NCBI GenBank assembly: GCA_965225085.1
Contig: CBDDBE010000003.1
Location: 67,023-120,930, forward strand
Direction: 5' to 3'
Length of the DNA stretch: 53,908 bases
Source of the DNA: an uncultured Candidatus Saccharibacteria bacterium
Lineage (GTDB): Bacteria; Patescibacteriota; Saccharimonadia; Saccharimonadales; EFPC-124
Part shown: piece by piece, positions 1 to 53,908 of the stretch
How positions within the stretch are numbered: the stretch's first letter is position 1
How the letters are laid out: each line of letters begins with the position of its first letter
Notes under the pieces: model-generated
What the model was told of the DNA's origin: nothing
The model's input: the letters and a program-made list of their open reading frames with translations, nothing else
Database searches by the model: none
Translations under genes and position numbers: made by a program

Positions 1-1
1 G

Positions 2-1513
2 GAGCTGTGCGGGTTCACGGGCGGCCAGGCCGACACGCTGCGTAAGGCCATCGGCAAGAAGAAGATCGACGTCATGCAGAAGATGAAGGTCGATTTTATC
101 AAGGGTGCCGTTGCCAGTGGTGCACGCGAAGACCAGATGGAGAAGTTCTGGAAACAGCTGGAGGACTTTGCGGCGTACTGTTTCAACAAATCACACGCTG
201 CCTGTTACGGACTTATAGCCTATTGGACGGCCTACCTCAAGGCATACTACCCGGCCGCATTTATGGCGGCGCTGATGACCAGCGACCAGGATGACACTGA
301 CCGCCTGGCCATCGAGATTACCGAGACGCGTCGCATGGGCCTAAAGGTTTTGTCGCCCGATGTTAATTTGTCGTTCCAGGAATTTGGCGTCGTGCCCGAT
401 ACGAATGACATTCGTTTTGGCCTGGTGGCAGTCAAGAACCTGGGCGGTGGCGCCGTCGAGGAAATTGTCCGTGTACGCGAAGAGGGCGGGGCCTTTGCCT
501 CAGTAGAGGACTTCGCCAAACGCGTCAGCACCCGCTTGGTAAACCGTAAAGGCTGGGAGGCGCTGATCAAAGCCGGGGCATTCGACCAAATGGGCGACCG
601 ATCCGACCTGCTGTTCAATCTCGACAACATTTTGGCATTTGCTGCTAAGCTCCAGAAAGACGCCGCCAGTGGCCAGACCGACCTGTTTGGCGGCGAGGCT
701 GCTCAAGCGATCGCGCCCGTCATGAAGATGGAGCCAGCTCCGACCAAATTTACCGATCGCGAGCAGCTGCAGTGGGAGCGCGAGCTCCTCGGTCTGTACC
801 TCAGCGCACATCCACTGGACAAATTCGACGTGTATTTCCGCGAGCAGACCGTCCCAACGGTGAATATCAAGAAAGAAATGGATGGCAAACAAGTCATAAT
901 CGGCGGCGTTATTACGACCAATCGCGTCATCAATACCAAAAATGGCTCCAAAATGGCATTTGTCGGCATCGAGGATAAAAGTGGCGAGATGGAAGTGATA
1001 GTTTTTCCGAACTTGTTCGAAGAAGTTGGCGAGCAGCTCGCGCAGGACGCTGTCGTGCGGATAAAAGGCAAGATCAGCGCCAAGGATCGCGACGGCAAAA
1101 TCACCGATGACGTCAAAATAATTGGCGACGAGGTGATACTGGTAACCGAGGAAGAACTAAGAAGCTATCGTGCAACCGGCAAGCTAGCCAAAGCGCCAAA
1201 GGGCAAGACGGCTATGGCATCCACCCAAACAGAGGCTAGGAAAGTAATCTATCGCCCGATCGACGATAGCTCTTCAACAAAAGCACTTTCGCCCCCCAAA
1301 CTCTACGTGCATGTTAAGGACCCAACAAATGAAACGCATCTGATGCAGCTCAAGCAAAAGTTCAATGAATTCCCAGGCGAAAATGAGGTCATATTGGTGC
1401 TCGGCGCGACGAAGAAATCGGCCGTTCGCATGCCCTTCACGGTCAATCCATCGATTGACCTGCAGCAAAACATCGCAACATTACTGGGCAGCGAATGCGT
1501 CGCGCTGCGGTAA
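2..1513 (+). CDS. dnaE: DNA polymerase III alpha subunit, 5'-truncated by the window edge
   Basis: Open frame from nt 2 (ELCGFTGGQADTLRKAIGKKK) into YCFNKSHAACY, HhH region and OB-fold (KNGSKMAFVGIEDKSGEMEVIVFP). Confidence 0.97.
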   Translation, partial: ELCGFTGGQADTLRKAIGKKKIDVMQKMKVDFIKGAVASGAREDQMEKFWKQLEDFAAYCFNKSHAACYGLIAYWTAYLKAYYPAAFMAALMTSDQDDTDRLAIEITETRRMGLKVLSPDVNLSFQEFGVVPDTNDIRFGLVAVKNLGGGAVEEIVRVREEGGAFASVEDFAKRVSTRLVNRKGWEALIKAGAFDQMGDRSDLLFNLDNILAFAAKLQKDAASGQTDLFGGEAAQAIAPVMKMEPAPTKFTDREQLQWERELLGLYLSAHPLDKFDVYFREQTVPTVNIKKEMDGKQVIIGGVITTNRVINTKNGSKMAFVGIEDKSGEMEVIVFPNLFEEVGEQLAQDAVVRIKGKISAKDRDGKITDDVKIIGDEVILVTEEELRSYRATGKLAKAPKGKTAMASTQTEARKVIYRPIDDSSSTKALSPPKLYVHVKDPTNETHLMQLKQKFNEFPGENEVILVLGATKKSAVRMPFTVNPSIDLQQNIATLLGSECVALR

Positions 1514-1517
1514 TGCC

Positions 1518-1736
1518 CTAGAACCAGGGCAGCTGAGACGAAGGGCCGTATATATAGCCGCTACGGATCATAAAACCCGTCGTTCCCTTCGGCCCGCATA
1601 TATTCCCGTAGCTGTCTACATAGTAGATGCCTTGGGTCGCTGGCCCGTAAATACGGTTCCCCAATATATAAAATTGGCCCGCGCGTTGCGGACCATATAT
1701 ATAGTTGGAGTTGTCGACGTAGTAACCGGTTTGCAT
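1518..1736 (-). CDS. 72-aa orphan protein with four ~17-aa [YR]I[YC]GP repeats
   Basis: Internal repeats YIYGP/RIYGP/NICGP/YIYGP; SD GGGAGG and TGC-TATAGT -10 upstream. Confidence 0.75.
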   Translation of the reverse strand: MQTGYYVDNSNYIYGPQRAGQFYILGNRIYGPATQGIYYVDSYGNICGPKGTTGFMIRSGYIYGPSSQLPWF

Positions 1737-1797
1737 AACACACCTCCCGTTTACACCCTCTACTATAGCAGATCATAGCGAGGAGCACTAGGCAGTT

Positions 1798-2691
1798 TTA
1801 ACGAATAAATCCGTTTGTAGCTTGAAGGATTACAAATGCAAACACGCACAACACGCACGTGTCGATAACCGGGTGCAAAACAGCAAATCGCCGAGTCCGA
1901 TGAAATCCTGAACGCAGCGCATCAAGATGCGTAACTGCAAAGCCCATGGCTGTCGCACCAACCAACGCCAGGCTGGCATAGGCCGCCCACGGAGCATTGC
2001 CGCCGGCGATAGTGCTGATACCGTTCACTGCCGATTCGGTATTCGCTAGATTGGTCGCAGCCACGGGCGGCTCGGCAGACGATGCGGCAGCCACAATTGG
2101 CTTCTTACCTGCGGGCAACCCATATAGCGCAACTACAACGGTATTCTGGCTATGCTGATAGTCCGAGCTGCTTGCAAATCCAAAACCCACATCACTATAA
2201 TCACCAAGTACATTCCTGCGGTGTTCGGGACTGTTCATCCAGGCGGCGATTATCTGGTCTTCGGTGGCAAAACCATAGGCTAGATTCTCGCCAGCCATAC
2301 TGTAGTCGTACCCCGACTTTTGTATAAACGTCCAGGGCGTAGCACCATCCGGCGCTACGTGGCTCCAGTAATTTTTGGCAACCATATCATCGGCCTTTAG
2401 CTGCGCCGCGCGGGTGAGTTGACTACTGGCCTGCAAGCTGACACGACCTGCTTTTGCGCGCTCGTCGTTCGTACCCCGAAGCAGTGCGTCGCTGCTGATG
2501 CTAGTCGCATAACCTAGGACTTGCGGCTGGCCGGTGCTGTGCATATTGTAGACAAGCTGAATAAGCAAAATGCCCACGCTCAACACGCCAAACCACCAAG
2601 CTCGACGCCTATGCAGCTGAAACACAAGCTGTTTTGGGGGCTTAGAGACGTGATGTATCTTTTTGGTATTTGCAGTTTTGTATTTTGGCAT
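1798..2691 (-). CDS. Membrane-anchored CAP (SCP-like) domain protein
   Basis: N-terminal TM; CAP motifs AQLKADDM..YWSH, AGENLAYG, WMNSPEHRRN, VGFG; two C-terminal TM segments. Confidence 0.9.
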   Translation of the reverse strand: MPKYKTANTKKIHHVSKPPKQLVFQLHRRRAWWFGVLSVGILLIQLVYNMHSTGQPQVLGYATSISSDALLRGTNDERAKAGRVSLQASSQLTRAAQLKADDMVAKNYWSHVAPDGATPWTFIQKSGYDYSMAGENLAYGFATEDQIIAAWMNSPEHRRNVLGDYSDVGFGFASSSDYQHSQNTVVVALYGLPAGKKPIVAAASSAEPPVAATNLANTESAVNGISTIAGGNAPWAAYASLALVGATAMGFAVTHLDALRSGFHRTRRFAVLHPVIDTCVLCVFAFVILQATNGFIR

Positions 2692-2729
2692 ACAACTTTA
2701 TCTAGTATGCCTGAGTAGCGAAATTTTGG

Positions 2730-3230
2730 CTAGATTTTTTGCGAGCTAATCAGCGCATACATCGCGATGCCGGCTGCCACGCTGACGTTGAAGGATTCCT
2801 TGCGCCCGCGCATGGGTATTTCGAGAGTGACGTCGCACAGCGCCAGGAGCTCTGGTGCGACGCCGTGGACTTCTTCACCCAGTATCAACGCCAGCTTTTT
2901 GGGGGCACGATAGCCAGGCAGCATAACTGACGATTCGGATTGTTCGAGGGCGGCTACCGTGAATCCTTGGTCGCGGTAGTGTTTCAGTACCGCAAGTACG
3001 TCCAGGGCATGCTCTACGGGCACGGTACGTTCGGCGCCCAGCGCTGTTTTGGCAATGTGGCGTGTCAGCTTATCGCGTACATGTGGCAAACGCGTATCAC
3101 CCGGAATGATCGGATAGGGGGTATACCCTGTGGCATAGAATGTCGTCACACCGAACCCATCGCACGAACGTAAAATAGCACCGACATTGTAGGTGCTACG
3201 GATATTATGGGCGATGACGACCAGGGGCAT
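2730..3230 (-). CDS. SpoU/TrmH-family RNA 2'-O-methyltransferase
   Basis: HNIRSTYNVGAILRS, LILGEEVHGV, IPMRGRKESFNVSVAAGI SPOUT motifs. Confidence 0.93.
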   Translation of the reverse strand: MPLVVIAHNIRSTYNVGAILRSCDGFGVTTFYATGYTPYPIIPGDTRLPHVRDKLTRHIAKTALGAERTVPVEHALDVLAVLKHYRDQGFTVAALEQSESSVMLPGYRAPKKLALILGEEVHGVAPELLALCDVTLEIPMRGRKESFNVSVAAGIAMYALISSQKI

Positions 3231-3305
3231 GCGAGCATTATAGCAAAATATCGATTGTACCGGCGCAAGCGGAGGCCCTTTATGAGGGCCTGCCGCTCAA
3301 TGCGC

Positions 3306-3773
3306 CTAGTCAGTGATGATCAGTGTTTCCACTCGCGGAAGGCCACGCTTTTCACCGATACGCAAGCCATTCGCCAGATGCATGATCAGCGTCTCGTAGA
3401 CTCGCTCTGGGAAGATTGCAAGTTGCGCCCTAGGGACAGCTCGTCGCAAGAGGCCATGACGGCGCACCGTACCAGTTCGCTCGATACGCGCAGTCGCCTG
3501 TAGCGTAAACGTATACGTCACGATGCCGGTAAGCCTGCTTCTTTGGCGCTTGACCCCCTGAATCAACATGTCAACGCTCCGGTCACCCCTTAGCGGGTTG
3601 CTCAGACACGTCTGGACGGGATCTACGAGATCCTCCAACGGGACGACTAGGGCACACCTGAGCCAAATCACCCCTCGTCCACCCTCTGCCTCTCTACGGT
3701 CACCGCTGGTAGAGTGCGTCCCGCTGAGAACCCAGGTTACGGGGCGCTTGTGTTCGAAATCTGAGTATGCCAC
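3306..3773 (-). CDS. Hypothetical protein (155 aa)
   Basis: Fills the intergenic gap; GTG start with AAGGGA SD, TTGACG -35 upstream, hairpin downstream; no recognised domain. Confidence 0.5.
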   Translation of the reverse strand: MAYSDFEHKRPVTWVLSGTHSTSGDRREAEGGRGVIWLRCALVVPLEDLVDPVQTCLSNPLRGDRSVDMLIQGVKRQRSRLTGIVTYTFTLQATARIERTGTVRRHGLLRRAVPRAQLAIFPERVYETLIMHLANGLRIGEKRGLPRVETLIITD

Positions 3774-3996
3774 ATCGGCTTCCCTTGCTCGAAATCGGAT
3801 TGGGCGTAGCTATAATCGCACGCTCGAGCGGCAGCGTCAACAATCATTGGCACGAGCGTTATTGTGATATTTTCAACATCGTGCTATAATAATACGCAAG
3901 CAAGTAGCTATCATACCTGCACCGTGGCTTACGCATCATTATTTGCCTCGGTCAGACATACTAACAGTGACTAATCTATCAATAAGGAACAAAAAC

Positions 3997-4287
3997 ATGA
4001 CAATGAAACTATACGTAGGCGGCCTGCCTTACAGTACTACCGAACAAGAACTACAAGCTCTCTTTGCAGAGTTTGGGACAGTAAGTAGTGTAGCAATCAT
4101 CAAAGACCGCGATACTGGCCAGTCTAAAGGCTTTGGTTTTGTAGAGATGCCAAATGACACCGAAGCAAAGGCTGCGATGTCTGCACTGAACGGCAAAGAA
4201 GTCGGCGGACGTGCAATCATGGTCAATGAAGCACGCCCACAGGAAGATCGACGCTCTGGTGGCGGCGGTTTCCGCAACTCTCGCTAG
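3997..4287 (+). CDS. RRM RNA-binding protein (Rbp type)
   Basis: RNP2 LYVGGL, RNP1 KGFGFVEM, Gly/Arg tail; ATG 3997 after AAGGAA. Confidence 0.95.
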   Translation: MTMKLYVGGLPYSTTEQELQALFAEFGTVSSVAIIKDRDTGQSKGFGFVEMPNDTEAKAAMSALNGKEVGGRAIMVNEARPQEDRRSGGGGFRNSR

Positions 4288-4353
4288 AAACACTTCTTTA
4301 CAGCAAAATAGTACACCCGGTTGATTGCCAACTTGGGGAGGAGTGTTATTGAT

Positions 4354-5412
4354 ATGATGAAACGTACACGACGTATTGAGATAGTTCGCTCCACGATTCT
4401 GGAGCTCAGCTCGATGAGCCAAGAATCCTGCGACGGGATCTTTCGCGTTTTAAGCCAGCGATATACATCGGTCCGGGTCAGCGTCGTAAACAACTTGGCA
4501 GATCTGGAAGCGGTTGTAGCCCGAAATCCAGATTTAGTCTTTCTAGGTATGGAATACGTCTTTGCTGACCAACTTTTCGGAACGCAAGATGCAAACAAGA
4601 TTTGGGTGACGCAATATCTTGACGACCATGGCATTGCCTATACCGGCTCAAACAGGCCAGTGCATATGCTCGAGAGGAATAAAGACTTAGCGAAGCAAAA
4701 AGTCGAAGAAGCTGGCCTTAGGACATCTCCATTTTGGGTTGCAAAGATGGGCGAGCTTCTCACGAGAGAAGATATAGCGCTTCCGTATCCATTGTTTGTG
4801 AAACCAAGGAATCGTGGTGGGGGAGTCGGCATCGATAGCGACTCGGTAATCTATGACTTCGAGCATCTAGTGCACAAAATAGATGCAATTAGCACTCAGC
4901 TACAAACAGATTCACTCGTCGAGGAATTTTTACCCGGACGTGAGTTTAGCGTTGCAGTCCTAAAGACGATTGATGCGGAAGAGTTTGCTATTATGCCTAT
5001 CGAATTGATTGCACCACTGGACAAGAATAACGAGCGTATTCTTAGCGACCAGGTCAAAACATCGAACGCCGAGAGTGCCATAGCTATTACTGATGATGCC
5101 CTTAGGCAACAGGTTGCGACCCTCGCGCTCAATGTTTTTCATGCACTGGGTGCGCGGGACTATGGGCGGATAGATATTCGCCTAGACCGCTTCGGCAAGG
5201 CTAACTTCCTTGAAGCCAACCTCCTTCCAAGTCTTATCAGCGGTTACGGCTCGTTTCCCAAGGCATGTATGCTTAACATTCACCTCGAATATGAGCCTAT
5301 GATTATACAAATCGTCGAGCTGGGGCTGCGACGCTCGCAGAGTCGCACCATAAAGCTCAATATGCTAGGTGATGGCGTCCAAAATTTGATTCTAGCCCCT
5401 ACTCCCGTCTAG
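4354..5412 (+). CDS. D-Ala-D-Ala ligase-like ATP-grasp protein
   Basis: YTGS, NKDLAK, PLFVKP..GGGVGI, LVEEFLPGREFSV, RDYGRIDIR, FLEAN.LP; ATG chosen after GGAGGAG. Confidence 0.8.
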   Translation: MMKRTRRIEIVRSTILELSSMSQESCDGIFRVLSQRYTSVRVSVVNNLADLEAVVARNPDLVFLGMEYVFADQLFGTQDANKIWVTQYLDDHGIAYTGSNRPVHMLERNKDLAKQKVEEAGLRTSPFWVAKMGELLTREDIALPYPLFVKPRNRGGGVGIDSDSVIYDFEHLVHKIDAISTQLQTDSLVEEFLPGREFSVAVLKTIDAEEFAIMPIELIAPLDKNNERILSDQVKTSNAESAIAITDDALRQQVATLALNVFHALGARDYGRIDIRLDRFGKANFLEANLLPSLISGYGSFPKACMLNIHLEYEPMIIQIVELGLRRSQSRTIKLNMLGDGVQNLILAPTPV

Positions 5413-5494
5413 AAACATGCCAAGCAGCCCGCATTTGTCCGGTTACTTTGAATTATCACGCAATACTGCTTTTGGTTTGGTATAGTATAGATAT

Positions 5495-7114
5495 ATGACA
5501 GCAGAGGAAGATACCGCGCGGTTTCGTGATACCGAGGAGCAGAATACTCTGTCGCGCGCCAGCATGCTGGGGCTGCAGTATTTTGATTCGCGCGAACTGG
5601 ACAACACAGAGCCACTCCATCAAGGGCTTTTGAGCATTCAGGAGATGTATCAGGGTCACATCGTGCCACTGAGCGACGATGGCGAGGATGCGCCGCTGGT
5701 ATTTGGCATAACCATCAACACGCCGCAGCAGCTTCTGCGGCAAATTCGTGAACGGTTCGACGGCCGGATGGTGCAAGTCGTCATGATGAGTAACTCCGGG
5801 TATCGCCAGTTAATGCTCCGATACGACCCGCCCAAGAAGGTAGTGTATCAGGATGTAAAGATTGCGACCGCCGGCGATAGCGACACTATCGAGGAGGTCA
5901 GCAAGACCCTCGACACCGTACGCTCCGATGATATGCTGAACTACCTCATTACTCAGGCCGACAAGCTCAACGCATCAGACATTCACCTGGAGACGCAGCG
6001 TGATAACGTGCGGATTCGACTGCGTATTGACGGCACGCTGCACCCAATTGCAACGCTTACGCACGACAAGTATCGTGTTCTAACCGCTTCGATCGCCTCG
6101 AGGGCAAACGTATCGACCGCCTCCAAGGATGCCCAGACTGGTCACATGCAGCAGGAGATCAAGAAGCCGGATGGCACGAGCAGATCACTCAATATGCGTA
6201 TCGAGACCGTACCCACCGTCTATGGCCAGGACGCGGTCATCCGATTGTTCAATTTTGACTCTGGGCTGCTTAACCTCGATAGCCTGGGAATGACCGACGC
6301 GCAGAAAGGCCTATTCCAGGAAATTATCGCGCATCCGCATGGCATGGTCTTGATGGTTGGCCCGACAGGTTCGGGCAAATCTACCACCCTATATAGCATG
6401 TTAAATGCATTGAATGACCCCGGGCGCAAGATTCTGACCCTCGAAGACCCCGTTGAATACAGCATCCCGGGCGTGACACAAATCCCAGTCAACACCGGCG
6501 GTGGCGACAGTTTTGCCGAGAAGCTCCGCGCCGTGCTACGCCTGGACCCGGATATCGTGATGGTCGGCGAGATCCGAGACAACGACACCGCACGTACGGC
6601 CATCCAAGCATCAATTACCGGGCACCTCGTGCTCAGCACTTTCCATGCCAGCTCAGCAGCCACAGCCTTCAGTCGCATGATCGACATGATTGGGCAGAAC
6701 CCAATATTTTCGACCGCCATTCGCCTAGTTGCCAGCCAGCGCCTGGTTCGCCGCCTGGACGATGCAACCAAGATCGCCTACACACCCGACGATGCGACCA
6801 AGCAATACTTGCGTGATAATCTCAAAGACCTCCCAAGTGGCATGGAGATGCCCGATATCGATAATGTGCAGCTGTACCATCCCGGCAAATCCGAAGACGC
6901 ACCGTTTGGCTACAAAGGCCGATTGGTTATCATCGAGCAAATGCCGGTTGACGATAAGATTCAGGGCTTCCTCCGCGGCGAGCTAAAAGACGTCAATGCC
7001 GAAGCAATAGAGCGTCTCGCCCGCGAAGATGGCATGATGACCATGCTGCAGGATGGTCTTTTGAAAGTGATTGCTGGCGTGACGACCCTCGAGGAAGTAA
7101 GCCGGGTTATCTAA
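5495..7114 (+). CDS. Type IV pilus/T2SS assembly ATPase (PilB/GspE family)
   Basis: ASDIH, RIDG, Walker A GPTGSGKSTT, TLEDPVEY, LRLDPDIVMVGEIRD, GHLVLSTFH. Confidence 0.93.
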   Translation: MTAEEDTARFRDTEEQNTLSRASMLGLQYFDSRELDNTEPLHQGLLSIQEMYQGHIVPLSDDGEDAPLVFGITINTPQQLLRQIRERFDGRMVQVVMMSNSGYRQLMLRYDPPKKVVYQDVKIATAGDSDTIEEVSKTLDTVRSDDMLNYLITQADKLNASDIHLETQRDNVRIRLRIDGTLHPIATLTHDKYRVLTASIASRANVSTASKDAQTGHMQQEIKKPDGTSRSLNMRIETVPTVYGQDAVIRLFNFDSGLLNLDSLGMTDAQKGLFQEIIAHPHGMVLMVGPTGSGKSTTLYSMLNALNDPGRKILTLEDPVEYSIPGVTQIPVNTGGGDSFAEKLRAVLRLDPDIVMVGEIRDNDTARTAIQASITGHLVLSTFHASSAATAFSRMIDMIGQNPIFSTAIRLVASQRLVRRLDDATKIAYTPDDATKQYLRDNLKDLPSGMEMPDIDNVQLYHPGKSEDAPFGYKGRLVIIEQMPVDDKIQGFLRGELKDVNAEAIERLAREDGMMTMLQDGLLKVIAGVTTLEEVSRVI

Positions 7115-7124
7115 GTAGCTCGTG

Positions 7125-7559
7125 CTACCATTTCGACAGAAATACGACGTTTGCCGCCACAAAGATAGTAAGATAACCAACCTCGTACAATAGTCCACGT
7201 TGGGTCTCTGACCATTGTATCCGGTGATGAAATACGAAAAACCAATTTCGCGACTTTGCCTTAAGAATCCAGCGCTCATAAATCCACAGCACATCAGGTA
7301 ATTCGGCAGCGACGCCGCCTATGATAATCGGCAGCCACATGTTTGGCGCCAATGATATCAGCGTCACAAGTATGCTCAGGCTCGCGACGGCGTCCATTAG
7401 CCAAATCTGCCCGAAGCTGAGCCCTGGCCATTTATAGTTAAAGTGCGGCGTGGTGTCTAGCACAAAGTGTGACAAAAAGGCCAATGGCGCAATCAACGCA
7501 GGCTGTTTGATGGCCAAACCGATGGCCGTCCCGGCAAGAACGTGATTTAATGCAATCAT
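7125..7559 (-). CDS. Membrane protein, probable metal-dependent hydrolase (YdjM-like)
   Basis: Hydrophobic helices with NH..G, SHFVLD..PH, PD and HH motifs. Confidence 0.6.
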   Translation of the reverse strand: MIALNHVLAGTAIGLAIKQPALIAPLAFLSHFVLDTTPHFNYKWPGLSFGQIWLMDAVASLSILVTLISLAPNMWLPIIIGGVAAELPDVLWIYERWILKAKSRNWFFVFHHRIQWSETQRGLLYEVGYLTIFVAANVVFLSKW

Positions 7560-7678
7560 CCTGCACGCATTCTACCATAATTGTCGCAATCTTGGCCGGC
7601 AAAAGTCTTCCATTAACAGAGTATTTGTGCTAGAATACTATCTGACTATTGAAATAACCAACATAAGGCTAGTTGAGT

Positions 7679-8149
7679 ATGTTTGAATTAATCCAAAAAG
7701 TCGAACAGAAGTACCGCAAGCATGCGGTTGTTGACGTTCGCACTGGTGACACTGTGCGTGTCCATCAGAAAGTCAAGGAAGGCAGCAAAGAGCGCGTACA
7801 GGTCTTTGAAGGTGTCGTTATCCGCACCGACCGCAAAGACAGCCTAACCAGCAGCATCACTGTTCGCCGTATTGCCAGTGGCGTCGGTGTCGAGAAGACT
7901 TATCTGATGCATTCGCCGCTCGTCCTGAAGATCGAAGTCATGAAGCGTAGCAAAGTTCGTCGCAAATACCTAACGTATCTGCGCGCCCGAAGTGGTAAAT
8001 CTGCTCGACTTACCGCCGTCGCCTTTGATCGTGAGGCGGTAAACACCGTTGCCGACAAAGCAGCCGAAGCTGAGATCGAGCACATCCGTGAAGAATTGGC
8101 CGAGAAGCATGATGCCGAAGAGGCAGAAGGCAAAAAAGCCAAGAAGTAG
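7679..8149 (+). CDS. rplS: 50S ribosomal protein L19 with charged C-terminal extension
   Basis: GDTVRVH.KVKEG.KER.Q.FEGVVI, GVGVEK, V.RRKYL.YLR. Confidence 0.97.
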   Translation: MFELIQKVEQKYRKHAVVDVRTGDTVRVHQKVKEGSKERVQVFEGVVIRTDRKDSLTSSITVRRIASGVGVEKTYLMHSPLVLKIEVMKRSKVRRKYLTYLRARSGKSARLTAVAFDREAVNTVADKAAEAEIEHIREELAEKHDAEEAEGKKAKK

Positions 8150-8171
8150 GTTTGACTGACCGCTCACCATG

Positions 8172-8200
8172 AAAACCCTATCGCATCGTGATAGGGTTTT
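8172..8200. terminator. Intrinsic terminator after rplS
   Basis: AAAACCCTATC-gcatcgt-GATAGGGTTTT. Confidence 0.8.
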
Positions 8201-8261
8201 CTATTTGGATAAAATATTCTATAGTAGCTGAGGCAACAATCGTCTACCGAAAGAGGTATCC

Positions 8262-8675
8262 ATGCTCTCGTCAGTAGAACAAGCAGACGCCCAAGGGTTC
8301 GGGATCGAGACCAGAGGGCGTAGCCGAGATGAAGTACTACGACTCATCGGTCAGCGACGCAGGTGGGTCGAGTTCTGTAAGCAAGTGGGGTTGACTGTGC
8401 CACTTGGCGCGCAGACGCCTAGCATCAAGGAGCTCCAGACTTCTTTCAGGACAGCGCTGGATGAAATACTGACGGCAAGAGGTATCATCGAGCGAGCTAT
8501 GCTCAATATCCCCGAGGAAGCTGGCATGACCTGCAGCGGTTGGGTAGTCGTCACAAGCATCTTTTACCGAAAGGGCGAGGGCTTCGTCACTGTTCGGGAT
8601 GCAAGGAATAGAATCCATGAGTGCCACACCTTGGATGTGATCGAATGCGTAAGTGATATTCGACCCCCGAGGTAA
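8262..8675 (+). CDS. Hypothetical protein (137 aa)
   Basis: SD AAGAGG before ATG; 12-bp hairpin at 8684-8715 after the stop; no recognised domain. Confidence 0.55.
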   Translation: MLSSVEQADAQGFGIETRGRSRDEVLRLIGQRRRWVEFCKQVGLTVPLGAQTPSIKELQTSFRTALDEILTARGIIERAMLNIPEEAGMTCSGWVVVTSIFYRKGEGFVTVRDARNRIHECHTLDVIECVSDIRPPR

Positions 8676-8755
8676 CATCCCAGTCTGGGCCGCATCGAAA
8701 CTAATGCGGCCCAGATAACGTTACATTTCTAGGGTGTATTTGCTAGAATAGCTAC

Positions 8756-9316
8756 ATGATTGTGGGAGTCGATGAAGTTGGCCGTGGTTGTTGGGCGGGC
8801 CCATTGTGCGTGGGTGCGGTCGTGCTGCACGATTCACTCCGTGGCATTGTTGACGATTCTAAGAAATTATCCGCAGCTCAGCGCCAGGTCATAGCGCAGC
8901 TTATTAAGGAAGAAACCGAAGTGGCCGTAGGCTGGGCCTCGCCCAGCTATATCGACGCGCATGGTATGACGGCCGCGCTTAAATATGCCGCTCGCCAGGC
9001 GCTTGCGCAGATCACTGGACCTATTGACCGCATCCTTCTAGATGGTAATAGCAATTTCCTACAATATGCACGCGTGACGACTATTATCGGTGGTGACGCA
9101 GTCGAGCCGGTTATTGCAGCAGCGTCGGTTATTGCCAAGGTGGCTCGCGACAATTACATGCAACAGATGGGGCTGAGCCAATTCCAGGGCTATGGATTTG
9201 AAGCGCATGTGGGTTACGGAACGGCCTTTCACCGATCGGCGCTGCAGCAGTTCGGACCAACCAGGCTACACCGTATGAGCTTTGCGCCGCTCAAAAGGTT
9301 AACTAATGTCGACTGA
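8756..9316 (+). CDS. rnhB: Ribonuclease HII
   Basis: GVDEVGRG..AGP, DDSKKL, LDGN, AAASVIAKVARD, GYGTAFH, HRMSF. Confidence 0.96.
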   Translation: MIVGVDEVGRGCWAGPLCVGAVVLHDSLRGIVDDSKKLSAAQRQVIAQLIKEETEVAVGWASPSYIDAHGMTAALKYAARQALAQITGPIDRILLDGNSNFLQYARVTTIIGGDAVEPVIAAASVIAKVARDNYMQQMGLSQFQGYGFEAHVGYGTAFHRSALQQFGPTRLHRMSFAPLKRLTNVD

Positions 9317-9647
9317 AATCGGCAGGCGGGCCGAAATGGTTGCAGCCAAGTACCTGAACCGCCGAGGATATAATATCGTCGAGCAAAATTGGCGCACGCG
9401 GTGGTGCGAGATAGATATTATCGCTAGCAAGAACGACACCATTTATTTTGTGGAGGTAAAGTACCGCAGCAACACCCGCCATGGCGGCGGGCTAGAGTAC
9501 ATCACCCAGCGCAAACTGCAGCAGATGCACTTTGCTGCCGAGCTATGGCTGAACAGCCAACAGAGCAACGACGACTACAGGCTGGCTGCCGTCGAGCTGA
9601 CAGGGCCAGAGTGCGCGGTTACCGCCTGGGTGGACGACGTGTCATAG
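9306..9647 (+). CDS. yraN: YraN/UPF0102 family PD-(D/E)xK nuclease-like protein
   Basis: G..AE..A..YL...GY.I..QNWR....EIDII.....YFVEVKYR; overlaps rnhB. Confidence 0.9.
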   Translation: MSTEIGRRAEMVAAKYLNRRGYNIVEQNWRTRWCEIDIIASKNDTIYFVEVKYRSNTRHGGGLEYITQRKLQQMHFAAELWLNSQQSNDDYRLAAVELTGPECAVTAWVDDVS

Positions 9648-9712
9648 GTTGACTTACAGATACTAAGATCCTACTATACGCGTTGTCGGTACCCGTATCC
9701 CTGGGAGGGAAC

Positions 9713-10036
9713 ATGGCGCAGATGCTTAGGCTCTATGGTCTTATCGGCATGTCGAGTGACCGCCGGGGCGCCACGCACTCGGTGAGCGCAGATCTGCTTC
9801 GGATCGGTGAATGCATCTGGGTTCTCACTGTTAAGATCCAAGGCGCAACGAGCCACAATATCGGATTCTACCAGGAATTTCCCGAGCGAACGGTGGTGAC
9901 AGCGACGGGCTCCGTCAAAGAGGCTAAAGACAAGGCATTCACCCTCGTCACGCAGGCTGCCGCAGTGGCTTTGGAAACCCCGATTGAGAGAACCTACATC
10001 GATACAACTGGGAACTGGATTGATAAATCCGACTGA
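9713..10036 (+). CDS. Hypothetical protein (107 aa)
   Basis: TTGACT-17-TACTAT promoter (9649-9677), SD GGAGGG, 12-bp stem after the stop. Confidence 0.6.
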   Translation: MAQMLRLYGLIGMSSDRRGATHSVSADLLRIGECIWVLTVKIQGATSHNIGFYQEFPERTVVTATGSVKEAKDKAFTLVTQAAAVALETPIERTYIDTTGNWIDKSD

Positions 10037-10089
10037 CATAAGCGTACCGGGCTACTCATCAAGTATGTGGTGGCCCGGTACGCTACAAC

Positions 10090-12624
10090 CTAGCTACTCG
10101 AAAGAGACAACAGATACCTGGCAACAGCCTCGCCATCACGCTCACACCACAAAACTCGACCTTCAATATCCTCGATACCTTGCTGGATACTCCTGTGCAG
10201 GGACGCGACGTTGAGCTTTGGCTCGAAGAATGCCTTGTACTCGGCAAGTTGTTCGGGCTTGCTAAAACTCGCAGCGGTATATTTGGGGAAATCAGTATAA
10301 TGCATATCGTTGCCAAATTGATCGACAATCCATTGCCAATTCTGCTGGACCCATTCCCACGTTGCATCGCGAGCGTAGCGGCTTTTGCTGAGGTATACCA
10401 CCCAGTAGAACAGGTCCTGCATTTTTACGACGCCGGTCGTCAGAAGCCCGAGCGCTTGCTGGATCAACTCGGGGTCGCGTACGCCCGATAGCCCAGCGGC
10501 CAACTGCACACGCTCTTCGGCTGAGGTCGTCCCGTGGTACCAGTCGATGATCTTATCGAATGCTTGTTTGCCATCGAACTTAGCCGACACAGCCAGAACG
10601 GTCGAGCGGATGTCGCCCCATATGTCAGATGGCTTATCGGCGGCCGCAAACAAATCACGCAACTTAGCCACAACCGCCTCATCCTCCGCATATGCCATAT
10701 GTGCAATAACCATCGGCCGCAGGAGCCGATCGACGTGCGGTTCGTCGGCTATGGCGTCCCAGCCCAGCCGGTCATATTGTTCGCGTGCAAGGTTGCGAAT
10801 ATAGGTACGAAGCGCCGCCAGAAGTTCTTCGTCATCGTCCGCAAACATTTTGAGCGCGCCCAGGTGATCGTTGATAGCGCCCCAGACAGAGTGGCTAGCT
10901 TCGTGACGGTACGCATCCAGGAAATGAAGCGAGTATAGGTACGGCTGCATGCCGGCCTTGCCGAGGCTGAGGCTATCGCTCAGAAGCCCTAAGCGATCGA
11001 TCACTGGGACGCGGTTCGCGGCGATATCGGCCGCAAGCTGCTCCATGTGCTCTTCATCGTACGCACTGAGGTAATAGCCAGTTCGGCCTTGGTTTAGCAG
11101 CAACGCTCGATCGGTGCGCTGAAGTGTGGTTGATGTCTCGGCCGCAGTCAATAAATCTTCCCCGAGCTGTCCGTCGGCCAAAAGTGGAATAGGCCACAGC
11201 ACTGGCTCGTCATGACTAGCCCGTTGGGGATTGCCATAAAAGCGCTGCTGCCGAAGCGCAACCGTAGGCCCGCCATCGCTAACTGATACGACAGGCAGTC
11301 CCGCCTGAGTAATCCACGGCTGCATAAAGCCTACTACGTCCCGGCCCGATACTTCACCCAGCGCCTGCCAGAGGTCATGAGCCTCGGTGTTGGCGTACTG
11401 GTGGCGCTTCAGATACAGTCGCAGGCCATCTCGAAATGCGTCAGCGCCTAAGTAAGCGTGCAGCATGTTTAGCAAACTTCCGCCCTTGGCATAGACAATC
11501 GCTGGGTCAAAGAGCGTCTGAATCTCGTCAGGCGTGTTGACCTCCTGCTGGATTTTTTGCACTGTCGCGAGTGAATCGCGCTGCACGGCATAGGTTGTTT
11601 CCTCGTCATAATACTGCGTCCACATATCCCATTCCGGGAACATGTGATCGGTCGCCAGGTATTCTATCCAGTTGGCAAAACTTTCGTTCAACCAGAGGTC
11701 GTTCCACCACTTCATAGTGACCAGGTTGCCAAACCATTGGTGCGCTAACTCGTGGGCGACAACCATAGCGACGTATTGCTTGGTTTTGGTGGCGGTATGT
11801 TCGCTGACTAGCAAGGCCGTTTCACGGAAGGTAATACACCCCCAGTTTTCCATCGCGCCACTGCTAAAGTCGGGGAGGGCAATCAGGTCGCATTTGGCCA
11901 ATGGATAGGAAATGCCAAAGTAATCATTGAAAAATTCGAGCGATTTAACTGCCGATTCGAGCGCAAAACCCACCTGGTCCTTCTTGTCCGGGGTTGCGTA
12001 GGCCCGCACAAGCACGCCATCTTTAGTCGTGGCCTCCTGATAGTCCAGCTTGCCAGCAACCCATGCTAGCAGATATGTGCTCATAACTGGCGTGGTGCCA
12101 AAGCGAGTTACCAAGCGGCCGTCCGCCTGGCGCTGCTCGACAACCGGTGTGTTGCCCAGGACGGTAATGCCGCTCTCGGTCGTCAGCGTCAGGTCGAAGG
12201 TTGCCTTGGCTTCAGGTTCGTCAATACACGGGAACACCTCGCGTGCATGGTGGCTCTCGAACTGGGTTGCGAGTATCTCTTCCTTTGCGCCATCAAGCGT
12301 GAAATAGCAGGGGTAGAGGCCATGCATTGGATTTGTGATGACCCCATTAAAGCTAATGGTCAGATTATGCTCACCAATTGCTAGATCCTGCGCGGCCGTA
12401 AGCACCAACTCACCATCTTCCTGTGTGTGCCCGACAGGCTGCCCGTCAATGCTTGCCACTGTAATCGTCAGTTTGTGAGCATGTAGGCGTATCTGGCGCC
12501 CGGGCTGCAGAGTTTGTCCGGCAATCTGTACGGTGCCACCAAAGGTGCGCTCCTGGCGTTCAAGTGATAATTCCAACGTATAGTGGCTCGGCAGAAAATG
12601 CCGGGCAAGGCGAGTAGTATTCAT
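10090..12624 (-). CDS. pepN: M1 family aminopeptidase N with ERAP1-like C-terminal domain
   Basis: TQFE, GAMEN, HELAH-x18-E (NESFA), YAKGG; start re-called at ATG 12624. Confidence 0.95.
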   Translation of the reverse strand: MNTTRLARHFLPSHYTLELSLERQERTFGGTVQIAGQTLQPGRQIRLHAHKLTITVASIDGQPVGHTQEDGELVLTAAQDLAIGEHNLTISFNGVITNPMHGLYPCYFTLDGAKEEILATQFESHHAREVFPCIDEPEAKATFDLTLTTESGITVLGNTPVVEQRQADGRLVTRFGTTPVMSTYLLAWVAGKLDYQEATTKDGVLVRAYATPDKKDQVGFALESAVKSLEFFNDYFGISYPLAKCDLIALPDFSSGAMENWGCITFRETALLVSEHTATKTKQYVAMVVAHELAHQWFGNLVTMKWWNDLWLNESFANWIEYLATDHMFPEWDMWTQYYDEETTYAVQRDSLATVQKIQQEVNTPDEIQTLFDPAIVYAKGGSLLNMLHAYLGADAFRDGLRLYLKRHQYANTEAHDLWQALGEVSGRDVVGFMQPWITQAGLPVVSVSDGGPTVALRQQRFYGNPQRASHDEPVLWPIPLLADGQLGEDLLTAAETSTTLQRTDRALLLNQGRTGYYLSAYDEEHMEQLAADIAANRVPVIDRLGLLSDSLSLGKAGMQPYLYSLHFLDAYRHEASHSVWGAINDHLGALKMFADDDEELLAALRTYIRNLAREQYDRLGWDAIADEPHVDRLLRPMVIAHMAYAEDEAVVAKLRDLFAAADKPSDIWGDIRSTVLAVSAKFDGKQAFDKIIDWYHGTTSAEERVQLAAGLSGVRDPELIQQALGLLTTGVVKMQDLFYWVVYLSKSRYARDATWEWVQQNWQWIVDQFGNDMHYTDFPKYTAASFSKPEQLAEYKAFFEPKLNVASLHRSIQQGIEDIEGRVLWCERDGEAVARYLLSLSSS

Positions 12625-12682
12625 GCATTTTATAGTATCACGCGCAATTGAAAAGCGGGGCCGGTGAAGGCCCCGCGGTTTG

Positions 12683-13000
12683 CTAGATCCCGAGCGCAGC
12701 CTTAGGATCATCATCTTCCAGCTTTTCAACGGCGTCCGGGATGAACTCGCACCATTCATCCTCGTGACCACGGAACCAGCTGATTTTCAGCTGATCGGCC
12801 ATGCAGCGGCCTATGTAGTCTATCACCTCCTTGAAAGTAAAAGCCTGTCCGTTACGCTCCTTCATGACCTGAATCACGGCGTAGGCGATGTAATCTTCTC
12901 TGCTCAGATGACGAGCTTCACGGAACAACGTCGCCAGCTCAGTGGCCACGCCGTTGAATTCGATCCGCCATCCAAGTTGAATATAGCTCCCTGCGTCCAT
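12683..13000 (-). CDS. Hypothetical protein (~105 aa)
   Basis: Minus-strand TTGACA-17-TACAAT promoter (13060-13032), purine-rich SD, terminator GCGGGGCC-N6-GGCCCCGC-TTTT after the stop. Confidence 0.6.
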   Translation of the reverse strand: MDAGSYIQLGWRIEFNGVATELATLFREARHLSREDYIAYAVIQVMKERNGQAFTFKEVIDYIGRCMADQLKISWFRGHEDEWCEFIPDAVEKLEDDDPKAALGI

Positions 13001-13073
13001 GGGTCCCCCTTGTTTCGGAATAGGCTTGCAAATTGTACAAATAAAGTCGCACACTGTCAATAGAACGCTGTCG

Positions 13074-13138
13074 TTGACAAGCCACATACGATCCGCTATT
13101 ATAAAAACATCTCATCCGGCCAGCAGGTCGGATTTTTT
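13074..13138 (+). promoter_or_regulatory. nusA promoter followed by a leader terminator/attenuator
   Basis: TTGACA(13074)-17-TATTAT(13097), then ATCCGGCC-agca-GGTCGGAT-TTTTT (13114-13138). Confidence 0.65.
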
Positions 13139-13165
13139 ACTAGAACATAACAGCAAAGGACACCT

Positions 13166-14305
13166 ATGCAGGATCTCAACCTCAAACAACTCGCACTATC
13201 ACTAAAGCAAATCGCCGAGGAAAAAAACCTCCCCGAAGAGACGGTCCACGAAATTATCGAGCAGGCTATCGCAGCGGCATTTCGTCGTGACTTTGGTGAC
13301 CGCGAGCAAGAAGTCCGCGCCGAGCTAAACGCCAAGACCGGTGATGTAACCGTGTACACAACCAAGGAAATCGTCGAGGAAGTCGGCGACGACGCCATAG
13401 AAATCAGCCTGGCTGACGCAAAAAAGCAAGACCCCAACGCTGAAATCGGCGGCGCTGTCGAGGAAACAAGCCATCCGACTACTTTTGGTCGTGTTGCGGC
13501 CCAAACTGCCAAGCAGGTTATCTTGCAAAAACTTCGCGAAGCCGAGCGCGAAGTCGTGATGGAAGAATACGAGGACAAGATCGGCACCGTCATCGTCGGT
13601 ACTATCCAACGCGTCGAGCCACGAGTGGTGCGGGTAGAGCTGGGCAAAGCCGTCGGTATCATCCCACAGTCAGAGCAGATTCCCGGCGAATATTACAGCA
13701 TCGGCTCACGAATGAAAGTCTACCTCAAGGACGTTGAGCGCGGTAACCGAGGCCCGCAGCTGATCCTTAGCCGCGCCAACGAACAATTCATCGAGCACCT
13801 GTTCCGCCAGGAAGTGCCCGAGATGGAAAACGGCGCTGTTGAGATCAAAGCCATTGCCCGAGAGGCAGGCAAGCGTACCAAGATCGCCGTGAACTCAACA
13901 GTACCCGGCGTCGACCCTGTCGGCACATTTGTCGGCGGCCATGGGACGCGTGTTCAGGCCGTCATGAATGAAATTGGCGATCAAGAAAAGATCGACATCA
14001 TCACGTTCAGCGACGACGCTACGCAGTTTATTACCAACGCCCTTAGCCCTGCCGACGTTAAGACCATCACTATCAACGAAGAAACCAAGCATGCTCGTGT
14101 CGAAGTAAACGACGACCAGCTGAGCATTGCTATCGGCCGTGGCGGTCAAAACGTGCGCCTGGCTTCGCGCCTCACCGGCTACGAGCTCGACATCGAGCCA
14201 GCACAGGGTAAAGCCGCCGCACCAGTCGCGCCAAAGCCCAAGAAAAACATCGAGGACTCGCTCCTGAATGCGATTGAGGAGACACAGGACGACAGCCAAG
14301 CCTAG
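13166..14305 (+). CDS. nusA: Transcription termination/antitermination factor NusA
   Basis: FGRVAAQTAKQVI, S1 domain, AREAG.RTKIAV, KH domains with LAIG.GGQNVRLA-type motif. Confidence 0.97.
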   Translation: MQDLNLKQLALSLKQIAEEKNLPEETVHEIIEQAIAAAFRRDFGDREQEVRAELNAKTGDVTVYTTKEIVEEVGDDAIEISLADAKKQDPNAEIGGAVEETSHPTTFGRVAAQTAKQVILQKLREAEREVVMEEYEDKIGTVIVGTIQRVEPRVVRVELGKAVGIIPQSEQIPGEYYSIGSRMKVYLKDVERGNRGPQLILSRANEQFIEHLFRQEVPEMENGAVEIKAIAREAGKRTKIAVNSTVPGVDPVGTFVGGHGTRVQAVMNEIGDQEKIDIITFSDDATQFITNALSPADVKTITINEETKHARVEVNDDQLSIAIGRGGQNVRLASRLTGYELDIEPAQGKAAAPVAPKPKKNIEDSLLNAIEETQDDSQA

Positions 14306-14324
14306 GCCGCTCAACTCACCACGA

Positions 14325-14351
14325 AAAACCGTCGCATCTCGCGGCGGTTTT
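14325..14351. terminator. Intrinsic terminator after nusA
   Basis: AAAACCGTCGC-atctc-GCGGCGGTTTT. Confidence 0.75.
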
Positions 14352-14422
14352 GATATCTCTTGAAATTATAATGACGATAGTCTATAGTGTCGCGAGGCAA
14401 ACTCCGAGCAAGGGAGAGGAAC

Positions 14423-14743
14423 ATGGCACAAAGAAGGCCAGGACCTTCGATTGATGAATTGATCGAACGGCTGCGAATCCTGCTCAAAGCCCATCGCCAA
14501 GCGTTTTTGGATGGGCCCAGCGATAGGCGGACAGACCCCTTCTACCAAGGCCTCGCAACCAACTCAGCTCTGGGCCCGGTCATCGCCAAAATGGATGTGA
14601 CTGACGTTTTGGGCGACGCAGCGCTCTATGCACGGTGGCGCATAGAAGTAGTTGAGTACGAGCTTAAGTGGCTTCAGGGGCAGATCAGCAACGAACAGAT
14701 GCGCGAGTACCTCCTCGGGCAACTTAAAAGGCTCAGTGGTTAG
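14423..14743 (+). CDS. Hypothetical protein (~106 aa)
   Basis: SD GGGAGAGGA before ATG 14423; long hairpin 14760-14794 after the stop. Confidence 0.55.
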   Translation: MAQRRPGPSIDELIERLRILLKAHRQAFLDGPSDRRTDPFYQGLATNSALGPVIAKMDVTDVLGDAALYARWRIEVVEYELKWLQGQISNEQMREYLLGQLKRLSG

Positions 14744-14802
14744 CCCAAGCTCTGCACCAACCTGGCATCTCGATGATGCATCGCGATGCCAGGTAAATCT
14801 TC

Positions 14803-14829
14803 TTAGCACTCTTGCACGTTGAGTGCTAA
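14803..14829. promoter_or_regulatory. CIRCE element (HrcA operator) overlapping the clpC promoter
   Basis: Exact TTAGCACTC-N9-GAGTGCTAA; TTGCAC (14812) in the spacer is 17 nt from TATACT (14835). Confidence 0.93.
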
Positions 14830-14888
14830 TTTTTTATACTAGGAATCAGTCCGAGCATCTAACTCGGGGATAAGGTAGAATAAAATAT

Positions 14889-17372
14889 ATGTTACCACAA
14901 GGTGACTTCACCGAATTTTTGCATCATCTGACCGATAACGCCCGCTCGAGTTTGCAGCAGGCTGATGGTATTGCCCGTAGCCTGGGGTCGGCGTATGTCG
15001 GCACCGAACACATTTTGCTTGGCGTCCTCAGCCAAGATAGCTCTGTTGCAGCCAAAATGCTCGCCCGAGTCGGCGTTACGCTAGACCGAGCACGTTTAGC
15101 CCTCAACCTCACGCCACGCGCACTGGTTGTCAGCACTGGCGCCAAGGGTTTGAGCGAAACGGCTAAACTGACACTAAAGCTCAGCTGGGATATTGCTCAG
15201 GAGTTTAACCAGGACTACTGCGGCACCGAGCACATTCTGTATAGCATCCTCAACCAGAAAAACGCCCGCGCCACAGTATTACTGCGCGATATGAATGTCA
15301 GCGTCGACGATCTCATGGCCGAGATCGAACAATATCTGAACCGCCAGTCATACAGCTACGACAGCGCCAACGAGGGCGGTACTCGTACGTCGCGCAAACG
15401 ACGCGGCGGCAGGCAAACAGCGCTGGACTTCTTTGGGACAGATCTGACCGAGCGCGCACGTGCCGGCGAGCTTGACCCAGTGGTTGGTCGCGAGAAGCAA
15501 ATCCATCGGATTGTGACCATCCTGGGCCGTCGTACCAAGAACAATCCGGTGCTCATTGGTGAGCCTGGTGTCGGCAAGACGGCAATTGTAGAGGGTCTGG
15601 CACAGCGCATCGTAGCCGAGGAAGTCCCGGAGCATCTTCTGGACAAGCACGTGTACACGCTGGACTTGGCTGGCATGATCGCTGGTACCAAGTATCGAGG
15701 TGAATTCGAGGAGCGGCTCAAAAAACTCATCGACGAACTAGTGAATGACAAAAACATTATTCTATTTATCGACGAGCTTCATCTGCTGGTTGGTGCTGGC
15801 GCGGCAGAAGGAGCCATCGACGCCGCAAATATGCTAAAGCCCGCCCTGGCACGTGGCCAGATTCGCCTGATTGGCGCAACAACACTGGACGAATATCACA
15901 AGCACATCGAGAAAGATGCCGCGCTGGAGCGCCGCTTTCAGACGGTAATGGTCGAGGAGCCAACGGTGAAGGAATCGATCGCTATCCTCCGAGGACTCAA
16001 GAAACACTACGAGCAACATCACGGCGTCGAGGTTAGCGACGATGTGATCGGTGATATCGCCCATTTGGCCAAGCGTTACATCAACGACCGCTACATGCCC
16101 GACAAGGCCATCGACGTGCTCGACGAAACAGCCTCGCAGGTCCGCATAGAGCGTGGCAAAAGCCCCATCGAGGTGCGCAAGCTGACGCGCGAGCTAAAGG
16201 TCGTGACCGATCGTATGGATGAAGCTGTTGAAGCCGAGGACTACGAGCGAGCGGCTCAATACAAGACCCGTATGAGCCAAATAAACGTCAAGATCAGCGA
16301 ACTCCGCGCCGATAAGAACACCAAGCAAAAACTCACCGTGACCTCTGATGACATTGCGCAGACTATCGCGCAAATGACTGGCGTGCCGATGCAAAAGGTT
16401 ATCAAGGCCGAGGCAAAGTATCTGCTGAATCTCGAGAAGCACATCGGTCGGCACATCATTGGCCAAGCCGATGCAGTACAAGCCGTCAGCCGTGCAATTC
16501 GCCGAAATCGCTCGGGAATTGCTGACTCTAAGCGCCCGATTGGATCATTTATCTTCATGGGGCCGACCGGAGTAGGGAAGACAGAACTAGCACGCGTGCT
16601 GGCTCGGGAAGTCCTGGGATCAGAAGACGCCATGATCAAAATTGATATGTCTGAGTTCAGCGAACGCCATACCACCGCGCGACTGGTTGGCGCACCAGCG
16701 GGCTATGTTGGATACGACGAAGGCGGCCAGTTGACCGATAAAATCCGTCGCCAGCCATACAGCCTGGTGCTATTCGACGAGATCGAAAAAGCTCATCCAG
16801 AGGTGCTGAATATGCTGCTCCAGATCCTGGAGGACGGCGCGCTCACCGACGCCAAAGGCCGCAAGGTGGACTTCACCAACACCATCATCATCCTGACCAG
16901 CAACCTGGGAGCCGAAAAGATGCAGAAGGAAGCCTCGCTGGGTTTCCGCGCCAGCACCGACGACCAATTGGGCGAGCTCAGTAACATCCATGCCCAAAAT
17001 CGCGAAGCAGCCATTGGGGAGCTCAAACACTTCATGCGGCCGGAACTTTTGAATCGTTTGGACAAAATCATCGTCTTCAAGGCCCTCACCAAGCAGGACG
17101 CGACCAAGATTCTCGACCTACAACTTGCCGCGCTAGGCAAGCGCCTCGAGAGACGCGGCATTGGTGCTAGTGTTCAGACAAATGCTAAAAAAGTACTGCT
17201 GGAAAAGGGCTACGATGCCGCCAATGGCGTACGCCCCCTCCGTCGCATCATCCAGGACATGATCGAGGACGAAATTGCTGACGGGCTTCTAGGCGAACGA
17301 TACACGAAGGGTGATATCATAAGGGTAGTATCAAAAAAAGGCGAGCTCGTCTTTACGCCGACCGCCGGATAG
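14889..17372 (+). CDS. clpC: ATP-dependent Clp protease ATP-binding subunit ClpC
   Basis: Double Clp-N repeat, NBD1 [11 protein letters not shown]-type middle domain (EDYERAA), NBD2 GPTGVGKT. Confidence 0.93.
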
Positions 17373-17391
17373 GACACCCCTTAAGCCCTCT

Positions 17392-18366
17392 ATGAGATCG
17401 TTCATGCGCCGGTTTGCCGGCATCGCGTTCCTGCTCCTTGTGGTTGGTAGCGCCGGCTGGACACTACTGAATCGGCAGTTCGTTATAGATTGGTGGCGCA
17501 TTCGGACCTTCACGCCCAGTAGCGACGTCGCGCAACTGGCGATTCGTGATACCTTGGTTGGTCGCGGCCACGACCTATTCATGGCGTCCGAGCCACAAGT
17601 CCAAAATGGCAGCGATTTCAATAGTTCCTGCCCATCCAAAGGCGAAAAAACCATCGTCCTGGGCTGTTATGCCGCCCAACGGATCTACGTCTATAACGTG
17701 ACCGACGAGCGCCTAACCGGCGTCAAGGAAGTAACTGCCGCTCACGAGATGCTCCATGCGGCGTACGAGCGGCTTAGCGTATCAGACCAGGCCAAGGTGA
17801 ATGCGATGCTGAAGCCAATCATCGACGGCATGACCGACAAGCGTATCTTGGAGCTCATCAAACTGTACAACCAGCAGGAGCCCGGGCAGCTCTACAACGA
17901 GATGCACAGCATCCTGGGCACCGAATACGCACACCTTACGCCTGATCTGGAAGACTACTACAAGCAGTACTTCGGCAACCGCCAAACGGTGGTGGGCTAT
18001 GCGTTAGCATACCAGCAGCCATTTACCGATTCGCAAAACAAGCTCGACGAGTACGACGCACAGCTCGACGCGCTCAAACCGCAAATTGACCAAAACAATG
18101 CCTCGCTCAAACAGCAACAAGCCGATCTTCAGGATGAGAGTAATAGGTTGGGTCAACTGCGCGCCCAGGGCAACATTCAGGCCTACAACGAGAGCGTACC
18201 CGGCTACAACGCTAAGGTGGCGAGCTTTAACCAGCTGGTGCAGCTGACTCGGGACCTTGTTGCCGAATACAACGCGCTCGTGGTCAAGCACAACCAAGAA
18301 GCCACTGCCCAAAACGATCTCCAACAAAGCCTCGACAGCTCCTACCAATCAGTTCCGAAAAACTAA
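17392..18366 (+). CDS. Membrane-anchored HExxH metallopeptidase-like protein with a coiled-coil C-terminus
   Basis: N-terminal TM, LGCY, AAHEMLHAAY, later NEMHS; Q/N-rich heptads. Confidence 0.7.
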   Translation: MRSFMRRFAGIAFLLLVVGSAGWTLLNRQFVIDWWRIRTFTPSSDVAQLAIRDTLVGRGHDLFMASEPQVQNGSDFNSSCPSKGEKTIVLGCYAAQRIYVYNVTDERLTGVKEVTAAHEMLHAAYERLSVSDQAKVNAMLKPIIDGMTDKRILELIKLYNQQEPGQLYNEMHSILGTEYAHLTPDLEDYYKQYFGNRQTVVGYALAYQQPFTDSQNKLDEYDAQLDALKPQIDQNNASLKQQQADLQDESNRLGQLRAQGNIQAYNESVPGYNAKVASFNQLVQLTRDLVAEYNALVVKHNQEATAQNDLQQSLDSSYQSVPKN

Positions 18367-18414
18367 ACCAGCAGAATCAGGGCCCTCGACCCTCCGTCTG
18401 CTACAATATAGCCA

Positions 18415-19767
18415 ATGGCCAAAAAACCAACATCTCAGTTTGTCTGTCAACAATGCGGATCAGTACATACCAAATGGGCAGGGCGATGCGATAATTGTGG
18501 GGCGTGGAATAGCCTGGTTGAGCAGGCAGCAACCGTAGGGACAAATGTCGTCTCGACCAGTCGCGGTCGGCCTCTTACACCGCAATCGATTACCGATGTG
18601 CTGCCCAGCAGCGCTCAGGGGCGCATCACAACCGGTATTACCGATATCGACGCGGTATTGGGTGGGGGTATCGTACCGGCAAGTGTCGTGCTGATTGCAG
18701 GGCAGCCAGGCATCGGCAAATCAACCGTGCTCATGCAGATAGCCCACGAAGTCAGCAAAACGCGCACAGTCCTCTACGTCAGCGGCGAGGAGTCTGCAGG
18801 TCAGGTCAAAGTCCGCGCGGATCGGCTAGGCGCCGAGCATGCCAATTTGCATTTGGCATCGTCGACATCCGCCGACGATATTGCGGCCACGATTGCCGCC
18901 AACAATTACGAGCTCGTCATTGTAGACTCTATTCAGACGTTGTCGATGGCCGATATCAGTTCAGCCCCGGGGAGCGTCAGCCAGATTACCAATTCGTCCA
19001 ATGTACTGACACAGGCCGCAAAACACTCCAACACAGCGCTCATCATTGTCGGGCATGTGACCAAGGAGGGGAGCATTGCCGGGCCGAAAATTCTGGAGCA
19101 TATGGTCGATGTCGTGGTCAATCTGGAAGGGGACCGATACGGCGGATTCAAAATGCTCCGCGCCAGCAAAAACCGCTACGGATCAACGAACGAAGTAGGC
19201 ATTTTCGAGATGCTGGATAGCGGTTTGAAACCGGTCGAAAACCCTTCCGCAGCACTACTGGAGGAGCGCATGACCTCTGATGGATCAGTGATATTTGCTA
19301 CCATAGAAGGCAATCGGCCATTGCTGGTCGAAATCCAGGCACTTGTCAATCAGACACATTTCGGGTATCCTAAACGTACGGCATCGGGTTTTGACCTGAA
19401 TAGGCTGAATGTTCTGGTAGCGGTATTGGAGCGCCGGACGAAGTTGAACTTATCAGATAGCGATATCTATATAAATGTTGTCGGCGGTATAAAATTACAA
19501 GACCCCGCAGCAGATCTAGCCGTGTGTATGGCTATCGCCTCAGCCAGCAAGGAAATGCAACTCGACCCGAATGCGGTTGTTTTTGGTGAAGTCGGCCTGA
19601 GCGGCGAAGTACGTTCGGTCGCCCATACTGACCGACGTATCACCGAAGCCCAAAAACTGGGCTTTACATACGCGATCGGGCCGCGGACCAAAGCCAGCAC
19701 TGCATTTCTGAGGTCGACAGCTTCAATGCGCGATGCTCTCAATACTTATTTACAAAAAACACCGTAG
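18415..19767 (+). CDS. radA: DNA repair protein RadA/Sms
   Basis: CQQC..KWAGRCDNC Zn finger, GQPGIGKST, DSIQT, KNRYG, Lon-like C-terminus (GEVGLSGE). Confidence 0.97.
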   Translation: MAKKPTSQFVCQQCGSVHTKWAGRCDNCGAWNSLVEQAATVGTNVVSTSRGRPLTPQSITDVLPSSAQGRITTGITDIDAVLGGGIVPASVVLIAGQPGIGKSTVLMQIAHEVSKTRTVLYVSGEESAGQVKVRADRLGAEHANLHLASSTSADDIAATIAANNYELVIVDSIQTLSMADISSAPGSVSQITNSSNVLTQAAKHSNTALIIVGHVTKEGSIAGPKILEHMVDVVVNLEGDRYGGFKMLRASKNRYGSTNEVGIFEMLDSGLKPVENPSAALLEERMTSDGSVIFATIEGNRPLLVEIQALVNQTHFGYPKRTASGFDLNRLNVLVAVLERRTKLNLSDSDIYINVVGGIKLQDPAADLAVCMAIASASKEMQLDPNAVVFGEVGLSGEVRSVAHTDRRITEAQKLGFTYAIGPRTKASTAFLRSTASMRDALNTYLQKTP

Positions 19768-19769
19768 CT

Positions 19770-20780
19770 ATGGCCAACATGCCCATCTACGAAGAAAAGG
19801 ATCGTATGATTACATTCAAACGCAAAAACGAGCAACAATCTACCTCTGTGGTGCTCGACACCAGCGGTATTATTGATGGTCGAATCTTAGAGATTGCCAG
19901 GGCTGGCTTTGTGCCGCAAAACGTCATCGTTGCACAATTTGTGATTGCCGAGCTACAGTTCCTGGCCGACCACGGCGACACACACAAACGCGAACGCGCT
20001 CGCTACGGCCTGGACATAGTCCGCGAGCTTCAGGATGTGCGCCATGTCGAGGTCAGCATCGCCCGCGAAAAATTCGAAGACATCAAAGAAGTTGACGACA
20101 AGCTGGTCGCGCTGGCAAAACAATACGGCGCGTTCCTGTACACAACCGACTTCAACCTGAACAAAGTTGCGCAGATCGAAGGCATTCAAGTACTGAACGT
20201 CAATGAGCTGGCGCACGCCCTTCGGCCAAACTTGCTGCCAGGCGAGCGCGTCACTATCAAGCTGACTCAGGTTGGACAGGACAAGACCCAGGGCGTCGGC
20301 TACCTGAATGACGGCACTATGGTTGTCGTAGAGCAGGCTGGACGCTACATCGGCCAGCAAGTGCAAGCTATTTGCACGCGCATTTTGCAGACGCAGGCAG
20401 GTAAGATGATGTTTGCGACACTGGCCTCTCAACCCCAAACCCCCACTCAACCCGCCCCATCTGCCGAACCCGCCAGGCAAAAGCCAGCCCGTCAGCAAAG
20501 TGCGCCACAGCCGAACCAACACAGTGAACGGCGCGACAACAACAATCACAAGTCCAACCAGCCTCGGCCTCAGGAACCAAACGCCAAACAGAGCCCACGG
20601 CAGCGCCAGCAGGGCTCGCCGCCGCAGCAACAGCGCCAGAATCAACCCGGAACTGCTACAAATCGCCCGCAGCCTGCACAGGGTCATGCAAAGCCGCAGC
20701 AGAATCAAAATCGCGGACGAAAGCGCCGCGTATCACCCGAGGATTCACTTCTCGCGACACTCGAGGAAATCCAACGCTAG
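19770..20780 (+). CDS. PIN/TRAM domain protein (YacL-like) with a Q/P/R-rich disordered tail
   Basis: LDTSGIIDGRI, EVDDKLV, TTDFNLNKVA, QGVGYL.DGTMVVVE, QT.AGKM.FA. Confidence 0.9.
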   Translation: MANMPIYEEKDRMITFKRKNEQQSTSVVLDTSGIIDGRILEIARAGFVPQNVIVAQFVIAELQFLADHGDTHKRERARYGLDIVRELQDVRHVEVSIAREKFEDIKEVDDKLVALAKQYGAFLYTTDFNLNKVAQIEGIQVLNVNELAHALRPNLLPGERVTIKLTQVGQDKTQGVGYLNDGTMVVVEQAGRYIGQQVQAICTRILQTQAGKMMFATLASQPQTPTQPAPSAEPARQKPARQQSAPQPNQHSERRDNNNHKSNQPRPQEPNAKQSPRQRQQGSPPQQQRQNQPGTATNRPQPAQGHAKPQQNQNRGRKRRVSPEDSLLATLEEIQR

Positions 20781-20791
20781 AGCAGATAACA

Positions 20792-20834
20792 AAAACCAAA
20801 AGAGCCGGGCATTGCGCCTGGCTCTTTTGGTTTT
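20792..20834. terminator. Bidirectional terminator between the convergent yacL-like and PBP genes
   Basis: AAAACCAAAAGAGCCGGGC ... GCCTGGCTCTTTTGGTTTT. Confidence 0.85.
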
Positions 20835-20853
20835 GGGAAGTATGTCGACTGAG

Positions 20854-23577
20854 CTAGAAACCCGCTACGGTTGCCAGGCGACGCTCCCACGCCGGGCCAC
20901 CATTGTGTGAATTTGCAAGTTGCGATGGAGCAGCTACGACGGTGACGCTCACCGTCTTGGTGTCGCTAGCCTGGTAGTAGGCTTGATCGGTCACTGTAGC
21001 AACGACCGATTTACTGCCAGAGCTTGTGAAAGTGTACTCAACTGATACCGAGCTACCGCTAGTCACAGGTTGGCTGGCAATGTTCTGCCCATCGACGGTT
21101 ATATCGACGGTTTGCAATCCGAAGGTGCCTTGGTTGGCTGTTGCCGTAAACTTGTACTTCGCGCCAGTCTCGTGCAGAGATACCAGCGAAACAAAGGGCT
21201 TAACATCGTCGCACTTATGCGTATCGTCATCGTTATCCGGGTCGTAGCCATCTGGCGCAGTCGTAGTCTTGACGTTGGTAATCGGATCCGTATCGATTTG
21301 TACCGTTTGGCTAATCTTGGCGGCGTCGGGTGTGCAATTGGTGGCCTTTTTCTTGGACACTTTGTCGAACACTACCTGGGCACCCCCGGCGTCCTTGGGC
21401 TTGGTGTACCATGAGGGCCAAATGTCAGTGCGGCCATTGATCGAAAGCGTCTGAATGCCCGATGGCTTGGTAAACCAGTCACCCAGCTTATACTGTCCGG
21501 CTGGCACAAGGACATTCTTGTGGACATCGCCCATGTATTCGTTAATGATCGTGCCGGGTATAGGCCCAGCAATGGCACGTAGCGGCCCGCCGTCATGGCG
21601 CCCCATCCATACACCGGTTGCGATTTTGGTCGAGAAGCTCATCATCCAGTTATCCTTGGCGTGGCCATTGCCGTCGTCGGTTGTACCGGTCTTGGTTGAG
21701 GTTTTGACGCCTGGTATGTTTTCGCCAAGCGGGTTAGGGCCGAACACGCGCTGCCTTGCGGACGGGTCAGTCAAGATATCGGTCAGCATGTAGGCGACCT
21801 GGGGATCCATAACTCGCTTGGACTGGTCCTTCCACTGCTGGATGACTTGGCCCTGGGCGTTGTGGACATCGAGGATGTAGCTTTCTTGCTTGTATGCGCC
21901 GCCGCGAGCGATGGATGCGTAGGCGTTCACATGCTCGACCTGACGGACATGGCAGCCACCAATTGCCGCACTGAGCCCGTAGTCTTCGCCCACGCAGTAG
22001 CTGTGGTCACCCATATCACGGGCAAGCTTCAGGACATTGTCGATGCCTGATATGTAGGCGGCTTCAACGGCGGGGGGGTTGCGCGAGTTGCCGAAGGCCT
22101 CGCGGATAGGGATATTGCCGAAGAAGCGACCGTCGTAGTTATACAGTTTGCCGTGGTAAATGTCGCTGATATCTTTGTCAGGGAGGACGCTGCCAGGACC
22201 ATAATTGGTACCGGGGCGCTGAGAGAAAAGCTGACCATAGTCAAAGGCTTTTATGGAAGAGCCTGGCTGCAGCAGTGCCGTCGCAGCGTTCACCGCGCCG
22301 TACTCTTTGTTATTGAAGTCGTAGCTACCCACCATAGCCAACACTTGGCCGGTCGCGACATCGACAGACGTCAAGGCAAGGTTATCGGCACCGTTGATGT
22401 TGTGCCCAGGCGCAAGATATTTGTTCCAGGCGTTGTTCACGGACTGTTCGGCGATTTGCTGCATACGGTAGTCCAGGGTAGTTTTGACGCTCAGGCCGCC
22501 TTCACGCACGAGCTTCTGCCCAAATTGTTGCTCCAGCTGGTTGCGCACCTCCAGGACAAAATGTGGCGCTTTGATATCCTCGGTGCTTGAAATCTCGGGT
22601 TTGATCGTGTCCAGTACCGCAACTTTCTTGGCGTCAGTCGCCTGCTGTTCGGTAATGTACCCCTGGCTAGCCATGGCATCGAGCACAAGGTGCTGACGCT
22701 TTATGAGCGACTGATTGTAATCTGTGTTGTAGGGGTTGTACACACTGGGGTTCTGCGGAATACCCGCCAGCAACGCTGCTTCGGACAGGCTAAGATCCTT
22801 GGCAGACTTGCCAAAATAAGTCTGCGAGGCCGATTCAACGCCATTGCGTCGCCCGCCATACGGTGATTCGTTGAGGTAAAGTGTCAGAATCTGGTCCTTG
22901 TTATACATCCGCTCAACCTCAAGCGCCAAAATAATCTCCTTGATCTTGCGAGGAATACCCCCCAGCCCACGATTTTGCGCTTCATCGCTGAAGAAAACTT
23001 GCTTGACCAACTGCTGAGTCAGTGTAGAACCGCCCTGGGTGTCGCCGCCGGTCACATTACTAAAAACAGCTCGGAACGTACCGTTCAGACTAACGCCCGG
23101 GTGCTTGTAGAAGTCCCTATCCTCGATAGCGACCGTTGCTTCCTTCATGTAGTTGTTGATGTCGCCGGAGTCAACTACCAGACGATAATTGCCGTCGCCC
23201 TTGTCCTCCCACAGCAATACACCGTTACGGTCATAATAGCGCGTTACAGAGGTCTGCACACGCTTGGCCAGTTCGCTTGGGCGAATGGCGTCCAACTCGT
23301 GCCGGAAATAGGCAAATAACGCCGCAATGAAAATTGCCAAGACAACAAACCCAACTCCGGCTAACTTCAGTAGCATCATTGCGCCTTCACGGCTGAACCA
23401 ATACTTGAACACGCGCTTGGGGTGCAGGCGATACAGCAACCGTTGGAGTGGCTGCTTGGGAAGACTAGCCAGATACTCGGCCTTGCGACGCGATTTGACA
23501 TCAGCCTTGTTTTTGCGATGAGCGGTCAAGTTGGAATACACGCTCAGTCCAGGCACGCGGCGGCGTTGCTTCTTCAT
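20854..23577 (-). CDS. Class A penicillin-binding protein (transglycosylase-transpeptidase) with C-terminal Ig-like domain
   Basis: AIEDRDFY.H.G, GGSTLTQQLVK, RKIKE; SxxK (GSSIK), SxN (SRN), KTG (KTGTT). Confidence 0.95.
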   Translation of the reverse strand: MKKQRRRVPGLSVYSNLTAHRKNKADVKSRRKAEYLASLPKQPLQRLLYRLHPKRVFKYWFSREGAMMLLKLAGVGFVVLAIFIAALFAYFRHELDAIRPSELAKRVQTSVTRYYDRNGVLLWEDKGDGNYRLVVDSGDINNYMKEATVAIEDRDFYKHPGVSLNGTFRAVFSNVTGGDTQGGSTLTQQLVKQVFFSDEAQNRGLGGIPRKIKEIILALEVERMYNKDQILTLYLNESPYGGRRNGVESASQTYFGKSAKDLSLSEAALLAGIPQNPSVYNPYNTDYNQSLIKRQHLVLDAMASQGYITEQQATDAKKVAVLDTIKPEISSTEDIKAPHFVLEVRNQLEQQFGQKLVREGGLSVKTTLDYRMQQIAEQSVNNAWNKYLAPGHNINGADNLALTSVDVATGQVLAMVGSYDFNNKEYGAVNAATALLQPGSSIKAFDYGQLFSQRPGTNYGPGSVLPDKDISDIYHGKLYNYDGRFFGNIPIREAFGNSRNPPAVEAAYISGIDNVLKLARDMGDHSYCVGEDYGLSAAIGGCHVRQVEHVNAYASIARGGAYKQESYILDVHNAQGQVIQQWKDQSKRVMDPQVAYMLTDILTDPSARQRVFGPNPLGENIPGVKTSTKTGTTDDGNGHAKDNWMMSFSTKIATGVWMGRHDGGPLRAIAGPIPGTIINEYMGDVHKNVLVPAGQYKLGDWFTKPSGIQTLSINGRTDIWPSWYTKPKDAGGAQVVFDKVSKKKATNCTPDAAKISQTVQIDTDPITNVKTTTAPDGYDPDNDDDTHKCDDVKPFVSLVSLHETGAKYKFTATANQGTFGLQTVDITVDGQNIASQPVTSGSSVSVEYTFTSSGSKSVVATVTDQAYYQASDTKTVSVTVVAAPSQLANSHNGGPAWERRLATVAGF

Positions 23578-23704
23578 AGTCAGCTGGTAGTCTCCTTAAA
23601 CCATTAGCAAATCTATGCTCCATTATAGCATTTGATTGCGCGCTGCAAGCGATTTTCGCTATAATTGAGATCAAGCTAAAAGTATAGTCTGACAAGGATA
23701 ACGT

Positions 23705-24895
23705 ATGACACTTTCCGAGGAACTGAGCTGGCGTGGTTTTGTGAACCAAACCACATTTCGAGATATAAAGGAGCTAGACAAGGCGCCCCTGACGTTCTAC
23801 TGGGGTGTCGACCCAAGTGCGTCGTCGATGCAGGTAGGCAACCTGGCGATGGCCATGATGGTGCGGCACTTTATAAGTCATGGGCACAAGGCGGTCCTGC
23901 TGGTCGGTGGCGCCACGGGCATCATTGGCGACCCTGACGGCAAGGCCGAGGAGCGCACCCTCAAGGGCCTGGACGAAATTGCCACAAACAAAGCCGCCAT
24001 CACAGCAGAGTATCGCCGTATTTTCGCTGGCCAGGACTTTGAAATCGTTGATAACTACGACTGGTTCAAAGGATTAGGCTATCTGGACTTCCTGCGCGAT
24101 ATCGGTAAGCACATGTCCATGACGCAGCTGCTGGATCGCGACTTTGTGCAGAGCCGTATTGGCAAGGGTGGTTCGGGCATCAGCTACGCCGAGTTTAGCT
24201 ATTCGCTCATTCAGGGATACGACTTTCTGCATCTGTTCCGCGACAAGGGCGTAACCTTGCAGGTTGCTGGCGCCGACCAGTGGGGTAACAGCATCTCGGG
24301 CGTCGAGCTAATTCGCAAGCTTGAAGGCAAGGAAGCTCACGTTTGGACGGGCCCAATCATCGTCAACAAATCAACTGGCAAGAAATTTGGCAAAAGTGAA
24401 GCCGGTGCAATTTGGCTGGACCCGGCCCAAACATCAGTTTTTGATTTCTACCAGTTCTGGCTGAACGCTGATGACGCCGGAGTTATCGATTACCTCAAAA
24501 TCTACACACTACTAGACAAGGAAACAATCGAGGGCCTTGCGCACCAGACCGCGCAGAGCCCATCCGAACGAGCCGCGCAGAAGGCACTAGCCTACGAGGC
24601 GACCCGCATCGTTCACGGCGAACAGCAGGCCGCCGCCGCCGCTGAAGCTACAACGCAACTCTTTGCTGGCGGCGAAAGTGACCTGACGCCAACTGTTGAA
24701 ATTCCGGCCGGCTCGTATGCCGTCATCGAGCTGCTCGTTCGCGCCAATCTGGCCTCAAGCAACTCCGAAGCGCGACGCTACTTCGAACAGGGCGGCGTAC
24801 GCCTGAACCAACAGAAGGTAGAAAGCGCAAACATCGACGTACGGTCGGGCGACCTTCTACAAGTTGGGAAGCGAAAGTTTGTAAAGATTGCATAG
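23705..24895 (+). CDS. tyrS: Tyrosine--tRNA ligase
   Basis: YWGVDP...SMQVGN, EFSYSLIQGYDF, GADQWGN, KFGKSE, C-terminal S4 domain. Confidence 0.96.
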   Translation: MTLSEELSWRGFVNQTTFRDIKELDKAPLTFYWGVDPSASSMQVGNLAMAMMVRHFISHGHKAVLLVGGATGIIGDPDGKAEERTLKGLDEIATNKAAITAEYRRIFAGQDFEIVDNYDWFKGLGYLDFLRDIGKHMSMTQLLDRDFVQSRIGKGGSGISYAEFSYSLIQGYDFLHLFRDKGVTLQVAGADQWGNSISGVELIRKLEGKEAHVWTGPIIVNKSTGKKFGKSEAGAIWLDPAQTSVFDFYQFWLNADDAGVIDYLKIYTLLDKETIEGLAHQTAQSPSERAAQKALAYEATRIVHGEQQAAAAAEATTQLFAGGESDLTPTVEIPAGSYAVIELLVRANLASSNSEARRYFEQGGVRLNQQKVESANIDVRSGDLLQVGKRKFVKIA

Positions 24896-24966
24896 ACTTG
24901 CACGCCACCCCCATTCGCCCGTTAAATAAGAACGCTAGATGCGCCCACTCTCAAAGGAGACAGCCC

Positions 24967-25136
24967 ATGAAGGCGAGTGAGCTAAAGCAAGACAGAGATT
25001 CAGCGCACCACACGCGAAGGAGGTCTTCACGCTGTCGGAGGACCCTCAGCCCGTAGGCGCCGCTTTGCTCGTACGGATCGAAGGAGAGCAGGAACCAATG
25101 TGGCTCATGGCCGACGACGAGGTGACGCCGGCATAA
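24967..25136 (+). pseudogene. Small orphan ORF (~56 aa) split by an apparent single-base frameshift
   Basis: SD AAGGAG + ATG 24967; adding one A at the AAA run 24984-24986 gives a continuous frame to TAA 25134-25136, followed by hairpin 25145-25167. Confidence 0.45.
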
Positions 25137-25183
25137 CTTCTAGCGGGCCGCGTGTAATGCGCGGCCCATCACCCCTCGAAATT

Positions 25184-27214
25184 ATGCAACTACAGAATCC
25201 AATAACTACCATAAAAGGCGTCGGGGAGAGCACAGCGGAAAAGCTGGCGAATCTTGGCGTGGAGACGATTGGGGACATGCTGTATTTGCTACCGAACAAA
25301 TATGATGATTTCAGTAAGATTACAAAGATTATCGACATTGCACCCGGCAAGGTGACGCTCAAAGCCCGCGTCGAGGCGGTCATAGGCCGCTACGTCAAAC
25401 GCCGAATGCACATTACCGAAGCGATTCTGGATGACGGCACTGCTAAAACCAAAGCAGTCTGGTTCAATCAGTCCTACCGGGCCGAACAGCTCAAAAAGGG
25501 TGAGGAATTTTACTTTTCTGGCACGTACGATCTGCAACGAACCAGCTACGTTCTTAGCAACCCGTCGACCGAGCGGGTCAGCGACTTCTCGACCAGTACG
25601 GCGCGAATTGTACCAATCTACCCTAATACGAAGGGTATAAAGTCCTTCACGCTGCGCAAAATTATGAAGGAGTTATTGCCCATCATGCGCATGTTGCCAG
25701 AGACATTGCCGGTCGAACTGGTGCGCCGAGAGAAGCTTGTGCCTATCAGCGATGCGCTGGAGCAGCTGCATTTTCCGGAGAAAGTCACAAGCCTTAGCGC
25801 GGCCAGAAAACGCCTGGCGTTCGAAGAGGTGCTCGAGCTGATGGTCGCCTCGCGGCTAAACAAGCGCGACAATGCCTCGCTGACAGGCTACCACATTCCG
25901 TTCAGCGAGCCAGCGGCCAAAGCATTCACGGCCAAACTGCCCTTTACCATGACCGGCGCCCAAAAGCGTGCAGCTTGGGAAATATTCCAAGACTTCGAGC
26001 GCGCAACGCCCATGAATCGCTTGCTGCAGGGCGACGTTGGTTCGGGCAAAACTGCAGTCGCCGCAATGGCAAGCTACATGGCCGTCCAAGCCGGGTACCA
26101 AGTGGCATTTATGGCACCAACAGAAATCCTCGCAGCCCAGCATGCCGAGACCATTGCAGCACTTCTGGAGCCGCTTGGCGTTCGCGTCGCGCTGCTCGTT
26201 GGGTCCATCAAGGCGAGTGCCAAGAAGGCCCTCCAAGAGCACATTGCGACCGGCGACGTCGACGTCGTTATTGGGACGCACGCGCTTATCCAACGACATA
26301 GTCAGTTCCACCAGCTGGGCCTGGTTGTGGTCGACGAGCAGCATCGCTTTGGTGTTGCCCAGCGCGCCGAGCTTTTGGGGCGGTCGCAGCACTTGCCGCA
26401 CCTGCTCAGCATGACCGCTACGCCGATTCCGCGGAGCCTGCAGCTCACGCTGTATGGCGAGCTAGAGGTTTCCATCCTCAATGAGCTGCCCAAAGGCCGC
26501 CAGCCAATCGTCACTAAGCTATTCTCCGGCCTTACCAGAAGGCCGCTTTACGCCCAGATCGACCAGCAGTTGGCCGAGGGTAGACAGGCCTACGTCGTGT
26601 GTCCGGTGATTGGCGTCGGGGGTGATGCCGAGCTCAAAAGTGTCGAGCTCGAATTTGAACGGCTGCAAAAGGACGTCTTTGCACATCGTCGCCTGGCCAA
26701 ACTTCATGGCAAAATGAAACCAGCCGAAAAAGATGACATCATGCGCCGGTTCAAAGCAGGCGAGTTTGACATGTTGGTCGCCACAACCGTCATCGAAGTG
26801 GGCGTCGACGTACCAAATGCCACCATTATGTTGATTGAGGGCGCCGAACGTTTTGGCCTAGCCCAGCTACATCAGCTGCGTGGGCGAGTCGGGCGCAGTG
26901 CCCACCAGAGTTACTGCTATCTGGTGCCGTCAGAGGGCAAGAAGCCGTCAGAGCGTCTGTTCGAGCTCGAAAAGTCACAAGACGGATTCTATCTGGCCGA
27001 AGTCGACCTGCGCTTGCGTGGACCTGGGGAGATTTATGGCCGGTCGCAGCACGGCGAACTAAACCTCAAAATCGCTAACCTAGCAGACATAAAGCTCCTC
27101 AAGCAAGCCCGCGACGGGGCGGATTGGCTTCTGGATAATGGCACTGATCTGCTACAATACAAGCAGTTCTATAAACACGTCTCGCGGTACCGCGGCTTGA
27201 CTTCGCTAAACTAA
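25184..27214 (+). CDS. recG: ATP-dependent DNA helicase RecG
   Basis: LQGDVGSGKT, DEQHRFG, MTATPIPRSL, QLHQLRGRVGR, D..LRGPGE; start re-called at ATG 25184. Confidence 0.96.
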   Translation: MQLQNPITTIKGVGESTAEKLANLGVETIGDMLYLLPNKYDDFSKITKIIDIAPGKVTLKARVEAVIGRYVKRRMHITEAILDDGTAKTKAVWFNQSYRAEQLKKGEEFYFSGTYDLQRTSYVLSNPSTERVSDFSTSTARIVPIYPNTKGIKSFTLRKIMKELLPIMRMLPETLPVELVRREKLVPISDALEQLHFPEKVTSLSAARKRLAFEEVLELMVASRLNKRDNASLTGYHIPFSEPAAKAFTAKLPFTMTGAQKRAAWEIFQDFERATPMNRLLQGDVGSGKTAVAAMASYMAVQAGYQVAFMAPTEILAAQHAETIAALLEPLGVRVALLVGSIKASAKKALQEHIATGDVDVVIGTHALIQRHSQFHQLGLVVVDEQHRFGVAQRAELLGRSQHLPHLLSMTATPIPRSLQLTLYGELEVSILNELPKGRQPIVTKLFSGLTRRPLYAQIDQQLAEGRQAYVVCPVIGVGGDAELKSVELEFERLQKDVFAHRRLAKLHGKMKPAEKDDIMRRFKAGEFDMLVATTVIEVGVDVPNATIMLIEGAERFGLAQLHQLRGRVGRSAHQSYCYLVPSEGKKPSERLFELEKSQDGFYLAEVDLRLRGPGEIYGRSQHGELNLKIANLADIKLLKQARDGADWLLDNGTDLLQYKQFYKHVSRYRGLTSLN

Positions 27215-27225
27215 CACAAAGCAAT

Positions 27226-28044
27226 ATGTATTCTGGCACTACCATTCGGAACGGCTCTGGCAATTTGCTGGGCGCCCATCAGAAAATCGACCGCATCGCG
27301 CGCGTTGCCCTTGAGGATGCGTTGCCCGATACGTCGTTCCCCTCCATCAAAGATATCCTATATTTCGAAGGCAAAAACGGACCGGATGGCATCAAACGCA
27401 AATCTCCGGCAAAGGACGAGCCGTGGCATTATTTTGACCCCATGGACGATAGCGACACCTCGCTTATCGACATGATCCAGCGTCACCACGAGAACCTGGT
27501 CAAGGCCCTGCGCCGCGGCAGCACCGAAAAGGCGGCATTCGAGGCAGCCTGGATGGCACATGCAATCGTGGATGGGCTAACGCCGGCGCATCACTTCAAG
27601 CTGCATGAAGTCCTTGAGCAAATGCGCGGTGAGGGCCTCGAAACGCGTACGACCATTCGCGACAAGCTCATCATCCATCAGGCAGGGGATACGAACCGCG
27701 AATTCCTATCCAAAAACTGGCGCTACTGGGGCGCAAAGGGCATTATGACCACACATGCGCTGTTCGAGTGGGGCTTTGCCGTAACTATTGCGCCACTACG
27801 CCTGCAAAAGGGCCATCCGTCCGGTAACGACCTGGTCCGCGTACGCAATGAAGGCATCGTGCCGACATTTCGCGAAGCCGCGCGCCATGTTTACAATCTG
27901 AAGATGTACGAACAATTCCAAAAACGTGGCTGGACGCGCACCCTTGCCAAGGCTACTCGGGAGGACCTAGCGCCCCTTATCGTGCGTGTCGTGACGCTGG
28001 CTTGGTACGAGGCCGCATACAAAGCATACGGTGGCAAAAAATGA
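27226..28044 (+). CDS. Zn-dependent phospholipase C / S1-P1 nuclease-like protein
   Basis: N-terminal GAH, PWHYFDP and AWMAHAIVDGLTPAHH resemble PLC/P1 Zn-ligand spacing; no signal peptide. Confidence 0.55.
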   Translation: MYSGTTIRNGSGNLLGAHQKIDRIARVALEDALPDTSFPSIKDILYFEGKNGPDGIKRKSPAKDEPWHYFDPMDDSDTSLIDMIQRHHENLVKALRRGSTEKAAFEAAWMAHAIVDGLTPAHHFKLHEVLEQMRGEGLETRTTIRDKLIIHQAGDTNREFLSKNWRYWGAKGIMTTHALFEWGFAVTIAPLRLQKGHPSGNDLVRVRNEGIVPTFREAARHVYNLKMYEQFQKRGWTRTLAKATREDLAPLIVRVVTLAWYEAAYKAYGGKK

Positions 28045-28583
28045 GAATGCGTATTGTCGCCGGCACACTTGGCGGGCGTTTTTTTGCAGCGCCAGACTCG
28101 ACAGCCACCCATCCTATGGCTGAACGAGTACGCGGCGCACTTTTCAATTCACTCGGGGACATCTCTGACATGAGCGTACTGGATGCCTTTGGCGGTAGCG
28201 GAGCTCTGGCCTTTGAAGCCGTCAGCAGAGGCGCTGCATCCGCACTCATCCTCGAACGTGACAAAAAAGCCGGACGCACCATCGAAGAAAACATCGCTAG
28301 CCTCGACCTCATCGATCAGGTCCGGCTCATCAAAACCAGCGCAAGTAGCTGGAGCGACAATAACGCCGAGCAGCAGTTTGACCTAGTACTCTGCGACCCG
28401 CCATACCACGATATGCAGTTATCCACAGTTTCAAAATTGTTTTCATTAGTCAAACCAAATGGGCTTATGGTATTATCATACCCAGGTAGGGAGTCAGCGC
28501 CGACCGTTAATGGAGTTGTTGTGGTGGACAAGTCTAAAAGTTACGGAGACGCGGCGCTGGCGTACTACCGCAAGGCTGCCTAA
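28041..28583 (+). CDS. rsmD: 16S rRNA m2G966 methyltransferase (RsmD family)
   Basis: MRIVAG..GGR, ERVR.ALFN.L, LDAFGGSGALAFEAVSRGA, DPPY; ATGA overlap with the upstream gene. Confidence 0.92.
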   Translation: MRMRIVAGTLGGRFFAAPDSTATHPMAERVRGALFNSLGDISDMSVLDAFGGSGALAFEAVSRGAASALILERDKKAGRTIEENIASLDLIDQVRLIKTSASSWSDNNAEQQFDLVLCDPPYHDMQLSTVSKLFSLVKPNGLMVLSYPGRESAPTVNGVVVVDKSKSYGDAALAYYRKAA

Positions 28584-28635
28584 AGAGGGCAGTCTTTTAG
28601 GTTACAACGTTATACGGTATAATATTGCATGTGTT

Positions 28636-28720
28636 GGGCGTATGGCGGAATTGGCATACGCGCCGGCTTGCCAAGTCGGTGGTGCTTTTGCACTATGCGG
28701 GTTCGATACCCGCTACGCGC
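28636..28720 (+). tRNA. Atypical type-II (Leu-like) tRNA with GCC anticodon; 3' end incomplete and overlapping tRNA-Leu
   Basis: Acceptor 5' GGGCGTA, D-arm GCGG-AATTGGCAT-ACGC, anticodon arm CCGGC-TTGCCAA-GTCGG, V-arm GGTGC-TTTT-GCACT, T-arm GCGGG-TTCGATA-CCCGC, then TACGC running into the next tRNA; TATAAT at 28618. Confidence 0.7.
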
Positions 28721-28802
28721 GCGAGTGGTGGAATGGTAGACACGCATGCCTTAGGAGCATGTGCCTTCGGGCGTGGAGGTTCAAGTCCTCTCTCGCGCAC
28801 CA
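28719..28802 (+). tRNA. tRNA-Leu(TAG)
   Basis: GCGCGAG/CTCGCGC acceptor, A73 + CCA, CATGC-CTTAGGA-GCATG anticodon arm, long V-arm, GGAGG-TTCAAGT-CCTCT T-arm. Confidence 0.96.
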
Positions 28803-28812
28803 TGGTAGAGAT

Positions 28813-28844
28813 ACAGAAGTGTTCCGCAATTGGAGCACTTTTTG
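28813..28844 (+). terminator. Terminator of the tRNA transcript
   Basis: AAGTGTTCC-gcaatt-GGAGCACTT-TTTGT. Confidence 0.75.
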
Positions 28845-28873
28845 TTTATGTTGGCTTGTGCATCTGTAAACTG

Positions 28874-28887
28874 GGTTCAAGTCCTCT
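28874..28887 (+). repeat. Exact 14-nt copy of the tRNA-Leu T-arm (att-like scar 1)
   Basis: GGTTCAAGTCCTCT identical to 28778-28791. Confidence 0.7.
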
Positions 28888-28909
28888 TTGGCTCTGATAT
28901 AATTGCCCC

Positions 28910-29311
28910 ATGCTTATATCACCTGAGAAAATTGGCCCATCACAAGATTTCCTAAAAGAACGCACTGTAAGATTTATCTTTTCTTGCCTGCGTGACGGTA
29001 ATACCCAAGAATTGCCCCCAACGCCACTTGTGCGTAAAGATGACGAAGGAAATTTAGTTGCGATTGACGGACACAATCTTATAGCCGTTAGGCAATTTCG
29101 AGGCGAAGACATTGAAGTGATCGTTGCAGAATCAGCCGCCGACGGGCTGCCACCAACGTCAGAGGCAAACATTACTCGCAATGAAGAGTTGGCCGCTAAA
29201 TATAGCTCTGTCTTGGATGAACGACAAAAAGTTGCTGCTAAGGGTGTAGTAACTTTTGCTGATCTCGTTGTACGGTACCAGTCTTTATTTGACGAAGTGT
29301 CGGCTGCATAA
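28910..29311 (+). CDS. ParB/Sulfiredoxin-like N-terminal-fold protein
   Basis: I.PSQ..L, P.VR....G.LV.IDGHN pattern; TGA-TATAAT 6 nt before ATG. Confidence 0.55.
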   Translation: MLISPEKIGPSQDFLKERTVRFIFSCLRDGNTQELPPTPLVRKDDEGNLVAIDGHNLIAVRQFRGEDIEVIVAESAADGLPPTSEANITRNEELAAKYSSVLDERQKVAAKGVVTFADLVVRYQSLFDEVSAA

Positions 29312-29426
29312 AATCAGCAACACATTCTAAATATAAAAGCCACATTAACTCGTCTCATAAAATCTAGTCTCTTCAGTCTTTGGCTCAATGATGTGAATCT
29401 CTTCGTTGTAATAGGTCCAACCTATG

Positions 29427-29450
29427 GGTTCAAGTGCTCTCTCGCTCATC
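29427..29450 (+). repeat. Degenerate copy of the tRNA-Leu 3' end (att-like scar 2)
   Basis: GGTTCAAGTGCTCTCTCGCTCATC versus tRNA 28778-28801 GGTTCAAGTCCTCTCTCGCGCACC: 21/24 identical. Confidence 0.75.
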
Positions 29451-29468
29451 GTGCTATATACTATAGTT

Positions 29469-29825
29469 ATGAAGTATAAGAAAATTGTCCTCGCCGCAAT
29501 CCTTCTTGCCGTGGTAGTCCTTGCTGGGTTTGCCGTTTGGCGGGGAACGAGCCATAACAATACTTCCGAAGGTCCCCAAACTATTAGAGGTCGCGTCGCA
29601 GCCATCAATAATGGTTGTTTCGCTGACGGGGGGTGTTCTGTAACGCTTGACGACTCGAGGGTGATTATTACGGGATGTGGGTTAATGGCTAATGGAAGAA
29701 CCTGCAAATCATATGACCAATCGAAACTGCATAGTGGACAGCAAATTGAGGCTTCAGTGATGAAAGGCGAATCAGGAACGTATAATCTAGAGTGCGCTTC
29801 CTGTACGATTCGTGTCATCGAGTAG
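29469..29825 (+). CDS. Membrane-anchored/secreted small protein with six Cys, possibly OB-fold-like
   Basis: MKYKK + hydrophobic anchor; NGCFADGGCSV, GCG, TC, ECASC; TATACT 6 nt before ATG 29469. Confidence 0.7.
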   Translation: MKYKKIVLAAILLAVVVLAGFAVWRGTSHNNTSEGPQTIRGRVAAINNGCFADGGCSVTLDDSRVIITGCGLMANGRTCKSYDQSKLHSGQQIEASVMKGESGTYNLECASCTIRVIE

Positions 29826-29993
29826 GTTCCACAACTTTACCATCCAGATACACAAACCCAAAGTCGAGCAATTTCTTGTGCATTAGCAAAATACTCACCT
29901 CGATTTGGGCTCCAGCTAACGCTGCATGCGCGCACCATAATCAGAATTAACTAAAATCACGACAGAAGTCGTGGTTTTTGATATACTCGCCCC

Positions 29994-30533
29994 ATGTCCA
30001 AGATTGAACTACTTGCGCTCAATGGCGCGCCGGGTACTGGCAAAAGCACGACTACACGTGCTATTTCTGAATATCTAGGCGCTGCTGCAATACCACATGC
30101 TGTCATTGATGTCGACGAGCTTGCTCTCATATTTGACGGCAGGTCATTTGACCAGAAAAAAGCCTTTATGTGGCGAAATCTAGCCGCGATTTGGTCCAAT
30201 TATATAGATGTAGGGGATATCAAAATCATCATTCCTCTAGTTATCGACAACGACACTGAGCTGGAAGCATTCAAGGCAGCCACGCCAGGCGCAGAACGCA
30301 TCATGTGTGAACTCACGGCCCCTGCGGGCGTTCTAAAGCAGCGCATTGCTGAGCGCGAGCCCGGCAGTCAAGAAACAATGTTCAAGCTCATAGACCACTA
30401 CGATCAGCACCGGCAAGCGAACATAGGCAAATATGCTGACTTCGAGGTGGCAACGGATGATAAAAACATTGCCGAAACAGTGGCCGAGGTTATTGCCAAG
30501 GCAGGGTGGCAAATGCCCGATATGTTATTCTAG
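29994..30533 (+). CDS. P-loop nucleoside/antibiotic kinase-like protein (AAA_33/adenylate-kinase-like)
   Basis: LNGAPGTGKSTT, IDVDE, LTAP..VLKQRIAERE lid motif. Confidence 0.75.
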   Translation: MSKIELLALNGAPGTGKSTTTRAISEYLGAAAIPHAVIDVDELALIFDGRSFDQKKAFMWRNLAAIWSNYIDVGDIKIIIPLVIDNDTELEAFKAATPGAERIMCELTAPAGVLKQRIAEREPGSQETMFKLIDHYDQHRQANIGKYADFEVATDDKNIAETVAEVIAKAGWQMPDMLF

Positions 30534-30635
30534 GTGCAAAGGGAGCACCATGAACATAACTTCAGGCGTCTTGGCGCACACTGACACTTCGAATAGCGAT
30601 GCATGGCGGGCCATCACCAATACTTTTCGGGTCAA

Positions 30636-31187
30636 ATGAACACTTACGTCGTGCTTATCCGAGGCATCAATGTTGGCGGCAAAAACAAAGTACCAATGGC
30701 AGATCTGCGAGTATGCCTGCAAAAGCTCGGATTCGCCAACGTCGCTACCTACATTGCCAGCGGCAACGCCATATTGCAATCCGACCGCAGCCGTATCCAG
30801 GTAAAAGCCAAAATCGAAGCAGCGCTCCCCCTAAGCTTTAGTATCGCAACTGAGCTCATCAAGGTTCTAGTCCTAACCACAAAGCAGCTTCAAGCTATCG
30901 TCGACAACAAGCCCGCGGGCTTTGGTGAACAGCCCGATACGTATTTGTGTGATGTTATATTTCTGATAGACACCGATGCCTCCCAGGCCATGGCAGTATT
31001 TAGGCCCCGCGAGGGTATTGATAGAGTTTGGCCAGGCGATGGAGCGATCTATTCGCAGCGCCTCAGTGCCGAACGTGCTAAAAGTAGGTTGAGCAGCATC
31101 GCAGGTACGCCCGCCTACTAGTCCATGACTATTCGCAATTGGAATACAACAACAAAGTTGCTCACGCTGCTAAAAGAGTTGGAGTAA
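30636..31187 (+). pseudogene. DUF1697 family protein interrupted by an in-frame TAG
   Basis: YVVLIRGINVGGKNKVPMADL, VATYIASGN; TAG at 31119-31121 followed in frame by the family-type tail SMTIRNWNTTTKL to TAA 31187. Confidence 0.75.
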
Positions 31188-31277
31188 AACAGAATTAACA
31201 GAGTCTAGCGCTCGACCATAGCATCTCATCGGCTAGGCCTAAGTCGTCGCTACAACCTCACACCGAAACTACTTTGG

Positions 31278-34200
31278 CTACAGACGGTCGCGGATCTCAC
31301 GGAATACATCAGGTGCGACATCGGCGTCAGCAAGGGTATTGCGGTTACGCGGGCTCAAAATACTAGTCAGTTTATCACGCAATGCGTTCCGAGCATCAGG
31401 ATTCATGCCCGCCAAAACAGCGTCGCGGTGCTGCACCTTGCCGGCATCGGTCACATCAGGGTTCAACAGTTCGTGCGTGTTGGTCAAAAGGCCGTACTTC
31501 ATGCTTACGATGCTATTTTCGCTCGCCTTGGACATACTATCTAGCCGCTGCACGTGCATTGCCACACTCGCTGCGTCGCGGCCAGCAGGCGTCGACATAT
31601 CGAAATCTCGCCCGCTCGCCAAATTGAATTGCGTCGTAAGGTGGTGGCCGCCCTTTTCCTTCAGGGCGCTCTCGTTGCGCCTGATGATATCATCCACGAG
31701 GGTTTGGTTCAGTGAGCTATTCATACGGGCCGCCTCTATAGCGCCAACATGCCCTTGCGATGCAGCCGAATCTAGGAAGGCGCGTCGCAGTCGTTCCTCA
31801 TTCGCTGCAAAATCAAACGTCTGGCCATTGGAGCCTGTAATAAAGCTCTTGGCGCGGTTGTTCGGATCCTCCAGGTATGCCGCCGTCCTGTCTGAGAAGC
31901 TCTCTTCATCAAGCCCCAGCCGTCGCATTTCGTCAGTGAGGAGTGATCGCTCAGCCTTAATGTCTTCATCGCGCGCCCTTGCCGCAACATCGGCGGCGCC
32001 GGCGGCGGCACGAGTCCTACCGGCGTTGCCAGCGACACCGGCCGCACGTCCACGCCTCAGGTTGCCGATCACACCTGGACGGCTCATTGCCTCGGCCAGA
32101 TAGTCCTGTTGAGCATTTTGCAGGTTGCTGGCACGCGCATTACGCACCGCTTGGCGCCGCAGACCCAGCTTGCCAATTCCTGAACGGAACTTGGCCTCCT
32201 GCGCAAGTACACCAGCGCGCTGCTTGGCCTGCCTGGTGCGCGGCTGAATAATCCTACGCCTCGCGAAGCCCGAGGCCCATGCCATGGCTGTGCCCGACGC
32301 AGCAAATGTTGCCGGCAAAGCAGCAAGCGGTATTACGTAGGCGAAGAATTGCAACACTATGCGTGCCGCCTGCCCAAAGTCGTTAGAAAAGCCGCTACCG
32401 CCAAACTGAAAATCTGGCTGCTGTAGCACTGCTCCAAAAATCTTGCCCGACGCAAAAAGCAACACGATCATGGGATACATCATCAGCAGCTTTATAAGCG
32501 CTTGTCGCCACTTCTTAAAGTACCCTTCAGTATTTGGCAGCATATATAGCAAAATCGCGACCGGCGACAGCACGACCAATAGGATAATGACGGTCTGCCG
32601 TACTATCAGCACGACGACCACCACCAAAACCACAATTGCCGCGAGGCCGATGAAACTAAATAGCCACCCAATAGCAGCGCCACCGGTCAGCAAGACACTC
32701 CCCAGCGCTGCGCCGCCCAACACGAATATATTCTGAATCGTACTAGAGCTGGTTCCGTCGGACAATCCGTTATTTAGCTGCGTGGTACCAGCTGCTTTTA
32801 GCGCTGCAAGTACCAGTTGTGATATGCCGCCGCCGAATATGTTGAAGACATCTATTACGAAGGCTATCGCGAAATACGAGAGGTTGATGCCAACCGCGAC
32901 GATGAGTAAACGTGGCAAAACTCGTTTGAGGCCATACTTACTGAACGCGATAGAGAATATGCTTATGAATAGGAATAGCACAAATCCAACATTCGCCGCA
33001 TCGCGAAAATCCTGCCAGATGATATAGGTGGGGTTCTTGGAATTGGTGGTCAGCGGCGAGACTGTCAGGAAAGGGATGATAATATTATTCTCGAAAAAGT
33101 CTGTCGCCTTGGCAATTATCTCTGTGACAGGACATATTACCCACGCCAACGCGCCCGCAACACCATCGCCGGTCGTACATACTGGCTGGTCGGGAGGTGC
33201 CTGAGGAGTCTCGTCAATAACGAGCGTAAATTCACCCCCCAACAAGTCAACTTTGGTAACATTCACGCACGCGGCACCAGTGGCGCAGGCTTTGTAGATA
33301 CCGGGCGCCATATTGGCAAAACTCGTGTCGACATTTATCGTGACTGTTTTGTGACACCACGCGCCATTTTCGGATTTTCCAGGCAGGCTTTGTCCGGGCG
33401 GAGTGAGGGCGTCGTAGGTCTTTCCTTGGCTGTCCGTAAGCTGAACGTCAATAGGTGAAACACTGGCAGACGCGCCACAAAGCACATCGGGTATGATAAA
33501 TTGGATGTGCCCAACGATTTGCTTTTGGTCGGCAGAGACAAACCCGCTACCGTACCTAGTAGCACCTCCTTGCTGTTGACCAATATACTTTGTCTTATGA
33601 AACTTCTGGCCTGGAAGAACATTACCGGGGTTACAACTTTTCCCGACATACGAGTCGCAGACAAGGTAGTCCCCTTCGCTCAAATTGGAAATTACACTAT
33701 CATACTCAACCGGTGTTTGGTCGGGTGGACGTTGGCCGTTCTGATCTTGGTACAAAGCATTCGCCGTCCAGGTCAGAAGGAGTTTAGAGCCGTCGGCGGT
33801 ATACAGATACATTGTGACATTTGGCGGTGCAGTCGTCTTCGGATCGGGCGCGTCTACCGCAAACCCGTAGGTCATCTGGTCCGGAGTCTCTGGCTGCAAT
33901 GGGTCGGGGCCTCTGGTGCCACCTATCTGGAACCATTGGTTCGAGAGGCTTGGACGATATTGTGAGGTCCTGGTATCACCCTGGATAGTGAGCCCATCGC
34001 ACGATGGTATTGTACCTTTTGCTCCAGCTGCTGAGGTGCCCGGGTCGTGCGGCTGGGAAATAAACTGCCCAGTGGTGTCGCCCGAGGCATGATACAGAAA
34101 AAAATGTATAAACAGATAGCAATAGCCGCCATGATAATCATCGTAATAGATATCGCCGACAAACATAGCCGATTCATCACCCTGCGTCCTGTACGTCCGA

Positions 34201-34385
34201 TCGAGCTTGAGTGTGCTCGTTTGGCGGACTTGCGGACCAGTAAATGAAATAGTCAAATAATCTTTCCACGTCAACGTATCGCCAGCAAATGCATGGGCGG
34301 GGATGCTCTGAAGCAACAACGCCAGCACAGATACCGCCAGTGCGGCTACGCTCACTCTACGGACGCACGATGCAATTAACCTCAC
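31278..34385 (-). CDS. Large multi-pass membrane protein with VirB6/TrbL-like core and Cys-rich extracellular N-terminus
   Basis: Signal peptide; W..FRD.AN..F, LPRLLIVAV.INLSY, LIVRQ..I.LLVVLSPVA.LLY.LPNT..YFKKW; basic helical C-terminus. Confidence 0.7.
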   Translation of the reverse strand: MRLIASCVRRVSVAALAVSVLALLLQSIPAHAFAGDTLTWKDYLTISFTGPQVRQTSTLKLDRTYRTQGDESAMFVGDIYYDDYHGGYCYLFIHFFLYHASGDTTGQFISQPHDPGTSAAGAKGTIPSCDGLTIQGDTRTSQYRPSLSNQWFQIGGTRGPDPLQPETPDQMTYGFAVDAPDPKTTAPPNVTMYLYTADGSKLLLTWTANALYQDQNGQRPPDQTPVEYDSVISNLSEGDYLVCDSYVGKSCNPGNVLPGQKFHKTKYIGQQQGGATRYGSGFVSADQKQIVGHIQFIIPDVLCGASASVSPIDVQLTDSQGKTYDALTPPGQSLPGKSENGAWCHKTVTINVDTSFANMAPGIYKACATGAACVNVTKVDLLGGEFTLVIDETPQAPPDQPVCTTGDGVAGALAWVICPVTEIIAKATDFFENNIIIPFLTVSPLTTNSKNPTYIIWQDFRDAANVGFVLFLFISIFSIAFSKYGLKRVLPRLLIVAVGINLSYFAIAFVIDVFNIFGGGISQLVLAALKAAGTTQLNNGLSDGTSSSTIQNIFVLGGAALGSVLLTGGAAIGWLFSFIGLAAIVVLVVVVVLIVRQTVIILLVVLSPVAILLYMLPNTEGYFKKWRQALIKLLMMYPMIVLLFASGKIFGAVLQQPDFQFGGSGFSNDFGQAARIVLQFFAYVIPLAALPATFAASGTAMAWASGFARRRIIQPRTRQAKQRAGVLAQEAKFRSGIGKLGLRRQAVRNARASNLQNAQQDYLAEAMSRPGVIGNLRRGRAAGVAGNAGRTRAAAGAADVAARARDEDIKAERSLLTDEMRRLGLDEESFSDRTAAYLEDPNNRAKSFITGSNGQTFDFAANEERLRRAFLDSAASQGHVGAIEAARMNSSLNQTLVDDIIRRNESALKEKGGHHLTTQFNLASGRDFDMSTPAGRDAASVAMHVQRLDSMSKASENSIVSMKYGLLTNTHELLNPDVTDAGKVQHRDAVLAGMNPDARNALRDKLTSILSPRNRNTLADADVAPDVFREIRDRL

Positions 34386-34885
34386 GATGTATACGCCCCT
34401 GATAGTTCATTAACCTTCCATGTGCTTCCAGCGTGGTAAATCACAATGTTCACTCTGTACGTCTTGCCGCCAATCGAAAAATCGTACGCATAACTGTGCG
34501 GATCAAGATGTAGTTTGGCGGGGTAAGGGTCTGCGGCACCTGGCTGCGGGTTTACATAGACTCCCTTTGCATGCGTCACGATAGTGCCCTTATAGCCGCT
34601 CAAAACCGGAAATATGTAGTTCTTGCGCAAAAAATCCTGAGGGAGACGAGATTTCATCGTATCGCTTAGATTATTGTAGACGTCTGCAACATTGCCCGCG
34701 GTCAGGTCGTGCGCGACATCGTCGGCAATTTTATCTGCAGACTTGAGGTAATCCTGATACGCCGCATATTGCCACACGCCAAAACCGACGCCAGCCAGCG
34801 CGATAATTGCCAGGATGATCAGTATCTTCTTGCGCACGTACTTTAGTAACCCCCAAGGTAGCTTCGGCCTGCCCATTTCATTCAT
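34382..34885 (-). CDS. Single-TM membrane-anchored hypothetical protein
   Basis: RKKILIILAIIALAGVGFGVW anchor; GTGA overlap with the downstream gene; start re-called at ATG 34885. Confidence 0.7.
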   Translation of the reverse strand: MNEMGRPKLPWGLLKYVRKKILIILAIIALAGVGFGVWQYAAYQDYLKSADKIADDVAHDLTAGNVADVYNNLSDTMKSRLPQDFLRKNYIFPVLSGYKGTIVTHAKGVYVNPQPGAADPYPAKLHLDPHSYAYDFSIGGKTYRVNIVIYHAGSTWKVNELSGAYTS

Positions 34886-34986
34886 ATATAACAGTACCAA
34901 AAGATACCCGGCTTTGCTAGATGGTACGCGCAAGTGGCAGCACAAGCGCGTATCTGTTATAATTCGAAAAGTTTCAGAACATTATC

Positions 34987-36303
34987 ATGGCATATTTATC
35001 CACACAGCCCTATCGAGGCACACGAGACTTCTATCCCGAAGACAAGCGGGTTCAAAACTATATCTTCAAAACATGGCAGACCATTGCCGAGCGTTTTGGC
35101 TACGAAGATTATGGAGCGCCGATGCTTGAACCATTTGAACTGTTCGCAGCCAAGAGCGGCCACGATCTGGTGAACGAAGAAACCTACCAATTTACGGACC
35201 GCGGGGGACGCAATGTCGTCATCCGACCAGAGATGACGCCTAGTGTTAGCCGGATGGTCGCTGCCAAACGCCAAGAATTAGCATACCCTGCGCGTTGGTA
35301 TTCGATAGCCAACTTCATGCGCTATGACCGCCCACAGCGCGGACGGGAACGTGAATTTTGGCAGCTCAATGCCGACATCTTTGGTGTTGATACACTGGAC
35401 GCCGAGGCTGAAATTATTACCATGGCCGACACCATCATGCAGGCCTTTGGGGCAACGCACAAAATGTACACCATCCGCGTAAACAGTCGCCAGCTGATCA
35501 ACTTTGTGATGACCGAATACCTCGAGCTAGACGTAATTCAGAGCTCGCTGATGATAAAGCTCTTTGATAAGAAAGATAAGATTGCCCACGAAGAATTCCG
35601 CGATCGAGCCGCCGAAATCTTTGACGAAGGTAAAGCGCGCGATGGCCTGAAACGAATTGCCAACCTGCTTAGCGCCAAAACTATGAACGATCTGCCCAAA
35701 GAGCTCCTGGACAGCAGCGCGGTCAAAGAAGTACAACTGCTGTTCACCCTCCTCCGCGAGCATGGCGTGGCCAACGCCGTCTTTGACATTTCGTTGATGC
35801 GAGGGTTCGACTATTACACCGGCATCGTCTTTGAGGTGTTTGACAACGACCCAGAGAATCGCCGTTCGATGTTTGGCGGCGGAAGGTATGACGGCCTGAT
35901 TGGCTTATTTGGCGTCGAGCCCGTGCCAACAGTCGGCATGGCCCCAGGCGCAACAACTATGGAAGACTTCCTTCGCAGCCACAATCTACTGCCCTCATTC
36001 GAATCAACCACCGAGATCTACCTTGTCGTGCTGGGCAATGCTCTAAAAGGCGCACAGAAGTTAGCCACAAAACTACGTGACGAAGGCGTTAATATCGAAG
36101 TCGACATCACCGGTCGCAAGCTGGACAAACAGATCAAAACCGCCGTCAAGAAAAAAATCCCATTCATGCTATTTGTTGGCGACAAAGAACTCGATGACGA
36201 GATCTATCCGCTGAAGGACGTCACCCACGAGCGTGAACAAAAGCTATCGTTCGAACGCATCGTAATCGAAGTTAAGGACTATCGCAACGGGGACGAGCTT
36301 TAG
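34987..36303 (+). CDS. hisS: Histidine--tRNA ligase
   Basis: RGTRDF, RPEMTP, RYDRPQRGREREFWQ, RGFDYYTG, GGGRYDGL, anticodon-binding domain. Confidence 0.97.
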   Translation: MAYLSTQPYRGTRDFYPEDKRVQNYIFKTWQTIAERFGYEDYGAPMLEPFELFAAKSGHDLVNEETYQFTDRGGRNVVIRPEMTPSVSRMVAAKRQELAYPARWYSIANFMRYDRPQRGREREFWQLNADIFGVDTLDAEAEIITMADTIMQAFGATHKMYTIRVNSRQLINFVMTEYLELDVIQSSLMIKLFDKKDKIAHEEFRDRAAEIFDEGKARDGLKRIANLLSAKTMNDLPKELLDSSAVKEVQLLFTLLREHGVANAVFDISLMRGFDYYTGIVFEVFDNDPENRRSMFGGGRYDGLIGLFGVEPVPTVGMAPGATTMEDFLRSHNLLPSFESTTEIYLVVLGNALKGAQKLATKLRDEGVNIEVDITGRKLDKQIKTAVKKKIPFMLFVGDKELDDEIYPLKDVTHEREQKLSFERIVIEVKDYRNGDEL

Positions 36304-36343
36304 GGTATACTAACAACGTCCTGTTTCTTGATTATCTGGAGGT

Positions 36344-36631
36344 ATGATGGGATCGCCAGCAATCACGCCGCTACGTATAATTGACATACGTACAGCTCCA
36401 CGTACGCTCAAGCGGAGACGGCCCGTATCGACGGCGTATTATAGAATCCGCCTAGGCGAGCCTATCGGAGTAGCCGTCCTCAAGCAGCTTGTTAGCCTTG
36501 AGTGGATAGAAAAGGCTTTTGTTAGTAACGGAAATGAGCTCAACCTCACCGTCGACCTAGTAACCATGCCAGAGCTCTACAGGAACACCGAGTGGCTTCT
36601 GTTTCGCCTATGGCAGGTGATACAAGACTAG
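36344..36631 (+). CDS. Hypothetical protein (95 aa)
   Basis: SD GGAGG; 14-bp stem AGCAGGCCCACTGG/CCAGTGGGCCTGCT after the stop. Confidence 0.55.
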   Translation: MMGSPAITPLRIIDIRTAPRTLKRRRPVSTAYYRIRLGEPIGVAVLKQLVSLEWIEKAFVSNGNELNLTVDLVTMPELYRNTEWLLFRLWQVIQD

Positions 36632-36725
36632 AAAGCAGGCCCACTGGTTGATATCCCGTCGCCAGTGGGCCTGCTAAACTGCTCATGCTGTTCGAAACAG
36701 ATCAAAACTCGTATAATCAAAAAAT

Positions 36726-38018
36726 ATGAATTACACACGCAAGAACCCATCCGACACCATGACGTCGCTGGCCGTCACACTCGACGCTTCAGACCTGGCA
36801 GATGTCAAGAAAAAAACGATTTCCCACCTCAGCAAGAAATTGAAAGTAGCTGGCTTTCGCCCCGGCAAAGTACCTGCCGCAATCGCCGAAAAGCACCTCG
36901 ACCCAAATGCCGTCAACGCTGAGGTTGCCGAAGACGCTGTGAACGGATTTATGATCGATATCCTCGAGAAGGAATCGGTGCGACCGCTTGATCGCCCAAA
37001 GGTCAATCTGACGAAGTACGTCCCTGGCGAACTACTTGAATTCACCGCTGACGTCGAGATCCTGCCAGCCGTCAAACTTGGCGATTACAAGAACCTCAAG
37101 GCCGCCAAGGAAGTAGTTGACGTGCCCGAAGCTGAAATCGACGAAGTACTAGAGCGCATGCGCGCCAGCATGGCCGAGAAAAAACCGGTCGACCGCGCCG
37201 CACAGAACGACGACGAAGTTATCATCGACTTCCGCGGCACCGACAAGGACGGCAAGGAGGTTGCCGGCGCAACTGGCAGCGACTATCCTTTGACGCTGGG
37301 CAGTAACAGCTTCATTCCTGGCTTCGAGGAAGGCTTAGTGGGCAAGAAGGTCGGGGAACACGTCGACCTCCTGCTCACATTCCCCAAGGACTACCATCAC
37401 AAACCGCTCGCGAATGCCAAGGTTACCTTTGCTGTTGACATCAAGGAAGTCAAAAGCCAAGACCTCCCGGCACTTGACGATGCCTTCGCTACCAAAGCCG
37501 GCCCCTTCAAGACACTCGACGCGCTCAAAGCCGACATCAAGCGTGAACTGACTGAGCAAAAGGAACGTGAAGCGCTCGACAAGCTCCGTGACCAGCTCAT
37601 CGAGCAGCTCATCAAGGGCAGCACGATTCCAGCGCCCGACGTGCTTATCAACGACCAGATGCAGAGCCTGGAGCAAGACTTCGTGCAAAACTTGCTCTAT
37701 CGTGGCATGACGCTGGCTCAGTACCTCGAACAGCAAGGCATATCAGAGGACGAGTGGCGCGATAAAGAGCTCCGCGACCAAGCAATTCGCCGCGTACAGG
37801 TGGGTCTGGCATTGGCTGAGCTCAGCAAAATCGAGCAGATCGACGCCAGCATGGATGAACTAAATGCACGAATGGCCGACATGCTGCAGCGGTATGGCAA
37901 CGACGCCAAAATCCGTGAGCAGCTCGACACACCAGAAGCGCGTCGAGACCTCGCCAACCGCGTGATTACCGAGAAAACCGTTGACCGCTTGGTCGAGCTC
38001 AACACACCTCAGAAATAG
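36726..38018 (+). CDS. tig: Trigger factor
   Basis: GFRPGKVP signature, FKBP domain (LG...FIPGFEE.LVG, FP.DYH...LA), C-terminal domain. Confidence 0.97.
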   Translation: MNYTRKNPSDTMTSLAVTLDASDLADVKKKTISHLSKKLKVAGFRPGKVPAAIAEKHLDPNAVNAEVAEDAVNGFMIDILEKESVRPLDRPKVNLTKYVPGELLEFTADVEILPAVKLGDYKNLKAAKEVVDVPEAEIDEVLERMRASMAEKKPVDRAAQNDDEVIIDFRGTDKDGKEVAGATGSDYPLTLGSNSFIPGFEEGLVGKKVGEHVDLLLTFPKDYHHKPLANAKVTFAVDIKEVKSQDLPALDDAFATKAGPFKTLDALKADIKRELTEQKEREALDKLRDQLIEQLIKGSTIPAPDVLINDQMQSLEQDFVQNLLYRGMTLAQYLEQQGISEDEWRDKELRDQAIRRVQVGLALAELSKIEQIDASMDELNARMADMLQRYGNDAKIREQLDTPEARRDLANRVITEKTVDRLVELNTPQK

Positions 38019-38036
38019 CTCCTCCCAAGTCCAGAA

Positions 38037-38063
38037 TTAGCACTCTTGCGCACAGAGTGCTAA
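38037..38063. promoter_or_regulatory. CIRCE element (HrcA operator) overlapping the clpP promoter
   Basis: Exact TTAGCACTC-N9-GAGTGCTAA; TTGCGC (38046)-17-TATACT (38069), ATG 6 nt later. Confidence 0.93.
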
Positions 38064-38080
38064 TTTCTTATACTTAAACT

Positions 38081-38683
38081 ATGAATGATCTACGCATGAA
38101 CTATTTGGTCCCAACCGTCATCGAAAAAACATCAATGGGGGAGCGCGCTTACGACATCTACAGCCGCTTGATGAACGAGCGGATTATCTTCCTGAATGAC
38201 GAGGTTAACGCTGCCACGGCGAATATCATCATCGCTCAGCTGCTACACCTGGCCTATGCCGACCCCAAGAAAGACATATATCTGTACATCAACAGTCCAG
38301 GCGGGAGTGTCTACGACCTTCTGGCCATCTACGACACCATGAACTACATCAAGCCCGACGTGCAAACCTATGTAACCGGTCTGGCCGCCAGCGCAGCGGC
38401 GGTATTGCTTGCATCAGGGACAAAAGGGAAGCGATTTGCCCTACCCCACAGCAAAATTATGATCCACCAGCCTCATGGCGGTGGCGGCAGTGGCACAATT
38501 ACCGACCAGGAAATTAACCTCCAAGAAGCTGTCAATATCAAGAAAACTCTTGAGGAAATCATGGTCAAAAACACCGGTCAAAAGATGGATAAAATCCACG
38601 TGGACATGGAGCGCGACTTCTATATGACCGCCGAGGAAGCCTGCAAGTACGGCCTCATTGACGCCGTCGTTGAGCATGCCTAA
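38081..38683 (+). CDS. clpP: ATP-dependent Clp protease proteolytic subunit
   Basis: [41 protein letters not shown]. Confidence 0.97.
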
Positions 38684-38742
38684 ATTGACCAGTTGTCCAA
38701 ATTGGGTATACTACATCTAGTCTGTTAGAAATGGAGGCGTTT

Positions 38743-39066
38743 ATGAAGACGCCAGGTGTAAAGTACCAACCAAGCACGCCGATCGACACGGCTAAGATCC
38801 TCGTGATCGAAGGCCTATCAGATACGGACGATCAATGGAGGCCTATCGAGAGTGCCTACCCCGAACTCGAAGGAAAGTCTGCTCGATTGGGCATACGTAC
38901 GGCGCGCACGGTGATTCACCCTCCGCGCGAAGGAACAGCGCGTGGGCTATGGCGCACTCTCGTGTTATACAGAAGGGGCGCCAAGATCGCCGAGCTAGCT
39001 TCTGGGGAGGTTATCGTGCGCAAGCCTGATGGCCCCGACGGCGTCATTGTCCACATCTATCGCTAG
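38743..39066 (+). CDS. Hypothetical protein (~107 aa)
   Basis: SD GGAGG before ATG 38743; TATACT upstream; hairpin TGAGGGCT/AGCCCTCA downstream. Confidence 0.55.
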   Translation: MKTPGVKYQPSTPIDTAKILVIEGLSDTDDQWRPIESAYPELEGKSARLGIRTARTVIHPPREGTARGLWRTLVLYRRGAKIAELASGEVIVRKPDGPDGVIVHIYR

Positions 39067-39115
39067 CACGACGTGCTGAGGGCTACCACACTCTGGCAGC
39101 CCTCACACAAAATAC

Positions 39116-39144
39116 TTGACATGATATACTAACTTCCCCATAAT
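39116..39144 (+). promoter_or_regulatory. rpoB promoter
   Basis: TTGACA-17-CATAAT, ~130 nt upstream of the ATG. Confidence 0.6.
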
Positions 39145-39281
39145 AAACATTAAGAAGTTGAGTAAGTTGGGTTTTTTGTGCCCCGCGAGTTGGCAGCTCG
39201 GGACCGGCACACCACTTAGAGGATCTTCGGGCGCCAATATCCTACCAACCAAACTATAATTATCTAGAGGAGCGTGTTTAG

Positions 39282-42200
39282 ATGAGTAAAAGCTCAGTGA
39301 CCCGCGCGACTCAAAGGCGGTTTTTTACCAAAGCTGACACCGCCGTCGAGTTGCCAAACCTAATTGCGCATCAGCTTGGCTCGTTCCGTGAGTTTGTGGA
39401 GACTGGTCTCGGCGAGATTTTTGCCGAGATTAATCCTATTGAGGACTACACGGGCCAAAAGCTGGAGCTACGTTTCAAGGATTATCACTTTGACGATCCT
39501 AAAATGACCGAGCAAGAAGCTCGCGAAAACAACATTAGTTTTGACGCGCCCCTCAAGGCTGTCGTTGAGCTCACCAACAAAGTTACTGGTGAGGTCAAAG
39601 AGCAAGAAATCTACCTCGGTGACTATCCATGGATGACCAACCGCGGTACTTTTGTTATTAATGGCGCAGAACGCGTCGTTGTGAACCAGCTTATTCGTTC
39701 GGCTGGTGTTTTCTTTACCGCTGATTCGAGCGGCGGCCGCAATCTCTACGGCGCCAAGCTCATCCCTGGACGTGGTGCATGGCTGGAGTTCGAGACTGCC
39801 AGCAACGGCGCGCTATATGTCAAGATCGACCGACGCCGCAAAATCCCCGTCACCACGCTGCTGCGCGCGCTTGCATATCCTACCAACCAAGCCATCAAGG
39901 ACCTATTCGCCGACGTCGATACTGGTGATATTCGCCACATCGACGCCACCCTCGACAAAGACCCTGCCAAGGGTACTAACGAAGCGCTTATCGAAGTCTA
40001 CCGCCGCCTGCGCCCGGGCGACCTAGCTACCGTCGATAACGCCCGTGAACTCGTGCAGCGCATGTTCTTTGACTTCAAGCGCTTTGACTTTAGTCGCGTT
40101 GGTCGCTACAAGCTCAACCAGCGCCTTGGCCTAGACGTCGCCAACACAACCGAAAACCGTGTCATGCGCATCGATGACCTCGTTGCTATCATCAAGGAAG
40201 TCATCCGCCTCAACAACACACAGGACGCCCCAGACGACATCGACGCCCTGAGCAACCGCCGCGTCAAGATGGTCGGCGAGTTGGTTCAGCGCCAGTTCCG
40301 TATCGGTCTGCTGCGCATGGAGCGCAACGCTCGTGACCGCATGAGCATGTCCGACATCGAGACAGTCACCCCTGGCCAGCTTATCAATGCTCGCCCTGTC
40401 GTGGCTGCCGTCCGAGAGTTCTTTGCCAGCTCGCAGCTGTCGCAATTCATGGACCAGACCAACCCACTTTCCGAACTCGCCCACAAACGCCGCCTCAGCT
40501 CGATGGGCCCGGGTGGTCTAAGTCGCGAACGCGCCGGCCTGGATGTTCGTGACGCACACGCGACTCACTATGGCCGCCTCTGTACGGTTGAGACTCCAGA
40601 AGGTGCCAACATCGGCCTTGTGCTCAACATGGCTACCTATGCCAAGGTGAACGAATACGGCTTCCTGGAGACTCCTTATCGCCGCGTTGTTGACGGCAAA
40701 GTCACCGACGAAGTCATATACATGGACGCCGCCGAAGAAGCTCTCGAGGTTATTGCCGAATCCGGTAACAAAGTCGACGAGAATGGCAAATTTGTCAGCG
40801 ACCGCGTATCAGCCCGCATCAACCTGAAGCCAGGTGAAGTAGACGCCAGCGAAATAACATTCGTGGATGCTGCCAAGAAGCAGATCCTTGGTTCGACTGC
40901 ATCACTCATTCCATTTGTCGAGAAAAACCGTGTTGACCGCTCACTGACTGGCTCGAACATGCAGAAGCAAGCCGTGCCACTTATCAAGCCAAACTCACCA
41001 ATCGTGGGCACCGGCATGGAAGCAGTCATCGCTCGCAACTCAGGCCAGCTGATCGTCGCCGAAGGCGATGGTGAAGTCGTAAAAGCCGACGGTAGCGAAG
41101 TGCAAGTTCAGTACAAGGACGGCGTCAAAAGCTACGTCCCAATGCATTTCCAGCGTAGCAACGACGGCGAAAGCATCAACCAAACCGTCGTAGTCAACCG
41201 TGGCGATAAGGTCAAGAAAGACGACATCCTGATTGAAGGCATGAGCATGCGCGATGGCGAACTGGCTATCGGACGCGACCTCATCGTGGCCTACATGCCT
41301 TGGGGCGGCTACAACATGGACGACGCCATCATCCTCAGCGATCGCTTAGTAAAGGAAGACGACCTCACCAGCATCCACATCACCGACTACATGGTTGAAG
41401 TCCGCGAAACCAAGCTTGGCCCAGAAATCGTTACCCGAGACATTCCAAACGTCAGCGAAGAAAGCCTGCGTCACCTCGACGAGAACGGCATTGTCCGTAT
41501 CGGCGCTGAGGTTCACGCTGGTGATATTCTAGTCGGCAAGATCACGCCAAAGGGCGAGCAAGAGCTCTCAAGCGAAGAGCGCCTGCTACGCGCTATCTTT
41601 GGCGAAAAGGCTAAAGACGTTCGCGATACATCGCAGCGCATGAGTAATGGCAAACACGGCAAGATTGTCGGCGTCAAAGTCTTCAGCCGCGAAAACGGCC
41701 ACGAGCTTAAAGCTGGTGTTCTGATGCAAATCCAGATCTTTGTCGCCCAAATGCGCAAAATCAGCGTCGGCGACAAACTAGCTGGACGCCACGGTAACAA
41801 GGGCGTTGTCGCTCGTATTCTGCCGATCGCAGACATGCCATTCATGGCCGACGGTACCCCAATCGACGTCATCCTCAACCCGCTCGGCGTGCCTTCACGC
41901 ATGAACCTGGGACAGTTGTTCGAAGTTCACCTGGGTATGGCCGCGCGCGCACTTGGCTACAAGGTTGCAACGCCTCCATTCAACGGTGTGCCTATCGAGA
42001 CAATCGTTGACGAGCTGAAGAAAGCTGGCTTCCCAGAAGACGGCAAGGTGCAGCTGTTCGACGGTCGCACGGGTGACGCCTTCCAGGAGTTAACCGCTGT
42101 TGGCAACATGTACATGATTAAGCTGCACCACATGGTTGCAGACAAAATTCACGCACGTAGCATCGGTCCATACACTATGGTTACCCAGCAGCCCCTCGGT

Positions 42201-42680
42201 GGCAAGGCTCAAAACGGTGGTCAGCGCTTTGGCGAGATGGAGGTATGGGCACTGGAAGCATATGGCGCAAGCAGCACGCTTCAGGAAATGCTCACCATCA
42301 AGTCAGACGACGTCTACGGCCGGGCAAAAGCATACGAATCAATCATTAAGAAAGAACCGATCACTGGTCCAAAAGTTCCCGAGTCATTCAACGTGCTTGT
42401 CAAGGAGCTTCAGGGTCTGGGCCTTCGCGTCGACCTGATCCAGCAAGAGACCAGCGGCGATGCCGAAGATGTCCTGGACAGCGCCGTTGCCGACGAAGCC
42501 GCACACCCAGTCGAGCTCATTGCTGACGACGTCAAGCCGCTCGACGTAGCTGCAGCCGACGAAGTAGATGAATTTGGCGATCTCGATCTGGGCGACGGCA
42601 TGTCTGTCCGCACCAGTGATGATGACGAAGAAATTGTCGCAGTTAGCGACGACAATGACGACGAGAAGGAGGCTCTCTAA
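39282..42680 (+). CDS. rpoB: RNA polymerase beta subunit
   Basis: GTFVING.ERVVVNQL, SQLSQFMDQTNPL, TPEGANIGL, GDKLAGRHGNKG, GGQRFGEME. Confidence 0.99.
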   Translation: MSKSSVTRATQRRFFTKADTAVELPNLIAHQLGSFREFVETGLGEIFAEINPIEDYTGQKLELRFKDYHFDDPKMTEQEARENNISFDAPLKAVVELTNKVTGEVKEQEIYLGDYPWMTNRGTFVINGAERVVVNQLIRSAGVFFTADSSGGRNLYGAKLIPGRGAWLEFETASNGALYVKIDRRRKIPVTTLLRALAYPTNQAIKDLFADVDTGDIRHIDATLDKDPAKGTNEALIEVYRRLRPGDLATVDNARELVQRMFFDFKRFDFSRVGRYKLNQRLGLDVANTTENRVMRIDDLVAIIKEVIRLNNTQDAPDDIDALSNRRVKMVGELVQRQFRIGLLRMERNARDRMSMSDIETVTPGQLINARPVVAAVREFFASSQLSQFMDQTNPLSELAHKRRLSSMGPGGLSRERAGLDVRDAHATHYGRLCTVETPEGANIGLVLNMATYAKVNEYGFLETPYRRVVDGKVTDEVIYMDAAEEALEVIAESGNKVDENGKFVSDRVSARINLKPGEVDASEITFVDAAKKQILGSTASLIPFVEKNRVDRSLTGSNMQKQAVPLIKPNSPIVGTGMEAVIARNSGQLIVAEGDGEVVKADGSEVQVQYKDGVKSYVPMHFQRSNDGESINQTVVVNRGDKVKKDDILIEGMSMRDGELAIGRDLIVAYMPWGGYNMDDAIILSDRLVKEDDLTSIHITDYMVEVRETKLGPEIVTRDIPNVSEESLRHLDENGIVRIGAEVHAGDILVGKITPKGEQELSSEERLLRAIFGEKAKDVRDTSQRMSNGKHGKIVGVKVFSRENGHELKAGVLMQIQIFVAQMRKISVGDKLAGRHGNKGVVARILPIADMPFMADGTPIDVILNPLGVPSRMNLGQLFEVHLGMAARALGYKVATPPFNGVPIETIVDELKKAGFPEDGKVQLFDGRTGDAFQELTAVGNMYMIKLHHMVADKIHARSIGPYTMVTQQPLGGKAQNGGQRFGEMEVWALEAYGASSTLQEMLTIKSDDVYGRAKAYESIIKKEPITGPKVPESFNVLVKELQGLGLRVDLIQQETSGDAEDVLDSAVADEAAHPVELIADDVKPLDVAAADEVDEFGDLDLGDGMSVRTSDDDEEIVAVSDDNDDEKEAL

Positions 42681-45600
42681 TGCCACGTATTGGAATGACT
42701 ACAAGTATTTCCGACTTTGACGCCGTCCGCCTGGCCGTTGCGTCTGCCGAGGATATCCTCAACTGGTCACACGGCGAGGTTACCAAGCCCGAGACCATTA
42801 ACTACCGTACCCAAAAGCCAGAACGCGACGGTCTGTTCTGTGAGCGCATCTTTGGCCCAGTCAAGGATATCAACATCCATGACGCCAAATACAAAGGCGT
42901 TCGCTCACGCGAAGCTGCCGTCGACAAAAACGGCGAAATTGTTACCCGAAGCATCGTCCGTCGCGAGCGAATGGGGCACATTAGCCTTGCCGCTCCGGTC
43001 GCACACATTTGGTTCATGCGCGGCACGCCAAGCGCCATGAGCCTACTGCTGGGCGTAACCGTTCGCAACCTTGAGCGTGTTGCATACTTTGCGAGCTACA
43101 TCATCAAGTCTGTCGACGTCGAAAAACGCGATCAAACGCTGGCCGACATCGAAGCCGAGACCGAAGCTGCAAAAATCGCCATCAAGACTCGCTACGAGAA
43201 AGATGCTGAAGTTGAAGGCGCCGATCTGAAGCAGCTAGCCGCACAGCAAAGCAAAGAGCTCGAAGACCTCACCGAAGAGCACGCCCGCAAGAAAGTTCAA
43301 CTGGAAGGCCTTGAGAAATCTCGCCTGATTAGCGAAGTTGAGTACCGCGGGCTCCCCGACGAATACCGAGCTTTGGTTACCATCGGCATGGGTGGCACGG
43401 CTCTGCGTGAGCTTTTGGACGAGATCGACCTCGACAAACTGATCGAAGAGCTTACGACCGAAGCCGAGAGCGCAAAGGGTCAACGCAAGAAGAAGATCAT
43501 GAAGCGCCTGAAGGTCCTCGAGGGTATGCAGCGGGCCGGTATCAAGCCGAACAGCATGTGCCTGACTGTCCTGCCTGTCATTCCTCCAGATCTGCGACCA
43601 ATGGTTCAACTGACTGGTGGCCGTTTTGCCACAAGCGACCTGAACGACCTCTATCGCCGCGTCATTAACCGCAACAACCGTCTGAAGAAACTGATCGACC
43701 TCAACGCCCCCGAAGTCATCCGCCGCAACGAGCAGCGCATGCTTCAGGAAGCCGTTGATGCCCTGATCGACAACTCGGCTGCCCGTTCTGGTCGCGCCGT
43801 TAGCGCTACAGGTGGTCGACGCCGCCTGAAGAGCCTCAGCGACATGCTGAAAGGTAAGCAAGGTCGTTTCCGCCAGAACCTCCTCGGTAAGCGTGTTGAC
43901 TACTCCGGCCGTTCTGTAATCGTTGCTGGTCCTGAGCTGAAGATTCACCAATGTGGCCTTCCGAAGCTCATGGCGCTTGAGCTGTTCAAACCATTCGTCA
44001 TTGCTCACTTGCTCGAGCAAGAGTTCGCGCACAACATCAAGAGCGCGACACGTCTGATCGAATCCAACGCCAGCGAAGTCTGGGACGCCCTGGACGAGAT
44101 CATCAAGGACAAGTACGTGCTGCTGAACCGCGCACCATCGTTACACCGCCTGTCTATCCAGGCCTTCCAGCCAAAGCTGATCGAAGGTAAGGCAATCCAG
44201 CTACATCCGCTCGTCGCCAAGGGTTTCAACGCCGACTTTGACGGTGACCAGATGGCCGTGCACCTACCGCTGAGCGACGACGCCCAGAAGGAAGCTCGCG
44301 AGTTGATGAGCGCCACTAGCAACCTACTAAAGCCTGCCGACGGTTCGCCAATCCTGAACATCAGCCAGGACATCGTCCTTGGTTCCTACTACCTGACGTA
44401 CGACAAGCCAAGCGCACAGCTTCCCGAGCCACGACGATTTAGCAGCGTTTCAGAGGCAATTTTCGCCTTCGACGGCGGGCTCATCAAGCTTCAGACGCCT
44501 ATTACCGTCCCCGTAAAGGGCCAAACCCGTACAACCACCCTTGGCCGCGTCTACTTCAACGAAGTTCTGCCAGCTGACCTCGACTACGTCGAAGACGTCA
44601 TGGGCAAAAAGCGCCTCAACAAGGTGCTAGCCACTATCTTCAACACCTATGGGCAAGAGAAGACAGCCGAAGTTGCCGACGCTATCAAGGACCTCGCGCT
44701 CGAGTATGCAACCATCGCTGCCGTTTCGACAGGTATGACCGACTACTTCGAAGTTGAAGGCCTGGACGTAGTCATTGGCGAAGGTGACGAGCGCGCCGCC
44801 AAAATCTCCGAGCAGTACGAGCACGGCCTCATCACTGAGGACGAACGCTACAGCCTGACCGTTGCCACCTGGCGTGGCGTGGACAAGAAAGTACTCGAGA
44901 TTCTTCAGGGCCGCCTGAAAGAAGAAGACACCTCTGTTGCTGTGATGGTTGACTCTGGTGCCCGTGGTGACATCAGCAACATCAAGCTCGCAACAGCGAT
45001 GATCGGTGTGATGGTTGACGCAACCGGTAAAGAAATCGAGCTGCCTATCCGCTCAAGCTACAAAAAAGGTCTTTCACCGCTGGAAGCCTTCGTGGCCACC
45101 CGTGGTACTCGTAAGGGTCTGATCGACACCGCGCTAAAGACCGCCGACTCGGGCTATCTAACACGCCGACTCGTCGATGTCAGCCAGGATGTCTTTACCG
45201 TCACCGAACCAGCCGAAGACAATGGCTTTGCTATCTACCGTAGCGAATCAGACCAGACCATGATTCCGTTTGGCGATCGTCTGTTTGGTCGCTATGCTGC
45301 CGAGGCTATCAAGAGCCACGTCAAGCCAGGTGAGCTCATCACTCGTGAGATCGCAGACGCTATCGATGCCGACATCAGCATCGAGAACGCCAAGATCATG
45401 AGTGTTCTGAGCGCAACCAACCTTCGTGGCATCCCACGCAAGAGCTATGGCATCGACATGGCTACCGGCAAGCTTATCGCTTCGTACGAGCCAGTCGGCG
45501 TCATCGCTGCGCAATCAGTGGGTGAGCCTGGTACGCAGTTGACGCTGAACACCTTCCACGCCGGTGGTGTGGCTGGTGATGACATCACCCAGGGTCTGCC

Positions 45601-46489
45601 ACGTGTCGACGAGCTCTTTGAAGCACGCACACCAAAGGGCCAGGCATTCCTGAGTGAAATCGGTGGCGACGTCCAAGTTTGGGAAAGTGGCGAACACTAC
45701 GTCGTTCAGGTTACTCCGCCAAAGGGCAAGACCAAGAAATTGGCCCTCGACGGCCGCATCGTCCGCGTTAAAAGCGGCACCGAAGTGCTGGCCGGCGACG
45801 TCCTCGCAAGTGATAAGAAGGAAGATCGTCCGCTCATTGCACCATTTGACGGGACTGTCGAAGTTGCCGAGGATCAGATCGTCATTGCATCTGCTCAGCA
45901 CGCTCCAGCTCGCTACGAAGTTCCAGGCTTCAAGCAGTTGACCGTAGCTGACGGCGATCAGATCGAGGCAGGTGATCGCCTGACCTCTGGTTCGATCAAC
46001 CTACACGACCTGATGCGCCTGAAGGGCATCGAAGCCACTCAGCGCTACATCATCAACGAAGTACTGCGCATCTACGCAGCCCAGGGTCAGAACATTGCTG
46101 ACAAGCACCTGGAGATCATCGTTCGACAGATGTTCAGCCGTGTAACGATCGAGGACCCAGGTGATAGCCTGTTTGTAACTGGCGACATCGTCAGCAAGGC
46201 AGCAGTCGTCGAGACTAACCGTCAGCTAACCGAGGAAGGCAAGGCGCCATCAGAGTTCACACAGTTGCTGCTTGGTATCACCAAGGTGTCAATCTGGTCA
46301 GACTCGTTCCTGTCGGCCGCATCGTTCCAAGACACCACTCGCGTGCTTATCAATGCCGCAACAAGTGGTCGTGTAGACAACCTCTACGGCCTGAAAGAGA
46401 ACGTGATTATCGGTCGCAAGATCCCAGTTGGTACTGGTATCCAGCGTGATGCAGCCGAAATCGCAGCCGACGCACTGGTAGAAGCCTAA
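42680..46489 (+). CDS. rpoC: RNA polymerase beta' subunit (both Zn sites lack Cys)
   Basis: KPETINYRT, GRFRQNLLGKRVDYSGR, NADFDGD, KTADSGYLTRRL, SAASFQ; TAATG coupling to rpoB. Confidence 0.99.
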   Translation: MPRIGMTTSISDFDAVRLAVASAEDILNWSHGEVTKPETINYRTQKPERDGLFCERIFGPVKDINIHDAKYKGVRSREAAVDKNGEIVTRSIVRRERMGHISLAAPVAHIWFMRGTPSAMSLLLGVTVRNLERVAYFASYIIKSVDVEKRDQTLADIEAETEAAKIAIKTRYEKDAEVEGADLKQLAAQQSKELEDLTEEHARKKVQLEGLEKSRLISEVEYRGLPDEYRALVTIGMGGTALRELLDEIDLDKLIEELTTEAESAKGQRKKKIMKRLKVLEGMQRAGIKPNSMCLTVLPVIPPDLRPMVQLTGGRFATSDLNDLYRRVINRNNRLKKLIDLNAPEVIRRNEQRMLQEAVDALIDNSAARSGRAVSATGGRRRLKSLSDMLKGKQGRFRQNLLGKRVDYSGRSVIVAGPELKIHQCGLPKLMALELFKPFVIAHLLEQEFAHNIKSATRLIESNASEVWDALDEIIKDKYVLLNRAPSLHRLSIQAFQPKLIEGKAIQLHPLVAKGFNADFDGDQMAVHLPLSDDAQKEARELMSATSNLLKPADGSPILNISQDIVLGSYYLTYDKPSAQLPEPRRFSSVSEAIFAFDGGLIKLQTPITVPVKGQTRTTTLGRVYFNEVLPADLDYVEDVMGKKRLNKVLATIFNTYGQEKTAEVADAIKDLALEYATIAAVSTGMTDYFEVEGLDVVIGEGDERAAKISEQYEHGLITEDERYSLTVATWRGVDKKVLEILQGRLKEEDTSVAVMVDSGARGDISNIKLATAMIGVMVDATGKEIELPIRSSYKKGLSPLEAFVATRGTRKGLIDTALKTADSGYLTRRLVDVSQDVFTVTEPAEDNGFAIYRSESDQTMIPFGDRLFGRYAAEAIKSHVKPGELITREIADAIDADISIENAKIMSVLSATNLRGIPRKSYGIDMATGKLIASYEPVGVIAAQSVGEPGTQLTLNTFHAGGVAGDDITQGLPRVDELFEARTPKGQAFLSEIGGDVQVWESGEHYVVQVTPPKGKTKKLALDGRIVRVKSGTEVLAGDVLASDKKEDRPLIAPFDGTVEVAEDQIVIASAQHAPARYEVPGFKQLTVADGDQIEAGDRLTSGSINLHDLMRLKGIEATQRYIINEVLRIYAAQGQNIADKHLEIIVRQMFSRVTIEDPGDSLFVTGDIVSKAAVVETNRQLTEEGKAPSEFTQLLLGITKVSIWSDSFLSAASFQDTTRVLINAATSGRVDNLYGLKENVIIGRKIPVGTGIQRDAAEIAADALVEA

Positions 46490-46507
46490 GGGTTTCACGC
46501 TTACGTA

Positions 46508-46538
46508 CAAAAGGCCTCTCACCGCGAGAGGCCTTTTG
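46508..46538. terminator. Terminator after rpoC
   Basis: CAAAAGGCCTCTC-accgc-GAGAGGCCTTTTG. Confidence 0.85.
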
Positions 46539-46628
46539 AGTGCGGCCAACAACAAAACGAGACATTCACAAACCTGAAGACACGTTGTATGCTTAGGTAA
46601 ACTAAACCAGATTGAGGGCACTATTTTT

Positions 46629-47702
46629 ATGAATCCCGACCAACAAGATACGCCGAACCCACAACCTCAAGAAATGCCAGCGGCCACTCCCACGCCAGCA
46701 CCAATTCTAAAAAGCGGTAAAAAACTTAGCAAAAACGTAATCATTGGCGCCTTAGCTGGTGCTATTGTACTTGCGGGCGCTATTAGCTATGGAGTATACG
46801 CTTACATCAGCAACTCCCCGGACAACTTACTGCTGTCCGCCGTGGACAATCTAAAAGCCAAAAAGTCATTCGGCGGCACTTTTAAAATTGTGAACGGCAC
46901 CGAACAGAACGGCGTCACCTTCAGTGGCGATGTTGCGGCAGCGGCTGATCCATCCAACAATAAAAATGGCGAGGTCATCCTAGGCCTCGGCACTGGCAAC
47001 AAAAGAGTAGCAATCAACGCGCTATCGCTCGCAGGTACACTGTATCTAAAAGCAACCAACACCGAAAATCTAGGCCCGCTCCTGTCGTCCTTTAGCGGCG
47101 GTAGTGAGTCCCTCAGCTCACCCGAGTTTGCTAGTGCGCTAAAAGTATTGAACAATCAGTGGTTTGAGATCCAGCAATCTGATGTAAAATCTCTGGCACA
47201 AAATACCGGCAGCGACAACTTCTCAGGCGCCATATCTTCGGATGATCTCAAGAGAGTCCTGGACATTTACCACCAACATCCCTTCATTAAGTCCGACAAA
47301 ATATACAATGACGAGGTCGTCGACGGCTCTAACTCAGCACATTTTAGCCTCAAGATTGATGCCAAAGAGCAAGTCGCGTTCCTGCAGGCCGTCAAAAATG
47401 CCAACCTCAGTACCATCAAAGTCACAGACGACGACATCAATAGGATCAAGACTGACCCAGGGACTAACACCGATAGCATCGTAGAGATTTGGATTGCACG
47501 CAGTTCACGCCAGCTCAAGCAGTTGAAGGTAACCAACACCAAGAAAGGCGACGAATCAGCTCTGACACTGACGCTCGTCGATAGCAGGCCCACATTTGAC
47601 AAGTTCGAGAAACCAGCAAGCAGCAAGCCGATTTCCGAGCTTTTGACATCGTTGCTCGGACCATCCATCACTGCTAACGAGCTCAATACCACCGTCCAGT
47701 AA
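46629..47702 (+). CDS. Single-TM surface protein, possibly LppX/LprA (LolA-like) fold
   Basis: Pro-rich N-terminus, TM, then beta-rich domain with GTLYLK ... NQWFEI. Confidence 0.6.
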   Translation: MNPDQQDTPNPQPQEMPAATPTPAPILKSGKKLSKNVIIGALAGAIVLAGAISYGVYAYISNSPDNLLLSAVDNLKAKKSFGGTFKIVNGTEQNGVTFSGDVAAAADPSNNKNGEVILGLGTGNKRVAINALSLAGTLYLKATNTENLGPLLSSFSGGSESLSSPEFASALKVLNNQWFEIQQSDVKSLAQNTGSDNFSGAISSDDLKRVLDIYHQHPFIKSDKIYNDEVVDGSNSAHFSLKIDAKEQVAFLQAVKNANLSTIKVTDDDINRIKTDPGTNTDSIVEIWIARSSRQLKQLKVTNTKKGDESALTLTLVDSRPTFDKFEKPASSKPISELLTSLLGPSITANELNTTVQ

Positions 47703-47832
47703 CGGCCATACAGCTTAGCAAGACGCATAAAGACCCCCCTCATGTAGGGGTCTTTTGTAACTCCACCTGTATATTCTTCTCAAAAGTACACGGGTGGAGT
47801 GCCGATATGAGGGCGACACTCCTACGCTCATT

Positions 47833-48270
47833 CTACTGAGCACTCAGATCGAATGTAGTCCTGAGCACGAGCATGAGACGCTCGGCCCCAAACAAGTGGG
47901 CGAGGCCGCCAGATACCACCTGCTGCAGTGGTTCACTCGTGCTCATCAACACGCGTATTGATACTGCGAATCTCCCGACCTCATCGGGTGAGACGAGGCG
48001 CTGAACGTACAGATGCGCTAGAGCAGACGGGTGTACATAAAGCGCTTTTGACCCCTGGTGTTGCGTGGCGAATGGAGAAAAGTCATATGGCTCGATCGGG
48101 CAGTGCGTCTTCCAACCGTCGGTTGACTGCTCGAGCCTATTGCTCCGCTCATTCCAGCAAACAAAGAGCGTCGGTGTCCAAGCCTTAACACCGGCACCAG
48201 GATGGCCTCCGATGATCTTGACGCGGGCTGGCGTTTTGGTCACAAGTTGCGACCAAGGCGTAGCGGTCAT
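47833..48270 (-). CDS. Hypothetical protein (145 aa)
   Basis: SD GAGGGAG; hairpins at ~47760-47822 downstream. Confidence 0.55.
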   Translation of the reverse strand: MTATPWSQLVTKTPARVKIIGGHPGAGVKAWTPTLFVCWNERSNRLEQSTDGWKTHCPIEPYDFSPFATQHQGSKALYVHPSALAHLYVQRLVSPDEVGRFAVSIRVLMSTSEPLQQVVSGGLAHLFGAERLMLVLRTTFDLSAQ

Positions 48271-48486
48271 GCGTTCGCTCCCTCATGTCGGCGTTTGGCA
48301 CACTATGTGCATATAAATCCGCCCCATCGTACAACCACGCGCCAGATACACTGTTGCACTCCATAGCCATTTCCAGTATAATAATCCCTCAGAGTTTCAC
48401 GCTATAAGTTTGTACTGGGATGTGCTGTAAACCATTGCATTTGTTATAGTTAGATCATCTAACGAATCGAAAAGGATTTTTCGTTC

Positions 48487-48900
48487 ATGCCAACAATTAA
48501 CCAGCTTATTCGCAAGCCGCGCAAAACGGCCAAGAAAGTCAGCAAGTCTGTCGCCCTTGGCCGCATTCACAATACGCTGAAGACCCGCTACTACAACGAG
48601 GACGCACCGCTGAAGCGCGGCGTCTGCCTGAAGGTCACAACCCGTACCCCACGCAAGCCTAACTCAGCACTTCGTAAGGTTGCACGCGTGCGCCTAACCA
48701 ACGGATACGAAGTATGGGCTTACATCCCGGGTGAAGGCCACAACCTACAGGAACACGCCGTTGTGCTAGTCCGCGGTGGTCGCGTACCAGACCTTCCCGG
48801 TGTTCGTTACCACATTGTTCGTGGTGCCCTCGACCTTCAAGGCGTTAACAACCGCAAGCAAGGCCGCAGCAAATACGGCGCGAAGAAGGAGAGCAAGTAA
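48487..48900 (+). CDS. rpsL: 30S ribosomal protein S12
   Basis: [31 protein letters not shown]. Confidence 0.99.
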
Positions 48901-49379
48901 TGCCACGCAAGAAAACTAAGTCCCTTCAGCGTCCTGTATCGCCCGACCGCGTATACAACTCTTCACTTGTGCAGCGCTTGATCCAGAAGAGTATTCTGGA
49001 CGGCAAGAAGCTAGCCGCTGAGCGTGCTGTATACGAAGCAATTGAACTTGCCGCCAAAAAGCTCAAGAGCGATAATGCGCTTGAAGTTTTCGAGAAAGCA
49101 ATCAAGAACGTTTACCCATCTGTTGAAGTCAAAAGTCGTCGCGTTGGTGGTGCAAACTACCAAATTCCATTCCCAGTGGCTGGCCAGCGCCAGCAGCACC
49201 TTGCCTACATGTGGTTTGTACAGGCCGCGCGTGCCCGCAAGAGCATGCCGTACGCTGAACGCCTCGCTGCCGAGATCGTCGACGCTTACAACCAGACCGG
49301 TGCCGCCTTCAAGAAGAAGGAAGACACACACCGTATGGCAGAAGCCAACCGCGCTTTCGCACACTTTGCCCGCGGCTAG
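48900..49379 (+). CDS. rpsG: 30S ribosomal protein S7
   Basis: EVKSRRVGGANYQIP, KKKEDTHRMAEANRAFAH. Confidence 0.99.
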   Translation: MPRKKTKSLQRPVSPDRVYNSSLVQRLIQKSILDGKKLAAERAVYEAIELAAKKLKSDNALEVFEKAIKNVYPSVEVKSRRVGGANYQIPFPVAGQRQQHLAYMWFVQAARARKSMPYAERLAAEIVDAYNQTGAAFKKKEDTHRMAEANRAFAHFARG

Positions 49380-49399
49380 CCCGCAGAGCACAGATATAC

Positions 49400-49427
49400 A
49401 AACACTCCTCGAACAGGGGAGTGTTTT
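49400..49427. terminator. Terminator after rpsG
   Basis: AAACACTCC ... GGAGTGTTTT. Confidence 0.75.
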
Positions 49428-49526
49428 GTTATAAGAGGGTGAGCATATTGCTTTTTCGTACAAAAAGTGTTATTATATAACCATAGGCGACTTCCGCCTG
49501 GCTCCTACCAGCTTCGAAAGGTTACC

Positions 49527-50108
49527 ATGAATCGCCTGCGTTTGATCGTATCGGCCGCTGTGGCTACGCTCGTCCTGAGCGTGGCCGGCTGCAGCACCAA
49601 GTCCGACAACACTGTCGCGGCTCCGCAGCACAGCGCCACGTCGCCGAGCTCACTGACGCCGTCGGCTCCGCAGACATCGGCGCCCACTCATCTGGGCAGG
49701 GTCTGCACCGTGCTGCCCGCTTCGACGCTGTCGGCCGTGCTCAACCAGCCGGACCAGCTCAGCGCGGTCGACCTGGTCGTGTTGAACGACTACGCCACCG
49801 ACACCTCGTGCGGCTATGGCATCGCGGGAGGAGCTCCCAGTTTCGAGCTTGAGGTGTTCACCTCGGGCCCGAAAGTCGACGTCAACGAGACCTACAGCCA
49901 CAACCGCGCCGACAGCCAGAAGGTCGTCTCCCTCAACATCAAGGACGTGGAGGGCTTCACGAGCACCGACCAGTGGGGGACAAAGATCGAATTCAAGCTG
50001 ACGAAGGGCGGCACGCCGTACCTGATCCGCTTCACGGCAATCCTGCACGACCAGCTCCCGGACGGTGCGACGAGCAAAATCGTCCAAATCATGCAGGCCA
50101 ACCTCTAG
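49527..50108 (+). CDS. Predicted lipoprotein, actinobacterial style (DUF3558-like)
   Basis: Lipobox VAG-C, S/T/P linker, two further Cys (VCTVL, TSCGY); third codon positions mostly G/C; SD GAAAGG. Confidence 0.7.
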   Translation: MNRLRLIVSAAVATLVLSVAGCSTKSDNTVAAPQHSATSPSSLTPSAPQTSAPTHLGRVCTVLPASTLSAVLNQPDQLSAVDLVVLNDYATDTSCGYGIAGGAPSFELEVFTSGPKVDVNETYSHNRADSQKVVSLNIKDVEGFTSTDQWGTKIEFKLTKGGTPYLIRFTAILHDQLPDGATSKIVQIMQANL

Positions 50109-50319
50109 AAGCTGTAGCGCGGGCACTCAGGGCAATTCCGCCCAGTGCCCGCGCGCAGCACTACTTAGTCAGAAGGCATGTGAATGCCTATTTATTTTAT
50201 CTTCAGCCTGTAGATTCCTCTCTGTTTTTATGCTATAATTCAATACAAATGTTGTTTTGTAGTGGCCAAAAATCGCCTGCTGCAGAACATCAGAAATAAT
50301 TGTAGTAACTCGAGGAATT

Positions 50320-52401
50320 ATGGCAGACAAGAATATCCCCCTGGAAATGTTCCGCAACATTGGCATTATCGCGCATATTGACGCAGGCAAGACCACAACC
50401 ACCGAAGGCATTTTGTACCGCACAGGTCTCAAGCACAAGATTGGCGAAGTCCACTCTGGTGAAACCACAACCGACTGGATGGAGCAAGAGCGCGAGCGTG
50501 GCATCACCATCACCAGTGCTGCCGTGACGTGTTTCTGGAAAGAGCACAAGATCAACATTATCGACACGCCCGGCCACATCGACTTTACTGCCGAGGTTGA
50601 GCGAAGCCTTCGTGTCCTTGACGGCGCCGTCGTTGTATTTGACGGCAAGATGGGTGTTGAAGCCCAGACCGAAACCGTATGGCGCCAAGCCAACAAATAC
50701 GGTGTGCCTCGCGTTTGTTTCATCAACAAGATCAACCAGACCGGTGGCGACTTCTACAAATCGCTCGACAGTATCCACGCCCGCCTTACCAAGCGCGCGC
50801 TGCCAATCCACCTGCCAATTGGCTTTGAACAAGAAATCAATGGCGTTATCGACCTCATCAGCATGAAGGCCTACACCTACAAGGACTTCACTGACCACGA
50901 GCTAGTCGAAGGTGACATCCCTGCCGACATGGCCGAAAAAGCCAAAAATGCTCGCACGTTGCTCGTCGAAGCAGCCGTCGAAGCCGACGACACGCTCTTC
51001 GAGCGGTACCTTGATGGCGGCGAAGCCAGCATCACCGAGGACGAACTGAAATCTGCCATTCGCAAATCTGTCCTAACGGGCGAATTCTACATCGTTACTG
51101 GTGGCGACGGCCGTGGCGTCATCGTCGAGAAGGTCCTGGACCTCGTCGTCGACTACTTGCCAAGCCCAACCGACATCGGCTCCGTATGGGGTACTCAGCC
51201 AAAGACCGGCGAGGAAGTTGAGCGCAAAGCCGCCGACACCGAGCCACTTGCCGCCCTGGCCTTCAAGGTTGCGACCGACCCATTTGTCGGCAAGCTTATC
51301 TTCGTCCGCGTCTATAGCGGCAAAATAGCCGCCGGTAGTTACATCCTCAACGCCAGCACAGGCAACAAGGAACGCGTTGGCCGCCTGCTGCGAATGCACG
51401 CCGACAAGCGCGAAGATATTACCGAAATCGGTGCCGGCGACATCGCTGCCATCGTTGGCCTGAAGGACACCACCACGGGCACCACCCTCTGTGACGTCAC
51501 AGACCCAGTCATCCTCGAGAGCATCGAATTCCCAGAGCCACCTGTTAGTATCGCTATCGAGCCCAAGACCAAGGCCGACCAAGAAAAGATGGGCATCGCG
51601 CTCCAGCGTCTCGCTGAGGAAGACCCAACCTTCCGCGTGCACACCGACGAAGAAACTGGCCAGACCATCATCAGCGGCATGGGCGAGCTCCACCTCGACA
51701 TCATTGTTGACCGCATGAAGCGCGAGTTCAAAGTCGAGGCAAACGTCGGTCAACCACAAGTAGCGTACCGCGAGTCGATCAAGAAAATCACCGAAATCGA
51801 AGGCAAATACATCAAGCAGTCCGGTGGTCGCGGCCAGTATGGTCACGTCTGGTTGCGCCTAGAGCCAAACGAAGTCGGTAAGGGCTTTGAATTCTTCGAC
51901 GCTATCAAGGGCGGCGTAGTTCCGCAGGAATACCGCACCCCTGTCAAAAATGGCATCGAGGAAACCCTCAACGGTGGCGTCATCGCCGGGTACCCAGTCG
52001 TTGACGTCAAGGCCACTCTGTACGACGGTAGCTATCACGAAGTCGACTCCAACGAAATGGCCTTCAAGATGGCTGGTGCCCTTGCGGCACGCGAAGGCGT
52101 TAAGAAAGCCAACCCAGTGCTCCTTGAGCCAGTCATGAAGATCGAAGTCGTCACACCAGAGGAGTTCATGGGTGACGTCATTGGCGACCTTAACAGTCGC
52201 CGCGGCCGTATCGAAAGCATGGAAGACCGCACCATGGCCAAGGTCATCACTGCACTCGTTCCATTGGCCGAAATGTTTGGCTACACGACCGACCTTCGCA
52301 GTATGAGCCAAGGCCGAGCCGGTTCAAGCATGGAGCTTGCGCAGTACGAAGAAGTACCACCAAACGTCGCCGAAGCCGTCATCGCCAAGCGCAACGGTTA
52401 G
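50320..52401 (+). CDS. fusA: Elongation factor G
   Basis: [51 protein letters not shown]. Confidence 0.99.
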
Positions 52402-52414
52402 ACCACTCCCAACA

Positions 52415-52452
52415 AATTAAAATAGAGCGTCTATGGGCGCTCTATTTTAATT
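52415..52452. terminator. Terminator after fusA
   Basis: AATTAAAATAGAGCGT ... GCGCTCTATTTTAATT. Confidence 0.85.
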
Positions 52453-52539
52453 GAAGGGAATGGTGTTATAGTTATCCTCAGAACAATCCGCGACTACGAA
52501 GACACGCACGTGTCCTCAAAAAAACAAGGAGTTCAGAAC

Positions 52540-52842
52540 ATGCTGAGCAATTATTTGCTAGCTCACCTAGACGGCGTGTGCGAGGCCACGGTCAATGATG
52601 ACGTGGTGCCCGAAACCTGGGCGCCAGATACTATCTTCTTTCAGGAAGAGGGCGTAACCATTGCCTGGGGTGAAGGCTACCGGATGATCCGAGTCTCCCT
52701 TTTCGGTGACGCGCAGCGAGATTTCCGCGACTGGCTCGAAGCGTGCCATTCGCGAAGCATCTCGGGGAGGCGAGCACGTAGTAACCAAAAGGTCCCACGC
52801 CTTGGCTGGCGAATTGTTTTCTACCCAGGCCCTAGCCGATAG
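52540..52842 (+). CDS. Hypothetical protein (100 aa)
   Basis: SD AAGGAG before ATG 52540; 13-bp stem CGTAATGCGGGCG/CGCCCGCATTACG downstream. Confidence 0.5.
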   Translation: MLSNYLLAHLDGVCEATVNDDVVPETWAPDTIFFQEEGVTIAWGEGYRMIRVSLFGDAQRDFRDWLEACHSRSISGRRARSNQKVPRLGWRIVFYPGPSR

Positions 52843-53074
52843 TTTGCTCTGCGTAATGCGGGCGTTCAGCAGATCGAACCGCCCGCATTACGTAATTCCT
52901 CTCTGATATATGATTTCTACAATCTAAAAAGTTCCAGCAAAATTAAAACGCCCCCTCGTAAAATGAGGGGGCGCACCACAGAAAAAGATAAAGGTGCGCA
53001 GCATTTACGTACACGTGCATGATACATATGTATGAATAGCTTTTTGGCGGTTCGGGCAGGCAAGAAGCTACTTC

Positions 53075-53404
53075 TTACACCTGCCTGACCTCGAACACCA
53101 TCACGGTGTACCGATCGTTCCAGCGGCCCAGCTCATCGGGCACGAGACCCAATTCGTGAGCTCGCCTGACTTGCCAGTCGCTACTGCCATCCCTGCGGTC
53201 TAGGACCGCGAAGTTGACCGTCAGCTCGCCATCCAGCAAGAATGGCGCGTCGGTGAACACGATGCATGCCCCTACGAGCGGGTCATCGGTAAGGATGCCT
53301 TCGAAGACATCCGTGAGGATGACTGCCTGTTCGCCATGAGCGACATCGGCGGGCGTTGCAGCACTCAAGTGCCGGCTGAACACCCAGGGGTGCTGGTTGG
53401 ACAT
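53075..53404 (-). CDS. Hypothetical protein (109 aa)
   Basis: SD GAAAGGG, GC-rich codons, acidic protein-like composition. Confidence 0.6.
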   Translation of the reverse strand: MSNQHPWVFSRHLSAATPADVAHGEQAVILTDVFEGILTDDPLVGACIVFTDAPFLLDGELTVNFAVLDRRDGSSDWQVRRAHELGLVPDELGRWNDRYTVMVFEVRQV

Positions 53405-53622
53405 GATCGTCCCTTTCTTTCGGGTGCATCATCCGCGGGTTCGTGGATGATTACAGACATTACACCATACTTCCATAGAATTATCTAGATTAGTTTGAAA
53501 ACAACTGTTTCACTCTTTACAAGTAAGCCCCGTATCTTATATAATTTAGCCTATACGTCGTGTGAGGTGGCATTTTGTTACCCTATGCGTAGATAGAAAT
53601 AATTAGTAAGGAGACCTCCTAC

Positions 53623-53908
53623 ATGGCAGACACTTTTGACCGAAGCAAGCCTCACGTTAACGTGGGTACCATGGGTCACGTTGACCACGGTAAAACTACC
53701 CTAACCGCAGCCATTACCGCTGTTTTGGCAAAGAAACTCCCAAGCGCAGTTAACAAGCCTGTTGCTTATGACCAAATCGACAACGCTCCCGAGGAGCGCC
53801 AGCGTGGTATCACCATCGCTACCTCTCACCAGGAGTACGAGAGCGAAAAGCGTCACTACGCACACGTCGACATGCCTGGTCACGCCGACTACGTCAAGAA
53901 CATGATTA
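53623..53908 (+). CDS. tuf: Elongation factor Tu, 3'-truncated by the window edge
   Basis: ATG 53623: [28 protein letters not shown] ... [10 protein letters not shown] ... [17 protein letters not shown]. Confidence 0.98.

What the first reader, a model, noticed from the sequence alone, without database searches (positions are those of the whole stretch)
28618..28802. Leu-bodied tRNA with a Gly (GCC) anticodon whose 3' end overlaps the next tRNA
Seen: a full cloverleaf from 28636 with a Leu-type D-arm (GGCGGAATTGGCATACGC), long variable arm in the same 1-nt/2-nt geometry as the adjacent tRNA-Leu, intact U33, but anticodon GCC. The acceptor pairs for 5 bp (GCGTA/TACGC); positions 71-72 are supplied by the first two bases (GC, 28719-28720) of tRNA-Leu(TAG), giving a G2:G71 mismatch, and there is no separate discriminator or CCA. 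It is first in a transcript with its own TATAAT. Established: bacterial tRNA-Gly are type I (short V-arm); bacterial LeuRS reads A73 and tertiary shape rather than the anticodon; overlapping tRNAs with 3' repair are known from animal mitochondria. Inference: (a) a recently fused pseudo-tRNA, (b) a repaired tRNA that would insert Leu at GGC/GGU codons, or (c) a tRNA-like leader, decoy or processing element. All four arms remain paired, including G-U pairs, which argues against long decay.
Basis: partly seen in the sequence, partly recalled or inferred. Interest (0 to 1): 0.78.

Follow-up and report, generated by a model that had tools for sequence, protein, structure and literature searches.

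The report
Uncharged leucine-type tRNA look-alike, glycine anticodon
A Saccharibacteria genome carries a tRNA-shaped gene with a leucine-tRNA body and a glycine anticodon, fused head-to-tail to an essential leucine tRNA; it lacks the end that accepts an amino acid and the cell has no enzyme to rebuild it, so it almost certainly cannot mistranslate, but it belongs to a widespread family of such RNAs that I could not find described.

Summary
Window 28636-28718 folds as a class II, Leu-type cloverleaf with anticodon GCC (ARAGORN; Rfam tRNA 43.9 bits). It stops at tRNA position 70 and abuts base +1 of the single-copy tRNA-Leu(TAG). Independent Logan contigs from two soil runs span both junctions without a mismatch, at single-copy depth.

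It cannot be a working tRNA here. It is the only one of 35 tRNA genes without an encoded CCA. The CCA-adding enzyme family is absent from this genome and from 37 of 41 relatives. The "repaired tRNA inserting Leu at GGY" reading is therefore rejected.

About 45 relatives keep the rsmD -> tRNA-Leu(TAG) arrangement and none has this element.

A scan of 185,579 species found about 30 Leu-bodied GCC tRNAs, with more in phages. They fall into two groups:
- One group has a full acceptor stem and A73.
- The other group has an invariant TTGCCAA loop and covarying stems, but the top of the acceptor is unpaired. It sits in prophages and defence islands.

The window's element groups with the second group (moderate support).

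Best reading: an acquired tRNA look-alike that is transcribed as the leader of tRNA-Leu(TAG), released by RNase P, and translationally dead. Whether it retains a decoy or regulatory role is open.

The parts
28002..28583 (+). rsmD (16S rRNA m2G966 methyltransferase), the conserved upstream neighbour of tRNA-Leu(TAG)
   Evidence: Pfam Cons_hypoth95 at 1e-41. TIGR00095 RsmD at 118 bits. The rsmD -> tRNA-Leu(TAG) arrangement is found across the order.
28618..28623 (+). TATAAT -10 box. It is the only promoter-like box able to drive the element and tRNA-Leu(TAG).
   Evidence: Read from the sequence. Its distance to the tRNA is the same as for other tRNA genes of the genome, and there is no TAnnnT box in the 60 nt before tRNA-Leu(TAG). 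It sits at the same offset as the TATACT box in G015 and in the run X7 contig.
28636..28718 (+). The tRNA look-alike: tRNA positions 1-70 with a Leu-type class II body and anticodon GCC (28670-28672). Positions 71-76 are missing.
   Evidence: ARAGORN. Rfam tRNA 43.9 bits. Alignment with the genome's own Leu tRNAs. Logan contigs spanning both junctions.
28668..28674 (+). Anticodon loop TTGCCAA. Together with the closing C:G pair it is identical to the loop of the resident tRNA-Gly(GCC).
   Evidence: Comparison with C8:5470-5546. The same loop occurs in 11 of 11 group-B and 12 of 19 group-A family members.
28638..28661 (+). Competing hairpin. 28638-44 GCGTATG (acceptor strand plus bases 8-9) is perfectly complementary to 28655-61 CATACGC (D-loop and D-stem).
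   Evidence: The predicted minimum-energy fold, -39.9 kcal/mol, uses this hairpin. The cloverleaf is -27.8 kcal/mol.
28719..28802 (+). tRNA-Leu(TAG), single copy, with A73 and an encoded CCA. Its first base directly follows position 70 of the element.
   Evidence: ARAGORN. Rfam 58 bits.
28815..28842 (+). Intrinsic terminator of the two-RNA transcript
   Evidence: Terminator scan. A homologous hairpin follows tRNA-Leu(TAG) in G001 and G015.

Best explanation
The element is a tRNA-shaped gene that was acquired in this lineage only. It has a leucine-tRNA body and the anticodon loop of tRNA-Gly(GCC). It lies between the only available promoter and base +1 of the single-copy tRNA-Leu(TAG).

Proposed sequence of events:
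1. The element is transcribed as the 5' part of the tRNA-Leu precursor.
2. RNase P matures tRNA-Leu by cutting between 28718 and 28719.
3. That cut releases an RNA of about 83 nt that ends at tRNA position 70.

This RNA lacks positions 71-72, the discriminator and the CCA, and the organism has no CCA-adding enzyme. It therefore cannot be aminoacylated and does not insert leucine, or anything else, at GGC/GGU codons.

Most likely it is a disarmed passenger. It would be a member of a mobile family of Leu-bodied GCC tRNAs whose chargeable end is missing. It is tolerated because it is harmless, and its position upstream of an essential tRNA keeps it transcribed.

Shown: the structure, the junction, the absence from relatives, the lack of CCA and of the CCA enzyme, and the family.
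Inferred: co-transcription, the RNase P cut, and the lack of any function.
For: Structure and junction.

Not chargeable:
- It is the only tRNA gene of 35 without CCA.
- PF01743 is absent from this genome and from 37 of 41 relatives, and the controls are positive.

Processing:
- RNase P RNA is present at 234 bits.
- There is no -10-like box inside the element, and tRNA-Leu(TAG) is single copy.

Lineage-specific:
- No homologue in 60 relatives.
- About 45 relatives keep rsmD -> tRNA-Leu(TAG), and none has a second tRNA in that slot.
- Its 31-letter words occur in only two runs of one soil study.

Redundant: a normal tRNA-Gly(GCC) and all five Leu isoacceptors are present.

Family:
- About 30 Leu-bodied GCC tRNAs in 185,579 species, and 7 in viral contigs.
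- A tree built without the anticodon loop and variable arm places the element with family members, not with the Saccharibacteria Leu tRNAs. Support is 84/88.

Predicted misfold: -39.9 against -27.8 kcal/mol.
Against: - All four arms are intact and the anticodon loop is a perfect tRNA-Gly(GCC) loop. That fits either a very recent arrival or selection on the RNA.
- Eleven family members in seven or more phyla also lack a paired acceptor top, yet keep covarying stems and an invariant loop. A missing acceptor end may therefore be the native, functional state of this subgroup rather than damage.
- There are no expression data and no second strain to test for selection.
- The tree has only 59 columns and moderate support. 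The element is equally (72-75%) similar to Saccharibacteria Leu(UAA/CAA) tRNAs and to a Gordonia phage tRNA-Leu(CAA).
Confidence: 0.5

Rival explanations
1. A functional tRNA mimic that is never charged. On this reading the element belongs to the acceptor-less subgroup (group B) of the Leu-body/GCC-loop family. It would act through its L-shape and its tRNA-Gly(GCC) anticodon arm. Possible roles are a decoy or competitor for a protein or RNA that reads that arm, such as a tRNA-targeting toxin or defence nuclease, a modification enzyme, or GlyRS. Here it would be produced by RNase P processing of the tRNA-Leu(TAG) precursor.
For: Group B (11 sequences from seven or more phyla):
- The TTGCCAA loop is invariant in 11 of 11.
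- Anticodon-stem pairs covary with 4-5 pair types per position.
- Acceptor pairs 4-7 are kept, 1:72 is unpaired in 10 of 11 (with A72), and 2:71 is unpaired in 8 of 11.
- Members have their own promoters and terminators and lie in prophages and defence islands, next to an integrase, DUF3800, KwaB of Kiwa, PIN_8, and a Dam methylase with a sigma factor.
- The gut prophage subfamily shows compensatory changes in the variable arm.

The window's element groups with subgroup B2 in the tree (84/88). It shares the loop and the paired 3-7:66-70 core. It is guaranteed to be transcribed.
Against: - The element lacks the A72 and A-rich tail and the private terminator that typify group B. Its 3' context is simply the next tRNA.
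- It is unique to one genome, so there is no sign of selection.
- It is predicted to prefer a non-cloverleaf fold.
- No conserved protein partner exists across group-B loci.
- No Gly-specific T-box was found in this genome. The only two weak T-box hits precede a hisG-like gene and an IleRS-like gene.
- The function of group B itself is unknown.
Confidence: 0.27
2. A home-grown pseudo-tRNA. On this reading an old duplicate of a Saccharibacteria tRNA-Leu(UAA/CAA) drifted to anticodon GCC. It then lost its 3' end in a deletion that fused it to tRNA-Leu(TAG). No horizontal transfer and no link to the GCC family would be involved.
For: - It is 72-73% identical to Saccharibacteria Leu(UAA/CAA) tRNAs.
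- It shares the GGGCG acceptor start and the ..GGNATACGC D-loop variant.
- The missing bases would then be CC-A-CCA, as in those genes.
Against: - Four changes are needed in the 7-nt loop to reach exactly the tRNA-Gly(GCC) loop, and the anticodon stem is entirely different.
- No intermediate or paralogue is found in 60 relatives or in about 45 syntenic loci.
- The tree places it with GCC-family members rather than with Saccharibacteria Leu tRNAs.
Confidence: 0.15
3. A repaired, chargeable missense tRNA, the first reader's option (b). After RNase P cleavage the missing C71, C72 and A73 and then CCA would be added. I noted that the missing letters spell CCA+CCA and that the 5' end is GG. This would give a Leu-identity tRNA that reads GGC/GGU.
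For: - The missing bases would be exactly CCACCA if the ancestor resembled the Saccharibacteria Leu(UAA) acceptor.
- Group-A relatives are complete tRNAs with A73 in 19 of 19.
- Nematode nev-tRNA-Gly is charged with Leu (PMC3333845).
Against: - PF01743 is absent from this genome and from 37 of 41 relatives.
- All other 34 tRNA genes encode CCA.
- No repair system for bacterial overlapping tRNAs is known (own knowledge).
- The cloverleaf is predicted to be disfavoured.
Confidence: 0.03
4. An assembly or binning artefact that joins a foreign tRNA fragment to tRNA-Leu(TAG).
For: - The flanks (the rsmD 3' end and tRNA-Leu) are shared by many co-occurring Saccharibacteria, which is the kind of place where assemblers make chimeras.
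- Run X2 shows no contig over the element.
Against: - Logan contigs from two runs, built by a different assembler, cover 28541/28574-28747 with no differences.
- Their depth equals that of the unique flanks, 31 against 28-31 and 5.6 against 3.8-4.3.
- The organism is at low depth (6-8) in X2.
Confidence: 0.02

Closest known systems
Nematode-specific V-arm tRNAs (nev-tRNA-Gly(CCC), nev-tRNA-Ile(UAU); Hamashima et al. 2012, PMC3333845)
   Same: A class II, tRNA-Leu-derived body carrying a glycine anticodon. The identity conflict is between body and anticodon.
   Different: - nev-tRNAs are complete, expressed, leucylated in vitro, and decode GGG as Leu in vitro.
- They are eukaryotic and read GGG.
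- The window's element is bacterial, has anticodon GCC, and lacks positions 71-76, so it cannot be charged.
Allo-tRNAs and associated irregular tRNAs of soil bacteria (Mukai et al. 2017, PMC5389517)
   Same: - Long-variable-arm bacterial tRNAs with non-cognate anticodons.
- Often on mobile elements or next to toxin-antitoxin genes.
- Many copies appear to be inactive or not used in translation.
   Different: Allo-tRNAs have 8/4 or 9/3 acceptor/T geometry and Ser identity. This element has the ordinary 7/5 geometry with a Leu-type D-arm. That paper's text does not mention tRNA-Leu, LeuRS or GCC.
Overlapping mitochondrial tRNA genes with 3'-end repair (animal mitochondria; own knowledge)
   Same: The upstream tRNA gene lacks its own 3' acceptor bases because the next tRNA starts there.
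   Different: Mitochondria have the repair and CCA-adding activities. This genome lacks the CCA-adding enzyme family and encodes CCA in all its other tRNA genes.
Canonical bacterial tRNA-Leu (class II)
   Same: The D-arm matches the genome's own tRNA-Leu(TAA) at 19 of 21 bases. It has a long variable arm with 1 unpaired base on the 5' side and 2 on the 3' side, and a normal T-arm.
   Different: The anticodon is GCC. There is no A73 and no CCA, and only 5 acceptor pairs are its own.
tRNA-Other of Bacillus cereus (a pseudo-tRNA acting as a small RNA; cited in PMC5389517)
   Same: A tRNA-like RNA whose role, if it has one, lies outside normal decoding.
   Different: tRNA-Other is a complete, chargeable molecule with its own gene. 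No sequence relationship was tested.

Membership tests
Canonical bacterial tRNA-Leu | Leu-type D-arm (3-bp stem, GG placement) and a long variable arm | tested here: met
   Alignment with the five Leu tRNAs of this genome. Rfam tRNA alignment.
Canonical bacterial tRNA-Leu | Discriminator A73 and a 3' CCA end, encoded or added | tested here: not met
   The element ends at position 70 and the next bases are GCGCGAG of tRNA-Leu(TAG). It is the only one of 35 tRNA genes without CCA. There is no PF01743 enzyme.
Canonical bacterial tRNA-Leu | A leucine anticodon (NAG or YAA) | tested here: not met
   The anticodon is GCC at 28670-72.
Canonical bacterial tRNA-Gly(GCC) | Class I body with a 4-5-nt variable loop | tested here: not met
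   The variable arm is 17 nt. The resident tRNA-Gly(GCC) is 77 nt and class I.
Canonical bacterial tRNA-Gly(GCC) | Anticodon loop UUGCCAA with C35 and C36 | tested here: met
   The loop and its closing pair are identical to those of the resident tRNA-Gly(GCC).
Mischarging class II tRNAs (nev-tRNA-like; group A of the bacterial Leu-body/GCC family) | Class II Leu-type body with a non-Leu, non-Ser anticodon | tested here: met
Mischarging class II tRNAs (nev-tRNA-like; group A of the bacterial Leu-body/GCC family) | A complete 7-bp acceptor stem and A73, so that LeuRS can charge it | tested here: not met
   Group A has 7 of 7 pairs and A73 in 19 of 19 sequences. The window's element has 5 pairs of its own, a G2.G71 mismatch and G at position 73.
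Mischarging class II tRNAs (nev-tRNA-like; group A of the bacterial Leu-body/GCC family) | Aminoacylation with Leu and use on the ribosome | not testable with these tools
   This needs charging assays, tRNA sequencing or proteomics.
Acceptor-less Leu-body/GCC-loop tRNA look-alikes (group B, defined here) | Invariant TTGCCAA loop on a Leu-type body with acceptor pairs 4-7 kept | tested here: met
   The tree places the element with subgroup B2 at 84/88 support.
Acceptor-less Leu-body/GCC-loop tRNA look-alikes (group B, defined here) | Unpaired 1:72 and 2:71 with A72 and an A-rich 3' tail | tested here: not met
   The element has G2.G71 unpaired, but G1:C72 can pair, and its tail is GCGCGAG from the next tRNA.
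Acceptor-less Leu-body/GCC-loop tRNA look-alikes (group B, defined here) | A stand-alone gene with its own terminator, in a prophage or defence island | tested here: inconclusive
   It has no terminator of its own. It does sit at a tRNA-Leu integration hot spot, with an att-like repeat at 28874-92 and orphan genes downstream.
Overlapping tRNA genes with 3' repair (mitochondrial type) | A repair or CCA-adding activity that completes the upstream tRNA | tested here: not met
   PF01743 is absent from this genome and from 37 of 41 relatives. The controls are positive in 10 of 14 genomes.
Allo-tRNA (Mukai 2017) | 8/4 or 9/3 acceptor/T-stem geometry | tested here: not met
   Standard 7/5 geometry in both ARAGORN and Rfam alignments.

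The most novel reading that the evidence does not exclude
The window's element and the eleven 'group B' sequences may define an undescribed family of small RNAs.
- They have a leucine-tRNA scaffold that presents a perfect tRNA-Gly(GCC) anticodon arm.
- They deliberately lack a chargeable acceptor end.
- They are spread by phages, prophages and defence islands across at least seven phyla, and now into the ultra-small CPR bacteria.
- They would act as decoys or competitors for something that reads the tRNA-Gly(GCC) anticodon arm, for example tRNA-targeting toxins or defence nucleases.

The complete 'group A' forms, with A73, would be genuine Gly-to-Leu missense tRNAs of the same lineage.
Probability: 0.2. 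Interest if true: 0.8.

Novelty: new variant of a known kind. Interest (0 to 1): 0.55.

Why it matters
1. Annotation. ARAGORN, and any anticodon-based caller, will report this as a second tRNA-Gly(GCC). It is neither a Gly tRNA nor chargeable. Tiny CPR genomes are judged by their tRNA sets, so this matters.

2. A natural experiment. A tRNA that would be a Gly-to-Leu missense tRNA if it were complete is kept in a form that cannot be charged. The host lost the CCA-adding enzyme, so a gene without an encoded CCA is automatically inert. Reliance on encoded CCA may act as a firewall against foreign tRNAs.

3. The family. The work shows independently that Leu-bodied GCC tRNAs recur across bacteria and phages, and splits them into two groups:
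- a complete, A73-bearing group that is probably mischarging;
- an acceptor-less group that keeps a perfect anticodon arm under covariation.
I found neither group described in the searchable literature. Both are directly testable in E. coli.

Tried and rejected
- CCA+CCA repair. The missing bases would spell CCACCA and the 5' end is GG. Rejected because PF01743 is absent and CCA is encoded in all 34 other tRNA genes.
- Homologues in relatives. BLAST in 60 relatives found only D-arm matches to ordinary Leu tRNAs. None of the ~45 syntenic rsmD loci found among more than 300 relatives searched has a second tRNA.
- Exact and near-exact copies elsewhere. A 23-mer scan of JGI metagenomes found nothing. 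The Logan word index found the element only in runs X1 and X3 of one study.
- The run X7 contig with 187 other letters in the slot, which might have held an intact ancestor. Its ends show a homologous promoter region and a non-tRNA sequence before tRNA-Leu, so it holds no copy of the element.
- An antisense or 'masking' partner, as earlier notes reported for similar tRNAs. There is no inverted repeat to the element within 1 kb. Only the internal 7-bp complementarity between the acceptor strand and the D-arm was found.
- A T-box decoy role. There are only two weak T-box hits in the genome, before a hisG-like gene and an IleRS-like gene, and none for Gly.
- A conserved protein partner for group B. 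All-against-all BLAST of neighbouring proteins found none.
- Another Rfam family. Only the tRNA model matches.
- RNA-seq evidence. RNA runs hold at most a quarter of the words, which is the conserved tRNA-Leu part, and none holds the element's own words.
- Origin. Phage and plasmid collections gave only ordinary tRNA-Leu(CAA) genes of Gordonia phages at 75% identity, and no plasmid hit.
- Anticodon census. GCC forms are therefore a small minority.
Full report
WHAT IS THERE

The sequence at 28636-28718 is a complete class II cloverleaf up to tRNA position 70. ARAGORN reports it as tRNA-Gly(gcc) at 28636-28722, overlapping tRNA-Leu(tag) at 28719-28802. The Rfam tRNA model scores it 43.9 bits over its full length when the stretch is scanned alone. 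The window-wide and 451-nt scans did not list it.

The parts are:
- 5' acceptor strand GGGCGTA;
- a Leu-type D-arm, matching the genome's own tRNA-Leu(TAA) at 19 of 21 bases;
- anticodon arm CCGGC/TTGCCAA/GTCGG;
- a 17-nt variable arm;
- T-arm GCGGG/TTCGATA/CCCGC;
- 3' acceptor strand TACGC.

The next base, 28719, is base 1 of tRNA-Leu(TAG). That gene is a normal tRNA (58 bits) with A73 and an encoded CCA. Only pairs 3-7:66-70 belong to the element. Borrowing G28719 and C28720 gives a G2.G71 mismatch and a G1:C72 pair, and neither a discriminator A nor a CCA follows.

The junction is real. Logan contigs of two soil-metagenome runs cover 28574-28747 and 28541-28747 with no differences. Their depths (31 and 5.6) equal those of the unique flanks. 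Both runs come from one study, probably the source of the genome. This excludes an assembler artefact but is not an independent population.

THE GENOME AROUND IT

The window lies in a 1.08-Mb, 98%-complete genome. Earlier notes of this scan identify it as Saccharibacteria.

- It has 35 tRNA genes. These include an ordinary 77-nt tRNA-Gly(GCC), tRNA-Gly(TCC) and (CCC), and all five Leu isoacceptors. The element is therefore redundant for decoding.
- Thirty-four of the 35 genes encode CCA. The element is the only exception.
- The CCA-adding / poly(A)-polymerase family PF01743 gives no match in this genome. It matches in only 4 of 41 genomes of the order, while 10 of 14 control genomes score.
- RNase P RNA is present at 234 bits.

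WHY IT CANNOT BE A WORKING tRNA HERE

Aminoacylation and ribosomal use need the 3' CCA. Leucylation in bacteria also needs A73; that is established knowledge (see PMC2377443, listed). The element has neither, no CCA lies downstream, and the lineage has dispensed with the enzyme that could add one.

I had considered an attractive repair route. The missing letters, judged from Saccharibacteria Leu(UAA) acceptors (GGGCG.../...CGCCC-A-CCA), would be CCA+CCA, and the 5' end is GG. The absence of the enzyme removes this route.

TRANSCRIPTION AND PROCESSING (INFERRED)

No TAnnnT box lies in the 60 nt before tRNA-Leu(TAG), because those bases are the element itself. Most other tRNA genes of the genome have such a box 10-25 nt upstream. 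tRNA-Leu(TAG) is single copy and is the only tRNA matched to CUA. It must therefore be transcribed from the TATAAT box at 28618-23, or by read-through from rsmD, together with the element. One terminator follows at 28815-42.

RNase P cleavage at 28718/28719 matures tRNA-Leu. It necessarily leaves the element ending at position 70.

The -10 box sits 15-20 nt past 28603. A TATACT box sits at exactly that offset in relative G015 and in a related contig of run X7. It is probably the ancestral tRNA-Leu promoter, with the element inserted into the former leader.

EVOLUTIONARY STATUS

- The arrangement rsmD -> short spacer -> tRNA-Leu(TAG) is conserved across the order.
- The spacer is 48 nt in G015. 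In the same-genus genome G001 it is 659 nt and contains an ORF. In the run X7 contig it is 187 nt.
- None of about 45 such loci contains a second tRNA.
- BLAST finds no homologue of the element in 60 relatives.
- Its words occur only in the two runs above.

The element is therefore a recent, lineage-specific arrival in a variable slot bounded by two very conserved segments. These are the last 160 nt of rsmD, which is 96-100% identical to G015 and G001, and the tRNA itself. An att-like copy of the tRNA-Leu 3' part lies at 28874-92. This marks the locus as a landing site for mobile DNA.

THE WIDER FAMILY

I scanned one genome for each of 185,579 species for a Leu-type D-arm followed by YTGCCR. 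This gave 60 loci. ARAGORN calls an 81-98-nt 'tRNA-Gly(gcc)' in about 30 of them. Most of the other loci are chance matches in coding sequence; four are Leu-type tRNAs with a hairpin inserted near the anticodon loop. Viral contigs add 7 more, and gut metagenomes add 8 copies of one prophage subfamily.

The sequences fall into two groups.

Group A, 19 sequences (Gemmatimonadota, Acidobacteriota, Planctomycetota, an alphaproteobacterium, phages):
- all seven acceptor pairs are formed;
- A73 is present in 19 of 19;
- these look like chargeable Leu-identity tRNAs that read GGY.

Group B, 11 sequences (Clostridia and Lachnospiraceae prophages, Desulfitobacteriaceae, Dehalococcoidia, Chitinophagaceae, Phycisphaerales, Arcobacteraceae, Verrucomicrobiae):
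- acceptor pairs 4-7 and the anticodon and T stems are kept, with abundant covariation;
- the TTGCCAA loop is invariant in 11 of 11;
- 1:72 is unpaired in 10 of 11 (always A72) and 2:71 in 8 of 11;
- the 3' side runs into an A-rich tail and, in most members, a visible intrinsic-terminator hairpin;
- neighbours include an integrase, DUF3800, KwaB of Kiwa, a PIN_8 protein, and a prophage Dam methylase with a sigma factor;
- no protein is shared between loci, and Rfam sees only weak tRNA matches of 32-43 bits.

A maximum-likelihood tree built without the anticodon loop and variable arm places the window's element with subgroup B2, the GAGC... acceptors. Support is 84/88. It does not group with the 27 distinct Saccharibacteria Leu tRNA sequences in the tree. 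The alignment has only 59 columns, so this is suggestive and not firm. Pairwise identity is the same, 72-75%, to Saccharibacteria Leu(UAA/CAA), to a Gordonia phage tRNA-Leu(CAA), and to the best GCC members.

Earlier notes of this scan had flagged Leu-type GCC tRNAs on mobile elements in other genomes. My scan confirms their recurrence independently and adds the split into groups A and B.

INTERPRETATION

The safest statement is that the element is a translationally dead tRNA look-alike, made as the leader of tRNA-Leu(TAG).

I put 0.5 on it being a passenger without a function of its own. On that reading it is a member of the Leu-body/GCC family whose chargeable end is absent. It is harmless for that reason, and it is kept transcribed by its position. 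The predicted alternative hairpin fits an RNA no longer held to the tRNA fold. In it, 28638-44 pairs perfectly with 28655-61, giving -39.9 against -27.8 kcal/mol for the cloverleaf. Such energy predictions ignore tertiary contacts and base modifications.

I put 0.27 on it being a functional mimic like group B. Group B shows that an intact tRNA-Gly(GCC) anticodon arm on a Leu scaffold without an acceptor end is maintained by selection in many lineages. Against this, the window's copy lacks the A72 and A-rich tail and a terminator of its own.

A purely local origin by duplication and drift gets 0.15. Repair followed by mistranslation gets 0.03. An artefact gets 0.02.

COMPARISON WITH WHAT IS KNOWN

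- The nearest published parallel is the nematode nev-tRNA-Gly, a Leu-derived class II tRNA with a Gly anticodon that is charged with Leu (PMC3333845). It is complete and eukaryotic.
- Allo-tRNAs (PMC5389517) share the soil and mobile-element setting and the non-cognate anticodons. They have a different geometry and Ser identity.
- Mitochondrial overlapping tRNAs share the missing 3' end, but they rely on a repair activity that this organism lacks.
- In three full-text searches I found no description of bacterial Leu-bodied GCC tRNAs or of the acceptor-less subgroup. The library is incomplete, so this is absence of evidence only.

VERDICT

- The element itself is a modest curiosity.
- The family it points to, and the idea that dependence on encoded CCA protects CPR bacteria from foreign missense tRNAs, are the interesting parts.

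Noticed in passing
window 28440-28603: The last ~160 nt of rsmD are 96-100% identical to two relatives of different genera (G015, G001), while the rest of the gene is about 40-80% identical. In the soil runs, Logan depth there is 200-750 against about 30 for the flanks. This is an ultra-conserved or recombining segment next to the variable slot before tRNA-Leu(TAG).
   Followed up: partly
window 28874-28892: A 19-nt direct repeat (17 of 19) of the T-arm and 3' part of tRNA-Leu(TAG) (28778-28796), lying just after the terminator and before orphan genes. It is an att-like scar of integration at this tRNA. An earlier first-stage note lists further copies downstream.
   Followed up: partly
genome G000, all contigs: The CCA-adding enzyme family PF01743 is absent from this genome and from 37 of 41 genomes of the order. 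All 34 ordinary tRNA genes encode CCA.
   Followed up: yes
genome G000: C1:166985-167059, C7:25919-25992, C8:5470-5546: All three tRNA-Gly genes have A73 rather than the U73 usual in bacteria. This suggests an archaeal/eukaryal-type GlyRS recognition mode and blurs the Leu-versus-Gly identity argument for A73-bearing Leu-bodied GCC tRNAs.
   Followed up: no
L056, L057, L096, L099 (genome contigs): Leu-type tRNAs (Methylopila, Thermodesulfobacteriota, Bryobacterales, Acidobacteria) with a 25-45-nt hairpin-forming insertion in or next to the anticodon loop and normal ACCA ends. They may be small introns or extended anticodon arms.
   Followed up: no
L103 2755-3027 (viral contig): A phage tRNA cluster holds an 84-nt class II tRNA-Asn(GTT) next to an 89-nt Leu-bodied tRNA(GCC) with A73 and CCA.
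   Followed up: no
L047 1-1000 (Desulfitobacteriaceae MAG): A tRNA-Sec (59 bits) lies about 430 nt upstream of a group-B tRNA look-alike. A DUF3800 gene starts about 50 nt after that look-alike's terminator.
   Followed up: no
L076 (Phycisphaerales MAG), about 220-2000 nt downstream of the tRNA look-alike: A group-B tRNA look-alike sits directly upstream of a membrane protein gene and a KwaB gene, which together look like a Kiwa anti-phage system.
   Followed up: partly
L049, L101, L102, L107, L109-L117: A conserved small-RNA gene of about 150 nt in Lachnospiraceae prophages and human-gut contigs. It consists of a TATAAT promoter, a leader containing ATGTACAT that can pair with the trailer ATGTA, a Leu-body/GCC-loop tRNA module, and a terminator. 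Copies differ by compensatory changes in the variable arm and the terminator.
   Followed up: partly
L170, L171, L185 (viral contigs): Leu-bodied tRNAs with stop-codon-reading anticodons TTA and CTA in phage contigs. These are likely suppressor tRNAs.
   Followed up: no

What the first reader, a model, noticed from the sequence alone, without database searches (positions are those of the whole stretch)
42851..42985. RpoC N-terminal zinc-binding domain has lost all four cysteines
Seen: FGPVKDINIHDAKYKGVRSREAAVDKNGEIVT aligns to the E. coli-type FGPVKDYECLCGKYK...CEKCGVEVT with I/D/V/N at the Cys positions. Established: this C4 ribbon is near-universal and contacts promoter DNA, nascent RNA and termination/antitermination factors. 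Inference: a metal-free ZBD, possibly lineage-wide.
Basis: partly seen in the sequence, partly recalled or inferred. Interest (0 to 1): 0.6.

Follow-up and report, generated by a model that had tools for sequence, protein, structure and literature searches.

The report
RNA polymerase without its zinc cysteines
In this Saccharibacteria (TM7) genome and its whole order, the largest RNA polymerase subunit has replaced every cysteine of both of its normally conserved zinc sites, yet keeps the first site's domain under strong selection, so these bacteria probably transcribe with an enzyme that holds no structural zinc.

Summary
The window's rpoC (42680-46489, +) encodes I, D, V, N where E. coli beta' has C70, C72, C85, C88. 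The alignment there has no gaps, so the register is secure.

The finding understates the case. The second beta' zinc site (E. coli C814/C888/C895/C898) is also Cys-free. The protein has 3 Cys in 1269 residues, none near either site.

The loss is order-wide, not phylum-wide:
- 50 of 50 sampled Saccharimonadales genomes and 120 of 120 metagenomic homologues lack the four ZBD cysteines.
- 58 of 58 other Patescibacteria keep all eight.
- The order is one clade, which fits a single loss on its stem branch.

The domain was remodelled, not degraded. Thirteen of 28 order-fixed substitutions fall in its 32 residues. It is now more conserved than the rest of beta', and it keeps the DNA-contacting lysines.

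The same branch also lost zinc ligands in DnaG, RecR, L31, L36 and S14. UvrA, DnaJ, PriA, NrdR and others keep Cys4 motifs.

That the domain is metal-free is inferred, not shown, and the cause is unresolved. No paper describing this was found. The scan already reported the same feature in at least eight other genomes of this order.

The parts
42680..46489 (+). rpoC, RNA polymerase beta' subunit, 1269 aa. It has only 3 Cys (residues 54, 294, 425).
   Evidence: ORF list and translation. Pfam Rpb1 domains 1-5 match. phmmer E = 0 to solved beta' chains. Single copy in the genome. Cys positions.
42851..42946 (+). Remodelled, cysteine-free zinc-binding domain (ZBD). Residues 58-89 correspond to E. 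coli 62-93: FGPVKDINIHDAKYKGVRSREAAVDKNGEIVT.
   Evidence: Ungapped alignment to Cys-bearing beta'. Mean pairwise identity within the order is 89%, against 70% for the whole protein. Of the ZBD codon differences among 50 genomes, 82% are synonymous.
42875..42877 (+). I66 (ATC), at the position of E. coli C70. It is Pro in 42, Ile in 7 and Ser in 1 of 50 genomes of the order.
42881..42883 (+). D68 (GAC), at the position of E. coli C72. It is Asp in 48 and Glu in 2 of 50.
42920..42922 (+). V81 (GTC), at the position of E. coli C85. It is Val in 46, Ile in 3 and Arg in 1 of 50.
42929..42931 (+). N84 (AAC), at the position of E. coli C88. It is Asn in 44, Lys in 4, Arg in 1 and Glu in 1 of 50.
45209..45214 (+). 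P844-A845, at the position of E. coli C814 (second zinc site, first ligand). The two aligners differ by one residue, and neither residue is Cys.
   Evidence: HMMER places P844. MAFFT places A845.
45413..45445 (+). A912, P919 and S922, at the positions of E. coli C888, C895 and C898 (second zinc site), within SVLSATNLRGIPRKSYG.
   Evidence: Within the order, positions 895 and 898 are never Cys. Positions 814 and 888 keep leftover Cys in some families.
44228..44248 (+). Catalytic NADFDGD motif (residues 517-523), intact.
   Evidence: Translation. Conserved in alignment A1: six of the seven residues invariant, F520 not listed.
39282..42680 (+). rpoB, RNA polymerase beta subunit, 1132 aa. Its TAA stop overlaps the rpoC ATG by one base (TAATG).
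   Evidence: Pfam Rpb2 domains 1, 2, 3, 45, 6 and 7 match. Sequence.

Best explanation
The window encodes a working RNA polymerase beta' subunit whose N-terminal zinc ribbon was rebuilt, once, on the stem branch of the order Saccharimonadales (Saccharibacteria/TM7). The rebuilt domain has the same length and no cysteine, and it most likely binds no metal.

Shown:
- All four Cys ligands are replaced (consensus P/I, D, V, N).
- Nine other ZBD positions changed at the same time: T65V, W68I, E69N, Y71H, Y80S, K81R, G82E, V90E, R94K.
- The new sequence has been held almost invariant since then.
- The basic residues that contact DNA and RNA in E. coli (K74, K76, K79/R, R81, K87) are kept.
- The second beta' zinc site lost C895 and C898 on the same branch. 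Leftover Cys at 814 and 888 are being lost piecemeal, and none remains in this window.
- On the same branch DnaG, RecR, L31, L36 and S14 lost their zinc ligands. Other Cys4 proteins in the genome kept theirs.

Inferred:
- A small hydrophobic core (I68, P/I70, V85) plus polar or salt-bridge contacts from the new acidic residues (D72, E82, E90) take over the zinc ion's role of holding the two knuckles together.
- The domain still does the ZBD's usual jobs: contacting upstream promoter DNA and lining the RNA exit channel.
- The core enzyme therefore holds no structural zinc.
- The most likely driver is zinc sparing in abundant or essential nucleic-acid machinery (about 45%). Protection of oxidation-prone Zn-thiolate sites is the main alternative (about 30%).
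For: - Register and replacements.
- Distribution: 50 of 50 genomes of the order have 0 of 4 Cys at Zn1, and 0-2 of 4 at Zn2. Eighteen of 18 genomes of other orders of the class and 40 of 40 of other classes have 4+4.
- 120 of 120 metagenomic homologues lack the ZBD cysteines.
- All 13 Cys-less representatives out of 150 in the 1.8-billion-protein search share the KDINP...VDKxG signature and nest in the clade.
- Single origin: the order is one clade (SH-aLRT 100, stem length 0.2) with a fully Cys-bearing sister group.
- Remodelling followed by stasis: 13 of 28 fixed differences lie in 32 of about 1276 positions (binomial P about 4e-14). ZBD identity in the order is 0.89 against 0.70 overall. 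82% of ZBD codon differences are synonymous, and R79 is invariant through 6 codons.
- Functional residues: K74 and K87 contact upstream DNA in E. coli, and a 4Cys-to-Ser mutant is defective (bioRxiv 10.1101/2020.01.02.893370). In the window's own numbering these lysines are K70 and K83. K70 is invariant across order and outgroups; K83 is invariant among close relatives and at least 90% conserved in the wider alignment.
- Wider zinc shedding: DnaG has S/S/D/S in 20 of 20 order genomes against C-H-C-C in 3 of 3 sisters. RecR keeps 1 of 4 Cys in 17 of 18 (one carries a second Cys) against 4 of 4 in 11 of 11. L31 is Cys-free in 13 of 13 against Cys4 in 31 of 32. L36 is Cys-free in 5 of 5 against Cys3His in 3 of 3. 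S14 is the long Cys-poor form in 10 of 10 against the short Cys4 form in 7 of 7 near sisters.
- The window genome's L33, L31, L36 and S14 are all Cys-free.
- Controls that keep Cys4 motifs: UvrA, DnaJ, Fur, PriA, NrdR, RadA, Fpg.
Against: - No metal content was measured, and no reliable structure of the domain was obtained. AF2 gave pLDDT of about 51-64 for the ZBD in the better model.
- Conserved H71, D72 and D86 could in principle form a different metal site.
- The zinc-economy motive is not demonstrated. Zinc-uptake genes (ZnuA, ZIP) do not separate the order from its sisters. Low-abundance proteins (DnaG, RecR) lost their sites, while other Cys4 proteins kept theirs. Cys is 0.79% of the proteome, which is not extreme.
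- S14 and L31 Cys-free forms also occur in a few sister lineages.
Confidence: 0.75

Rival explanations
1. The domain still binds a metal through a new ligand set. His71, Asp72, Asp86 and Asn/Lys88 (E. coli numbering) would replace the four thiolates, so the polymerase is not metal-free but has changed its coordination chemistry.
For: H71 is new relative to sister orders (Y to H). It is His in 48 of 50 genomes, D72 is Asp or Glu in 50 of 50, and D86 is Asp in 50 of 50. Adjacent His-Asp pairs do bind metals in other protein families (general knowledge).
Against: Two of the four former ligand positions are now aliphatic (P/I70, V85). H71 is Asn in two sampled lineages, including the earliest-branching one (L131, L129), and in metagenomic P0076 and P0125. 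P0132 has F and S at positions 71 and 72. D86 is also Asp in Cys-bearing sisters, so it is not a new ligand. In a zinc ribbon, the residues between the knuckle cysteines point away from the metal (general structural knowledge, not tested here).
Confidence: 0.1
2. The facts are the same but the cause differs. The Zn(Cys)4 sites were removed to make core machinery resistant to thiol oxidation (oxygen, peroxide, hypochlorite, electrophiles) when the lineage moved into oxic or host-associated niches. Saving zinc was not the motive.
For: The losses hit Cys-based sites specifically. They include low-abundance proteins (DnaG, RecR), where saving zinc atoms would matter little. The genome carries Ni-superoxide dismutase. 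An earlier unchecked note reports an HhH glycosylase without its Fe-S cysteines in this genome.
Against: Ni-SOD is not order-specific: 8 of 18 order genomes against 14 of 43 sisters, including 5 of 5 in the closest sister family. Many other Zn-Cys4 proteins were kept, including redox-sensitive DnaJ. The proteins hit include the classic zinc-sparing set (L31, L36, S14, L33).
Confidence: 0.3
3. The ZBD is a decaying leftover. With Rho and phage antiterminators absent, the domain lost its partners, the constraint relaxed and the cysteines drifted away.
For: Rho was not found in this genome (best hit 45 bits against a 509-bit cut-off) or in any of 81 genomes of the class. The second zinc site does look like relaxed decay: its positions are variable and leftover Cys are scattered.
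Against: Rho was equally not found in the 58 sister-order genomes of that sample, and the 18 whose rpoC was read keep all the cysteines. The ZBD is more conserved than the rest of beta' (0.89 against 0.70), has no insertions or deletions, and 82% of its codon changes are synonymous. The substitutions are a concentrated, fixed set rather than scatter.
Confidence: 0.04
4. Artefact: a misaligned register, a pseudogene, contamination or a sequencing error.
For: None found.
Against: The alignment is ungapped with identical flanks. The ORF is intact at 1269 aa with the catalytic motif. The gene is single-copy next to rpoB. The same state appears in 50 independent genomes and 120 metagenomic proteins.
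Confidence: 0.01

Closest known systems
Canonical bacterial RNA polymerase beta' with two Zn(Cys)4 sites (E. coli ZBD C70/C72/C85/C88; second site C814/C888/C895/C898)
   Same: Same protein family, domain order, length and catalytic motif. The ZBD is colinear with no insertions or deletions. The basic DNA/RNA-contacting residues (K74, K76, R81, K87) are kept.
   Different: None of the eight cysteines is present in the window. Thirteen ZBD positions are fixed to new residues across the order. The zinc content is presumably zero (inferred).
Cys-less (C-) forms of zinc-ribbon ribosomal proteins (L31, L33, L36, S14), known from Zur-regulated zinc sparing in many bacteria
   Same: The same kind of change: a Cys4 or Cys3His ribbon replaced by a version without metal ligands that still works. 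The same proteins are affected in this order.
   Different: Here the Cys-less forms are the only copies found in this genome (one match each), not stress-induced paralogues beside a Cys-bearing copy. The change also extends to RNA polymerase, primase and RecR. I found no precedent for that in the literature searched.
DksA / DksA2 (a Cys4 zinc finger against a zinc-independent paralogue in Zur regulons)
   Same: A transcription-machinery protein whose structural zinc site was replaced while fold and function were kept (review PMC11672702).
   Different: DksA2 is an accessory factor that coexists with DksA and, per the review, uses a disulfide bridge. Here the core catalytic subunit itself changed, constitutively and with no cysteines at all.
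Type IA topoisomerase C-terminal repeats with and without Cys4 (Topo_C_ZnRpt against Topo_C_Rpt)
   Same: Nucleic-acid-binding zinc ribbons that exist in nature in cysteine-free, metal-free versions of similar fold (PMC9369019; abstract seen).
   Different: A different protein. Both repeat types are widespread and long known, whereas the beta' ZBD was Cys4 in every non-Saccharimonadales sequence examined here except one with a single Cys-to-Ser change.

Membership tests
Bacterial RNA polymerase beta' (RpoC) | Rpb1 domains 1-5 in order | tested here: met
   Pfam PF04997, PF00623, PF04983, PF05000 and PF04998 all score above their cut-offs.
Bacterial RNA polymerase beta' (RpoC) | Catalytic NADFDGD motif | tested here: met
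   Residues 517-523. Conserved across 76 relatives: six of the seven residues invariant, F520 not listed.
Bacterial RNA polymerase beta' (RpoC) | Encoded directly downstream of rpoB, single copy | tested here: met
   rpoB lies at 39282-42680 with Rpb2 domains. The genome has one rpoC match.
Canonical beta' zinc-binding domain (Zn1, zinc ribbon) | Four Cys ligands, CxC...CxxC | tested here: not met
   I66, D68, V81 and N84 occupy the four positions.
Canonical beta' zinc-binding domain (Zn1, zinc ribbon) | Position, length and colinearity of the domain | tested here: met
   Ungapped alignment over query residues 9-142 to Clostridial beta'.
Canonical beta' zinc-binding domain (Zn1, zinc ribbon) | Basic residues that contact nucleic acid (E. 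coli K74, K87) | tested here: met
   Window K70 is invariant in both alignments; window K83 is invariant among close relatives and at least 90% conserved in the wider alignment. Their role in E. coli comes from 10.1101/2020.01.02.893370.
Canonical beta' zinc-binding domain (Zn1, zinc ribbon) | Ribbon fold (two beta-hairpin knuckles) | tested here: inconclusive
   AF2 predicts one hairpin (79-81 / 87-89) around the former CxxC knuckle, but pLDDT there is only 51-64. The whole N-terminal module matches solved beta' chains at Z of about 25.
Canonical beta' zinc-binding domain (Zn1, zinc ribbon) | Binds one Zn ion | not testable with these tools
   Needs metal analysis or an experimental structure.
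Second beta' zinc site (Zn2) | Four Cys at E. coli 814, 888, 895, 898 | tested here: not met
   P844/A845, A912, P919 and S922 in the window. Across the order 0-2 Cys remain.
Zur-type zinc-sparing paralogue system (C+/C- pairs) | A Cys-bearing and a Cys-less copy coexist in one genome | tested here: not met
   The window genome has one match each for L31, L33, L36, S14 and rpoC.
Zur-type zinc-sparing paralogue system (C+/C- pairs) | Regulation by Zur or zinc | not tested
   A Fur-family gene exists, but its metal specificity and targets were not examined.

The most novel reading that the evidence does not exclude
Saccharimonadales run their whole core information machinery (RNA polymerase, ribosome, primase, RecR) without structural zinc. 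This would be the result of one ancient adaptive episode on the stem of the order. The beta' ZBD would then be a natural example of a zinc ribbon converted into a metal-free nucleic-acid-binding fold, and the enzyme the first cellular multisubunit RNA polymerase known to contain no zinc.
Probability: 0.45. Interest if true: 0.8.

Novelty: new variant of a known kind. Interest (0 to 1): 0.7.

Why it matters
Structural zinc in the largest subunit is treated as a constant of multisubunit RNA polymerases. In E. coli, mutating the ZBD cysteines impairs the enzyme, and a ZBD deletion could not be obtained (10.1101/2020.01.02.893370).

A whole bacterial order that has replaced both sites shows that the metal is replaceable, and it supplies the natural sequence solution. 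The order includes human-associated, cultivable TM7 strains (their cultivability is my own knowledge, not tested here).

This gives three things:
- a test case for how a zinc ribbon can be stabilised without metal;
- a lineage marker for Saccharimonadales;
- together with the parallel losses in primase, RecR and ribosomal proteins, a concrete handle on metal economy or thiol-stress adaptation in ultra-small epibiotic bacteria.

It also matters for anything that targets or depends on the ZBD, such as regulators and phage factors that dock there.

Tried and rejected
- **Rho loss as the trigger.** Rho was not found in this genome or in any of 81 genomes of the class, Cys-bearing sisters included. 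It therefore cannot explain an order-specific change.
- **Genome-wide removal of Cys or Cys4 sites.** Rejected. Cys is 0.79% of predicted proteins. UvrA (two copies), DnaJ, Fur, PriA, NrdR, RadA, Fpg, PilB, prepilin peptidase and an IS1595 transposase keep CxxC...CxxC motifs.
- **Zinc-uptake repertoire as a discriminator.** ZnuA-type proteins were found in 1 of 18 order genomes and 4 of 43 sister genomes. ZIP transporters were found in 12 of 18 and 18 of 43. Not informative.
- **Ni-SOD as a marker of an order-specific oxic shift.** Found in 8 of 18 order genomes and 14 of 43 sister genomes. Not informative.
- **AlphaFold of residues 1-1200 with 76 close homologues.** Mean pLDDT was 61.8, and even the invariant catalytic core scored below 50, so the low ZBD score means nothing.
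- **AlphaFold of residues 1-431 with 94 diverse sequences.** Better overall (pTM 0.74), but the ZBD still reached only 51-64. Model coordinates are not exposed, so the contacts that replace zinc could not be inspected.
- **Search for intermediates** (one site lost, the other intact). None was found among 50 genomes. The divergent database members P0130, P0132 and P0133 nest inside the order and lack both sites.
- **Search for independent Cys-less ZBDs elsewhere.** None was found in 58 Patescibacteria, 75 cross-phylum loci or 137 database representatives. This is sampling, not proof of absence.
- **My first regular expressions for small ribosomal proteins failed**. Family searches replaced them. 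L32 was not found with PF01783.
- **Literature searches** found no description of this feature. The library holds open-access papers and preprints only.
Full report
**1. The observation**

It lies in a 1269-residue ORF, 42680-46489. This ORF is RpoC:
- All five Rpb1 Pfam domains match.
- The catalytic NADFDGD motif is present.
- phmmer gives E = 0 against solved beta' chains.
- rpoB lies directly upstream, and its TAA stop overlaps the rpoC ATG by one base.
- The 98%-complete, 1.08-Mb genome has a single rpoC.

The HMMER alignment to Clostridial beta' over query residues 9-142 has no gap. MAFFT with E. coli K-12 RpoC agrees. E. coli C70, C72, C85 and C88 correspond to I66 (ATC), D68 (GAC), V81 (GTC) and N84 (AAC). 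Each codon is two base changes from a Cys codon.

**2. The change is larger than reported**

The protein has only three cysteines (residues 54, 294, 425). The second beta' zinc site (E. coli C814, C888, C895, C898) reads P844/A845, A912, P919, S922. Both zinc sites of the core enzyme have therefore lost all their ligands. An earlier first-reader note on this window had flagged the second site, and I checked it independently.

**3. Who has it**

Source names for close homologues place the organism in Saccharimonadales (Saccharibacteria, TM7). I extracted rpoC from sampled genomes and read the eight positions in one alignment.

| Group | Genomes | Zn1 Cys | Zn2 Cys |
|---|---|---|---|
| Same order (31 family labels) | 50 | 0 of 4 in all | 0 in 29, 1 in 16, 2 in 5 |
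| Other orders of the class | 18 | 4 of 4 in all | 4 of 4 in all |
| Other classes of the phylum | 40 | 4 of 4 in all | 4 of 4 in all |

- Within the order, Zn2 positions 895 and 898 are never Cys.
- Mean Cys count per protein is 5.1 in the order against 12.2 and 13.8 in the other two groups.
- All 120 metagenomic homologues from the 5.8-billion-protein search lack the ZBD cysteines.
- Of 80 loci from a scan of one genome per species, the 5 Cys-less ones are labelled Saccharibacteria or Patescibacteria. Seventy-four from many phyla are Cys4, and one Paceibacterota MAG has a single Cys-to-Ser change.
- In an exhaustive search of 1.8 billion cluster representatives, 13 of the best 150 are Cys-less. 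All 13 carry the same KDINP...VDKxG signature. The divergent ones nest inside the order and also lack the second site.
- A maximum-likelihood tree puts the order in one clade (SH-aLRT 100) on a long stem (0.2 changes per site), with a fully Cys-bearing sister group.

One loss on the stem of the order explains all the data. No intermediate and no independent loss was seen. G002 and G262 are unpublished genomes. G002 contributes one of the 50 order sequences (L004), and no claim depends on it.

**4. Remodelled, not decayed**

Across the whole protein, 28 positions are fixed differently (at least 80% in each group) between the order and all other Patescibacteria. Thirteen of them lie within E. 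coli positions 65-94. The binomial P is about 4e-14 for 32 of about 1276 positions.

Besides the four Cys, these positions changed together: T65V, W68I, E69N, Y71H, Y80S, K81R, G82E, V90E and R94K.

Since then the domain has been under strong purifying selection:
- Mean pairwise identity in the order is 0.89 for the ZBD against 0.70 for the protein.
- Of the ZBD codon differences among the 50 genomes, 82% are synonymous. Arg79 is invariant but written with six codons.
- The lysines that contact upstream DNA in E. coli (K74, K87) are kept: window K70 is invariant, and window K83 is invariant among close relatives and at least 90% conserved in the wider alignment.

The second site looks different. 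Only C898S is fixed, the other positions vary, and leftover Cys remain at 814 and 888 in some families. That is what simple loss of a metal site followed by drift would give.

**5. How it most likely works**

The sequence facts above are shown. What follows is inferred.
- With aliphatic residues at two former ligand positions (P/I70, V85) and Asp and Asn at the other two, no tetrahedral zinc site remains.
- The loss of the aromatic residues W68, Y71 and Y80, together with the gain of I68, P70, V85 and three acidic residues (D72, E82, E90) beside conserved basic ones, suggests a small hydrophobic core plus salt bridges. These would hold the two knuckles together in place of the metal.
- The retained basic tip suggests the domain keeps its nucleic-acid contacts.

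AlphaFold could not settle this. The second (pTM 0.74) predicts a hairpin at the former CxxC knuckle, but with pLDDT of 51-64. The N-terminal module as a whole matches solved beta' chains at Z of about 25.

**6. Context: a wider shedding of structural zinc on the same branch**

Earlier unchecked notes on this genome pointed to DnaG and RecR. I tested both and extended the comparison to sister orders and to ribosomal proteins.

| Protein | Within the order | Sister orders |
|---|---|---|
| DnaG | S/S/D/S at the C-H-C-C positions, 20 of 20 matched | C-H-C-C, 3 of 3 |
| RecR | 1 of 4 Cys in 17 of 18 (one has a second Cys) | 4 of 4 Cys, 11 of 11 |
| L31 | Cys-free, 13 of 13 | Cys4, 31 of 32 |
| L36 | Cys-free, 5 of 5 | Cys3His, 3 of 3 |
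| S14 | long Cys-poor form, 10 of 10 | short Cys4 form, 7 of 7 in the nearer sister families |

- The window genome's DnaG has no cysteine at all.
- Three more distant families of the class also have the long S14 form.
- In this genome L33, L31, L36 and S14 are all Cys-free single copies, and L32 was not found.
- The genome nonetheless keeps Cys4 modules in UvrA, DnaJ, Fur, PriA, NrdR, RadA, Fpg and others.

The shedding is therefore selective, not a general avoidance of cysteine.

**7. Why it happened is unresolved**

Zinc sparing fits the identity of the proteins. Ribosome and polymerase are the large zinc pools of a bacterial cell (general knowledge), and L31, L33, L36 and S14 are the classic zinc-sparing set. 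It does not explain why rare proteins such as primase and RecR changed while others did not.

Protection of oxidation-prone zinc thiolates is the main alternative. Three attempts to discriminate failed:
- ZnuA and ZIP transporters do not separate the order from its sisters.
- Ni-superoxide dismutase does not either.
- Rho was not found anywhere in the class, so its absence cannot be the trigger.

**8. What is known**

The closest known thing is the canonical beta' with two Zn(Cys)4 sites. The closest known process is replacement of zinc ribbons by Cys-less versions in ribosomal proteins, DksA2 and topoisomerase I repeats.

I found no paper that describes a bacterial beta' without its zinc cysteines, in Saccharibacteria or elsewhere. 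The library searched is open-access only.

Within this scan the same feature has already been reported and confirmed in at least eight other Saccharimonadales genomes. My results agree with those reports. They add the order-wide DnaG and RecR losses, the concentration of fixed substitutions in the ZBD, and the negative tests on Rho, zinc uptake and Ni-SOD.

**9. Verdict**

Its taxonomic scope was too wide (the order, not the phylum) and its molecular scope too narrow (both sites, and other proteins).
- That the domain is metal-free is a strong inference (about 0.8), not a demonstration.
- This is a new variant of a known enzyme, and it is directly testable by metal analysis and cryo-EM.

Noticed in passing
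window 43115-43384 (RpoC residues about 146-235): Beta' carries a long coiled-coil insertion after the ZBD, predicted with pLDDT above 95. The best structural matches of the N-terminal module are actinobacterial beta' chains (Mycobacterium, Streptomyces; Z of about 25), which have a lineage insertion at the same place. The alignment shows it in sister orders too, so it is not linked to the zinc loss.
   Followed up: partly
own genome G000:C6:36052-37803 (L112:1492-3243:+): DnaG primase (584 aa) has no cysteine at all. Its CHC2 zinc-finger ligands are replaced by S, S, D, S. This holds in 20 of 20 matched genomes of the order, while 3 of 3 matched sister-order genomes keep C-H-C-C.
   Followed up: yes
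own genome G000:C4:30474-31061 (L113:1501-2088:-): The RecR zinc finger keeps only the first of its four cysteines in 17 of 18 genomes of the order (one carries a second Cys). Eleven of 11 sister-order genomes keep CxxC...CxxC.
   Followed up: yes
own genome G000:C9:8804-8911, C4:119428-119559, C2:39608-39841, C9:13694-13852: Ribosomal proteins L36, L33, L31 and S14 are all Cys-free single copies. L32 was not found with PF01783. Sister orders carry Cys-bearing L31 and L36, and the nearer sister families also carry the Cys4 S14.
   Followed up: yes
L266 (Paceibacterota MAG, DATJQA010000074.1): A beta' ZBD outside the order with a single ligand change (C-S-C-C; Cys72 to Ser). It could be a three-Cys site or an early step of a similar path.
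   Followed up: no
L237 (G061, family f39); L217-L219 (families f33, f37, f43): Cys-free L31 in one sister-order genome, and the long Cys-poor S14 in three more distant families of the class. Ribosomal zinc-ribbon loss is therefore not wholly confined to Saccharimonadales.
   Followed up: partly
whole genome G000 and 80 other genomes of the class: Transcription terminator Rho was not found in any of 81 genomes (completeness at least 80%) with TIGR00767. NusA is present, at window coordinates of about 13193-14200.
   Followed up: partly
window 42678-42682: The rpoB stop and the rpoC start overlap as TAATG, which suggests translational coupling of the two large subunits.
   Followed up: no
window 38731-39066 and 46629-47702: Two ORFs flanking rpoBC (111 aa and 357 aa) have no Pfam match at E <= 1e-5. 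The genes further upstream are trigger factor and ClpP rather than the usual L10-L7/L12.
   Followed up: no
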